Shown here: positions 1 to 64,000 of the stretch, one piece after another
How positions within the stretch are numbered: the stretch's first letter is position 1
How the letters are laid out: every line of letters begins with the position of its first letter
Assembly (NCBI GenBank): GCA_035221665.1
Contig: CM069164.1
Location: forward strand, 26,412,001 to 26,476,000
Direction: 5' to 3'
DNA from: Okamejei kenojei
Taxonomy: Eukaryota
DNA length: 64,000 nt
Program-made: the position numbers and the translations under genes
Notes under the pieces: generated by a model
Databases searched by the model: none
What the model saw: only the letters and a program-made list of their open reading frames with translations
Told to the model about the DNA's origin: nothing

Positions 1-548
1 CGGCCCTTGTAACATGTGAACATGATCCTGCTCAAGTTTTTCTTTTGTTGTGGCCTGCAGTAAACGTGATCGCAGTAAACAAAATGCAGATCGCAAACCC
101 CACGCCTTGCGGCTGAAGTTTTCTTTGTGTAATGGAGACGGCTCCTGTTACAAAATACCTCCTATTAAAACCTTTTCCCCGTGAGGAGAAGGTTGCACAA
201 TGGAATAGTGCCTACAAGTTATGTTAAGGTGGCATCGAACGTCAAGTAATAAGACAAGACATGGCAAGAGCAGTGGAATTTCTGGATAGAATTAACAGCC
301 ACACTATCTGAGGGATCAATGTTATGGTGTTTGATTACTCGTTAATGAATACTTATGAAGGTCACCGTGACAGATGAAATAGCAAAACACACCCGATCGT
401 AAAACCTATCTTCGAAAAATAATTAATATTGAATTATGATCAAGAAATGAAGGCCCACAAAGATTTAAGGTTGCGTTACGACAGAAGTTTGAATGGCAAA
501 GTCACATGGGATCAACATCAATAACCATCGCAGCATGCCTTGTTTGAG

Positions 549-848
549 CTTAGTTTTAGCTTTACAGGGACAGCGCAGATACAGGCCCTTCAGCCCGTCG
601 AGTCCGCGCCGACCAGCGATCCTCGCACACGAACACGATCCGACAAACACTGGGGATAATTTACAATTATACCAAGGCCTGTTAGTCTAAAAACATGTAC
701 ATCTTTGGAAGGAAACCGGTGCTCCCGGAGAAAAACCCACGCAGGTCACGGGGAGCACATGCAAACTCCGTACAGACAGCACCCGTAGTCAGGATTGAAC
801 CCGGATCTCTGGCGCTGTAACTCTACCACTGCGCCACCGTGCTGCCCT
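549..848 (-). mobile_element. tRNA-derived V-SINE (HE1-like), near full length
   Basis: Minus strand reads GGGCAGCACGGTGGCGCAGTGG (A box), GGTTCAATCC (B box), V-domain (GTGGGTTT..CTCCGGGAGCACCGGTTTCC) and CR1-shared tail GGGCTGAAGGGCCTGT..(AAACT)n. More than 30 similar copies occur in the window; only representatives are listed. Confidence 0.85.
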
Positions 849-1802
849 TGTCTTACCGCGTGCCGAACAGATTGGTGGGACAATATTACTTGGGATAAAG
901 AGTGGGTGCTGGAACTAACCCACTGTGTGATAAACTGCTCTGTCAATCCTGTTAGCAGCTCTCTCTCTCTCTATGCTTCAGTTCAGATATACCAATTTTA
1001 GTTCTTCGAAAGGTTTGTTAATACGCTGCAAAAGAGCCAGGACAATTGTCAAGTGGGCAAAGGTCAAGACTCTTTAATTCAAAGTGGGGACCACTCTGCA
1101 GCAACAGGTCGTTGAAGTTACGCGGCGTCACTAAGCTGTCACTTAGGAGATTACGTGAAGTTGAAACTTCTTAAAAATGCCGTGCGGTACTCTGTTCTCA
1201 CTTTGTCTACCAATGTGTGCATGTCCTTACAAATAAATATTAAGTGCTTCTGTCCTTCCCCAACCACTGAAATGCCGACACGCTGCTGGTTGCTGCAGCT
1301 GAGGTAACGTCTGCACCAAGGGTGAAGCTGGAATCTGACGCGGCTCCTCATTCTCACCGTACACCACCGGGGTTTCTCGGCCAAGTTCTGCTTTAGTTTA
1401 TTTTAGGGGGGTGGGGCAGAGAGAAAGACAGAGAGAAAAAAACTAATCAAGAACATTAAAAAAAAATAGAATGGGAAACAGGACAGATTTGTGCATTTTG
1501 GTCATTGTTAACTGAATAATTTACGTACATAATTATTTATGTAACAATAATTACATGATTTGTAAATTATCATGGACAATTAATTTGTCGATCATTTGAT
1601 AAATTATTATTTAACAAATAATTAATTGTGCCAAAATTATCAAATAGCCAAAAAATATGATAACCAATTTGATTCCTTGGCTCAATGCGCACAAGGAATT
1701 GTCGATGTTCTATTTCATCCAGTTAGTTATGCAGGCAAGCATTTTGAAAGCAGCAACAGGCATCTTTACTGGTCTAACTTCTGAAAAGAGTTTAGTTTAG
1801 TT

Positions 1803-1932
1803 TAAGAAAGAAATGCAGATGCTGGTTTAAAACGAAAGTAGACACAAAATGCTGGGGCAACTCAGCGGGACAGGCAGCATCTGATGAGAGAAGGAACGGG
1901 CGACGTTTCGGGTCGAGACCCTTCTTCAGACT
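1803..1932 (-). mobile_element. Penelope-like element 3' end (short pLTR form) with minimal hammerhead core
   Basis: Reverse complement of 1902-1929 = CTGAAGA-A-GGGTCTCGACCC-GAAACGTC. The same ~130-bp unit recurs dozens of times and is joined to a GIY-YIG-type ORF end in longer copies. Confidence 0.75.
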
Positions 1933-2470
1933 TAGTTTAGTTTAGTTTAGAGATACAGAGCGGAAACAGCTCCTTCGGACCGCCGGGTCCCCGCCAGCCA
2001 TTGACCCCCGCACATTAACACTATCCTACACACAAAGGACAATTTACAACCTTTTACCGAAGCCAATTAACCTACAATCACGTACGTCTTTGGAGTGTGG
2101 GAAGAAACTGGAGCACCCGAAGAAAACCCACGCAGTCATGGAGAGAACATACAAACTCAGTACAGACAGCACCCCGTAGTCGGGATCACGCCGGAGACCC
2201 GAGTTCGATCCTGACTACGGGTGCAGCCTGTATAGAGTTTGTACATTCTCCTTGTGACCGCGTGAATTTTCTCCAGGTGCTCCAGTTTCCTCCCACACTC
2301 CAAAGATGTACAGGTGTGTAGCTGTATAGGTGTGTAGGTTAATTGGCTCTGGATAAATGGTAAATTATCCCTAGTGTGTGCAGGATAGTGCCAGTGTATG
2401 GGGTGACTGCTGGACTCAGTGGGCCGAAGGACCTGTTTCCGTGCTAAATCTCTAAAGTCCAAAGTCTAAA
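1933..2470. mobile_element. Head-to-head fused pair of V-SINEs (minus 1933-2188, plus 2188-2470)
   Basis: Both copies lack the A-box end and join near the B box; the tails point outwards. Confidence 0.8.
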
Positions 2471-3253
2471 CATTCAGGAAGAAGCTGTTCCTGAGTCTGG
2501 TTGTGTACTGATTCCCTAGGGAGTAGGTGAGTTTACAATTCACTTTGTAAATTGTTCCTGGCGTGTAGGATACTAGGGGAGTGAGAGCTGGTCGGCGCGG
2601 GCTTGGTGGGCCGAAGGGCCTGTTTCCGCGTTGTGTCTCTAAAGTCTAAACTGACCAGGGTGGGGGAAGACCCTCTCCATTCGTCGGGTGAAAGTGATCA
2701 CTTTGGCTGAAGGTCTTTGCTTTCCACTGGGGCCCCTCTAGCATGTTTGCCAACAAACGCATGAAAAAATGCGGCGTTTCTGCTGCATCCGAGGGTTATC
2801 AGAATCTGCAGCTGTTGCAGTCTGAGACCTCGCTGAACAGCTAATCTTATCTTCAACGCCCTGCCGCATACCTGCGCATCGCTCGGAGCCACCGTGTGTC
2901 GAGTTCACTATAATGCCAAGGCTATGTGGCAGATAATATACAGCCAGTACAAATAGAAACATGTTTCTGAAAGTCGACACTGGCAGCTATGTGTTTAACT
3001 CCTGGTGGCTCAGAGCGAGACAGGCAGCCAAGCAATTCCAGAGATTTCATTCAGATCTCATATCTTGCTTAGAGGCAAAGGAAGAAATATTAGATTATCC
3101 TGCTTTTCTGTGGCCCTTTATGAATATGCCTGTGTGTCGGTACAGGAAAAGGCTTTGACAATAAATTTCACCAACTTGACGAGACTTGTTAAAAGCCACA
3201 GTATCAGCTTTCTAGCAGACAAGCTGTCAAATTCAGGTTAATTCAGTGTCAAC

Positions 3254-3720
3254 GGGTGGCCACAGTGGCGCAGCGGTGGAGTCGCTGCCTTACTGCGAAT
3301 GCAGCGCCGGAGACCCGGGTTCGATCCCGACCACTGGTGCTGTCTGTACGGAGTTTGTACGTTCCACCCGTGACCCGCGTGGGTTTTCTCTGAGAACTTC
3401 GGTTTCCTCCCACACTCCAAAGATGTGCATGTTTATTAACGCTGCAGATGGGGGACTGATTGGAGATGATCAGCACTGGGGATGATCAGCCATGATCACA
3501 TTGAATGGCGGTGCTGGCTCGAAGGGCCAAATGGCCTCCTCCTGCACCTGTTGTCTATTGTCTTCTGTTTGTAGGTTAATTGGCTTGGTATGAATGTATA
3601 TATGTAAAATTGTCCCTAGTGTGTGTAGGGTGGTGTTAATATGTGGGGATCACTGGTCGGTGCAGACGCGGTGGGCCAAAGGTCCTGTTTCCACGCTGAA
3701 TATCTAAACTAACATTAAAC
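3254..3720 (+). mobile_element. V-SINE interrupted by a CR1 3' tail (~3450-3563)
   Basis: A box TGGCGCAGCGG, B box GTTCGATCC and V-domain; the SINE resumes at GTTTGTAGGTTAATTGG. Confidence 0.85.
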
Positions 3721-3929
3721 TTAATTAACCAAAGAGTCAATCTCATGAACTGTATAAATATTGTGGATTATAAGAACCAAGGAGACTGTGGTTATTTGGA
3801 GGTGAAACGCAATTTCTGAAACCTTTCCATCTTCTACAAGGCGTGTCAATATTTTGATGGATGAGGACATTTGACTGGATGAGTACACCAGCAACTGCTC
3901 TCAGGAGCTTGGTACCATCTATGATAACA

Positions 3930-4236
3930 CAGGGAACTTGAATAGTCTCCCATTATAAGAATAAGGGGTAAGCCATTTAGAATGGAGACGACAAAACACT
4001 TTTTCTCACAGAGAGTTATGCGAGTCTGTGGAATTCTCTGCCTCAGAGGGCGGTGGGGGCCGGTTCTCTGGATTCTTTCAAGAGAGAGCTAGATAGGGCT
4101 CTTAAAGATAGCGGAGTCAGGGGATATGTGGAGAAGGCAGGAACAGGGGTACTGATTGGCGATGATCAGCCATGATCACATTGAATGGCTCGAAGGGCCG
4201 AATGGCCTACTCCTGCACCTATTGTCTATTGTCTAT
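3930..4236 (+). mobile_element. CR1 (HER1-like) LINE 3' fragment
   Basis: Degenerate FFSQRV..LWNSLPQRAV coding end, 3'UTR GGGCCGAATGGCCTACTCCTG and (ATTGTCT)n tail. Confidence 0.85.
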
Positions 4237-4384
4237 CTATCCACTAAACATTCCCTCCTTTGAATAATGACTCACTCCAGGTGCTAGATGAATCTGTAAC
4301 AGCTACCTGGTTCATACAGAATACAGAAGCTTGGAAGTGCTCCACCAGAATCAGGAACAGCTTCTTCCCCTCTGTTTACACTTT

Positions 4385-4682
4385 GGACTTTACACTTTTC
4401 ACCGCGGAAACAGGCCCTTCGGCCCACCGAGTCAGTGCAGACCAGCAATCACCCACACACCAGCACCATCCTAGGGACACTTTGCAATTTTACCAAAGCC
4501 AATTGACCTGCAGACTGTCTGTCTTTGGAGAGTAGGAGGAAACCGGAGCATCCAGGGAAAACCCATGCAGGTCACGGTGAGAGCGTACAAACCCTGTACA
4601 GATAGCACCTGTAGTCAGGATCGAACCCAGGTCTCTGGCGCTGTAAGGCAAAAACATTAGCGCTGAACCACCGCGCTGCCCC
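4385..4682 (-). mobile_element. V-SINE (HE1-like)
   Basis: Matches the other copies over ~300 bp. Confidence 0.85.
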
Positions 4683-5429
4683 TGTTCTGAACGGTCCCTC
4701 CATAAACTAGGTCCTTCCACGCTAATTATCCAACACACCTACATTACGTTGCTGAACAACAACGTTCCCCACTCTGTATATTTCCCTACCATTTGTACCC
4801 GTGTTTAGTTTGATTGAATTCTTGTATGACAGTGTCCGATTTGATTGTTTAGCACGCAAACAAGAGAGGTGCACTTGACAATAATAAATACACTTGACAA
4901 CAGTAAACTTAAGCCTCAACCTAGACCGTCTTCAGCATCTCACAAGCCCTTCCAACCAGTTAGTTGCCACGTGGTCATTTCTTTAGCCGGAGGGTGGTGA
5001 ATCTGTGGAATCCGTTGCCACAGACGGCGGTGGAGGCCACAAGTCAGTGGGTATTTGTAATGCGGAGATTGATAGGTTCTTGAATGGTAAGAAAGTCAAA
5101 GGATACGGGGAGAAGGCAGGGGATTGGGGTTGAGGGGGAAAATAGATCAGCCTTGATTGACTAACTGGGCAGATGCGATGGGGCAAATGGCTTACGAATT
5201 CTGCCTTTGGATTCTGCTTATGCCTTATGAACTTATTATAAACTTATTATTTCCATCACTATGTTCCTCTCCTAATCATTGATTCAGATATATAATGCCT
5301 AACAGCACTGAGAGACACCACACATAACTGTACCATAATAATCCATGTCTAAAGGTGCATTCCCTCCGAACATCCCACTTAGAACCCATGAACATGTTTA
5401 ATATTCATAACATTCAGACTTATTTAACA

Positions 5430-5780
5430 ATATGACATTGAGTTATCTAATTTTAGGTAAATAACCTCCAACTTCCCCCTTCTCCCCTCCTTAAGCCCCC
5501 TTGTCTTGCCCCCATCTTGATGTGACCCATTTCTCCCCTCCCCCCCCTCCCCCCCTCCACCGATATTCCTTCCTTTGGCTTCACAATTCTCACCTATCCT
5601 TATCTCACACCTTTAGTCTTTTCATCTCTGACCTTTGGCCAACAGTCCACCTACCAGCAAACCTCCCTCACTCATATCTACCTGTCACTCGAAGATAGAC
5701 ACAAAAAGCTGGAGAAACTCAACGGGTCAGACAGCATCTCTGGAGAAAAGGAATAGGTGACGTTTCGGGTCGCGATCCTC
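5430..5780. mobile_element. Penelope-like 3' end (+; ORF end and pyrimidine-rich UTR) followed by an inverted pLTR piece
   Basis: ATGACATTGAGTTATCTAATTTTAGGTAA resembles the MNIDFSNFR* ORF end at 61795; 5690-5775 is the short unit in the opposite orientation. Confidence 0.55.
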
Positions 5781-6184
5781 ATCTGCAGTTCGTTGTGTCT
5801 CTATATTTAATGCATCAATAGTTTCAACATTTGAAGCTGCTTTGCATTTTGTTAAGAATCTAGAACCAGATTAAAAAAAAATAATTGGCCATCCACAAGA
5901 TTTCTCAATGGTAAGTTCAGAAAGTCAAGGCTTTGCAGGCGATGATAGCAAAGAATTATGCCGCTGTAATAAATCATGACCTCCGCGTTAACTGGTCCTT
6001 TTAACATTCATTAGTGACATTAAAGCTCTGTGCAGGAAACACATTCAAAACAAGTTTTTGGTTTCTTTGATGTTTAGGCCCTCAATTCGGTTATTTTCCT
6101 TCTGGAAAATCTGGAAACAAATATTGACAAATCTCTTTTGGATTCCAGTTTCAGGGAAAGATACTTTATCTGCCAAGTTGAAAG

Positions 6185-6595
6185 TTAGAGAGTCAGAGAG
6201 TCATACAGCAGGGAAACAGGCCCTTCGGCCCAACTCGTCCATGCCGACCAAGATGCCCATCTAAGCTCGTCCCTTTGCCCGCTTTTGGCCCATACCCCTC
6301 TAAACATTTCCTATCCATGTACCAGTCCAAGTGTCTTTTAAACCCTGTTTATATTACTTGCCTCAACTACCTCCTCTGGCAGCTCGTTCCCTCAGCCCAC
6401 CATCCTCCAAGTGGAAAAGTTGCTCTTCACATTCCTATTAAATCTTTCCACTTTCATCTTCGACCTATGTCCTCTGGTTCTTGATTCCCCTTCCCTGGGT
6501 ACAAGACTGTACATTCACCCTATCTATCCCCATTGTGATTTTATACACCTCTATAAAATCACCCTCCTGTGCTCCAAGGAAAAATGTTCCAGCCT
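6185..6595 (-). mobile_element. CR1 LINE 3' fragment
   Basis: Minus strand carries GESRTRGHR..RFNRN..WNELPEEVVEA-like sequence and a GGGCCGAAGGGCCTGTTTCC tail. Confidence 0.8.
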
Positions 6596-7254
6596 GCTAT
6601 TATCTATACCGAGTGTAATTCTGTGTAAGAAGGAACTGCAGATGTTGGTTTAAACCGAAGATAGACACAAAATGCTGGAGTAACTCAACGGGTCAGACAG
6701 CATCTCTGGAGAGAAGGAATAGATGATGTATCGGGTCGAAACCCTTCTTCAAATTTTGTTGATAATAGAATCAAAACTACAATGTACAGTTTGCATTACT
6801 AGGGACTGTGGTGCTAATAATATAAAATGTCCTTATGTTAAATCGACAAGTATCATATATCAGAGCTCCTGTCCCCAAGGCTTGCAGTCCTGATTGTGAA
6901 GGTATTCTTTAAGAGTGAATAGTTGATCTAAGTACAACATCGTCTAAGCTTAGTGCCCTTGCACTATTATCTGAACAGAAAAAAAATAATTTTCATTAAT
7001 AATAATTTAGTTTACATGTTCATAAGTTCATATGTTACAGGAGCAGAATTAGGCCAGTCGGCCCATCAAGTTTACTCCACCATTTAATCATGGCTGATCT
7101 ATCTTTTCCTCTCAACCCCTTATGAATTGAAGAACTTTGAACCTCAAAGCCCAGATGGGTTGATGGGTTTAATTGGTGATTCAACCATTCCATCATTTCT
7201 GGTCAGCAGTTTTGTTGTAATACATCCAGTATTGTACAATGGCTAAACCACTGG

Positions 7255-7712
7255 CTAGTTTAGTTTAGAGTTTCATTCAGTTTAGTGGTACAGCGCGGAA
7301 ACAGGCCCTTCGGCCCACCGAGTTCGCGCTGACCAGCGATTCCCGCACAATATCACTATCCTACACATGCTAGGGACCATTTATTTTTTTACCAAAGCCA
7401 ATTAACCTACATATATATTTTTGTATATTTTTGGAGTGTGAAAACCAAAGATCATAGGCAATAGACAATAGACAATGGGTGCAGGAGTAGGCCATTCGGC
7501 CCTTCGAGCCAGCACCGCCATTCAATGTGATCATGGCTGATCACCCCCAATCAGTACCCCGTTCCTGCCTTCTCCCCATAGATCTCGGAGAAAACCCATG
7601 CGGTCACGGGGAGAACATACAAACTCCGTACAGACAGTACCCGTAGTCGGGATCGAACCTGGGTCTCTGGCGCTGCAAGGAAGCAACTCTACCGCTGTGC
7701 CACCGAACCGCC
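7255..7712 (-). mobile_element. V-SINE with nested CR1 tail (~7455-7580)
   Basis: The SINE is split by an (AGACAAT)n..CR1 3'UTR segment. Confidence 0.8.
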
Positions 7713-9762
7713 CCAGTTATGTGTGAAATAACAAAATAAGGAGAAAAAAAACAAATTCAGCTCTAACACAAATCAGCACACTCAGAACAAATTACAGTTT
7801 AGAAAGCCAAACACTAAGATTCCTCAACCCTCTTCCAATAACTTGGACTAAACGCAACTTGGCTAGGCTTTATTCCACTGAACGCATCAAAATACTTCAA
7901 CTCAATGGAATTTTTGGAAGCAGCATTTGGCTTGGTCCCAACAAATGTCAGGTATTTGTGAACATATAGTTCATTCCAGTTTATCTCAGATGAGTTAATG
8001 ATCCTTGTCAGGAGATATAGAAGGGGCTTTTCTTTACCTTTTTTGGGACATTCCAATGTCAATCCTTTATTTGCCCGTCAGTACATTTAGCCCATTTACA
8101 TCTTAGTTTAGTTAGAGATACATCGTGGAAACAGGCCCTTTGGCCCACAGAGTCCACGGCGACCAGCCATTAGTAATGCTATCCTACACACACTTGGGAC
8201 AATTAACAATTATACCAACCTACAAACCTGTACGTTTTTGGAGTGTGGGTAGAAACCGGCGATCATAGAGAAAACCCAGGCAGGACACGGGGAGAACGTG
8301 CAAACTCCGTACAGACAGCACCCGGGGTTACTCTACCGCTACGCCACCGTGCTGCCCTGTCAGACTATCTTCACTCCCAGTCATATGGCGAGGGAATGGT
8401 GCCCAGATCCATCAGTGGATCACTCGGAATCCCATTCCAACTCCTTAGATGAAAGACCTTCACCCTTTCAAACTTCTTTGGCAAAGACCATTGAAGCATT
8501 GACTGGATGAGAATGCTCCTGGAACATATAAACTTATGAACTCTCCTGGATGAGAAGGGTCCCTGCCCGAAATGTGGACTGTCAATTGTTGCAAATATCA
8601 CATCTCCATAGATGCTGCCTGAACCAGCTAAGATACTCCGACACTTGGTGTTCTGTACAAGATTCCAGCATCTGCAGTTTACTTGTGCCTCTAGGCTCGT
8701 TCAGCAGTGGGCAGTGAGTTGCTTGTTTGGTAAGGCACACACAAGAGGGAGCCTTTTCAGCTTAAAAATGCCACGACTTAATGAAAACAGAGCATATGTT
8801 TAAAGCTGCCTCAATGGTGAAAATGATCGCAAAACTAGCTCCCGTTCTGCAACCCGATAACAAAACTCGTGTGCTTTTTAATAACTTATCACTGGTCCTA
8901 ATGCCGATATATGTCCTGTCAATGCTTTAGTTAAATGTTCTCACCAGACAGGGGAAGCACGGTGGCTCAGCGGGAGAGTTGCTGCCAGTGTTCGGATGTG
9001 GCTACGGATTCTGCCTTATGGAGTTTGTACGTTCTCCCTGTGATCGAGTGGGTTTTCCCCGGGTGCTCCGGTTTCCTCCCACACGCCAAAGACTTGCAGG
9101 TTTGCGGGTTCATTAGTTTCGGTAAAATTGTCCCTAGTGTGTAGGACAGTGCTAGTTTACGGGGTGATCGCTGGTCGGGCCAGACTCGGTGGGCCGAAGG
9201 GCCTGTTTCCTCGCTCTACCTCTACAGTATAGAGTCTAAAGCCAGGGTCCTTTAATAATCGTGCATTTTGTTTAATTCCACAACTTCCTGATACCTGTCA
9301 GCGATCAAAATGAATTAAACCTTATTGCAAACGCAAAAGTCCAAAAACAATGTTTAATCAGAGAGCGTGAAAAACGACTTCATTAGACAATTTGCATTCA
9401 CAAAGCGAATGTGCCAAGAGAGTTGATTTGTTGAGACCTCTTTGAGAAAACAGGTCAAGGCTTTCCCTCGTTACTTGACCCTTGGTCTTTGGCGGGGCTG
9501 CCAAATGTCCGCCCTGTGGCAGGAGGCCAGACCAGTTAAGTTGATGGTCAGCAAACATTACGCAGCTTAGAGAGTGGTCATCTGGGCCGGGACTTGGGGA
9601 GTTAACCCATGGTGATTCACGGGCAGGCAACATTTGCAGAGCAAAGGAGGTTAGAAGCAGCCACTGCCTGACTCAAGCTAAACAAATGTGATTAACAACC
9701 CTGCCAGGGACTGACTAGCATTGTATTGGTACTTTGTCTAAAGAGACATAATTTCCCTAGTT

Positions 9763-9953
9763 GGACACAAAAATCTGGACTAGATCAGACAGCATCTCTC
9801 GAGAAAAGGAATCGGTGACGTTTCGGGTCGAGACCCTTCCTCTGACACTTCAGTCTCGACCCGAAACGTCACCTATTCCTTTTCTCCAGAGATGCTGTCT
9901 GGCCCGTTGAGTTACTCCAGCATTTTGTGTCGACCTCTGTGTTTAAACCAGCA
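9763..9953. mobile_element. Inverted (fold-back) PLE pLTR pair
   Basis: A minus copy to 9840 is followed by a plus copy from 9854; the arms pair over ~60 bp. Confidence 0.75.
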
Positions 9954-9954
9954 A

Positions 9955-10258
9955 GGGCCGGCATGGCGGAGCAGCGGTAGAGTTGCTGCCTTACGGCGCC
10001 GGAGACCCGGGTTCGATCCTGACTATGGGTAACATCTGTACGGAGTTTGTACGTTCTCCCAGTGACCTGTGTGGGTTTTCCCCAGGTGCTCTGGTTTCCT
10101 CCCGCGCTCCAAAACGTACAGGTTTGTAGGCTAATTGGCTTCGCTGAAAATTGCGAATTGTCACCAGTGCTAGTGTGCGTGAATCGCTGGTCGGCGCGGA
10201 CTCAGTGGGCCAAAGGGGTCTGTTTCCACGCTGTATCTCTAAACGAAACGAAACTAAA
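9955..10258 (+). mobile_element. V-SINE (HE1-like)
   Basis: A/B boxes, V-domain and tail present. Confidence 0.85.
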
Positions 10259-12537
10259 TCTGCAGTTCCTTCCTAATCATTTCCCTGGTATGCTCTCTTT
10301 GTTCCTACCTGTCTCCAGTTTTGGTTTTCATTATTCACTGTGCTATGAGTGGTCATTGATGCCTCTGCACTGATTTTTTTAAGTTAAATCATTTTCCACT
10401 TTGTCACTGATGGATGAGACCAAGTCTCTTACTCAGTGTATCACATATGAATTATTAAGATACACAAGTATCTCTGATATGCCATCTCACTCATTTGCAT
10501 GACACACTGCTATTATCATAGATCAGAATAGTGTACTCTGTCATTCTCTCTCCCCCTCCTCTTTGATGGTTGCACTAGCAAAGGTAAAAATGATAAATAT
10601 CACCATAAATGATACCGTGTCTCCTCTGTATTTTACACGAAGATTGAACACCATCCTCTACACAGCATGCCATTAAAACATGTTTAATATAATGTGTGGT
10701 AAAATAATATCTCTTAAATTTATACGGTGTGATTAAAGAGCAAAATATTGCAACTCCTTTAAAGGCTTTTTATAGGAAGGAGTCCCCTAGCGCGTGGGAT
10801 GCTGGTTTACACTGATGACAGACACAAAATGATGGGGTAACTCAGTGGGTCAGGCAGCATCTCAGCCAAAAAGGAAAAGGTGATGTTTCGGATCGAGACC
10901 CTTCTTCGGACTGGGAGTCAGGTGAAAAGGAAACTAGAGATATATAAAGGTACAAAGAACAAATGAGAGAAAGGTGTGAAAAGGACAAATCAAAGCCAGC
11001 CAGATGATCAAGGAAGGGTGGAGCCCACAAAGTGTAGGAAGGAACTGCTGATGCCGGTTTCCACCGGAGATAGACACAACATGCCGGAGTATCTCTGCGG
11101 GACAGGCGGCATCTCTGGAGAGAATCCAGGTATCCTTCTCGACAGAGATGCTGCCTGTCCCGCTGAGTTACTCCAGCATTTTGTGTATATATTCATGGAG
11201 TCCACAATGGTCCATTGTTGGCTGTGAAGAAGGTGATAACAAGTGACTACAAACAGTGAAACAAAGCAGGGTGACGGTGAAACTAGTTTGACGACCAGGG
11301 TGGGTGTGGGGGGAGGGGGGGGGGGGGGGGTGGTTTCCCATTTTAATGATTTCCCATTTTGAGTTTTAATTGATGCTAGTAACATACGAGGCTGCAAAGC
11401 TGTCCCTCCTACAATTTTTAGTTTAGTTTAGTTTAGAGATACCAAGAGTATTCGACCACCATTGCTAATGTACACCCCATACCTGGTTACTTCACTTTGC
11501 ATTGGTTAAACTGACAATGAGGTGCAATACTCTATGGAGATGGAGTGGTAGAACAGTACAGCATGGAAACAGGCCCTTCAGCCCACATTATCCATGAGAA
11601 CAGCTTAACAATGTACGGCATGGACATTGTGGGCCAAAGGGCCTCTTCTTGTGCTGTACCGTTCTATGTTCTGTTGAATGGCGGAGTAGACCTGACGGGC
11701 CGAATGGCCTAATTCTGGTCCTGTAACTTATGAACTATAAACCTCTGTGTTTTAAGACATGTTAGTTTAGTTTAGTTCAGTTTAGTTTATTGTCACGTGT
11801 ACCGAGGTACAGTGAAAAGCTTTTTGTTACGTGCTAACCAGTCGGCAGAAAGACTATACATGATTACAATCGAGCTGTCGAGGTGGTTGAGGTTGGGATC
11901 ATTTAAGAAACAGTTGGACAGGTACATGGATAGGACAGGTATGGAGGGTTATGGACCAAGTGCAGGCAAGTGGGACTAGGGTAGATGGGGCATTGTTGGC
12001 CGTTGTGAGTGAGTTGGGCCAAAGGGCCTGTTTCCACACTGTATTACTCCATGACTCTCTATTACTAATAAAGTCCTTTATTAATGCTTGGAGCCACATC
12101 AAAATACCATTGCGTTCTGACCTTCCGATATTAATGCTATTCTGCACTGGCATTCATTGGGTTAAATTTATATAGTTGGTATCGTAAGTAAATAAATTAG
12201 GCATTACTATCAAACCAAAAAACCAAAGTGGATTTAGAAAGAATAAAACGTTGCCATTCAAAAAAAGTGGTGAAAATGAAGAAGAATGTTTTTGCTTATG
12301 TTTAATTTTGACAACAATTGATTATAGTCACACATGATGGAACGGGGTCTTCATCCCGCCAGTCTAAATCATTAGTGGTACCGTTTGATATGGGTGAGAG
12401 GCTCAGTGAGTAATTGATACGTCACAATTAGACCATGGATGGGTGTTTTCTTTCATCTTTATTTTCTAGTTAAGTCGCCAAGATACGGAAGGTCATGGAC
12501 TGACCGCAGGTAAGTGGACATAGGTAGATAGAACTGG

Positions 12538-12842
12538 CGTGCAAGAAAGAACTGCAGACGCTGGTAAAATCGAAGGTGGACACAAAATGCTGGAGTAACT
12601 CAGCGGGACAGGCAGCATCTCTGGAGAGAAGGAATGGGCGACGTTTCGGGTCGAGACCCTTCCTCAGACTGATGTCAGGGGAGGGGGCGGGACAAAGATA
12701 GAATGTGGTCGGAGACAGTAAGACTAGTGGGAGGACTGGGAAGGGGATGGAGAGAGAAAGCAAGGGCTATCGGAAGTTAGAGAAGTCAATGTTCATACCA
12801 CTGGTGTGTAAACCATCCAAGTGAAATATGAGGTGCTGTTCC
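12538..12842 (-). mobile_element. Penelope-like element 3' end including the GIY-YIG C-terminal coding end
   Basis: Minus strand encodes EQHLIFHLDGLHTSGMNIDFSNFR*, then the UTR, then a hammerhead-like core at ~12640-12667. Confidence 0.75.
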
Positions 12843-13174
12843 CAGATAGATCTGGCATTGAAATAAGGAAATTCTTACTTTCTGCAGCATTCCAGGCTTT
12901 ATAATGCAAAAAACCACACAAATAAATATACAATGATCAATAATACAATAATCAATGATACTACGTAATCAGATTATAATGGTTTAAATCCCAAGCATGA
13001 AGTACAAATAAACAAAGTTCACTGTAGATTATAGGTGCAGAGGTAGGGTTGGGGTCAGTGTAGTGCAGTCTATTGAGAGGAAGCTGTTCTTAAACGTGGA
13101 GGCCACAAACTTCAGGCCCCTGTACTTTCCTCCCAGTGGTAGCAGCAAGATAAGCATGGCCAGCATTGCTTTGA

Positions 13175-13878
13175 GGAATCTCAAGAACAACTACAACGTG
13201 CTGAGGCTCTGTAAGTCACTGGTCAGGCTGCATTTGGAGTACTGTCAGCAAATGTGGGCTGCATATCTGAGGAAGGATGTGCTGGCTCTGGAGAGGGTCC
13301 AGAGGAGGTTTACAAGAATGATCCCACGATTTAGCATATGATGAGCACTTGACAGCACTGGGCCTCTACTCACTGGAGTTTCGAAGGTTGAGGGGGAACC
13401 TCATCGAAATTTACAGAATAATGAAAGGCACAGAGAGACTGGATGTGGAAAGGATATTTCCACTGGTGGCAGAGTCCAGGACCAGAGGTCATAGCCTCAG
13501 AATTAAAGGAGGTTGAGGAGCAACTTCTTTAGTCAGAGGATAGTTCATCTGTGGAACTCATTGCTGCAGAGGGCTGTGGAGGCCAAGTCAGTGGATATAT
13601 TTAAGGCAGCGATAGACAAGTTCTTGATTTGAATGGGTGTCAAGGGTTATAGACAATAGACAATAGACAATAGGTGCAGGAAGAGGCCATTCGGTCCCTT
13701 GAGCCAGCACCACCGTTCACTGTGATCATGGCTGATCACCCACAATCAGTACCCCGTCCCTGCCTTCTCCCCATATCCCCTGACTCCGCTATCTTTAAGA
13801 GCTCAATCTAACTTATGGGGAGAAGACAGGAATATGTGATTAAGAGGCAGAGATCAGCCATGATTGAATGGCGCAGTA
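13175..13878 (+). mobile_element. CR1 LINE ORF2 C-terminal fragment with an inverted CR1 tail nested at ~13651-13812
   Basis: LCKSLVRLHLEYCQQMWAAYLRKDVLALERVQRRFTRMIP is the typical CR1 ORF2 C-terminal region. Confidence 0.9.
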
Positions 13879-15032
13879 CACTTCATTTCTCTCCATTCTG
13901 GATGGCTTCCAATAATTCTTATCCATTCAGCTTTTCCTGGATAAGATATGTTGCGTTTCCTTTGAGATTGAGCTGCACAGGTGTTGACGAGAGAAGAGCT
14001 GAAATGACTCAGCCAAAGGCAAATAATAACAAGTATGATAACTATAGAGACTCAGTGACATCAAACAGGTAACTGTCTGCCCGGATCACAAGGAACTGCA
14101 GATGCTGGGATCTTGAGTGAAACGCATGGTGCTGGAGGAACTCAAAGGGTCAGGCAGCATCTGCAGAGGGAAGGTGTCGGGCGACGTTTCAGAACTGGAT
14201 TCTTCTTCCGAGATTCAAAGTGGTTGGGAGAAGCACCAGACTAGAGATTAAGAAACAAACTTCAACAAAGGAACTACAGATGCTGCTTTACACCGAAGAT
14301 AGACACAAAATGTTGGAGTAACTCAGCTGGACAGGCAGCATCTCTGGAGAGAAGGAATGGGTGACGTTTCCGATCAAGACCCTTCTTCAGACTGAAGTGG
14401 GCATTGGCGATGCAGAAAGACTGTGTGTAAACTCACAAGCTCACAAGTCAGAGGAGCAGAATTAGGCCATTTGGCCCATTGAATCAACTCCATGGCTGAT
14501 CTATCGTTCCCTCTCAACCCCATTCTATTACCTTCTCCAATGGCCGTCCACCCAAATCAGGCATGAAGTGCTCCTCATTCTCCCCCCCCCCCCCCCCCCC
14601 CCGTCCCACCTTGCAGCAGGAGTGAAGTCACCCTCCAGAGCCCACCCTCTCCGCACCTTTCATAGTTGGCCTTGCCGCCTCAGAAAATGCCCCCACCCTC
14701 TCCTTTCTGATTCCGCTGCCCCACCCAACGAGGAGAAGATGAGGGGAAACTGAGTTAAGGCGGCAGAGACAAGGGCACGGAGCCTCAGGCCCTAATGACA
14801 AACGTGGAAATTAAATTTGTGACCCATACAACCAGCGTCTCATATTGCCTATGCGTGGAAGGGTAATATATAAGCCAAGATTTGTTTTCACTCTTAACAC
14901 ATGAGCGTCTTTAATATGTGTTTTAGCATTGCATCAACAGCAGGGAAAACTGAATGTGTGAACCCAACATCCTGAAGAGCCTTCAATGATTCTGTGCTCC
15001 CTCTGTCTTTTATACCTTCAAGACTGCTGTCT

Positions 15033-15316
15033 CGATCTAAAGGGGCTGCTCCTTGCCTTCTGGCTGTATTTCACACCCGCCATCCTCATTTTTGGACACC
15101 CTGTGCATAGAGGAGAGGATAGGGGCTGAGAATGTCCTGGTTGGGTTTGCTCCTGGGCCTGGCCAAGCTGGCCATCCGCGAGTCACGGTGCCAGGCGGAT
15201 AAGGGCTCTGCCCGGGCCGGCTGCCTGCCCCTATTCCGAGGTTACGGGTGGCACTAGAGAGGGACTATGCGCTGTCCACAGGCACCCTGGGGGATTTCCA
15301 GGACCGCTGGGCACCG

Positions 15317-15348
<32 letters not shown>

Positions 15349-15519
15349 AGAATGCATCCTTAATAACGCTGGTGATAAAGTTGGATAATATTATATTTGG
15401 TATTGATGAATATTTGTTTGACTTGTATTATGGTGGTGGATTTTGTTTTGAATTATTATTTTCTACTGTACATATGATTGTAAATAACTGAATAAATTAT
15501 TTTTGGTTATATTAAAAAA
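15033..15519 (+). mobile_element. Tx1/L1-clade LINE 3' fragment
   Basis: Encodes FWLYFTPAILIFGHP..LLLGLAKLAIRESR..FQDRWAP (frameshifted), then an AT-rich UTR, AATAAA and A tail; flanked by a ~48-bp direct repeat. Confidence 0.7.
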
Positions 15520-18369
15520 AATGGTTCTGTGCTCTCTGTGTGTCTTTTATACCTTCAAGACTGCTGTCTTTGCAAACTGATGCCTGTGATCTCTGACCCA
15601 GGATTATCCAGTGTGAGACACACAGCGACATTACTGTTCCACAGAGGCCAGTGAATGGAAGAACCCTGGCCAGAGATTCTGAATAACCTTATCTTGAGGG
15701 ACTTATAAAACCGTTTTAATTATACCTCAAATCAATGGTTTATAAGATTGCATGGAAACCAAACTAACATCCGTAGCCTGGACTCCGATATACCTTCTCT
15801 AGTAAACCATGATCAGGTGTTTTCTTTTTTCACTTCATTTCGTTAGTGTCGATCGTCGTGAGTTTTGCAATTGAGTTTTCCGAAAGAACTGGATATGCGA
15901 CGCTTCACGGGTTTATCTCTGGGAATGTGCTGAGAAGGGAACTTGGATTGAAGAGCAGTCTTTTATACGGGCCACTCAGGATTAGAGTTTTTATGCTGTT
16001 TATTGTTGATGTTCTGCTGATTGGAAAATCTTGGATGTTTGTACGTGTGGCTCATGGCTGGACTGGTCCCAGCTTTTGAAAGCAGCTTGAAATCTGGGCC
16101 AAGTAAGTGTGGGAATCTTCGGATGGGAAACTTTGAGATGTTTACTACTCAGTGTATCATGTTCCAAAAGATACAGAGCAGAGAAATGAAGCGTTCTCTG
16201 ACAAAGGTCACAAGTTCATAAGTGATAGGAGTAGAATTAGGCCGTTCGGCCCATCAAGTCTACTCCGCCATTCAATCATGGCTGATCTACGTATCTCTCC
16301 CTCTTAACGCCATTCTCCTGCCTTCTCCCCATAACCCCTGACACCCGTACTAAAGCTGCATTTATTTATTTATTCTTTAAAGTCTCAAATAGGCACAATG
16401 CACTAAAATGTTCCATTACTGAACACTGAGGCTGGGGCTAATTAATTATGTGTTATATATGGCTCGATTGTAATCATGTTTTGTCATTCCACTGACCGCC
16501 AGCCTCCACCACCCGGCTTCTCCTGGGAGGGCTTCAGGTTACTTATTTTTGCTGCAAAAAACATAAAATTCAGGCACCCAGTATGAAGCACAAGGAACCT
16601 CTGATTTTTCATCCAGTGGGAAAAATAAGAAGGACCATATTTTCCGTTGGTCAACACAAAGAAATTAAACTGTTTGATGACAATACAATTTATCAAGATT
16701 TGTTGCTGCCAAACATGAAACCACTGAGCCAAAGACACAAAGTGCTGGAGTAGCCCAGTGGGTCAGGCATCATCTCTGGAGAGGTCAGAAGAAGATTCAC
16801 GACCTGAAACATCACCTATTCCTTATCTCCCAGGATGCTGCCTGACCCACTGAGTTACTCCAGCACTCTGTGTTTTCTTTTCTAAAAAAGCATCTGCAGT
16901 TCCTGGTATCTACCACCTATCACTTGCCAGGATAGACACAGAATGCTGGAGTAAGTCAGCGGGACAGGCAGCATCTCTGGAGAGAAGGAATGGGATGTCT
17001 ATCTTTGGTTTAAACCAGCATCTGCAGTTGCTTCTTATCACTTGCCAGGCTTTGTCTCGCTTCCAATTCTCTTCTAATTTCTCCCCCACTACTAGAATCA
17101 GTCTGAAGAAGGATCCCGACCTTAAATGTTATATCTTCAGTACAAACCAGCATTTGCAGTTTCTTCCTACACATCTCTGGAGAACATGGATAGGTGACGA
17201 TTTTTCAGATTACAGATACAGTATGTCTTGAAACTACAGATATGTCTTAAAAACACACTTCATCCACTAATATTGTTCAAGGAGCTAAACCTACCACGCT
17301 TACCCAATCTGGTCTACATGTGTGACTCTACACCAACAAATCCGACTGCCTACGTAGGCAAGAAAAAATAAATCTCAACCACCTCCCTTTGTTCAGGCCA
17401 AACCTCTGGGTAAAGTCAGACATCAACAGTTGACATTCACCCCTGCCTTCAAAGTACCAGCTCAGCCTTTGTTCAGATGACGAAGAAGAAGGCATTTGAA
17501 GGTGGCGACACAAAGCTTACCGTCTCGACTGGGCAGTGGTGACCTTTGCACTGCTCTGTGTTTCCAAAATGTGGACAGAATTTCGCTGAGATGCTCAAAG
17601 CCCGAGAACATTCAAAACTGAGTTTTGAGTCAAGAGTCAAGAATATTTAATGGTCGTCTGTACTGACAATGGAACAACCCAGATCTTCTCAGACGGTTTG
17701 TGGGGATTGAGGGTGACTTACTTCCAGTTCAGTTTTACTGGTTTGGAGATGGGTGAAGAAGCCAATTTAACATCTATAGATTCTTCCACTGTTGGGGCAG
17801 GCAGGCGGGAGAGTAGTTTATGATGTTGTATGTTCCCTACACAACGTGTGCTCCTCGTGCACACTCTCAATATTCCCAGTGGCACGCTGATTCCCCATTC
17901 TCCATTTTATTGTGTCATGGGGTCATACAGCGCGTAAACAGGCCCTTGGGCCCAACCTATCCTAACCGTCTTGTGGGAAGGAACTGCAGATGCTGGTTTA
18001 CACCAAAGGTAGACACAAAATGCTCTGTGTAACTCTGCGGGGCAGGCAGCATCTCTGGAGAGAAAGAATGGGTGACATTTGGGATCTTCTGACTGGGTCT
18101 CTGTCTATCTTGCCGTCTTACAGCTGGGCAGAATGGCCTGTTTCCGTGCTGTTATCACTTACGAACATATGTCAACAAATCCGACCATGACATATATTCA
18201 TAAGTGATAGGAGCAGAATTAGGTCATTCAGCCCATCAAGTCTACTCCGCCATTCAATCATGGCTGATCTAACCCCATTCTACTGCCTTTTTCCCATAAC
18301 TGTGAGTCTAACTCAAGCAATCAATGTAGACAATTAGTGTTAGGCAGGAAATGCTGGACTTTTCCTCTT

Positions 18370-18710
18370 GAGATCGGAACAAATCTGGTAGATGCATAGA
18401 TTCTCTTGCCCAGAGTAGGGGAATCGAGGACCGGAGGACATAGGTTTAAGGTGAATGGGAAAAGATTTAATAGGAATCTGAGGGGTAACATTTTCACAGG
18501 AAGGGTGGTGGGTGTATGGAATGAGCTTGCCGTGGAGGTAATTGAGGCAGAGACCATCACAACGCTTAAGAAACAATGTCATGTACGTAGATAGGACAGG
18601 TTTGGATGCAGGCAGGTGGGACTAGTGCAGCTGGGTCATGTTGGCTGGGGTGGACAAGTTGGGCTGAAGGGCCTGTTTCCTCGCTGTATGACCCTGCGAC
18701 TCCATGATTC
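18370..18710 (+). mobile_element. CR1 LINE 3' fragment
   Basis: PRVGESRTGGHRFKVNGKRFNRNLRGNIFTGRVVGVWNEL followed by the 3'UTR. Confidence 0.88.
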
Positions 18711-19854
18711 TGACCGAAAGAAAGTAAAGCAAAACGATCGACAAAAGAATAAATGTGCCGGAAAAGACAGTGAATAAAATGGTTATTTTCCAGACTATTG
18801 AATAATAATTAATGTTAGACCATAACGACTCAGGATATCCTGCAATCAGCGTTCAACTTTTAGTGGAAAGAAGGAAGAATTCAATCACCTGTATTGGAAA
18901 CCTGCATCAACTGTTTACTCAGTGTGGACTTTCGTGACTTTAATCAATGTGCCTCATTTTGGATGAACATCAATCAGCTTCATTCCGAGCCAGCTACGGT
19001 GGAATTTGAATGCTGTGCTATAGTTCCAATAATGATTTGCTGTCATATCACTAATAGAATAACTTGAAAAGCAAAAGGTCTATTGCAGAATAACTAGTTC
19101 TTCTTGAGCTTGACTCCCTGGGGGGTCCCCGGAAGCTATCCTTCCTAAACTCCGCTAGTTATTCCCAGCTACTCCCCTGATTTGACTAGGATTTTGCCCA
19201 CATCGGGATTCAAGGCTAGATAGTAGACTGACTAAAACGGCATGTGCACACACCTTTTCTTGGATGCCTCAGAAATTCATGCTGCGAAAATGAGGCATGA
19301 AGTCCAGCATTTTAAAACATGTCATGATATCTATTCACTGGTGAATCTAAAGGCAGGAGCTACAGTACAACTCCACTAACCTTGACTTGGTGTTTTTCTT
19401 TTATATACAGTATGAAAACCTCTAATCAAACTTCTTGGTTAGTGTTTTTACAATGTGTTATGCAAATCTAATCATTTTGATTAATTTTCCACTCACTTCT
19501 AATTAAATGAATTGACTAGTTAATTGAGTCTATCAATTTAAATTTGGATGTAAAATTTCATTAGCTTCTGTGGAGTGCTGGGAGGAAGATGTGTTAAAGG
19601 ATTCAGAACTGTGTCAGCAGGGTTAGGACAACTGTGGTTAATATCTTGTTTAACAAGAGAACCTATGTCACTTTCATACCATCCGAGCTGTCAGCACTGA
19701 GTCACTGTTTAAACCCCCACCTGTATGTGTGTCTTTTAAGGTATCAGTTTGTTTCGAGGAGATAAAGAGGGTCAATATCTTGAGATAGACACAAAATGCT
19801 GGAGTAACTCAGCGGGACAGGAAGCATCTCTGATGTTTCGGGTCAAGACACTTG

Positions 19855-20175
19855 AGTTTAGTTTAGTTCAGAGGTACAGCACGGAAACAGGCCCTTCGGC
19901 CCACCGAGACTGCGCCGACCAGCGATCCCCGCACACTAACACTATCCTACACACACCAGGGACAATTGACACTTACAGTAAGCCAATTCACCTACGTACT
20001 TGTATGTTTTTTGGAGTGTGGGAGGCAACCAAAGATCTCGGAGAAAACCCACGCAGGTCACGGGGGGAACGTGCAAACTCCGTACAGACGGCACCAGAAG
20101 TCTGGATCAAAGTCGGGTCTCTGGTGCTGCAAGGGCTATAAGGCAGCAACTCTACCGCTGCGCCACCCTGCCGCC
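19855..20175 (-). mobile_element. V-SINE (HE1-like)
   Basis: Full-length copy, minus strand. Confidence 0.85.
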
Positions 20176-21365
20176 CTTCTTCAGACTAGTTAGGGACAAC
20201 GAAAACTAGGGTTATAGACCAAGATGTAGAGAGACAAAGAACACTTTATGGCCGAGAATTCAGACAGGATTTCAAGCAGAAATATAGTGTAGTGTATCCT
20301 ATATGGTGCGTGTTCCTCATGCCATAATTTGGTGCCAGATACGCACTATTGCCGTGTGAACAATGACTCCAAAATAACTGTAGTTTAGTCTTGAGATACA
20401 GCGAGGAAACAGGCCCCTCGGCCCACAGTGGCACAGTTGGGGATTTGCTGCTTCAAAGCGCCAGAGACCGAGCTTGGTATAATTGTAAAAGAATTGTCCC
20501 TAGTGTGTGTAGAATAGTTCTAGTGTGCGGGGATCGCTGGTCGGAGCAGATTCAGTGGGCCGAAGGGCCTGTTTCCGTGCTGTATCTCTGAACTAAACTA
20601 AACCAGCTGTACCCATTCCTTCTCTCCAGAGATGCTGCCTGTCTCGCTGAGTTACTCCAGCATTTCGTGTCTATCTCCATGTTAAACTACGCCAGCGATC
20701 CCCAAGCACTAACATTATCCGACGCACATAAGTGACAATTTACTGTTTTTCCATGCTAAGGTGTTCATATTGCATCTGGTCTGCACCAAATATGTCAGCC
20801 TTGATGTGCAGGAAGGAACTGCAGATGTTGGTTTACATTGAAAATAGACGGGAGATAGTCAAGAGGGAGTTAGATTTAGCTCTTAGGGCTAAAGAAATCA
20901 AGGGATATGGGGAAAAAGCAGGAACGGGTTACTGATTTTAGACGATCAACAGTGGTCATATTGAATGGCGATGCTGGCTCGTAGGGCCAAACGGCCTACT
21001 CCTGCACCTATTTTTCTATGTTTGTATGTTTCTACAAAATGCTGGTGTAACTGAGCGTCTCCGGAGAGAAGGAATAGGTGACGTTTCAGGTCGAGACGCA
21101 GTCTTGATGTTGTCACTGGGAACAAAGTAATTAAAAAATCATAGTGTGCAGGAGGGAACTGCAGATGCTGGTTTAAACCGAAGATAGACACAAAATGCTG
21201 GAGTAACTCTGCGGGACTGGCAACATCTCTGGATAGAAGGAACGGGAGATGTTTCGGGTCAAGACCCTTCTTAAATTAATTCTGTGGTTCTATTGTCCTT
21301 CTCTGCAATTAATTCTGTGGTTCTATTGTCCTTCTCTGATGCAGAGAAGGACAATAGTCTGCATT

Positions 21366-21655
21366 GGGGTGGCACGGTGGTGCAGCGGCAGAGTTGCTGC
21401 TTTCCTGCGACAGAGACCCGGGTTCGATCCTGATTACGGGTGCTATCTACACGGAGTTTGTACATTCTCCCTATGACCTGTGTGGGTTTCCCCCGGGTGC
21501 TCCCGTTTCCACCCACACTCCAAAGACATACGGGTTTTTGGGTCAATTGGCTTCAGTAACATTGTACAATAGTGTTAGTGTGCGGGGTGACCATCGCTGA
21601 GTCTGTGGGCCGAAGGACTCGTTTCCGCACTGCATCTCTAAACTAAACCAAACTA
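21366..21655 (+). mobile_element. V-SINE (HE1-like)
   Basis: A/B boxes, V-domain and (AAACT)n tail. Confidence 0.85.
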
Positions 21656-22330
21656 ATGTCTCACATCCCTACCGACAATAACACACTCATGCTCACACTC
21701 ACATACAAACACACACGTCGCACTTGCGCAAGCTAAAAAGACAGAAACAATTGCTTCTGTTCGTTACTTCACCGCAAAGTGCCTGGGTAATTAACTATTA
21801 AAGCCACGAGGTTGGATAAGGCAGGCCCAGGAAAAATAGAATTGAAGCTGTACCATTCTGAGCATTTGCATTCTTTTGAAAGCTGATACATGATATTCCC
21901 TGACGGGCCTCGTAACTAGCAGATATAATTTGATGCACCACGTCTAAAAGCCACAAAGCATAATTGCTTTGAAAGTGTGCATTCATTTATTTAGTTGTAA
22001 ACTTGTGGGAGCAGCTGCTCTGTCCCTGGCACCATGATTGTTCTGCAATGGGCTGCAGTGAGAACATGTACCCTCATGTCTCTGATCCCTTCATTCACCT
22101 TTTGGGATTCATAGCAAGTCTGGCAAAATGCCGGCTCAACATCAGCAAGTTCAGAATTAAAGGACGTTCCTTCAGGAAGGAGATAAGGAGGAATTTCTTT
22201 AGGTGAATCTGTGGAATTCATTAAAAACAGAAGGCTGTGGAGGTCAAGTGAATGGATATTTTTAAGGCGGAGATTGATAGATTCTTGATTAGTGCGGGTG
22301 TCAGAGGTTATGGGGAGAAGGCAGGAGGAT

Positions 22331-22441
22331 CAGTGGCGGACTGGCCAGGGTGTCAACTTGCCCAGTGGCAAGTGGGCCCCTGATGAAGTGGGCCCCCTTT
22401 GTCTCCTGGCAACCAATATTTTTAGACCCAGTCCGCCACTG
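22331..22441. mobile_element. hAT-superfamily MITE (111 bp) inserted in a CR1 3' end
   Basis: Perfect 14-bp TIRs CAGTGGCGGACTGG/CCAGTCCGCCACTG; exact 8-bp TSD AGGAGGAT at 22323-22330 and 22442-22449. Confidence 0.92.
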
Positions 22442-22652
22442 AGGAGGATGGGGTTAAGAGGGAAAGATTGCTCAGCCGTGATTGAATGGTGGAGTAGTCC
22501 TGATGGGCCAAATGGCCTAATTCTGTTCCAATCTCTTATGAACTTACATTTGCTACAAGTGCCTTGACTCCAAAACTAAAAACGTGCTGAGGGGCTGCAC
22601 GATGGAGCAGTGGTGGAGTTGCTGCCTCGCAGCGCCAGAGACCCGGGCAAAT

Positions 22653-22728
22653 CAGATGGCGAGATGTGTATTCAGCTCCGGCTGAACAACTTCTAATCTT
22701 GTGTGTGGACTCGAAGCAGATGAAGAAG
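22653..22728 (+). mobile_element. 5'-truncated copy of the family-B short retroposon (see 54847-55007)
   Basis: CAGATGGCGAGATGTGTATTCAGCTCCGGCTGAACAACTTCTAATCTTGTGTGTGGACTCG..GAAGAAG aligns with the 3' half of the 54847-55007 element. Confidence 0.75.
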
Positions 22729-23591
22729 CTAGTGAGGAAAGTAAATCACTCATTGAATCTTGAAAAAACAACTGCAAATTGCACACAAAATGTGTAGGAA
22801 GGAACTGCAGATGCTGGTTTAAACCGAAGATAGACACAAAATGCTGGAGCAACACAGCAGGACAGGCAGCATCTCTGGAGAGAATGAATGGGTGACGTTT
22901 CGGGTCGAGACCCCTCTTCAGACTGAGGGCTCGCTGAGTTACTCCAGCATTTTGCATCTATCTCCAAATTGCACCGGTTATCTTATTAATAGATTGGCCG
23001 CAGACTGCAGCCTCCCCTTGTTTAACATTGCATTTGTACTATTCTTCTCAGTTCATATATTTAATACAGGGGTGCTGGAGGACAGTAAGACATTTTGTGA
23101 GTGAAAAATACGGCGCAGGAGAAGATTAAGGATACCTGTGACATGCCTTATTCATCTCTGATACACATCTTTGTCCTGATTATTGATTACCTTGTTCGCC
23201 ATTGTTGAATTAATTACTACGGATGGTGCACTATTCAAAGTGCTGGAATTAGAACTCGGCTGAAATTTATGGCTGATGAGGGGCGCGAGCGACATCAAGG
23301 ATATCTCTGGTCTGACGGTGAGTTATGGCCTTCCTTCCCCGAGTGTGAATGACACCGGCACTTGTGAGTAATGGAGCTCTTTCCGCACAAGTGAGCGGAC
23401 GCCTGGACCTCCCTGTGAACGGTGAAATAATATGTTTATTCTTGGCATGTGGGGGGGGGGGGGGGGTGGGGGGAAGAGGGGGAGGGGGAGCAGGAAGTGG
23501 GTAGGAGGAAGGTGATGAGACAATCTCGAGGGAGTCAAGAGTCAAGAGTGTTTTATTGTCAAGTGCCCCAGGTTGCACAATGAAATTCTTA

Positions 23592-23811
23592 AAGGCCTGT
23601 CCCACTTGGGCGTCATTTGCGTGTCAAGCAGACGGCGTGTAAAGATTTTGTACATCCCAAACATCACTGCCTGCGTCACCACGCATCATGCTCGCGTAAT
23701 GCACACCGTGTACGCATCATGTGCGCGGCATTACACGTGCTTCGTGTGTCCTGACGCGTAAATGATGATGCGTAAATTACGCGCAAATTATGCCCAAATG
23801 GGACAGGCCCT
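23592..23811. mobile_element. PIF/Harbinger-type MITE
   Basis: TIRs AAGGCCTGTCCCACTTGGGC../..GCCCAAATGGGACAGGCCCT; inserted at the TTA of a LINE tail (TTA/ATA flanks). Confidence 0.8.
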
Positions 23812-25157
23812 ATACTTGCTGCAGCACAACAGAATATGTAATGATCATATTGAATAGCGGTGCTGGCTCGAAGGGCCGAATGGCCGACTCCTGCAAGGTG
23901 CCTATTGTCTATTGTAAACATAGTGGACTATAGACAACATAATAAACGTGAGAGAAAGTTCAAAGAAAAAATGTTACATGTATACCATACTCCCATGTAC
24001 ACATATATACAGATCATATATTTTATAATATATATTTATATACACACACAATCACGCATACATACACATAAGAAACAAACAAACAATAATAGTGCAATAA
24101 TAACAATAATAGTTCAGAACTCATTTGAGGTTAATTGGCTTGGTATAAATGTAAAAATGATCCCTAGTGTGTGTAGGATAGTGTTAATATGTGGAATCGC
24201 TGGTCGGCACGGACTCGGTGGGCCGAAGGGCCTGTTTCCACACTGTATCTCGAAACTAAACTGAAACGATATATATGCAGAATAAATACCGGTTTTCCTC
24301 ACGTTAACACTCAGAGCAGAATCTTTCCACAATCATAAACTAAATGATGTTTTACATTTCGTTGAGTGAGTCTATACTGCTCTGTTTTATACAGAGGGTG
24401 ATTTCTAACTGGTTAGCATCCAGGTCGAGATCCTATCGTCGGTGTATTTCCATCGCCCATCCGCAAAGTAGTAAACTAATTAGAAAGCTTTGCATTTTAT
24501 AATAATTGACTTTTCATCAGTTATGACATTTTGAATACAGGCCTTTTTTTTGCATTTCCTCTTTAACTCGGTGACAGCTCGAACATCTGATAAATTACAA
24601 TAACTTTCCTTGACATTTGCTGCTGGCCGATTCACACACATTAATCAGCAATGTTTTGTTTTCACATTTTTTAAATCTTTCCCGTCACATTTTTTTTTTA
24701 ATCCCCAACCAAACACCAGCTATCAGATAAGTGATTGAAAGAGCTGATAAAAGAGGATTCCGATCAAGATTTCTTTTCCTCTCTTCTCTTTCCTTGAATT
24801 CTTCCCTTTTTTCTCTGTAGTGAGAGAGTGTCCACTGAGACCTTTCCCTTGAGCTGATTTCAAGAAAGAAAAGGGCAAAGATATTCTCTGTGCCTGAGGA
24901 CAGGCCATAAAGGTCAGGACATCTCCCAACCTCTGTTTAGCCTCTTTGTCCAGCGCTAGACTAAGGTGCCCTTTATGGGCAGAGGGCAGAGCAAGGTTTT
25001 TTTCAAGTTATAAGTAACTATCAGAACTCCAGAGTGATTGTGAATCCCGTCATTGCTCTTTAAAAAAAACCTGTTCACTTTGAGTGTGATATCCATTTAT
25101 ATTACGTTTTATGTACAAAGCATTTGGATCAAATGATTACTGAATCATCCTTAGCCT

Positions 25158-25326
25158 GAGACCTCGGTTCGATCCTGGCTGCGGGTGTCTGTCTGTACGG
25201 GGTTTGTACCTTCTCCCCGTGACCTGCGTGGGTTTTCTCCGAGATCTTCGGTTTCCTCCCACATGCCAAGGACATACAGGCCTGTAGGTTAATTGGCTTG
25301 GTGTAAAATGTAAAAAAAATATTGTC

Positions 25327-25360
<34 letters not shown>

Positions 25361-25440
25361 AGTAGTGTTAATGTGCGGGGATCGCTGGTCAGTGTGGACT
25401 TTATACGCCAAAGGGCCTGGATCAGCACTGTATCTCTAAA
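25158..25440 (+). mobile_element. V-SINE, 5' truncated, with an internal (GT)n expansion at ~25329-25358
   Basis: B box, V-domain and tail present. Confidence 0.8.
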
Positions 25441-25680
25441 CCACCACAACTAGAGAGCAGTGCTGAACTACTATCTACCTCATCGGTAGCCCTTGGCCTA
25501 TCTTTGATCGGACTTTACTGGCTTTACCTTGCACTAAACGTTATTCCCTTTATCATGATTCTTTACACTGCTAATGGCTTGATGGTAATCATGTATTGTC
25601 TTGCCGCTGACTGGATAGCAGGCAACAAAAGCTTTTCACTGTACCTCGGTGCACGTGACAATAAACTAAACTGAACTGAA
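25441..25680 (+). mobile_element. Rex1/Babar-like LINE 3' UTR and tail
   Basis: AGAGAGCAGTGCTGAACTACTATCTACC..GTGACAATAAACTAAAC recurs at ~39230 and at 56533/58554. The 39180 copy follows a degenerate version of the TRxRNSFFP-type ORF end seen at ~4342. Confidence 0.6.
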
Positions 25681-26573
25681 CAACAAGGAAATATCGATGG
25701 CATGTTTAAAAGATACTTGTAAAATCATCCATAAATTTAATTTGCATTCTTGCGAACATGAATTACATTATGAATGATAATTGAAGACACACGCTCCCTA
25801 ACTTTTAATCAGAAATGTTACATGATCTAACATTTCAGTCAGCGATTTGTGTTCAAAGCTCATCAAGGTGCGTCTACCTTGAAGAAGTTCTACACTTTTC
25901 TCCGATGGGAGAATACTTTATTCTCTGCAACACCCTCTCTCACTGCTCCCCTCTGTGATTCCTTCAGCTCCCTGACTCTGGAGTCTGTAGAAGGGATCCG
26001 TCACCAATTCCTTTTCTCCAGAGATGCCGCCTGCCCCGCTGACTTACTCCAGCATTTTGCGTCTATCTTCAATATGAACCAGGATCTGCAGTTCCTTCCT
26101 GCACATAAGCAATTCCAGTGTCTGCAATTTACAAATATTATTCTTCACTGATGCAAAAGGGGTGCAGATTTAGGTTTAGATTAGTTTGGAGATACAGCAT
26201 GGAAGCAGGCCCTTCAGCCCACTGAGCCCATGCTGACCAGCGATCACCCGTTCACACTAGTTCCATGTTATCCCACTCTCTCACCCACTCCCTCAGCAAC
26301 TGGGCCGTTAATGACAGTAGGTTTCCACTGTGGACCTGTGAGTTGCTGCATTTGCTTGTTTAGTTTTGTGTTAACAATATATCATAAAGGCTGTGATTCT
26401 GAAAATAAGAAACCATAACATAAAAAGGCAGCTTTAAAGAAGTACAACATCTGCAGGAGGAAGTCAGCAACTCTGGAGAACTTTGATAGAACGTTTCGGG
26501 TCAGGAGCCTTCTTCACATCTGAAACATCACTTATCCATGTCTTCCAGAGATGTTACCTGATCAGTTGAGCAA

Positions 26574-26991
26574 CGGGCTTGTCCCACTTAGGCTATTTTG
26601 AGACGACTGCCGGCGACTGTCATATTCGTAGCAGGTCGCCGAAAAACCGGCGACTGGACCCCCCCTACGACATAAAATTTTAAATAGAATCATTACTTTT
26701 AACAACAACAAAAAAATGAAGTCAGCACCGGCGGCAACCTACGTCATCCTGGCTACAACTACGACAGCGCCTACGTCAGGAGTGGTCAAGCTGCGCTCAT
26801 TGGAGTCAAGCCAACTTTCGCCCAAAGGTTTTGAACATTTCAAAATCCAGCGGCGACCAGAAATACACTTCGACTCTTTGGACGACTGAGGAGACGACTC
26901 ACGACCATACAGGCGACACCCCGGCAACCATGTGGCGCCAGCCTAGTCGCCTGCAGTCGCCTAAAAAAATCACCTAAGTGGGACAGGGGCA
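26574..26991. mobile_element. PIF/Harbinger-type MITE inserted in a PLE fragment
   Basis: TIRs GGGCTTGTCCCACTTAGG/CCTAAGTGGGACAGGGGC; the host sequence GAG-TTA-CTCCAGCAT resumes after it. Confidence 0.8.
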
Positions 26992-28625
26992 TTACTCCAG
27001 CATCTCCAGCGGATTCCACAGACAGCTCGGTCAGTAACCAAAGGCTATTTAAAGTAATTGGCAAAAATTATCCGGAGAGGAGATGGGAAATTATGTTTAA
27101 TGCATTGAGTTGTTAGGATTGAGGAATGTAATTCTAAAAGGATGGTAGAAGTGGCAGAAGAATGGAAAAGGGAATTGGAGATATAATTGAAAAGGAAATA
27201 TTTGAAATGCTGCAGGGATTGTGCATGAGAGTGGAACAGATTGGATATCTCTGTTATAGAGTAGCCTTTTATATTATGCTATGATAATTGCAGGATTAAA
27301 AAAATATATAAAATGCTTCAGTCATTTCTGCTCAACAAACTATAGTTTAGTTTAGTTTAGTTTAGAGACACAGCGTGGAAACAGGCATTTCAGGCCCACC
27401 GTGTCCACACCAACCAGCGATCCGCGCACGTTAACATTATCCTACTCACGCCAGGGACAATTTTACATTTAGACCAAGCCGATTAACCTACAAACCTGTA
27501 CGTCTATGGATTGTGGGAGGAAAATGTGGGAGATCTCGGAGGACACGGGAGAGAATGGGGAGAACGAACAAACTCCGTACAGACAGCGCCCCTAGTCAGG
27601 ATAGAACCCGGGTCTCTGGCGCTGTAAGGCAGCAACTCCAACGCTGCGCCGATGTGATGATACACTTCCTGAGTGCATCTGCACAGACCAAAAACTATTG
27701 CTAGTATTTGTTTGGGGGGAAGAAAATACTTGTAAATTGGCCAGATAACAGGCCATGCTGAGAAAAAAGGATATGGTGTTGTTTGATTATAGTTCTTAAA
27801 TCCATGTGGAAATAACCATACTTCCAATAATGTCAAAAATAAATGAACATCTATTGCGCAAGGCAATATTAGATGTTGAAGTTAATCTGACATTCGTCTA
27901 GTACTTGGTTGATGTTTTGCAGTTTTAGCGATTTATACGTCTTCTCAGTGCCCAAGATATGTTTAGGCTTCAAATTGCGCTGACATTTGGTTTTGCTAAT
28001 TTGAACGTAATGGTGACAAAGACACAAAACTGTGGGAAGAGGGTGTAGAAAGCACAATTGGGCAAACACTCAGATGTGTCACACATTCCAAGTGCGGGGT
28101 TTGCTTTGACAAATCCTGCACTTCCAGGAAAGAAAAACAGTAATCTGCCCGTTAACTGAATGTGCAATTTGTATGTATCAAGTTTAAGAGAACCTCCGTC
28201 TTCAATAAATTAACAGTGGTCATTAAGAGAAACAAAGTAAAGATTTTTGGTGGGTCTAGTGAAGAAAGCAAATCAATGCACTTTGTTAGTACAAGAATTA
28301 AGTGAATAAAAACATATAAGATATCTTATTTAACAATTTATCTAAAAGTTGCATTTATATGGCAGTTTTAACATAGAATATACCCAAATTACCACCAAGG
28401 CTGTTACAAACTAAATTTGACATTGTGACAAATGATCAGATAAATGCAATAGCTACGTTTTTCTTATAGAATGAGAGAGGAGGGAACGTTTAAGGGGAGA
28501 ATTAAGTTTAAGGATTAGGTGGCTTCAAGTTTAAGAGCATTAAAGTCTTCAATTAAGCACAGTGGTTATTAGTGTCAAACTAAATAAGGAATTTTGGTGG
28601 AGTGTTTTCGAGTGGAGAGTGTGTT

Positions 28626-28932
28626 TGGCACGGTGGTGTAGCGGTAGAGTTGCTGCCTTACTGCGCCAGAGGCCCGGGTTCGATCCTGACCACTCGTGCT
28701 GTCTGTATGGAGTTTGTATGTTCTCCCCGTGACCACGTGGATTTCCTCCAGAATCTCCGGTTTCCTCCCACACTCCAAAGACCTGCAGGTTTGTAGGTTG
28801 ATTGGCTTGGTGTAATTGTAAAATTGTCCCCGATGTATGTAGGGTAGTGTTAACGTGCGGGGATCGATGGTCAGCGCGGACTCAGTGGGCCTGTTTCCGC
28901 GCTGTATCTCTAAACAAAATTAAACTAAAACT
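28626..28932 (+). mobile_element. V-SINE (HE1-like)
   Basis: Full-length copy. Confidence 0.85.
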
Positions 28933-29394
28933 AATCAATCCACTTTGTTAGTACAAGAATTAAGTGAATTAAAAAAAAACCCAAATAAGATATCTTAGTT
29001 AACACATTATCCATAAGTTGCTTTAATATACCAGTTTTAACATGGAAAGCACCCATGTTGCAATCAGGGTAGCTACAAACTAAATTTGACTGCGCCAAAA
29101 GATCAGATAAAAGCAATAGCTAACTTTGTCTTATAGAAGGAGAGAGGAGGGAAGATTTCAGGGAGAGTTAGATACTCTTAGAGCTAATGGAATCAAGGGA
29201 TATGGGGGGACAGCAGGAACGGGGTACTGATTTTGGATGATCAGCCGTGATCATATTGAATGGTGATGCTGGCTCGAAGGGCCGAATGGCCTACTTCTGC
29301 ACCTATTTTCTATGTTTCTATGTTTCTAATTTAGAGTTTTAGGTCGCTTCAATATGAGTGTTGAGGTTACGTAGATACATAGATGCATAGACAC

Positions 29395-30175
29395 CCAGCT
29401 TTATGTCATCTGCAAATTTGCTAAAATTACTTTTTAATTCCTTCATCTAAATCATTAATGTATATTGTAAATAGCTGTGGTCCCAGCACCGAGCCTTGCG
29501 GCACCCCACTAGTCACTGCCTGCCATTCTGAAAGGGACCTGTGAATCCCTACTCTTTGTTTCCTGACTGCCAACCAGTTTTCTATCCATGTATGATACCC
29601 TACTCCCCATGTGCTCTAATGTTGCCCACTAATCTCCTGTGTGGGACCTTATCAAGGGCTTTCTGAAAGTCCAGGCACACTGCTCTCCCTTGTCCATTTT
29701 ACTTGTTACATCCTCAAAAAATTCCAGAAGATTAGTCAAGCATGATTTCCCCTTCATAAATCCACGCTGACTTGGACTAATCCTGTTACTGCTATCCAAA
29801 TGTGCCGCTATTACATCTTTAATAATGGACTCCAGCATCTATCCACCACCGATGTCAGGCCAACTGGTCTATAATTCCATTCTTTATCTCTCCCTCCTTT
29901 CTTGAAAAGTGGAAAAGTGAACTATAACAGCCTATTGCACTATATCTGTATATATATGTGTATATATATATATTCTATGGTATATGGTCACACTGATCTG
30001 ATCTGATCTGTATTTATGCCTAAAATATTCTGTTGTGCTGCAGCAAGCAAGAATGTCATTGTTCTATCTGCGACACATGACAATAAACTCTCTTGACTTG
30101 ACTTGACTTGGATAACATTAGCTACCCTCCAATCCACGGGAAGTGATCCAGAATCTATAGAACATTGGGAAATGA
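29395..30175 (-). mobile_element. CR1 reverse-transcriptase domain fragment (interrupted ~29915-30108 by another LINE tail)
   Basis: LESIIKDVIAAHL..SQRGFMKGKSCLTNLLEFFEDVTSKMDKG; further on [21 protein letters not shown] and KFADD (RT motifs). Confidence 0.92.
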
Positions 30176-31737
30176 TGTTGGTGGCTCAGTGCCTCTCCTT
30201 GGGATCTGTACGCCAAGAGATTCCAGAGTCCTGGCTCATAAATTCCTTTCGATTAGGTCCAAAGGATGGGAACCAAAAGGTTGGGATGCTACGTTCAAAT
30301 TAACGCGCATTCCTGGCACGGCCCAAGAGAGGGCGTAGTGGGACTTCTACTGTCCAATGACCCGGGTCATCTTCCCTCTTGTAAATAAATGTCCAGTTCA
30401 GTTTATAACGTGGGATTTTGAGGCAGAGTTTTAGCAATTCCATTTACTTTTACAATGTAAACTGCAAATCAAAGCAGCACTCCTCACTGAAGAGTTAAAG
30501 CTGTTCAGAAATTGGCAACATCAGTGAATCCTTCCCAGCTGCCCAAGATATCCGGACAGCATGCCAGCGTAGCCTGTTTTTTTTTAATTGTCCTTGGATG
30601 CTTGTGTTCTCTGTCTTGCTTAAACTGCGTAGTGGATTCCACAGTTAAAAGCATTCGATTGTTTTGACTTCTCACCAAATGAGATTGAACTCACCTGGTG
30701 GTCAGCACTCTGTGTTGTGCGTACGTTTAGATTTTAGTTTAGTTTAGTTTAGAGATACAGCACTGAAGCAGGCCCATCGGCCCACCGAGTGCGATAGGAC
30801 ACTAGCACTATCCTACACACACTAGGGACAATTCACTGTCTTGTTTTACCAAAGCCAATTAACCTACAAACCTGCACGTCTTTGGAGTGTGGGAGGAAAC
30901 CGGAGCACCCGGTGAAAACCCACGCAGTTCACGGGGAGAACGTACAAACTCTGTACAGACAGTACCCTTGGTCAGGATTGAACCCCAGTCTCTGGCACTG
31001 AATGGCAACTCTACCACTGCGCCACCACTAGTTTAGTTTAGTTTAGTTGTGTTGAATTAGTTAATTGTAGGCTAATTGTCTTCTGTAAATTGTCCCTAGT
31101 GTGTAGGATAGAACTAGTGTACAGATGTCCTTTGAACAGTGTGGACTCAGTGTGCCAAAGTGTCAACTTCCACGCTGTATCTCTAAACTAAACTAAACTA
31201 AAAAACACAAATATCTCAGCAGGACAGGCAGCATCTCTGGAGGAAATGGATAGGTGACGTTTGGGGTCGGGACCCTTCATCAGATCCGAAAAGATACCTA
31301 CCCATGTTCCCCAGCGATGCTGTCTGACCTGCAGAACATTGTGCTTTTTTTTAAAAGTAAAGCAGTATCTGCAGTTCCTGGTGCCTCTAACAAATGGTGC
31401 AATTATTGGAAAGCAACTGGGGAATGGAGGAGATCTCCAACGCCAGCAGCTCTAGACATTGCAGCTCCACCTTGCTATTATATCACTTGGTCACTGGCTT
31501 GATATGACATGATTTGCCTCTAGTAAGGATTCTCTGAAACCAGGAGGCTCCCTTCCTCCTCCAAGCTGCCTTGCCTATCAAATGTACAAAAGCATCAAGC
31601 ATACCATTGTAACAGTCAAGAGTCAAGAGTGTTTTATTGTCGCTTGTCCCAGATAGAACAATGATGTTCTTACTTGCAGCAGCACAACACAAATATGTAA
31701 ACATGGTAGACTTCAAACAATATAATATTTAAGAGAG

Positions 31738-31899
31738 NNNNNNNNNNNNNNNNNNNNNNNNNNNNNNNNNNNNNNNNNNNNNNNNNNNNNNNNNNNNNNN
31801 NNNNNNNNNNNNNNNNNNNNNNNNNNNNNNNNNNNNNNNNNNNNNNNNNNNNNNNNNNNNNNNNNNNNNNNNNNNNNNNNNNNNNNNNNNNNNNNNNNN
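31738..31899. other. Assembly gap (162 N)
   Basis: Run of N. Confidence 1.
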
Positions 31900-32089
31900 A
31901 CGTGCACACAAAAACCCCCCAATATTAACAATAATAACAATAATAGTCAACGTATTTCAGAAAGTCTGGATTCCATGTTCATCTTATGAATCCTCACCAG
32001 CGATGCACTCTCAAGAAATTACCTCTCAGAATATTTGCTTTGCAGGTATTGATTACTCATGCAAATAATTTTTGTCACTTAACGCTCCT

Positions 32090-32404
32090 TTTAGTTTAGT
32101 TTAGTTTAGAGATACAGCATTGAAACAGGCCCTTCGGCCCACCGAATCCGGACCGACCGGCAATCCCCGCGCGTTAACACTGTGCTACACACACTAGGGA
32201 CAGTTTACATTTATACCAAGGCAATTAACCCACAAACCTGTACGTCTTTGAAGTGTGGGATGAAACCGGAGCACCCGGAGAAAACCCACGCTGGTCACGG
32301 GGAGAATGTACAAATTCCGTGCAGACAGCACCCGTAGTCGGGATCGAACCCGGGTCTCTGCGGCTGTGAGGCAGCAACTCTACCGCTGCGCCACCGTGCC
32401 GCCC
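32090..32404 (-). mobile_element. V-SINE (HE1-like)
   Basis: Full-length copy. Confidence 0.88.
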
Positions 32405-32811
32405 ACCATGATCCTTCCTGATACTTTTGAAGCAGGATTAGATTGAAACATGTGTTCATTTTAAGAGCGGTATTTTGGGTCATTTCAAGGTCAAATGATT
32501 TTAATAATTATTATGCAGTTGGCCTCTTGCACTGCTAGACTATTGAAGGGATAGGATTGCAGTCGTAACGACATGAACACAAGTCACTGATAGTTTGACA
32601 CAATACAAAGAGACTTTATGGACCTTTTTAGTTTAGTTGAGAGATACAGCGTTAAAAATGGCTGATAACATAAAGCCAGTGTGAACGGGTGATCGATGGT
32701 CAGCGGGCCTAAAGGCGTGTTTCAACGTTGAGTCTTCGCACTAAAACTTCTCTCCCTTCCTGCTAGCCCATCCTGCAAGCACTATTCATCTTTCAGGCAC
32801 TTGCATCTTCA

Positions 32812-33670
32812 CATTTGATTTGATTTGATTTGATTTAATTTGTTGTCATTGTCTTCAATTAAGAGACAACAAAATTCTCTTTCCCTTACAGTCATACACA
32901 AAAATAAAATTAAAAAACGCAAAAGCACAGAACACAGTCGTCCACAACACAAACAAAGTTCCCCACTGTGAGGGAAGGAACCAAAGGCCAGTCAACCTCC
33001 TCGCTGATGTTCCCCAATGTTCACCCATGATCGGGGCCTCCCGTGCACCCCGTAGTGGCAGCCACGGGCGGCCCGATGTTCCGGCCCTCTCGCCGGGAAC
33101 GATGGAACCCCGACGTCGAACGGGAGAACATCCTCAGCGGTCTGGACCTCTGAATCGGCCACCTTCCACCTTCCACCGGAGTCCTCGGCTCCCGATGTCC
33201 ACAGGCCTCGCTGGGCGGAGATTTGCGCTGCTGACCCCCGGCAAAGGGTCCCGGGACCCCGCGATGTTAACCTCAGCGCCGCCCGCGTTGGGAGTTCTGC
33301 ACCCACAGCTCCGCGATGTTGGAGCAGCGGCCCAACACTCCGGAGCTCCAAGCGGCGATCCCAGGTAAGGCCTCGCCCGCTCCGCGATGTATCGAGCGCG
33401 GCTGCTGAAGCTCTGGTCCGGTCCGGCAGGAAAGGCCGCGCCTATCCAATTGGTAGGCCGCGAGGGGGGGGGGGGGGCGAGGGCGCTACTCGGATAATAG
33501 CCGCATCCTCACCAGGAAGCGACTGAAGGACGGTTCCCCCCTTACCCTACCCGCTTCCCCCCACATAAAATACTGAAAAAAACTTTTAAAAAACACTCTA
33601 AACATAACAAAATTAAAAAAGACAACTAGACCGTGGTCGGAGGCAGCTGGCAACAGCGCCACCGGATGTC
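32812..33670 (-). mobile_element. GC/CpG-rich non-coding retroposon, probably an internally deleted LINE derivative
   Basis: Minus strand starts GACATCCGGTGGCGCTG, has a CpG-rich body, and ends in a LINE-type tail ..ATGACAACAAATT(AAATC)n; no recognisable protein. Confidence 0.5.
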
Positions 33671-34309
33671 CATTCTTCCAAATAAGCATCTTTTCATAAC
33701 TCAAAGAGTATCGAACCTTATGAAGCAATTCTACTTTAAAGGGTCTACTTAATATGGTGCGGTTATATTGATGGATCCGAATATAAGGCATGCTTCAAGG
33801 TTCAATTAGAATGTTATTGTTACTTTAAAATGACTCCTTTGTATTAGTTAACAGCTGCAGAGTAGAATTGGGAAAGGTTTCCTAGTATAAGGATTTGAGT
33901 CATCGCAACCAGTAATTGACGATTTTGTCTCTTAATAAATATCTTCTTGCGTTTCCTTTTCTTGTTGTAATTCGATTTGCCAGTGTCTGATATTTTTGCA
34001 TTTTTCCGTTTTTTATCGACAGGCTGGTTTAATTAGGTTATTGTACAGAGCTGAAAAACATAGGTAGTACAAGCTAGGGATATAATAACGAAGATTTAAA
34101 AATAGCACCCACGAGTTAATCAGCTACTAATTGATACATGTTTGTAATTAAGAGGGATTGGGAAAATTTAGTTAAATTGGTATAAATAAGGCTGGAAGCT
34201 GAACGGTGACTTGGCATATTGTTAATTCCCACAATCTGTGCTCTCGGATGCTAAATCATGGGTTAAAAATATGAGCAAAATGGGCAAAATAGTGATTGAA
34301 AACCTTAAA

Positions 34310-34407
34310 GGGTGAGGCAGCATCTATGGAGCGAAGGAATAGGTGACGTTTCGGGTCGAGACCCGAAACGTCACCTATTCCTTCGCTCCATAGATGCTGC
34401 CTCACCC
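34310..34407. repeat. Perfect 48-bp inverted repeat (PLE fold-back)
   Basis: 34310-34357 is the exact reverse complement of 34360-34407, with a 2-nt spacer. Confidence 0.95.
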
Positions 34408-35303
34408 GCTGACTTTCTTCAGCATTTTTGTCGACCTTCGATTTCTCCAGCATCCGAAGTTCTTTCTTAAACAAAATCCTCTAAGGATTTGTTTACCCCC
34501 CATTAACTTTCCTGTATACTTTGCCGTTTTAAGAGGAAATCGCAAACTTTTAAGTCACTGAGTAAGCAGCCTTCATTATTCCGAGCCAAATGACTTGCGA
34601 GAGAACCTTTAAACGTGTGGGGGGGGGGGGAATAAATCCAGGAATATCGGGTTACAGGAAACGGCCGCCTGCGTTTGCACCACCGAGATCTTAAAAGCAA
34701 CCGTGACAGGGAGTTTAGACTTGGTACAAGATGAATTCCTCTCGTTTCTATTAGGACTGTTGAGTTGATTCATACCTGGTTGACCCACAAAGACAGGCTA
34801 AGCAGTGGTCAGCGATGATGGGTCCCAGGAGAGGTATAACCTTACAGCAGTCTGGGCTCCTGGTGCTGGGTCTTTCACAAGAGGAATCTGGGGACAAACG
34901 GAGAGGAATGGTTTTCACACTTGTCGCAGCTGCGTGCAGCCATAACAACGACCAGTACAGGGGGCTGGGTAGGCCATGTTCTCCCTCTTTAGTTACGATA
35001 CCTCGTAGGTTAATGCGATAGGAGCTGAAGTAGGCCATTCGGCCCCATCAAGTCTACTCCGCCATTCAATCATGGCTGATCTATCTCTCCCTCCTCACCC
35101 TATGCTCCTGCCCTCTTCCCATAACCCCTGACACCCGTACTAATCATCAATCTATCTACTTCGGCCTTAAACATATCCATTAAAGGCCTCCACAGCCTTG
35201 TGTGGCAAAGAATTCCACAGACTGACCACCCTCTGACCCTCTGACCCTTTGACCTTACCTGCCATGACTCCACTACCGCACCTGATGCTTGTTTGTTCTT
35301 ATT

Positions 35304-35342
35304 GATGATGATGATGATGAAGATGATGATGATGATGATGAT
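35304..35342 (+). repeat. (GAT)n microsatellite
   Basis: Direct reading. Confidence 0.95.
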
Positions 35343-36039
35343 ACTTTATTTTCACTTCTAGAGTCACAGAGTCTCTCAGTTTCGAAACAGGCCCATCGGC
35401 CCAATGTGCCCACACCGGCCAACAATGTCCCATCTATACCAGTCCCACCTGCCTGAATTTGGCCCATATTCCTCCAAACCTGTCCTATCCATGTACCTGT
35501 CTAAATGTTTCTTAAACGTTGCAATAGTCCCAGCCTCAACTACCTCTTCTGGACTAAACACTGCTTTATGGATATCGCAGTTTACATGCAGCTTAGTTTA
35601 GTATAGTTTAGTTTAGTTTGGAGATACAGTGCGGAAACAGGCCCTTCGGCCCATCGAGTCCACACCAACCAGAGATTCCTGCACATTAACACGAGCCTAC
35701 ACACACTAGGGACAATTTACAATATTACCAAGTCAAACAGCATACAAACCTTTACATCTTTGGAGTATGGGAGGAAACCGGAGCACCTGGAGAAAACCCA
35801 CACAGGTCATGGGGTGAACGTACAAACTCCGTACAGACAGCACCCGGGCCTCTGGCGCTGTAAGGCAGCAACTCTACCACCGCATCACTGTGTTGCCTAG
35901 TTCTCCTTGCCTTTTCAAGGAGAGTGCTGATCAGGAATTAGCTGTGATAATAATTTACAACCAGTTCCATCTGTATCTATAGGCCCACTAAAGCTTGTAG
36001 TCTGGTGTCTTGTAGCAAGGCATCTGTGGAGAGTGTGGA

Positions 36040-36235
36040 AGCACAATGTTTATGCAATTAGACTACTAATCCAGAGGCCTACACTAATGAGGCAGAGACA
36101 TACACTGGAATCCCAACCACAGCAGCTGGGGAATTTTAAGTTCCACTAATTAAATAAATGTGGAAGAAGATAATGGTATCAAGAATGTGGACCATGAAAC
36201 CACTGACTTTTCATAAATACACAACTGATTTATTA
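36040..36235 (+). mobile_element. Old, degenerate second SINE family (5' part)
   Basis: GACTACTAATCCAGAGGCC..AATCCCAACCACAGCAGCTGGGGAATTT..GACCATGAAAC resembles, from memory, an older elasmobranch tRNA-SINE; 17250-17335 may be its 3' half. Confidence 0.4.
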
Positions 36236-36237
36236 AA

Positions 36238-36511
36238 GGTTGACAAAAATGCTGGAGAAACTCAGCGGGTGAGGCAGCATCTATGGAGCGAAGGAATAGG
36301 TGACGTTTCGGGTTGAGACCCTTCTTCAGACTGATGTTGGGAGGTGGGGGGGCGGGAAGAAGAAAGGAAGAGGCGGAGACAGTAGGCTGTGGGAGAGCTG
36401 GGAAGGGGAGGAGAAAGAGGAAGAAAGCAAGGGCTACCTGAAATTGGAGAAGTCAATGTTCATACCGCTGGGGTGTAAACTACCCAAGCAAAATATGAGA
36501 TGCTGCTCCTC
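36238..36511 (-). mobile_element. Penelope-like element 3' end
   Basis: Minus strand encodes EEQHLIFCLGSLHPSGMNIDFSNFR* (GIY-YIG C-terminal E..L.L.P.G.N motif); hammerhead-like core at 36302-36329. Confidence 0.8.
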
Positions 36512-37496
36512 ATGAAACCAATAGATTTTGGTTTGGAAGCAGGACTTTTCAGACAGAGGCAGAGTTGATAACAGAAGCTTTTATAATAAGCAGGATACAT
36601 GTTCCTAAGGTCATGACCTAAAATGGCATTTTAATTTTTTTGTCAGACCACAAGGCATGATTAGTATGAGTCTCAGGATTTACGGGGAAAAGGAAGGAGA
36701 ATGAGGATGAGTGGAAAAGATAGATCAGCCATGATTGAATGGTGGAGTAGACTTATCATCATAGAGCCATACAGCTTGGAAACAGGCCCTTCAGCCCAAC
36801 TTGGCCACACCGACCAACATGTCCCATCTATATTAGTCCCACGTGCCTGCATTTGGCCCATATCTCTCTAAACCTGTCCTATCCACGTACCTGTCTAATT
36901 CTTTCCGAAATGTTGCAATAGTCCCTGCCTCAATTACCTCCCCCGGCAGCTCGTTCCATACACCCACTACCCTTTGTATGAAATAGTTAACCCTCAGATT
37001 CCTATAAAATGTTTCCCCATTCACCTTAAACCTATGCTCATTGACTCTAGATTCCCCGTACTTGATAAGCCGAATGGCCTAATTCTGCTCCTACTCTACA
37101 GGAGCTGATGGCAGCAGAGAGATTAGGGTTTGGTAAATACATGGTTAAGCAGTTTGCAATGTTAGTGAATCTCAAAGAACCAAGACCAGCCTTTTTTTAG
37201 TTGCAGCTCACAACATTTTAACTTTTCCGTGTGATTCAGTGGAGTGACTTTGGGCTGAACGATTTACAACAGAAGTGTTGCTCCCATGCAACGGAAATGA
37301 AACTAAGCCATTATTCTTAAAAGGATTTGAAGCATGGAATAGTTTGCCCTGGAAAACAGCCCCGTGCCAGGTTACCTGCAAGTAACAATGAGTAAAGAAA
37401 TAGTGTTTTGTTTTGTTTGAGGGATATTGTCAGTGAAACATGCTGACTTCAGCTGGTATATTACATCACATACACAAGAGTAATTTAGCAGCCTAA

Positions 37497-37816
37497 AAGC
37501 CCTGTCCCACGGTACGAGTTCATTCCAAGAGCTCTCCCGAGTTTGCCCTGATTCGAACTCAGAGATTTACAGTAATTGCCACTCATCGGTACTCGGGGCT
37601 CTCGTGGACATTTTTCATCATGTTGAAAAATCTTCACGAGTCTTCCCGTGCTTACCTACCATTAGCGAGTCTTCCCGAGTACCTGCCGCTAGCGTTAGGA
37701 GACGTCCCCGAGCTCCGATATACCCACTACGTTCATTCTCCGTGCTTACCACGAGTTTGATTTTTTTTAAACTCGGGAGAGCTCTTGGAATGAACTCGTA
37801 CCGTGGGACAGGGCTT
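37497..37816. mobile_element. PIF/Harbinger-type MITE with ~45-bp TIRs
   Basis: AAGCCCTGTCCCACGGTACGAGTTCATTCCAAGAGCTCTCCCGAGTTT and its exact reverse complement at the right end; TAA/TTA flanks. Confidence 0.88.
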
Positions 37817-38386
37817 TTACTTTGCTGCTGAGTTTAGTTTAGAGATACAGCAAGAGCAGGGCCTTTGGCCCACCGAATCCGTGCCGACCAGCGATCCCCA
37901 CACGGATTAACTCTACCCCACACACACACTAGGGACAATTTACACATGCACCAAGCAAAATAACCTACAACCCTGTACGTCTTTGGAGTGTGGGAGGAAA
38001 CCGAAGGTACAAACTCAAGGCATACAGCACCCTTGGTCGGAATCGAACCCGGGTCTCCAACGCTGCAAGCGCTGTAAGGCAGCAACTCTACCGCTGAGCC
38101 ACCATGTTGCCCCAAGGGTATTGGAGTTGTGCCGTATACCACATGGTTGACTGGACTATTTGTTCAGGCTAATCCACTCAGAACACAGGGGTGGTACAAT
38201 GGCCCAGTGGTAAAGTTGCTGCCTTACAGAGTCAGCAACCCAGGTTCTATCCTGACTACGGGTGCTCTTTATACGGAGTTAGTACTTTCTTTCTGTGACC
38301 GCATGGGTTTTCCCCAGGTGCTTCAGTTTCCTCCCACATGCCAAAGACACACAGGTTTGTAGGTAAATTGGTTTCTGTAAATTGTC

Positions 38387-38497
38387 CCTAAAGTTGTAGG
38401 AAACTTGTTCTATTTGATCTTATTTGATTGCGCACACCAGGTTGATTGCATTCATTGAAACAGGGCGGACCACGTGAAGGTTGCGATCTCCCACCCC
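38387..38497 (-). mobile_element. Family-A short retroposon, 3'-truncated, with a degenerate HDV-like ribozyme head (38444-38497)
   Basis: Reverse complement aligns with 59459-59568 and starts at the same GGGGTG. Confidence 0.8.
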
Positions 38498-40488
38498 TGG
38501 GACAGGCCCTTTCCAGCGAATGCTGTGCCAAAGACCCGGGTTCGATCCCGACTACGTGCTGTCTGTACGGAGTTTGTACGTTCTCCCCGTGACCCACGTG
38601 GGTTTTCTCTGAGAACTCTGTTTCCTCCCACACTCCAAAGACGTGCAGGTATGAAGGTTAATTGGCTGGCTAAATGTAAAAATTGTCCCTAGTGGGTGTG
38701 ATGGGCGGGGAACGCTGGTCGGCGCGGATCCGGTGGGCTCAAAGGGCCTGTTTCCGCTCCGTATCTCTAAATTAAACTAAAACTGAAAACTCAACTCAAC
38801 TAAACCATGCTTTATTGGTATTGCAGATTCGATGCAATTCTTGGTAAGTTGTAAATTTGTTCCTAGTGTGTTGGATAGTGATCATACGGGGTGATCATTG
38901 GTCACTGCAGGATCATTGGGCCAAGGGGCCTGTTTGCATCCTGTACCGCTAAAGTCTGATGGTTAGAAAGCTTGCAGTAGCCTGGGGCTTGCCTGGAATG
39001 GGGAGTGCTCATAATAACTAGACGATAAGAAATGGCACCCATTGCATGCGGGATCAGCTGGCTATTTCTGTACACTTTGCTGAAGTATGGCAATACGCCA
39101 CTGACTGTAAGAAAATAATTTCACAGTATGTTTGGAGAAAGGAGAGTCTTGGACGAAATAAAAGTGTGACAAAGCACACCTCCAGATTCGGGGACGTTAC
39201 TTCTCAACTGTTAATCATCCTACCATACGCAGAGAGCAGTGCTGAACTACTATCTACCTCTTCGGTGACCCTCAGACTATTCTTGATCGGACTTTGCTGG
39301 TTTTATCTTGCGTGAAACATTATTCCCTTATCATATATCCATACACTGTAAATGGCTCGATTGTAATCATGTATTGTCTTTCTGCTGGGGGTTACACAAA
39401 AAGCTGGAGAAACTCAGCGGGTGCAGCAGCATCTAAGGAGCGAAGGAGATAGGCGACGTTTCAGGTCGAGACCCTTCTTCAGACTGGTCAGGGATCAGGG
39501 AAACGAGAGATATAGACGGTGATGTGGAGAGATAAAGAACAATGAATGAAAGATATGCAAAAAAGTATCAATGATAAAGGGAACAAGCCATTGTAAGCTG
39601 TTTGTGGTGTGAAAATGAGAAGCTAGTGCAACTAGGGTGGGGGAGGGAGATGTCTTTCTGCTGACTGGTTAGCACACAACAACAGCTTTTCACTGTACCT
39701 CGATACACGTGACAAAATAAACTGAAGTGGAGCTGAAAGAAATGTTCTATCAGTGTACTCACAACAAGGACATTGTTTCATTGTTCATCAATATGAGAAT
39801 CGCCTGAATTTACGTTGTACTCTTTACATTTGGTTAATGGTCCTGCATACATTGCAGCGAAGGTCTGGTCTGGGTTGGAGCTTCTTCCAATGAATTCTTC
39901 CAATCTAATGTTATTACCATTGTACCAAGAGCTCCATAGTCACCTGTTATTAAAGAAAGCTATTGTTGATGTCTCTCTCTCTCTCTCCCCCTCACTCACT
40001 TCTTTCCTTAACTTCAGCCATGACCTGATGACCAGTGATGGAAACTTTGAGGAGTCCGTACGGAGTTTGTACATTCCTCCTGTGACCTCGTGGGTTTTCC
40101 CCGGGTGCTCCAGTTTCCTCCCACACTCCGAAGACGTACAGGCTTGTAGTTTAATTGGCTTCTGTAAATTGTAAATTGTCCCTAGTGTGTAGGATAGTAC
40201 TAGTTTAGTTTGTTTATTTGCTCAGAAATACAGCACAAAAACTTTGGCCCACCGAGTCCGCGCCGACCAGCGATCCCCGCACATTAACACCATCCTACAC
40301 ACACTAGGGACAATTTACACTTATACCAAGCCAATTAACCTACAAACCTGTACGTCTTTGGAGCGTGGGAGGAAACCAATGATCTCGGAGAAAACCCACG
40401 CGGGTCACAGGGAGAATGTACAAACTCCATACAGACAGCACATGTGGTCGGGATCAAACCCGCGTCTCCGGTGCTGCAAATGCTGTAA

Positions 40489-40808
40489 TATCCCTGTCCC
40501 ACTGTACAAGTTCATTCCAAGAGCTCTCCAGAGTTTAAAAAAAATCAAACTCGTGGTAAGCACGGAGAATGAACGTAGCGGGTACGTCGGAGCTCGGGGA
40601 CGCCTCTTAGCGCTAACGGCAGGTACTCGGGAAGACTCGCTAACGGCAGGTAAGCACGGGAAGACTCGTGAAGATTTTTCAACATGTTGAAAAATGTCCA
40701 CGAGAGCCCCGAGTACCGACGAGTGGCCATTACCATAAATCTCCGAGCTCGAATCAGGGCAAACTCGGGAGAGCTCTTGGAATGAACTCGTACCGTGGGA
40801 CAGGGGTT
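40489..40808. mobile_element. PIF/Harbinger-type MITE (same family as 37497, opposite orientation) inside a V-SINE
   Basis: The SINE sequence GCTG-TAA-GGCAGCAA is split with TAA duplicated (40486-40488, 40809-40811), giving an unambiguous 3-bp TSD. Confidence 0.92.
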
Positions 40809-41089
40809 TAAGGCAGCAATGCTGCTGCACTAGCATGCCTCTAGCGTGTGGGGATCGCTGGTCGGCATGGACTCAGTGGGCCGAAGGGCCTGTTTCCGCG
40901 CTGCATCTCTGAACTAAACTAATACTGTACAGTGCAGCTTGTTAAATATGCCACTCACAGTGGCGTAGAATTTATTTCCCCGTTTTAATTGCGTGAAGTT
41001 TGTTTTGTGAATTGAATTACCTGGTTCACGCACTCCTGTAAAGACTAAAATGCATTCCAGTTTTATATAAACAGAACACATAAGGAGAG

Positions 41090-41471
41090 GAAGCAACTAA
41101 CACATCTGTCATTAATATGCATTTGTAGTGCCACAAGTCCGGGCAAGTGTGCCTCCATTATAATATTCTACATAATTATTTACTTTACACCGAACAAATG
41201 CAGCTCAGGTTTGCTTGCATTTATTAGTGTTAAACCAGAGATTAATTAAATTAAATACATTTCTTCTCGAGGCATGCCTTAATTCAATCGTGTCATTACA
41301 TTTTCCAGTTGCATTGTCATCGAGTGTAGTGTTTCAAACGAGCCTGATCAAATCTGTAAAATGCGTTTTTTCTGCATTTACTTTATTCGCGTGTGGCTAC
41401 TGCTCTTTGCAAATTACCTGAAGGTACCTTTCGCATGGAGGGTTTGCTGAAAGCTGACGGAGAACAGAAGG

Positions 41472-41514
<43 letters not shown>

Positions 41515-41990
41515 GGGGGGGGGGGGGGGCACGTCCCAATGCACCTTTGCACAGGGCCAGGCATCCATTTGTAATGTTTAAAGACTCTGTGATGCCCTAT
41601 GTTATCTAATCAATCAGCCTTCTCTGAGCTGGGATAATGCGCCGTGCCACATGTTTTTGTAACAAATTACATTTAGACACTTTAAGACACTTTCATTATT
41701 TTAACGCAGGTTATAATTAGTCATTGTCAAGGCATATGCGCAGGTTGTGCAAATCCGAATAAATTTGGTTTGCTCTATCAGCAGTCACAAATGAAGCAAT
41801 ACATTAGGAATAGTGGCTCATGAGGTCTCCGATCAAAATCCTTACCTGAAATCCTGGGCGTTTCTTGCTTTTAATGGGGAAAATGAAAGTACTGAGGAAA
41901 GAATGGTGACAACTGCAAGGCATTGTTTGTTGTTTTGCCCTTAAGGAAGAAAGATTATGAATAATATTAACACACCAACATTTCAATTAG
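41090..41990. promoter_or_regulatory. Candidate conserved non-coding enhancer block(s)
   Basis: ~900 bp with no transposon fragments in a transposon-saturated region; dense TAAT/ATTA, TGTCA and ATTGT motifs. Conservation was not tested. Confidence 0.4.
41478..41510 (+). repeat. (GA)n microsatellite followed by poly-G
   Basis: Direct reading. Confidence 0.95.
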
Positions 41991-42544
41991 TTAAAACTGC
42001 AGTTAGATTATGGAAAACATTCTTTTTGGCATAGTGCCTTATACCACTTGCAGTGCCAGAGACCTGGGTTCGATCCCGACTACGGGTGCTGTCTGTACAG
42101 ATTGTGTACATTCTCCCGTGTGACCGCGCTGTTTTACTCTGAGATCTTTAGCTTCCTCCCACACCCCAAAGACGAGCTAGTGTGCGGGGATCGCTGGTCG
42201 GCACGGACTCTGTGGGCCGAAGGGCCGGTTCCCATGCTGTATCTGTGAACCAAACTAAACTAAACTCTCATGATTCAAGAACGTTCAAGTTCCTTGAGCT
42301 AACGTTTTTCTGTGGAGAGCTGGCTGAAAACTAAATAAAGTGAATATTGTTTGGGAGATTAATAACAGAAGAAAGAGTGCAAGCCATTTGGCCCATCAAG
42401 CCTGATCCCATTAACTCCCAGGAAACTGCAGATGCTGGAATCTTGAGCAAAGCACAAAGTGCTGGAGGAACAGCGGGCTTTGGACAAATTCCGTGCAGAG
42501 AGCACCGATGGTCAGGATCGGACCCGGGTCTCTGGCACTGTAAA

Positions 42545-42852
42545 GCAGTTTAGTTAAGTTTAGAGATACAGCGCGGAAACTCACCGAAACAGCCCCGAGT
42601 CCTCACCGACCAGCGATCACTGCACATTAGCTCTACCCTACACTCACTAGGAACAATTTTACAATTATACCAAACCAATTAACCTACAAACCTGTACATC
42701 TTTGGTGTGTGGGGGGAAACTGGAGCACCCGGAGAAAACCCACACGGGTCACAGGGAGGACGTACAAACTCCGCACAGACAGGACCCGTAGTCAGGATCG
42801 AACCCGGGTCTCCGGCGCTGTGAGGCAGCAACTCTACCGCTGCGCCACCATG
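42545..42852 (-). mobile_element. V-SINE (HE1-like)
   Basis: Full-length copy. Confidence 0.85.
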
Positions 42853-45800
42853 CAACCAAGTACAAAGTGAATTTACAGAAAACTCTGCTTTAAGTGTTGA
42901 ATACATCAGGAGGACAAATTATGTGTAACAAGGATGAATACAAGATTCAACTGCCAGCTCCTTACGCCAATGATCTCTTTAAAGGATAAATCATTGCTAA
43001 AATATTTGTGCAGCATGAAAATTGATAAATTTCAGCTTCATCATTTTCAACATGGTGTGTGAAATCTGATCTCAAAATGTACACGATAGTCATATTCATT
43101 TCACTTTTCTGGTCAGCAGAGAATTATAGAATCACACAACAGGCAAATATCCATGTAACCACTTTTATCACTCCTGCCCTTTTGAAAACGCACCCCTCCA
43201 CCTCTGACTTCTATCATTAAATGGAAATACTTTGTGAAAATAATTGCCCCAATACATCAGAAATACTAAGGGGTCAAATGCGTTCATGACTTTAGAGGTT
43301 GAGTGCACAGCTGTGCACCAAGGTGCAGTGAATTTGTTAATTAGTGTTAACATATTGGGTGCTAACTCTTGTCTGCACCTTTAAATTATTCCTGGGAGAA
43401 ATGGGTCCAACCTGGTATTAATATATTCTGGTTGGCACCGTGTTGGTCGACATGACTCATGAACCAACAAATTTTCAGCTCGGCTCACTAAAGATTGGCT
43501 GCAAAGTTTCTCCCAACTCAGTCCGATTTGGTTCTTATTTTACGCAGATTAATTTTCCTTTGTGAATATATTGTGGCTGTTGCCTCCAGCGTGGTTTACC
43601 ACCACACAAATCGCTATTTTTTGTAATACAGTACAACAGTAAGGAGCTGGCAGTTGAATCTTGTATTCAGCCTTGTGGACCGTAACTTGTCCTCCTGACC
43701 TATTCGACACTTTAAAGCAGAGTTTTCTGTAAATTCACTTTGTATGGGGCGGCACAGTGGCGCAGCGGTAGAGTTGCTCTGCCTTACAGAGCTAGACCCA
43801 ATCTGAAGAAGGATCTCGACCTGAAACGTCACCCATTCCTTCTCTCCAGAGATGCTGTCGCTGTCTCATGACTCCAGCATGTTCCTGTCTATCTTCGATG
43901 TAAACCAGGATCTGAAGTTCCTTCCTACACAACAATAAACTTAAGATAGGCACAAAGAGCTGGAGGTACTCAGCGGGACATGGGAGCATCTCTGGAGAGA
44001 AGGAATGGATGACATTTCGGGTCGAGACCCTTCTTCATCCAATAAACCGACTTGGCCAGGGATGTAGATAGGAAGAGTTAAGAGGGAAATGGGCCATATT
44101 TGACATGGGCCATAATTGTATCTATCTTCGGAGTGAAAGTCTGTCTTTGATCACAAATGATAGAGGAATGGCTTCACCTCAGAGTTTAGAGCTACAGCGT
44201 GGAAGCAGGCACTACGAGTCTATGCCAACCTGCGATCACCCCGTACGCTAGGACTATCCTACACACTAGGGACAATTTACAATATACAGAAGCAAATAAA
44301 CCTACAAGCCTGTACGTCTTTGCAGTGTGGGAGGAAACTGGAGTGTGGGTCCACAGTATTCAAGAGAATGTCAAAGAATGAATTAATTAATCATGTGACA
44401 AGGTGAAACCCAGGGTATGCAAACAGTCACCACATAAAGGGAGTCCAATAGTATGGAGATTCACTCAGAAATTTGGAGGAGTCTAGAGAAATGAGAGGAG
44501 ATGTAAGTAACTACACAGGCAGGAACCTTGAACAAAGCACAAAGTGCTGGAGAAAACATCTTCAGTGGTCAGTTAGCCTACTAACTCACATGCCTTTTGA
44601 TGTAGGAGGGAGAGATAGATCAGCCATGAATGAATGGTGGAGTAGACCTAATGGGCCAAATGGCCTAATTCTGCAACTTTCACTTATGACATGATCTAGA
44701 AATGCTAAGGATGTTTTCCTGATCTCCCAATGCATCTCATTGCAACGCTTCAACTTATTTTATCTGCATTTTCTCTGCAATTGTAACTCTATTTCCGTTG
44801 AGTTTAGTTTAGTTTAGAGATACAGCGTGGAAACAGTCCCTTTGACCCACCGAGTCCGCACCGACATTAACACTATCCCATACACACTAGGGACAATTTT
44901 ACGATTATAACAAGCCAATTGACCTACAAACCTGCACGTCTTTGGAGAGTGAGAGGAAACTGAAGCTCCCGGAGAAAAGCCATGCGGTTTCTGGAAGAAA
45001 GTACAAACTCCGTAGAGACAGCACCCGTAGTCAGCATCGAACCTTGGTCTCTGGTGCTGTAAGGCAGCAACTCTAACGCTGCCACCATGCCACCCGTTCC
45101 GCATGCAATTTGCGGATTGCCCAAGATTCTACTATCTACAATTTCTTGTGTCTCTATTGAACTTATGTATGGTTCGACACTTGCTTCGGTGAGATACCCA
45201 AGGTGGAATTTACTAATTTAACCGGGTCATCCCTAAAACATTGCTGTTCTGAAGCAGTAAAACCGTCAAACTGTTTGCAGAAATAAGCCTGAACTTTCCT
45301 CTTCACTGATGCTGAAGCACATTTAGCCGGTGAATCTGATAATAACTTCAGTGGGGATGTAGAAGTGTGACTCTTCCCCGCTGGCATTGCATCTGCCGAC
45401 ATATTAATATCTCAGCTACATCCTCCAGTGCAGTTTGCCCACTAAGTTGTCACCTCAGCAATTCCTATGCAGTTGGCGTGTAAAATCTGGTATTGTTCAT
45501 AAGTTCTTAAATCAATGGTTTATGTATTGTCATATGTGCCAAATACAGTGAAATACATTGGAAGGAACTGCAGATGCTGGTTTAAACCGAAGATAGACAC
45601 AAAAAGATGTAGTAACGCACCGGGTCAGGCAGCATCCCTGGAGATCAAGGCGAGGCAACACTTCGGGTCAGAACCCTTCTTCACTTCTTTATTCGATTCT
45701 GTGAATTGTTAAATTGGTATTGGTTTATTATCGTCATCTGTATCCTGTATGTTGTAATATACATTGATAAACTTGGTTTTGCTTGCTATTCGGGCAGATC

Positions 45801-47599
45801 TTCACATCCATGCATTGGGGGTACACAAAATCCCTGTGTAAATACAGAAGGGACCATTGTAGCTCATAAATTAACTCCCACCCACCCTCCCAAGTACTCC
45901 TTGCTCCATCTACGGATGTGTCTGCGACACCACATTGGCCTCATTTATCGCCCAGCGAAAGAAGCGGTCACGGTGGCGCAGCGGTAGAGTTGCTGCCTTA
46001 CAGCGAATGCAGCGCCGGAGACACGGGTTCGATCCCGACTACGGGTAGAAAATGTCACTAGTAGGATAGCGTTAATGTGCGGGGATCGCTGGTCGGCACG
46101 GACCCGGTGGGCCGAAGGGCCGTTTCCACCCTGTATCTAAAACTAAAAACTAAACGTAAAAGCTGACCCTCTCAATATTCCCGTATAAATAACCTACGCT
46201 GCACAATCTTCGAGCGTGGAATGTACATGGACAACATCAAGTGCAAACAGGTTCAGTAAAAAAACCTGGCCTGTTTTATGGATGGTAAAGAGTGGCACAA
46301 CAGCGCAATGGTGGTTCCTGCCTTACAGCGGCAGAGACCCAGGTTCGATCCTGACCTCGAGTGCTGTCTGTACGGAGTTTGTACGTTCTCCCTGTGATCT
46401 GCGTGGGTTTTCTCTGTGACCTCCGGTTTCCTCCCACACTCCAAAGACATGCAGATTTGTAGGTGGATTGGCTTCAGTAAAATTGTAAATTGTCCCTAGT
46501 GTGTAGGACTGTGTTAGTGTACGGGGTGATCGCTGGTCAGAGCGGACTCGCTGGGCCGGAGAGACTGTTTCCGCACTATCTCTCTAAAGTCAAAAATGAA
46601 TTAGCCCTTTTTATTACCTTCAAGCGATCGTTTAAGTTTGTCATCAACACCTCAACGATATTGTTGTAGACAATGAACGATAGACAATAGACAATAGGTG
46701 CAGGAGGAGGCCATTTGGCCCTTTGAGCCAGCACCGCCATTCATTGTGATCATGCCTCATCATCCACAGATCTATTTGAACCTTGTTTTCAACAGTCTAG
46801 TGTGTTTAGTGAACAAGCTGCCTGCAATCACTGCTAATCAATGCACTAAGTACAAACTTGATATTAAATTGCACTCCCAAGCCACTCCTCAATGGTGAAG
46901 CCCTGTTTTTAACAAAGTGCTTTGAGAGCATAAATCTTGACATGAAGTGCGATAAGGAGCAGTACAAACCTCGCACTCGAAAACGGTGAAATCCCTTGAA
47001 AGCCAGCTAAGTTGCTGGAATTGCTCAGCTGGTTGTCAAACCTACGTATCACTTCAGGTCAAGTCGAGTGTATTGTCACATATCCGGGTACAGTACGGTT
47101 TAGGTGCAGTGAAAGCCTTGCTTGCAGCAACATCTTAGGACTCGCTCACCAGAGAAAAACTTACATAGTACTTATATTATGCGTGAATTACACGTAAATT
47201 CCACAAAAGTGGAAAGAAAATTAATGTGGGCAGCACAGTAGCATAGGTGGGCGACAAGTGGCTCAGTGCTAAAGTTGCTGCCTTATAGCACCAGAGGCCC
47301 GGGATCGATCCTGACTGAAATTGCTGTGTGTGCAGAGTTTGTACGATCTCCACGTGACCGCGTGGGTTTTTCCCAGGGTTTTTACTCCAAGACGTACAGG
47401 TTTATAGGTTAATTGGTTGCTGTAAAATTGTAAATTGTCCCTAATGTGTAGGATAGTCCTAGTGTGCGGGGATCGTTGGTCGGCCCGGACTCTGTGGGCC
47501 GAAAGGCCTGTTTCTGTGCTGTATCTCTAAAGTTTAAAGTAAAGCCTAAAGACCCACTGTAGTACGAAGGAGGTGCCTCAGCATTTCAGTCAAGATATC

Positions 47600-47935
47600 G
47601 TTTAGTCTAGTTTAGTTTAGTTTAGTTTAGTTTAGTTTAGTTTAGAGATACAGCGCAGAAACAGGCCCTTCGGCCCACCGGGTCTGCGCCGACCAGCGAT
47701 CCCCGCACATTAATACTATCCTACACACACTGGGGACAATTTTTACATTTACCAAGCCAATTAACCTGCAAACCTGTACGTCTTTGGAGTGTGGGAGGAA
47801 ACCAAGGATCGCGGAGAAAACCCACGCAGGTCACGGGGAGAACGTACAAACTCCGTACAGACAGCACCCGTGGTCAGGATCGAACTCGGGTCTCCGGCGC
47901 TGCATTCGCTGTAAGGCAGCAACTCTACCGCTGCT
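47600..47935 (-). mobile_element. V-SINE with a long (AAACT)n tail
   Basis: Little-diverged copy; an oppositely oriented copy follows at 48043-48345. Confidence 0.88.
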
Positions 47936-49256
47936 CCATTTGTTCTCGTGGGATGTGGTAGTTTGCATGGAAATATTTTGATGTATAGAGCAGGGATTTC
48001 CCTCACTGCTTCTTGGACATTTGCCTCTCATACAATACCTAGGATGGCACACTGGTGCAGCGGTAGAGCTACTGCCTTACAGCGCCAGAGACCCGGGTTC
48101 GATCCTGGACACGTGCTGTCTGTATGGAGTTTGTACGTTCTCCCCATGACCTGCGTGGGTTTTTTTCCGAGAACTTTGGTTTCCTCCCACGCTACAAAGA
48201 TGTACAGGTTTGTAGGTTAATTGGCTTGGTGTAAATGTAAAAAAATGTCCCTTGTGTGAGATAATGTTAATGTGCGGGGATCGCTGGTCGGTGCAGACAT
48301 GATGGGCCACAGGGCTGTATCTATAAACTAAAACTAAACTAAACATCTGAATAAGGTCTAATGGGAAATAGATGGAACTGTAACCTGACCAAAATATGAA
48401 GGGTGGGTGAAACTTAGCTCATAAGGAAACTGTTGATGAGATAAGAGCAGCTGAAGCTACAAAGTGCCTGAGGGAAGAGAGAGAAACAATCAGCTTGTTG
48501 ATGGAATATTGTAGACTGGGAAAATGTGCCAACAGCTAAACTTCCTGAAGAAAGCTGGCAGCACATCATTACATTAATCCTGTTAATAATAAGACAGCTG
48601 ACTGTTTAAAGAGAATTATGAGCAGCATGGTAGTACGTTTTAAGCCTCTACATCACTGCCTGCAAGGACTGTCTTAGATTAGAGTGGCCTGTGAGGTCTG
48701 ATCTATCGACTCGGAACTTCTGACGTTGAGGAAGACTATGATGTCCTCGAGACACAAGGAACTGCAGATGCTGGAATTGTGAGTGAAACGCAAAGTGCTG
48801 AAGTAACTTAGCAAGTCTTGCAGCATCTATGGAGGTATAGGAAGGAACTGCAGATGCTGGTTTATACCGAAGATAGAAACAAAATGCTGGAGTAACTCAG
48901 CAGGTCAGGCAGAGTAACGGGTGAAAACGGTTAGTTGACGTTTCGGGTCGGGACCCTTCTTCAGACTGATATTATGGAGGGGTACAATGGAGGGGTGGAA
49001 TATGCATTTTGGGTCAAGACCCTTCTTCAGACTGGTTGGAGTAGGAGGGGAGAAGGCTGTGGGGGTGGGACAAAGCCTGGAAAGTGATTGGGGGATACAG
49101 GTGATGGAGAGTTTTATTGGCAGATGGGTGGACGAAGGCTGGAGATGAAAAGCGTATCAGATGAGGAGAGAGGAGGAATGAAATGTAAAGCTGGAGGGAG
49201 GGATATAATTGATGGGGTACTAGGTTAGGGAGGGGTGCTTTGGGTTGGGTGGGGAA

Positions 49257-49660
49257 GACAATAGACAATAGAAGCAGGAGTAGGCCATTCGGCCCTTCGA
49301 GCCAGCACCGGTGTTCAATGTGATCATGGCTGATCATCCACAATTAGTACCCCATTCCTGCCTTCTCCCCATATCCCCTGACTACGCTATCTTTAAGAGC
49401 CCTATCTAGTAAGTATCCAGAGAACCTGGCCTCCACCGCCCTCTGAGGCAGAGAATTCCACAGACTCACAACTCTCTGTGTGAAAAAGTTTTTCCTCATC
49501 TCCGTTATAAATGGCTTACCCTTTATTCTTAAACTGTGGCCCCTGGTTCTGGACTCCCCCAACATCGGGAACATGTTTTCTGCCTCTAGCATGTCCAAAC
49601 CCTTAATAATCTTATATGTTTCAATAAGAGCCCCTCTCATCCTTCTAAACTCCAGAGTAT
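49257..49660 (-). mobile_element. CR1 LINE 3' fragment
   Basis: LEFRRMRGALIETYKIIKGLD..FPMLGESRTRGHSLRIKG..FFTQRVVSLWNSLPQRAVEA. Confidence 0.92.
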
Positions 49661-52172
49661 AACATATAAGAGAAGGGGGATGGGGAGAGTTGAAGATATG
49701 GATGTGTGGATCTACCAACATGTAATATACTGAATTGGGAAGTGGATTAATGGACCCTCTCCCAGAACCCTGCAAAGGAAGCAATTAATGAACTGATTTT
49801 AATTATAGTGCTTACACCGCTGAGTTGCCCACATATTGGGCATTAAAAACTGGAGCTTTCTGCAGCGCTGAGCAAACTGATAATCTGCTTTGATCACATA
49901 GATTTAAGTTGAGCAATTAAGGGATCTCATTATCCAATCGAAATGTCGCCAGAAAAACTCAAAGCCAAGATTTTCTTTGCAACAGATGCCAAAAAAATGG
50001 GTTCTGGCAAGTTCATTTGGGCAAACATTAAAGAGGGATGACTTCCTCTTTATATGTACAACACAATCATAAACCTATTCTTATGAAACAGTTTTGATTT
50101 TGTTACGGCTAACAGTCACCTCAACCCCATGTTTAGCCGCAAGCTTCCACTCATCTTTTGGAAGCTACAGATAGACACGAAATGCTGGCGTAACTCAGCG
50201 GTACAGGCAGCATCTCTGGAGAGAAGGAATGGATAGAGGACACACCACACATCTTTGTCCTCCAGTTCCTGCGGACATCCGCCGTTGGAAGTATAGGACT
50301 TTGGTGTGTGTGCTTTATCATCAATCGGTTATTTCTGTTTATCTATCCCTATAAATCTTTTTAATCACTTTAAATCTCCAAAATGATCTACAGTATATTC
50401 AAGAAAATAGACTGGGTAGATTTGGAATAGGTCGGTTCGACGCACTGAGTCTCTTGTCTGGAGAATGGGGAATAAAGAAACAGAGGACATGGGTTTAATG
50501 TTAGGGGGAAGGATTTAATAGGAACTTGACGGGTAACTTTTTCATGCAAAGAATGATGGGTGTATGGAATGAGCTGCTGGAGGTGAGTGTTGAGACAAGG
50601 TACATGGATTGCTCAGGTTTAGAGCGATACGGGCCAAACGCAGGCAGGTAGGACTAGTGTAGATAGTGCATGTTGGTCGGTGTGGGTAAGTTGGGCCAAA
50701 GGGCCTGTTTCCATACTGCAAGACTCTATGACTCTGTGACTCTAAAATAGAGCCCACAGTCTGTGATTTTTGAACTGCAGTGGTATTGTGGACTAGCAGT
50801 GAATCAACCTCTTCACACAGAGGCCTCTGCTTTTCAGAGGTACCGGGGAATAGTTTTTACCCATCTCACTGCTTTCCCTCTCTCCCCGGCGAGTTTCACT
50901 GTCCTCCTGATTAAATATTACTGATTGTGTGCCTCATTGTCATCTTCCCCTCAGCTAACAATGAACCGTTCTAGATGTGTAGGAAGGAACTGCAGATACT
51001 GGTTTAATCCAAAGATCGGCACAAAAAGCCAGAGTAACTAATCGGGTCAGACAGCATCTCTGGAGAAAAGGAGTAGGTGACATTTCGGGTCGAGACCCTT
51101 CTTCGGACAATTCTACATTTCCTTGATCATCGTCCCCTTTGACATGCGTTTTCACACCTTACCCTTCCATGTCTCTATGTCTCCTTCTCCCCCTGAGTCT
51201 GAAGGTCTCGACCCTTCTCTGGATGTTTTTTAAGAGTGCGTTAGATAGAGCTCTTAAAGATAGCAGAGTCAAGGGATATGGGGAGAAGGCGGGAACGGGG
51301 TACTGATTGTAGATGATCAGCCATGATCACAGTGAATGGCGGAGCTGGCTCGAAGGGCCAAATAGCTTACTCCATCACCCATTGTCTGTGTCTAGTGACC
51401 CAAAACATCACCCATTCCTTCTCTCCAGAGATGCTGCCTGTCCTGCTGAGTTACTCCAGCATTTTGTGTCTATCACTGCACATGACCTCTAACGGGGGCA
51501 ATTCTGTGCAATGAACAGAAAATCAGACTTAAACGCCAGAGAATACAAGCATGATAACGTGATACGAAATATTAACATCACATCATATACTCAATTCTTC
51601 CACTCATTTTGCTTCAACATTGGAATCTGAAGGTTCCATTGGGAGAGATATTTTTTGGCCACCAGAGGCTTTATCTTTCTAAGAACTTTGTGAGAAAAAA
51701 CATTAAGAACAATGGATGCAATTAAATCAGTCAACCTTGTCTCTCCGTGGTGTATGTGTGAATTGTGAGCCGCATATTGCCACTATACAGAATATTCCTA
51801 CTGTACATCATCTATTTGTAAATAAATCAGGAAAAAAGATTAATAGTCGTGAGCTAAATGATCTCTGATGGAACGGGAGAAAATTGGTGGGCATTTATAT
51901 ATTCTATCATAAGCCTCTTACTGTAATACAGGGCCAACTATTGTTCCTGATGTTTATCCAGGAGAAGTTAATGTCAAATGCACCAACAAAGGAATAATTT
52001 AAATCTTACATGATGCAACTTAACAGGCTCATAAAACGCAATAACACACAGATAAAGATATTATTATTGGAAAATACAGTAAATGAATAACCATGATATG
52101 GGAGCGGCACTGTAGCTTGGTGGTACAGCTGCTGCCTTACAGTGCCAGAGATCCAGGTTTGAACATGACTAA

Positions 52173-52495
52173 TGGGCCTGTCCCACATACGCAACTTTTT
52201 CGGTGACTGCCGGCACCCGTCATAGATCGTTACAGGTCGTCGAAAATTTTCAACATGTTGAAAGTCCAGCAGCGACCAGAACAAGGTACGACTCTTTGGG
52301 CGACTACTCATGATCATACAGACTTCACCCCGTGACATGTCGCCAGAGTGTCGCATGTATGGTCGTGAGTAGTCTCCTCAGTCGCCCAAAGAGTCGCAGC
52401 TGAATTTTCAAATGTTGAAAATTTTCGCCGACCTGCAACGACCTATTATGGGTGCTGGCAGTCGCCAAAAAACTTGCGTAAGTGGGACAGGCCCA
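52173..52495. mobile_element. PIF/Harbinger-type MITE inside a V-SINE (52100-52680)
   Basis: TIRs TGGGCCTGTCCCAC(A)TACGCAA../..TTGCGTAAGTGGGACAGGCCCA. Confidence 0.82.
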
Positions 52496-52822
52496 AATGT
52501 CTGTGCGGAGTTTGTACCTTCTCCTGGTGACCACGTGGGTTTTCTCCGGGTGCTCCAGTTTCCTCCCACATTCCAAAGACGTACAGGTTTATAGGTTCAT
52601 TGGCTTCCGTAAATCGTTCCTCGTGTGTGTAGGATAGAACTAGTGTGAAGGGGTGATTGTTGATCAGCGTGGGATCGGCGCCTGTGGAGTTGTAAGATGC
52701 AAATGTGTGTCGCCCCCACACAGATAACGTACAGATAAGATATAATAATCAAAAATACATTAAAATCAATCATCGTAATGCTTGGTATCCATCATAAAAA
52801 CCAAAGTCCGTAGTGGACATAA

Positions 52823-53165
52823 GGTCGTAAGATCATAAGTGATAGGAGCAGAATTAGGCCATTTGGCCCATCAAGTCTACTCCGCCATTCAATCATGGTT
52901 GATCAAAGTTTCTTTCCTGACCCCATTCTCCTGCCTTCTCCCCATAACCTCTGACACCCGTACTAATTAAGAATCTATCTATCTCTGCTTTAAAAATATC
53001 CATTGACATGGCCTCCGCTGCTTTCTATGGCAATTAATTCCACAGATTCACAACCCTCTGACTAAAGAAATTCCTCATCTCCTTCCTAAATGAACGTCCT
53101 TTCATTCCGAGGCTATGACCACTGGTCCTAGTCTCGCCCACTAGTGGAAACATCCTCCCCATGTC
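52823..53165 (-). mobile_element. CR1 LINE 3' fragment
   Basis: Same family as 13400-13878. Confidence 0.85.
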
Positions 53166-53432
53166 CAAGCAAAGACAGGGTCCAATATATTAATCGACAT
53201 TGAGAAGATCAAGGAGTGCGAGGAAAAGGCAGGAAAGTGAAGCTGATGTTATTTGTTTAGCTACAATATTGAATAATAGAGTTGTCTTGGTGGGCTGTGT
53301 GCGGCTAAACAGCCCACATCTGCGTCTATTCTTTACTTTAACATCTCAAAGTGGAGCCGACAGCCAGCTAATGGACATTATCTTGGTGTAGTGGTTGAAG
53401 TTGAATCAGCTGGAGTGTCACTGAGTTAGTTA

Positions 53433-53609
53433 AGGGCCTGTCCCACCAAATGATATTGAACATTTCAAAATCCAGCGGCGACAAAAAAATGTTGCGACAC
53501 TTGAAAAAACACCACGCGTCGCGCTGCGTCACTGCCGCATCACGCCGCAAATACTTTGGGGACCTGACACCGGCAGTCACCGAAAAAATCGACAAGTGGA
53601 ACAGGCCCT
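53433..53609. mobile_element. PIF/Harbinger-type MITE (177 bp)
   Basis: TIRs AGGGCCTGTCCCAC/GTGGAACAGGCCCT; TTA TSD at 53430-53432 and 53610-53612. Confidence 0.88.
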
Positions 53610-54846
53610 TTAAGCAATGTGTTGATCGCATTGTTGGATGGAATCAAATCAGCAAAGCCGATTTGTGTTTGCACTTTGGAAAAGTTCATTCAGAAATACG
53701 ATGGTACCAGGCTGGTTTGGGTACGCTGTCAATAATAGTCTTTGTTCCAGCAGCCAATTTGAGGATGCAAAGCTGGCACATGGTAGAAGAAACTCTTCCA
53801 GAATTTATCTGTCTCACATACCCCAGTAGTTTTCTCATTACTTGAGAATATGACTTGGATTGTCTTCCATCAGGCATCAATATAAAATCTTTTCCATGAA
53901 AATGCTCACAAAAATATATTTTAGGAAGCTTTTTAAAAAGTATGTCATGGATATGTTGGTTCAAGTGTATGGGTTGGCATTGGTTTACTTAGCCGTGTTG
54001 GAAATGGTCAAATACATATTAGAACTGGATGAGATTTGGACAAGACCCAGCGATTAGTCAACTTTCTCACTGTTGGAAACTGGATGAGAATTTTATCAAC
54101 ACTTCTAAGGTCCCTGTGGTTCATCTAACACTCAACCATATGCTATAACATTGCTGGTACAATTCTCCAAAAGGAGGTTGAAACATTAGAACTTTTGTTT
54201 CTTTTTTGTTAATTACTTCAATGTATTTTCTCAAGTGTTCAGGGGAAAAAAAGTTCATCTTTCCAATCTTCAGAAGAAAATATATTTCATTAAATATTTT
54301 TGCCTTTTTGGCGATAGTAATTTCTACACACGACTGCATGTAAAGTCATGATGTGTAGGAAGGAACGGCAGATGCCGGTTTAAACCAAAGATAGACACAA
54401 AAAGCTGGAGCAACTCAGCGGGTCAGACGGCATCTCTGGAGAAAAGGAATAGGAGACCATTCTTCAAACTGTATCTTTATATCGCTCAGAGACACAAAAT
54501 GCTGGAGTAACTCAGCAGGACAGGCAGCATCTCTGGAGAGAAGGAATGGGTGACGTTTCAGGTCGAGACCCTTCTTCAGACTCCCATTTTTCTTTCCCCA
54601 GACTCTCAGTCTGAAGAAGGATCTCGACCAGAAACGTCGCTTATTCCTTCTCTCCAGAGATGCTGCCTGACCCAATGAGTTACTCCAAATTTTTGTGTCT
54701 ATAAAAATACACGAGTTACTGAAAAGTAGGATCAACAATAAGGACAAGTTGACTCTACCTTTAAATATGCTGCACATTTAGGTTGGGACATTTCTAATTT
54801 TTGTAAAAGAAAATGTGTCATTGTTAAATGTGCTTTTATAGTACAG

Positions 54847-55007
54847 ATCTTCTTATCGAGTCCACATCACAAGATTAGAAATTGTTCAGCCAGGGCTGAA
54901 CACACTTCTCGGCATCTGCATACAATGGCGCCTTGCGCTTCTTGTGCGTGGTAGTGGAAAGATTGGTGGAAACAGGGCCGCCACGTGAACACTCTTTCCT
55001 TGACCCC
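54847..55007 (-). mobile_element. Family-B short retroposon with an HDV-like ribozyme head
   Basis: 9-bp TSD ATAGTACAG/ACAGTACAG (54838-54846, 55008-55016), AAGAAGA tail, and an HDV-like fold at the 5' end. Confidence 0.75.
54956..55007 (-). ncRNA. Putative P4-less HDV-like ribozyme (degenerate P3)
   Basis: GGGGTC-AA-GGAAAGA-GTG-TTCACGT-GGC-GGCCCT-GTTTCCA-CCAA-TCTTTCC. Confidence 0.6.
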
Positions 55008-55629
55008 ACAGTACAGTTGCTGACATAGAATATTTTTTTAAAACATCGAGCTGCACTCTGGAGCAGTGGTAGAGTTGATGCCTTACAGTGCCAGAGACCC
55101 GGGTTTGATCCTGACTACGGGTGTTGTCTTTACGGAGTTTGTACTTTCTCCTGGTAACCTGCGTGAGTCCACTTTCCGCCAACACTCCAAAGCCATACAG
55201 GTATGTAGGTTAATTGGCTCTGTAAAATTGTAAATTGGTCCCAGTTTGTGTAGGATAGTGTTCATGTACGGTGATCGCCAGTCGGCGTGGACTGGGTAGG
55301 TCAAAGGGCATGTTTCCGCACTGTATCTCTAAACTAAACAAATCTAATTTAACAAATTAACATGATTTCTTTACGGAAACCTAGTGATTTCTCCTCTGTT
55401 GACGAGGGATCTAATAGAGCAAATCTCCATGGGTTACTTTCACAAAGAGCATTCACAGTGCACTGATAAGCATCAGGTCTGATCTCGTAGACATTAAGCT
55501 ATTGTGTTGTGGTCTCCATAGACAGCACTTGAAACAGACAGCATTTAACAAAAGAGTGGCCTACATCTGTATCCTAATTATCGAGGCATGCATAGATAAC
55601 ACAAACATTTCTAAACCAACAGCAATTTA

Positions 55630-55917
55630 GATTACAAAAAATACTGGAGAAACTCAGCAGGTGAGGCGGCATCTATGGAGAAAAGGAGTAGGCGACGTTT
55701 CGGGTCTTCAGACTGATGTCGGAGGGGGGGGGGGGAGGCAGGAAAAGGAAAGGAAGAGGCGGAGACAGTAGACTCTGTGGGAGAGCTGGGAAGGGGGAGG
55801 GGAAGGAGGGAGAAAGCAAGTACTACGTGAAATTAGCGGTTAATGTTCATACCGCCGGGGTGTAAACTACCCAAACAAAATATGAGGTGTTGTTCCTCCA
55901 ATTTGGGCTGGGCCTCA
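55630..55917 (-). mobile_element. Penelope-like element 3' end
   Basis: EAQPKLEEQHLIFCLGSLHPGGMNI (end of the 55833-56027 ORF). Confidence 0.8.
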
Positions 55918-56830
55918 TTTAGTTTAGTTTTAGTATTGAGATACAGTGTGGAAACAAGCCTTTCGGCCACCGAGTCTGCACCGACCAGCGATCCCCGCAC
56001 ATTAACACTATCCCACACCAGGGACAATTTTTACATTTATACCAAACCTCAGCTGGTCGGGCAGCACCTCTGGAGAAATGTGTTGCACCATGTTGATATT
56101 CTTCCCATTTCTTCCTTCTTAGCTACTGCTGCACAGTGAGGTGACATGCGATCTATTTACAACATGACAACATTAATTTTCAATTTTTGCACTCTCCTTT
56201 CAAACCTCGTTTTCATCAACAATGCCGATAACTGTTTAAAACCAACAAAGGATATTGTGGAAATGAATAAATAACCTTGTTCAGTGTGCGTTGCATTAGT
56301 TAGGAAGACCCTTTTGTCAGAGTCAGTTCAAGGACATCATATTTCTCAGCTGTGGAATATACGGTCATGTGTCCAAACACTTAGCAGCTTCACAAAATGT
56401 AAAAGAGGATTGAGACAGAAGCTGAAAGTGAAATTAAGAAGTTTAGTTTAGTTTATTGACATGTACACCGAGGTACAGTGAAAAGTTTTATTTGCGATTT
56501 AACCAATGCTGACAGCAATAGGCAGTGGGCTCGAGAGCAGTGCTGAACTACTGTTACGACTCCCGAATGCAGGTACTTCAGAGCCGCGTAACATAGTCAA
56601 AAACCAGGCTCAAGTTCAAGAAAATAGTATTTTATTTAGTTAAAACCCAAACCTGATTCAAACAACCCTGTCAAGGACAAGAATAAACTAATAAACAAAG
56701 ATAACAGTGCTCCAGCCAGCCTCGCAATGGGCCGTCGGACTAGAGTCTCTAACCTGCCTAAATGGAAATAACCCTGAAACAAAATACACGAAAACGGCCG
56801 TAACCCAACAATTACCCGGCCTGAAACCAA

Positions 56831-57814
56831 CTAGGATTGCCCAACAAACTCAGTTTTATGAGTCAATACATACTCATCTGCTAACACCGTGGCCTTAGAC
56901 ACCTCCGTCACTTTGGGCTCATTAAGGTAAGTAGCAACCCTCTCAGGGAGACAGTTCTTAAAGTCTTCCATAATCATCTAGGCCCGCAGCAGCTCAAAAT
57001 CCTTCACTCCTTGAAAAGTGCACCATCTGTCAAAAAGTGCCTCCTTCTCCCAAGCAAACTCCACATAAGTCTGACTATCAAACTTCCTAAAGCACCGGAA
57101 CTTCTGCCGGTACACCTCTGGAACCAATTCATAAGCCCTTAAAACCGTAGACTTCACACACTCATTGTCCCGACTGTTGTCAACAGACAACGACGAGTAC
57201 ACCTCCTGTGCTTTACCCACAAGGACACTCTGCAATAGCAAGGACCACATGTCCCTAGGCCATTTCAAGGACGAAGCTGTCCATTCAAACACTGCGAAAT
57301 ACTTGTCCACATCCTTCTCATTAAACGGGGGAACCAGGCGGATGTTCTTGCTCATATCAAACTCCTGTTCCCTAGAAGAAACTCGGGAGGCATTCAATTC
57401 CTTCTCCTGCAGCTCAAGGCGTTTCATTTCAAGCATGAGCTCTTTCTCTCTTAAGGCCCTCTCCTCCTTTTTCATTTCAAGCTCTGATTGGAGCTCTTTC
57501 TCTCTTATTTCAAGCTCTTTCGCTCTTAAGGCCCTCTCCTCCTTTTTCATTTCAAGCTCTAACTCCTTCAATCGAATGGGGTCCCCCATTTCCTGACTAG
57601 GCTTTGTAGAAGATAGAGGACTGTCTGCACCAGCAGGCAATACCCCACTCCTCACCAACGCAGACCATAACTCCAACTTTATAGCCTCTTTCTTCAAATG
57701 CTTATCACTAGGCACCTTATAGGTGTCTGCCAGCATACACAAATGCTCCTTGGTACATTTATTAAACAACTCCCAACTAGGAGCCTCAGTAAATTCCTGT
57801 ACTTTAAACTCCAT
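56831..57814 (-). pseudogene. gag: gag of a Gmr1-like retrotransposon with a SCAN-like capsid C-terminal domain; premature stop at 56978-56980
   Basis: RLVPPFNEKDVDKYFAVFE..KWPRDMWSLLLQSVLVGKAQEVY..RAYELVPEVYRQKFR; in frame after the TAG: MIMEDFKNCLPERVATYLNEPKVTEVSKATVLADEYVLTHK. Confidence 0.88.
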
Positions 57815-57968
57815 ATCAAATGTAGGACCAAACCACCAGCCAAACCCTGGTCACAAATGTTACTCAAATGGAAGAGGGAAAAAAATCTCCTCACAACACA
57901 GACTTCCTCAGTCCGCAGAAGTCTACCAAAAAAAACCCAAGACTGTCTAGGGTCCTCAAAGCTTCGCT

Positions 57969-57978
57969 CGAGCCCCCA
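57969..57978 (-). other. Primer-binding site, tRNA-Pro type
   Basis: TGGGGGCTCG 3 nt downstream of the 5' LTR; identical to the first 10 nt of the tRNA-Pro PBS (TGGGGGCTCGTCC..). Confidence 0.85.
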
Positions 57979-57981
57979 TTT

Positions 57982-58553
57982 TGTTACGACTCCCGAATGC
58001 AGGTACTTCAGAGCCGTGTAACATAGTCAAAAACCAGGCTCAAGTTCAAGAAAATAGTATTTTATTTAGTTAAAACCCAAACCTGATTCAAACAACCCAG
58101 TCAAGGACAAGAATAAACTAATAAACAAAGATAACAGTGCTCCAGCCAGCCTCGCAATGGGCCGTCGAACTAGAGTCTCCAACCTGCCTAAATGGAAATA
58201 ACCCCTAAACAAAATACACGAAAACCCTCAGGTCAGCCCTTATCCGTCCCAATTCAATATTAATTGACAAATGTAGGTAATAATACACAAAGTTCTATGC
58301 CATGTGGCCAGGCCTCCTGCAGTTCAGAATACAGTCTATTCATGAGTCAGGGTCGACGAAGAGAGAGAGAATTCTGGGAGACTCCTGGTATTTAAGCTTT
58401 CGATGAGTCACCCGTCACCTGACGCAGCTTGGCCAATCGGGTACAGGAACCCTTAACCCTTGATTCCTGACTCCCAGCCACGGGGCCTGCACTCAGGAGA
58501 GAAACAGAAGAGTTAGGTACATAGCATTCACCAGGGGGGGAGAGTACCTAACA
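57982..58553 (-). repeat. 5' LTR (572 bp)
   Basis: TGTTAG..TAACA; AATAAA ~80 nt from its 3' end; CCAAT at ~58433; TGAGTCA (AP-1) at ~58343 and ~58404. Confidence 0.9.
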
Positions 58554-59458
58554 ACTACCATCTACCTCTTTGGTGACCCTTGCACTATCCTGTTAATGGA
58601 TCGATTGCAACCATGTATAGTCACTCCGCTGACTGGTTAGCACACAAGAAAAGCTTTTCACTTTGGTACACTTGACAATAAACTAAACTGAATTGAACGA
58701 ACCAGTCAGCGGAAATATGATGCATGATTACAATCGAGCCATTACAGTGTACAGATACATGATAATGGAATAATGTTCAGTGCAAGGTAAAGCCAGCAAA
58801 GTCCGATCAAAGATAGTCCGGGGGGTCACCAATGAGGTAGATAGTTCATTAATCTTGAGCAGCATATTATGCAAACTGGAATTGGTTTTGTGAAGTCTGT
58901 AGAGAGCTGAGGAAAATACATTCCATATAAAGGTAGTAAGTCTGAAAAATACTGGACCAGTTTAAAATAGAATTGACATTATTCCAATGAAAATTATATA
59001 TGGGTTATGAAATTATGCATTGATACTGGAAGTGTTTTACGTGTAACAGAACAAGCTGGAGTGGTGTGCTGGTGCCCACAAATAGTTAAAAACAAGTTTT
59101 TCAGATGTTTAGTATTTTTAATATTACTGAACGATTTCTCAGTTTCAACAAAAATGATTACTGAAATGAGGTGGCTTAGAGCACAACAATCCACGACCAG
59201 ACATGAACGACAAAGAGAACAATATATGTACTGGCACCCTTTAGTTACTTTTAAGATGCAGATACAGCGTGGAAACAGGCCATTCGGCCCATTGAGTCTG
59301 CGCCGATTAGCGACCACACCTTGCATTAACACCATTCTACACACTAGGGACAATTTACAATTTTACCTAAACCAATTAACCTGCAGATCTGCACGTCTTT
59401 GGAGTGTGGGAGGAAACCGGAGCTGCTGGAGAAAACCCACACAGGTCACGGGGAGAAC

Positions 59459-59512
59459 GGGGTGAAAGATTGCAACCTTCACGTGGTCCGCCCTGTTTCG
59501 ACTAATGCAATC
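59459..59512 (+). ncRNA. Putative P4-less HDV-like (CPEB3-type) self-cleaving ribozyme
   Basis: P1 59459-65/59488-94 with G1.U, P2 GATTGCA/TGCAATC, P3 ACC/GGT, L3 TTCACGT, J4/2 C(59502)TAA. Confidence 0.75.
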
Positions 59513-59596
59513 AACTCGACCTGCACAAACAGAAGATCAAATAGAACAAGTTGCCCTACAACTTTAGGCTGTGCACGCCACACGAAAAAGAAGAAG
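59459..59596 (+). mobile_element. Family-A short retroposon with an HDV-like ribozyme head, inserted in a V-SINE (59255-59705, -)
   Basis: TSD ACGGGGAGAAC/ACGGGGAGAAT (59448-59458, 59597-59607) duplicates host SINE sequence; (AAG)n tail. Confidence 0.88.
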
Positions 59597-60123
59597 ACGG
59601 GGAGAATGTACAAACTCTGTACAGATAGAACCCGTAGTCAGGTTTGAACCTGGGTCTCTGGCACTGGAAGGCAGCAACTCTACCACTACACTACTGTGCC
59701 ACCCCTTCAAAAAGTCTACTAAGGTTTCAACAAAAATGTTTTACTTAAATTAGGCAGGTTACAGGACTACCATTGTCATAGGCACCAACATTAAGGAACA
59801 ATATATGTATTGTCATGTTCATATCTAGAGAAATGCAGGAGATATTGCCGTTGGGTTATAATTGTTATGTGTACTAAGGTACAGTGGAACATTTGATTTA
59901 TGTGTTATCCAGTCAAATTATACCATAGATGAGTACATCAACTCCATGTGCAAAGTGCCCGAGTAACTCAGCAGGTCAGGTGGCATCTGTGGAGAAAAAG
60001 GATGGGTGACGTTTCGGGTTGGGACCCTTCTTCATACCTGAACTAACAGGTGCAGACTTAATACGTCACCGATCCTTTTGCTCCAGAGATGCTGCCTGAC
60101 CTGCTGAGTTACTCCAACGCTAT

Positions 60124-60909
60124 TGTAAATACACTCGTCTAAAGCTTACCCCTCTAGTCTAGGTCAGTAAAAAACACTGACTCAAGCACTGGACCAACTA
60201 AACTTTATTTTTAGATTGAACAGCAAATTTCCCTATACGATACCTAAACCACCGCGGGTTTGATCCTTGTCTCTGTCTGGCCAAGCCCTTCAGCCTCGTG
60301 CAGGCAGACACACTCCAAAAGGTCATGCAGTCCCAAGCATCCCTCCAGAAGATCAGCATTGATCTAAACTGGGGTTACCTTTTTATAGGTCCATGAACCT
60401 TGAGGGGACGAACTGCATATGGGTGGTCTCTTTACAGTCCAATCAAACACATTAATTACATCAATACATTATTGACAGTTCCCCAAACCAATTACAAAGA
60501 TTTTCACACAATGTTTCTTGCAGAAGCTTCTGGAAGGAAGCTAACTAACTGAATGATGCAACATTTACCCTGGAACTCAAAGCAATCCTGCCAGGGCTTA
60601 ACACTTGGGCCAATCAACTTACAGCAGGGTAACTGTATTTCAACATTATTGACATTATTTATAATTCCTTTGCAGCAATCCAATCATATCAATGCATTTA
60701 AGTTTGTTTGCAGAGTTTTAATACATATTATCAATTAAGGGGAAATGAGGAGAACACCTGGATCTTTTACCATCCTGTATATCAATCTGAGGCTCAGACT
60801 GGTCGGCGCCATCCACAACCTGTAATTTTCTACTGATGAAGGTTAAGCAATTCTGACGAGTGCAGGGATTCTCCATTTTATAGTGTCTTTAATTTGGTCA
60901 ATATTAACA
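60124..60909 (-). mobile_element. Probable solo LTR (786 bp) inserted in a PLE fragment
   Basis: Termini TGTAAATA/TATTAACA; CTAT/CTCT flanks (3/4 match); minus-strand TATAAAAG ~60379-60387 and AATAAA ~60204; the host PLE tail resumes at 60910. Confidence 0.65.
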
Positions 60910-61443
60910 CTCTGTGTCTGTCTTTGGTATAAACCACCATCTGCAGCTCTTTGATTCTATGTATAGGCACAAGCAGAAGAGACGGTGCAAAGAGAAACGA
61001 ACAAGAGTTTAGAACACATTTGAACATAAGCACTGAAGCTTCAGTACTTAAGAGATGTGTCACATCTCACAAGTTGCAGGCAGGGATATTAAGGAGTGAG
61101 TACTTTAGGCTTTTACTAGGACTCCATTCCTCGGAGCGCAGAAGGATGAGGGGTGATCTTATAGTCAGACTCTGAAGAAGGGTCTCGACCCGAAACGTCG
61201 CCCATTCCGAATATCCAGAGGTGCTGCCCACCCCGCTGAGTTACTCCAGCAATTTGTGTCTATCTTCATGCAAATATCTCTGCCAGGCCACCACTAATTT
61301 CTTCCACTTTCCCAATCTGCCACGGGCTCAGTGGACAAACATCTGGCAGCATTGCCACGATTCTTGATCTTCGTTGTGAGATAACACGGAACCATGTTGG
61401 GGTGGAGGGGGTTTCCCCCATTTTTGTTTCTTTTGACTTCATG

Positions 61444-61755
61444 AGGGCTGCAGGGTGATGCAACAGTAGAGTTGCTGCCTCACGGCGCCAGAGACCCGGG
61501 TTCCATCCTGACTACGGGGGCTTGTCTCTACCTTCTCCCCGTCACCTGCACGGGTTTTCCTCGGGTGCTCTGGTTTCCTCCCACACTCCAAATACGTACA
61601 GGTTTGCAGGCTAATTCGCTTTGGTTCAAATTGTAAAAATTGTCAGTAGTGCGTGTGGGAGAGTGTTAATATGCCAGGGTCGCTGGTCGGTGCGGACTCG
61701 GTGGGCCGAGGGTCCTGTCTCCGCGCTGTGTCTCTAATCTAAACTAAAAACTAAA
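61444..61755 (+). mobile_element. V-SINE (HE1-like)
   Basis: A/B boxes, V-domain and tail present. Confidence 0.82.
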
Positions 61756-61781
61756 CATCGAGGAGGAGATGAGAAAGCAAC

Positions 61782-62008
61782 CAGCCGCAGTGACATGAAC
61801 ATTGACTTCTCCAATTTCAGGTAGTCCTTGCTTTCCCCCACTTTCCCCTCTCCTTCCCAGCTCTCCCATTGTCTCCGCCTCTTCCTTTCTTCTTCCCGCC
61901 CCACCCCCCCACATCAGTCTGAAGAAGGGTCTCGACCCGAAACGTCACCTGTTCCTTCGCTCCATAGATGCTGCCTCACCCGCTGAGTTTCTCCGGCATT
62001 TCTGTCTA
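61782..62008 (+). mobile_element. Penelope-like element 3' end in sense orientation
   Basis: MNIDFSNFR* at 61795-61824, a pyrimidine-rich UTR, a hammerhead core, then a ~60-nt tail. Confidence 0.8.
61919..61946 (+). ncRNA. Minimal type-I hammerhead ribozyme motif of a PLE
   Basis: CUGAAGA-A-GGGUC(UC)GACCC-GAA-ACGU-C; an identical core is at 61172-61199 (+) and 1902-1929 (-). Confidence 0.65.
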
Positions 62009-63089
62009 ACCACAGTGACACAATATAACTCCAAGTGTCCCTGCACCAAACAACACCCGAGTCACCTGAATTAAATTCACAGGGTCTTGATTCAAGAGTG
62101 ATTAATTGTAATTTGAGAGATTACCAGAAAATAGATCCACCCTTCATGAAACAAATTTCATTTAGATTGATCACATTCATTTTGCGCTTTTCAGTTGGAA
62201 TCAGATAACTTGTCCAGGCGTTTGCAGACACCACAATAGCAGTAACGTGGTGCTTCCTGCAACATGTGGTGCACTAATACAGACAGACAGTGACACAAAG
62301 CACTTGTTTTCTTTTAAACAAGATTTCGGATCTTGAACATACAACGGCTCTGTTGTCACAAGCGAAACCCGATCAAAATTCCACCTTTAATGGCAGAAAC
62401 GTCAGAGTAAAAGGATCTACCGTAACGGAAGTCCCAGTGAAAGAAAATACAGGTGTGCAGGATTCTGTGTCAGAGGGAGAGTTTAATCAGAGTCCCCGGA
62501 GAGGGAAAGCAGGGCCATGGGCTGGGGGTAGAATATGACCCACTCAATAGGGAGCTGTAGGTTTGCAATAGCAAGCTCTTAATTCCTGCTCAGGGAGTTT
62601 GAATAACGTGTTATCATCCTCCGAGTTTAATTCACATGACAGACAGAAACTGTCTCAACAGCTGCTTGTAAGAACTGAGACATTTGCTGGAGTCGTCCTC
62701 GAGGTATTTACGAAGAGTTTTAATGTGGAATTGAATTACATTTTATCGGAAGCCGCTTTTGTTTGCTGCCGCCGTGCAGATGCGTTATTGAGATGTTGGC
62801 CCAGTTTTTATTGTCACTGGCTGAGAAGCACCAGTTACTGTTAGCCTCGTAGGAGGCAGCAGCCGGCCACCCACCCACAGAGATGTCAAGGGCAGTGATC
62901 CCCCCCCCCCCCCCCACCATCCCTGTGACTTCTTGTGTCATTTTTAGTGTATCTCAGAGCACTGATGTCACCAGCCTGGTTGACCTCCCAATCACAACAC
63001 AAAATGCTGGAGGAATTCAGTGGGTGGATGGGTGATGGTTTGTGTCGTGACCCTTCTTCACACCCTGAAGACCCCTTCTTCAGACTTTA

Positions 63090-63409
63090 ATTTTTAGTTT
63101 AGTTTAGAGATACAGCGTGGAAACAGGAGGCTCTACGGCCCATCGAGCCCGCGCTGACCAGCGATCCCCGCGCATTAACACCACCCTACACACACACACT
63201 CGGGACAATTTACAATTGTACCAAGCCAATCAACCAACACACCCGTACGTCTTTGGAGAGTGGGAGAAAACCGAAGATCCCGGAGAAAACCCACGCAGGT
63301 CACGGGGAGAACGTACAGACTCCGTACAGACAGCACCCAAAGACAGGATCGAACCCGGGTCCCTGGCGCTGTGAGGCAGCAACTCTACCGCTGCGCCACC
63401 GTGCCGCCC
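63090..63409 (-). mobile_element. V-SINE (HE1-like)
   Basis: Full-length copy, nested between two opposed PLE fragments. Confidence 0.88.
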
Positions 63410-64000
63410 TTCAGACTTCTTCGACCCGAAACGTCGCCAGTGTGAAGAAGGATCCCACCCCAAAATGTTGCCTGTCCATTCCCTGCACCGATGCTGCCTG
63501 ACCTGCTGAGTTCCTCCAGCATTTTGTGTTTTGCTCAATATTCTAGCACTTGCAGTTCCATGGGTATCCCGAGCACCCAATCAGTTTGATGAATTCTGCT
63601 GCTATCAATGTTGAAAATGATTAGCCGTAATTAGCAACATTACCTTTATCCTATAAACGTTGCGATCCCCACTCTCTGTGTCATTTTTTGTTTCCTGTTA
63701 CCTCATTTTGACGTTGCTGGCCCATTCCCTTTGTATCTACAGTATATGACTGGCTCTTGAATCAGGTCATATACCTTACAGGTCAGGTCGGGGGGCGTTC
63801 CCCCCGCCACGGGTACCGGGTAATCCCGCGCTACCTGTTTCATGGTCGGATAGTCGGTGACTAAACTGACTCCCCCACCTGGTTCACCAGGGGAGGTGGG
63901 GGCTGGGGACCCCCAGCAGGACCAAAAACAAGAAGCAAAGAAGTGGAAGCCAAATAACCGAACGGAAACAAAGCTGAAACGCCAACTAACCAAAAGTATA

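Follow-up and report, generated by a model that had tools for sequence, protein, structure and literature searches.

The window analyzed here, i.e. the whole 64,000-nt stretch of DNA, contains on its minus strand a 160-nt retroposon (positions 54848-55007), one of thousands of copies of a family that we call family B. It is flanked by a 9-bp target site duplication (TSD), whose 5' copy (55008-55016) and 3' copy (54838-54846) are identical at 8 of 9 positions, as the first-pass annotation of this DNA had claimed. The start of the head at 55007 likewise stands, and the end of the element has to be moved from 54847 to 54848, with 54847 better read as flank.

The first 52 nt (54956-55007, minus strand) were identified by a descriptor search, and in the copy L011 by the Rfam model RF00622, as a predicted P4-less ribozyme fold of the HDV/CPEB3 type. 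Its elements are P1 (6 bp; nt 1-6 with 29-34, i.e. 55002-55007 with 54974-54979), J1/2 (2 nt; nt 7-8, 55000-55001), P2 (7 bp; nt 9-15 with 46-52, i.e. 54993-54999 with 54956-54962), P3 (nt 16-18 with 26-28, i.e. 54990-54992 with 54980-54982), the loop L3 with the sequence UUCACGU (nt 19-25, 54983-54989) and a single P1.1 pair C21-G35 (54987-54973). The predicted cleavage point lies immediately 5' of G1 (55007), and the candidate catalytic C42 (54966) belongs to a C-N-A-A motif that occupies the same place relative to P2 in the CPEB3 consensus and in the head families A, C, D and E described below. G1, the 6-bp P1, the 7-bp P2, L3, the 11-nt P4-less linker and the cytosine at 54966 are all present where they had initially been annotated. 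Two changes in the window copy affect P3: C26G (54982) breaks the last pair and C17U (54991) turns the middle pair into a wobble. Nested folding of the heads gave no signal (z-scores 0.2-0.4), as expected for a pseudoknot.

The rest of the element appears to consist of two pieces of a LINE. The segment 54922-54955 is putatively the remainder of the 5' untranslated region (UTR) of the parent LINE, as a similar sequence follows the head in the LINE copy L231 (see below). It is followed by a putative deletion junction with a 5-nt microhomology (4 of 5 identical; 54917-54921) common to the LINE 5' part and the ORF end, by the terminus of the parent Vingi-type ORF with 14 codons and the stop (54875-54921), and by the 19-nt LINE 3' UTR with a short (AAG)n tail (54848-54874). 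Inside the former coding sequence there is a hairpin of 8 bp with a 4-nt loop (54883-54902; fold z-score -2.36). A hairpin in this part had been proposed as the pairing GUUCAGCC/GGCUGAAC; the hairpin exists, and that particular pairing has to be discarded, with the extra C being a change of the window copy. By eye, no similar hairpin was found in the 3' ends of other Vingi families.

The plus strand of the window carries a second, 5'-truncated 3' end of family B or of the parent LINE (22653-22725; 89% identity over 63 nt) and a copy of family A (59459-59598), with an 11-bp TSD (10 of 11 positions matching), which served for comparison. The window is rich in repeats (at least 60 direct-repeat families), including an element that is palindromic in part and occurs ~24 times, and SINE-like families whose tails are of the TAAAC type, a landscape which we take to resemble that of cartilaginous fish genomes.

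Family B and its predicted ribozyme

At least 2,740 first-look candidates for family B were found in the 2.76-Gb assembly, and all 40 candidates scored matched at 92-100%; the truncated copy in the window, used as a query, yielded 205 candidates (40 scored). One full copy was encountered incidentally in 725 kb fetched for other reasons, which fits a population of a few thousand. The head was present in 53 of 55 loci read; these 53 copies are the best matches, hence the sample is biased toward young copies. They fall mainly into two subfamilies (26 and 22 of 53 copies), which are told apart by an insert of 4-5 nt and a single base in the tail. TSDs of 7-16 bp were found in 36 of the 53 copies (four copies in which the tail anchor failed were scored as misses), compared with 3 of 147 flank-swapped controls. 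Copies extending well upstream of G1 had been named beforehand as evidence against a ribozyme-defined end, and 30 of the 36 TSD-bearing copies start within 1 nt of G1. Contigs from four runs (four organisms) cover essentially only 54846-55010 of the window, with unrelated flanks beginning at 55005-55008; they break off at the element edges, which indicates that the boundaries of family B hold outside this assembly. With its simple-repeat tail and TSDs, family B is a retroposon by structure: its elements consist of two parts with a sharp junction, are bounded by TSDs, end in an (AAG)n tail and start at a fixed point, G1. A tRNA-derived SINE was considered and rejected, since ARAGORN (a weak test) reported no tRNA genes in 5 of 5 family B loci and the head is otherwise explained.

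The column majority of the 53 copies is paired at every position, with P3 restored to GCG/CGC, in line with the expectation of the first-pass annotation, for which the loss of either P3 or the J4/2 cytosine from the consensus would have spoken against the fold. The G.G pair seen in P3 of the window copy occurs in only 2 of the 53 copies. G1 is conserved in 48, the G1.U pair in 47 and C42 in 49 of 53, and every pair together with G1 and C42 is intact in 10 of 53. Relative to the majority, the window copy has five changes, including C17U and C26G, and its ribozyme is probably impaired, as judged from these changes. Five other loci (L147-L150 and L152) carry family B with an extra C in the 3' strand of P1, as in CPEB3, without the matching extra G; four of them lie within 0.8 Mb on contig C1 and retain many CpGs. 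They may represent a local subfamily, an intermediate form or an assembly artefact.

In the window, a double-pseudoknot descriptor gave no strict match and exactly one (55007, minus strand) with one P3 mismatch allowed. Strict or relaxed, it had no match in 4.8 Mb of dinucleotide-matched Markov control, and it matched 26 times in 269 loci of this genome (962 kb; many of them fetched for these families, some overlapping). At the gathering level Rfam reported no match in the whole window; the near-majority copy L011 scored 27.5 bits (E-value 1.8e-5) against RF00622, below the 35-bit cut-off, and six B-like copies among the top 30 RF00622 matches exceed it (36-40 bits). Family B and the Rfam consensus of CPEB3 share 19 consecutive identical nucleotides. 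A metagenome scan for the core motif returned 11 loci, mostly in GC-rich coding context, none of which has a plausible full fold by eye.

Change at non-CpG sites amounts to 3.6% for the head against 4.2% for the remainder of the element (14-16% at CpG sites). The head is conserved no better than the rest, hence selection after insertion is not apparent, and copies of family B appear to decay neutrally once inserted. The head combines a 6-bp P1 with a 2-nt J1/2 and no P4; according to PMC4908430, in the part that deals with these features, P1 of 6 or 7 bp is normal in HDV-like ribozymes, and very short J1/2 linkers slowed or stopped another ribozyme of this type.

The parent LINE

Two of 20 hand-picked Vingi loci (L208 and L212) end in a sequence 93% identical to B nt 87-160, and the LINE with a matching tail that had been predicted earlier is a Vingi-type family (family H; 37 matches to an internal piece, 93 candidates for the 3' end). 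The B tail is carried by 16 of 20 and 29 of 30 fetched family H loci (8 overlap between the sets). In 27 of 30 family H 3' ends the match to B begins at nt 87-91, and in none does it begin earlier; this sharp onset identifies the 3' half of B as the last 14 codons, stop, 19-nt UTR and tail of the LINE, i.e. its extreme 3' end (74 nt), which the first-pass annotation had described as a body without recognizing the coding sequence in it. In one case (L247), a truncated family H copy is adjoined on its upstream side by part of a retrovirus-like pol, broken and covering the region of RT and RNase H.

The B head was found in 1 of 20 fetched parent loci, L231, in rearranged form. L231 comprises B nt 1-91, a short inserted repeat, and then the end of the APE domain and the RT of family H. 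Its head is P4-less, with a 6-bp P1, and has lost the 3' strand of P2 by a short deletion; most of APE is deleted, another repeat lies at the break, and the 3' end is missing, so that no TSD ties the head to the LINE part. A second headed family H copy was not found by a query with the APE region (three matches: L231 and two 5'-truncated copies), by a 17-nt pattern for headed parents (three matches: L231 and two chance ones) or within 1.5 kb upstream of 30 parent 3' ends, where no B head was present. L231 may thus be a chance B fragment beside a LINE fragment, in which case B could be a chimeric SINE that took its head from another element and acquired the family H tail by template switching. 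Such an exchange of SINE tails is documented (in the relevant part of PMC5786205), and the head does occur in a single, rearranged parent copy. We nonetheless regard this origin as quite improbable: the L231 match stops at nt 91, the very point at which B continues with the 3' part of the LINE and at which the 4-of-5 microhomology lies, B heads are sparse (one incidental full copy in 725 kb), and the plain deletion route is seen in sister families (L168, L169, L170 and L127; see below). We therefore prefer descent of both parts of B from family H by internal deletion.

A protein search returned 149 Vingi-type matches in this genome, and their C-termini distinguish at least six families. The best-preserved ORF, of family F, is 776 aa long and has 1,171 homologues; the 120 listed among them are 774-1,198 aa long, many on ~3-kb contigs, come among others from Anolis, lancelet, sea urchin and insects, match only RT and endonuclease Pfam models and no RNase H model, and in 72 cases carry a C-terminal CxC..QT..H..C motif. 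Copies of family H share 50-62% identity with the homologue set and ~25% with the Nimb-like and CR1-like ORFs of this genome; their identity to the homologue P0040 from Anolis carolinensis is 40-45%. Two broken elements that bear sister heads, L172 (head family E) and L173 (C), span ~3 kb from head to tail and show a single APE and RT ORF without ORF1, the same C-terminal motif and a short 3' UTR followed by an AAG tail. Vingi is defined, in the available portions of PMC13708176 and PMC3894237, as compact, with a single ORF and no RNase H. The parent LINE fits this type, with the name resting on architecture. A PDB search returned only the RTs of L1, R2 and group II introns.

The 3' end of family F, GGACTCGAAG(AAG)n, resembles that of B, so family F could also have mobilized B; a head of family F was not found. 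The family F protein (L221:1023-3350) is 87% and 82% identical to P0001 and P0002 from two bony fishes, and all other listed homologues are at most 54% identical to it, a pattern which suggests that the family may have spread by horizontal transfer. In a search for the parent with the Pfam model PF14529 (30 loci and 20 fetched regions), the ORFs read match neither family A nor family B; we take them to be Nimb/I-like, L2/Crack-like and CR1-like. Another LINE, L088 (G000:C2:28223500-28231000), presumably Nimb/I-like as well, has two ORFs, of which the second is unbroken (1,276 aa) with an RNase H-like end, and is present in many genomic copies.

Sister heads and the CPEB3 ribozyme

The closest known ribozyme, which the first-pass annotation had missed, is mammalian CPEB3 (RF00622). 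A genome search with RF00622 gave 42 matches among 59 candidates scored, of which 30 exceed the cut-off (best score 66.8 bits), and none in 14 control genomes. The 30 loci comprise, besides the six B-like copies, 12 of family C, 7 of family D and 5 of family E. Heads of families C, D and E possess P4 as well as a P1 of 7 bp, pass the RF00622 cut-off, and reside on Vingi-type elements or their two-part derivatives (L126-L146, L151, L153, L155, L168, L170, L172, L173). The C and E heads are followed by a short UTR and an APE-type ORF. L168, L169 and L170 (C) and L127 (D) are two-part elements, in which the head, followed by an ORF end and tail, is enclosed between TSDs; the 3' end of L127 resembles L218.

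Covariation was looked for between families, with none expected within B, using the majorities of A (20 copies), B (53), C (13), D (7) and E (5). P2 is paired in 35 of 35 cells and P3 in 14 of 15, with both sides changed at 6 of 7 and 2 of 3 positions, respectively. GU after P1 and C-N-A-A before P2 are common to all five families; the distance from P1 to the catalytic C is 7 nt in A and B, 17 in C, 21 in D and 31 in E. The majority of family E (five copies with eroded 5' ends) shows a U.U first pair and one A.C pair. Between A and B, 5 of 7 P2 pairs and 2 of 3 P3 pairs differ on both sides, with every pair kept, which bears out the earlier claim of compensatory stems; a retroposon headed by a predicted P4-less HDV-type fold is what the data show, and compensatory changes conserve the HDV-type fold across five head families. 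Family A (L106-L125), which includes a variant with a 7-bp P1 and one with a 6-bp P1 and an A.C mismatch, is far commoner than B (12 incidental matches in 725 kb, corresponding to roughly tens of thousands of copies).

The suggestion that an ordinary SINE has folded into the pseudoknot by chance could draw on the broken P3 of the window copy and its lack of a gathering-level Rfam match, and is refuted by the 4.8-Mb control and the pairing of P2 in five families. The 19-nt identity to CPEB3 and the coincidence of the fold's first nucleotide with the insertion boundary also speak against it, and its odds are negligible. A different objection is that the head no longer cleaves, being a relic of a Vingi ribozyme that now serves as an internal promoter or as a site for protein binding, with the 5' end set by transcription from G1. 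The B head does lack P4 and one P1 pair when compared with C, D, E and CPEB3, selection is not visible among B copies, and dual heads are known, with that of L1Tc described as both promoter and ribozyme in the passages at hand of PMC8256844. On the other hand, A and B retain G1.U, L3, the P1.1 G and C-N-A-A along with full pairing in spite of the many changed pairs, a DNA promoter has no need of a pseudoknot, and ribozymes without P4 cleave in vitro, according to an excerpt of PMC10879173. We therefore consider loss of cleavage unlikely and retain a ribozyme as the preferred function of the head.

In the first-pass annotation A and B were two independent lineages that share a design. This view is not borne out: B most likely descends from a Vingi-type LINE by deletion, and the heads of C, D and E stand on Vingi coding sequence. 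Family A has the same 7-nt linker length as B and a tail end, ACACGAAAG(AAG)n, as in Vingi families E and G; its own parent LINE did not come to light among the loci examined. As B, C, D and E are tied to Vingi and A shares their features, A and B are relatives and not independent inventions; their common design is best read, from the sequence comparison, as common descent. Since families A-E are related, the covariation demonstrates a conserved structure, not independent origins.

The likeness to CPEB3 is closest in family D. L127 agrees with the RF00622 consensus at 44 of the first 46 nt and 57 of 67 overall, and the family D majority, counted from nt 10, at 51 of 58, with the 7-bp stem of P4 among the matching parts (all counted by eye); it departs from the consensus in the loop of P4, at one base of L3, by one wobble and by one compensatory pair in P2. 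Family D keeps the P4 stem of CPEB3 and 6 of its 7 P2 pairs, both of which are variable among A-E, and this favours descent over convergence. B shares with CPEB3 the P3, L3, single C-G P1.1, G.U first pair and C-N-A-A, and differs from it in having a 6-bp P1, no P4 and a different P2; CPEB3 is a single-copy ribozyme conserved in an intron, whereas B is mobile and multicopy.

Five loci of this genome have matches of similar strength to CPEB-type RRM exons. The one on contig C15, with a 302-aa Q-rich exon, is presumably CPEB3, judging from its N-terminal sequence. The 200 kb upstream of its RRM exons contain no heads of families A-E, and Rfam found no ribozyme match in the 60 kb that hold the CPEB3-like intron; with this intron devoid of a ribozyme, the likeness is to mobile elements and not to an orthologous intron. 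A hairpin in the intron (L300:3915-4017), which matches plant miRNA models below cut-offs on both strands, is probably an inverted repeat.

Proposed mechanism and related systems

We propose, with a probability of about 80%, that family B, a non-coding retroposon, joins the 5' end of a Vingi-type LINE to the final 74 nt of that LINE, that a predicted P4-less HDV/CPEB3-type ribozyme at its 5' end likely frees the element RNA at G1 from longer host transcripts, and that this RNA is likely copied in trans by the LINE enzyme. B would have arisen by internal deletion at the 5-nt microhomology in the LINE. By analogy with R2, L1Tc and their short derivatives, a B copy would be transcribed within a host transcript; as in the chemistry of the HDV family, C42 would then catalyze cleavage 5' of G1, with the head staying on the RNA, and the Vingi protein would recognize the 3' end and, by target-primed reverse transcription, generate full-length copies with TSDs. 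HDV-family ribozymes head R2, L1Tc and their short derivatives according to PMC4035085 and PMC8256844, and the former reports, in the text available, cleavage for NARTco and SIDER heads.

Comparable elements are known. NARTc and RIME (from L1Tc/Ingi) and the R2 SIDEs also join LINE 5' and 3' ends without coding capacity (as presented in parts of PMC5786205 and PMC4035085), and NARTc and the R2 SIDEs carry, according to the same excerpts, an HDV-like ribozyme at the 5' end, i.e. in the same layout as B; derivatives of Vingi-1_EE belong to the same bipartite class of non-autonomous LINEs (PMC3414825, in the portion available). B differs from known SIDEs in its Vingi-type parent, which lies outside the six ribozyme-bearing clades named in the sources as excerpted (R1, R2, R4, RTE, Ingi, LOA), and in combining a length of 160 nt, absence of P4 and a copy number in the thousands within a vertebrate-type genome of 2.76 Gb. 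In lacking P4 and in the short linker between P1 and the catalytic C, B resembles the minimal HDV-like ribozymes (drz-Mtgn-1, theta). A section of PMC10879173 assigns nearly 99% of the minimal forms to Caudoviricetes phages, and all 12 theta matches in its control set of bacteria and eukaryotes (human, mouse, protists) to bacteria. Unlike the phage forms, B heads retroposons and seems to be derived from a P4-bearing Vingi head.

As stated in a passage of a 2021 paper, the CPEB3 ribozyme was not found outside mammals, and its evolution cannot be rooted without non-mammalian outgroups (PMC8233481); an origin from a transposable element was suggested only in general terms (PMC7761336), and the human genome holds a Vingi relic, X12_LINE (per an excerpt of PMC5753468). 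We lean, with less confidence than in the case of family B itself, toward a joint reading in which a CPEB3-type ribozyme generally stands at the start of Vingi elements, an exapted Vingi 5' end that was inserted into the CPEB3 intron before the marsupial/placental split became the mammalian CPEB3 ribozyme, and a P4-less version has been copied here thousands to tens of thousands of times at the head of 140-160-nt retroposons; this would be the first large population of minimal HDV-like ribozymes in eukaryotes. In the portions of the literature covered by our search, we found no report of a Vingi ribozyme or of a link between CPEB3 and Vingi; a prior description elsewhere is possible. The new points are the ribozyme fold on Vingi, the amplification of its P4-less form in a vertebrate-type genome and the sister heads that are near-copies of CPEB3.

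These sister heads likely name a candidate donor for the CPEB3 ribozyme and would provide the non-mammalian outgroups for rooting its evolution. Vingi joins the LINE clades with 5' ribozyme folds, its heads offer natural pairs with and without P4 within one ribozyme lineage, and minimal HDV-like folds are not confined to phages.
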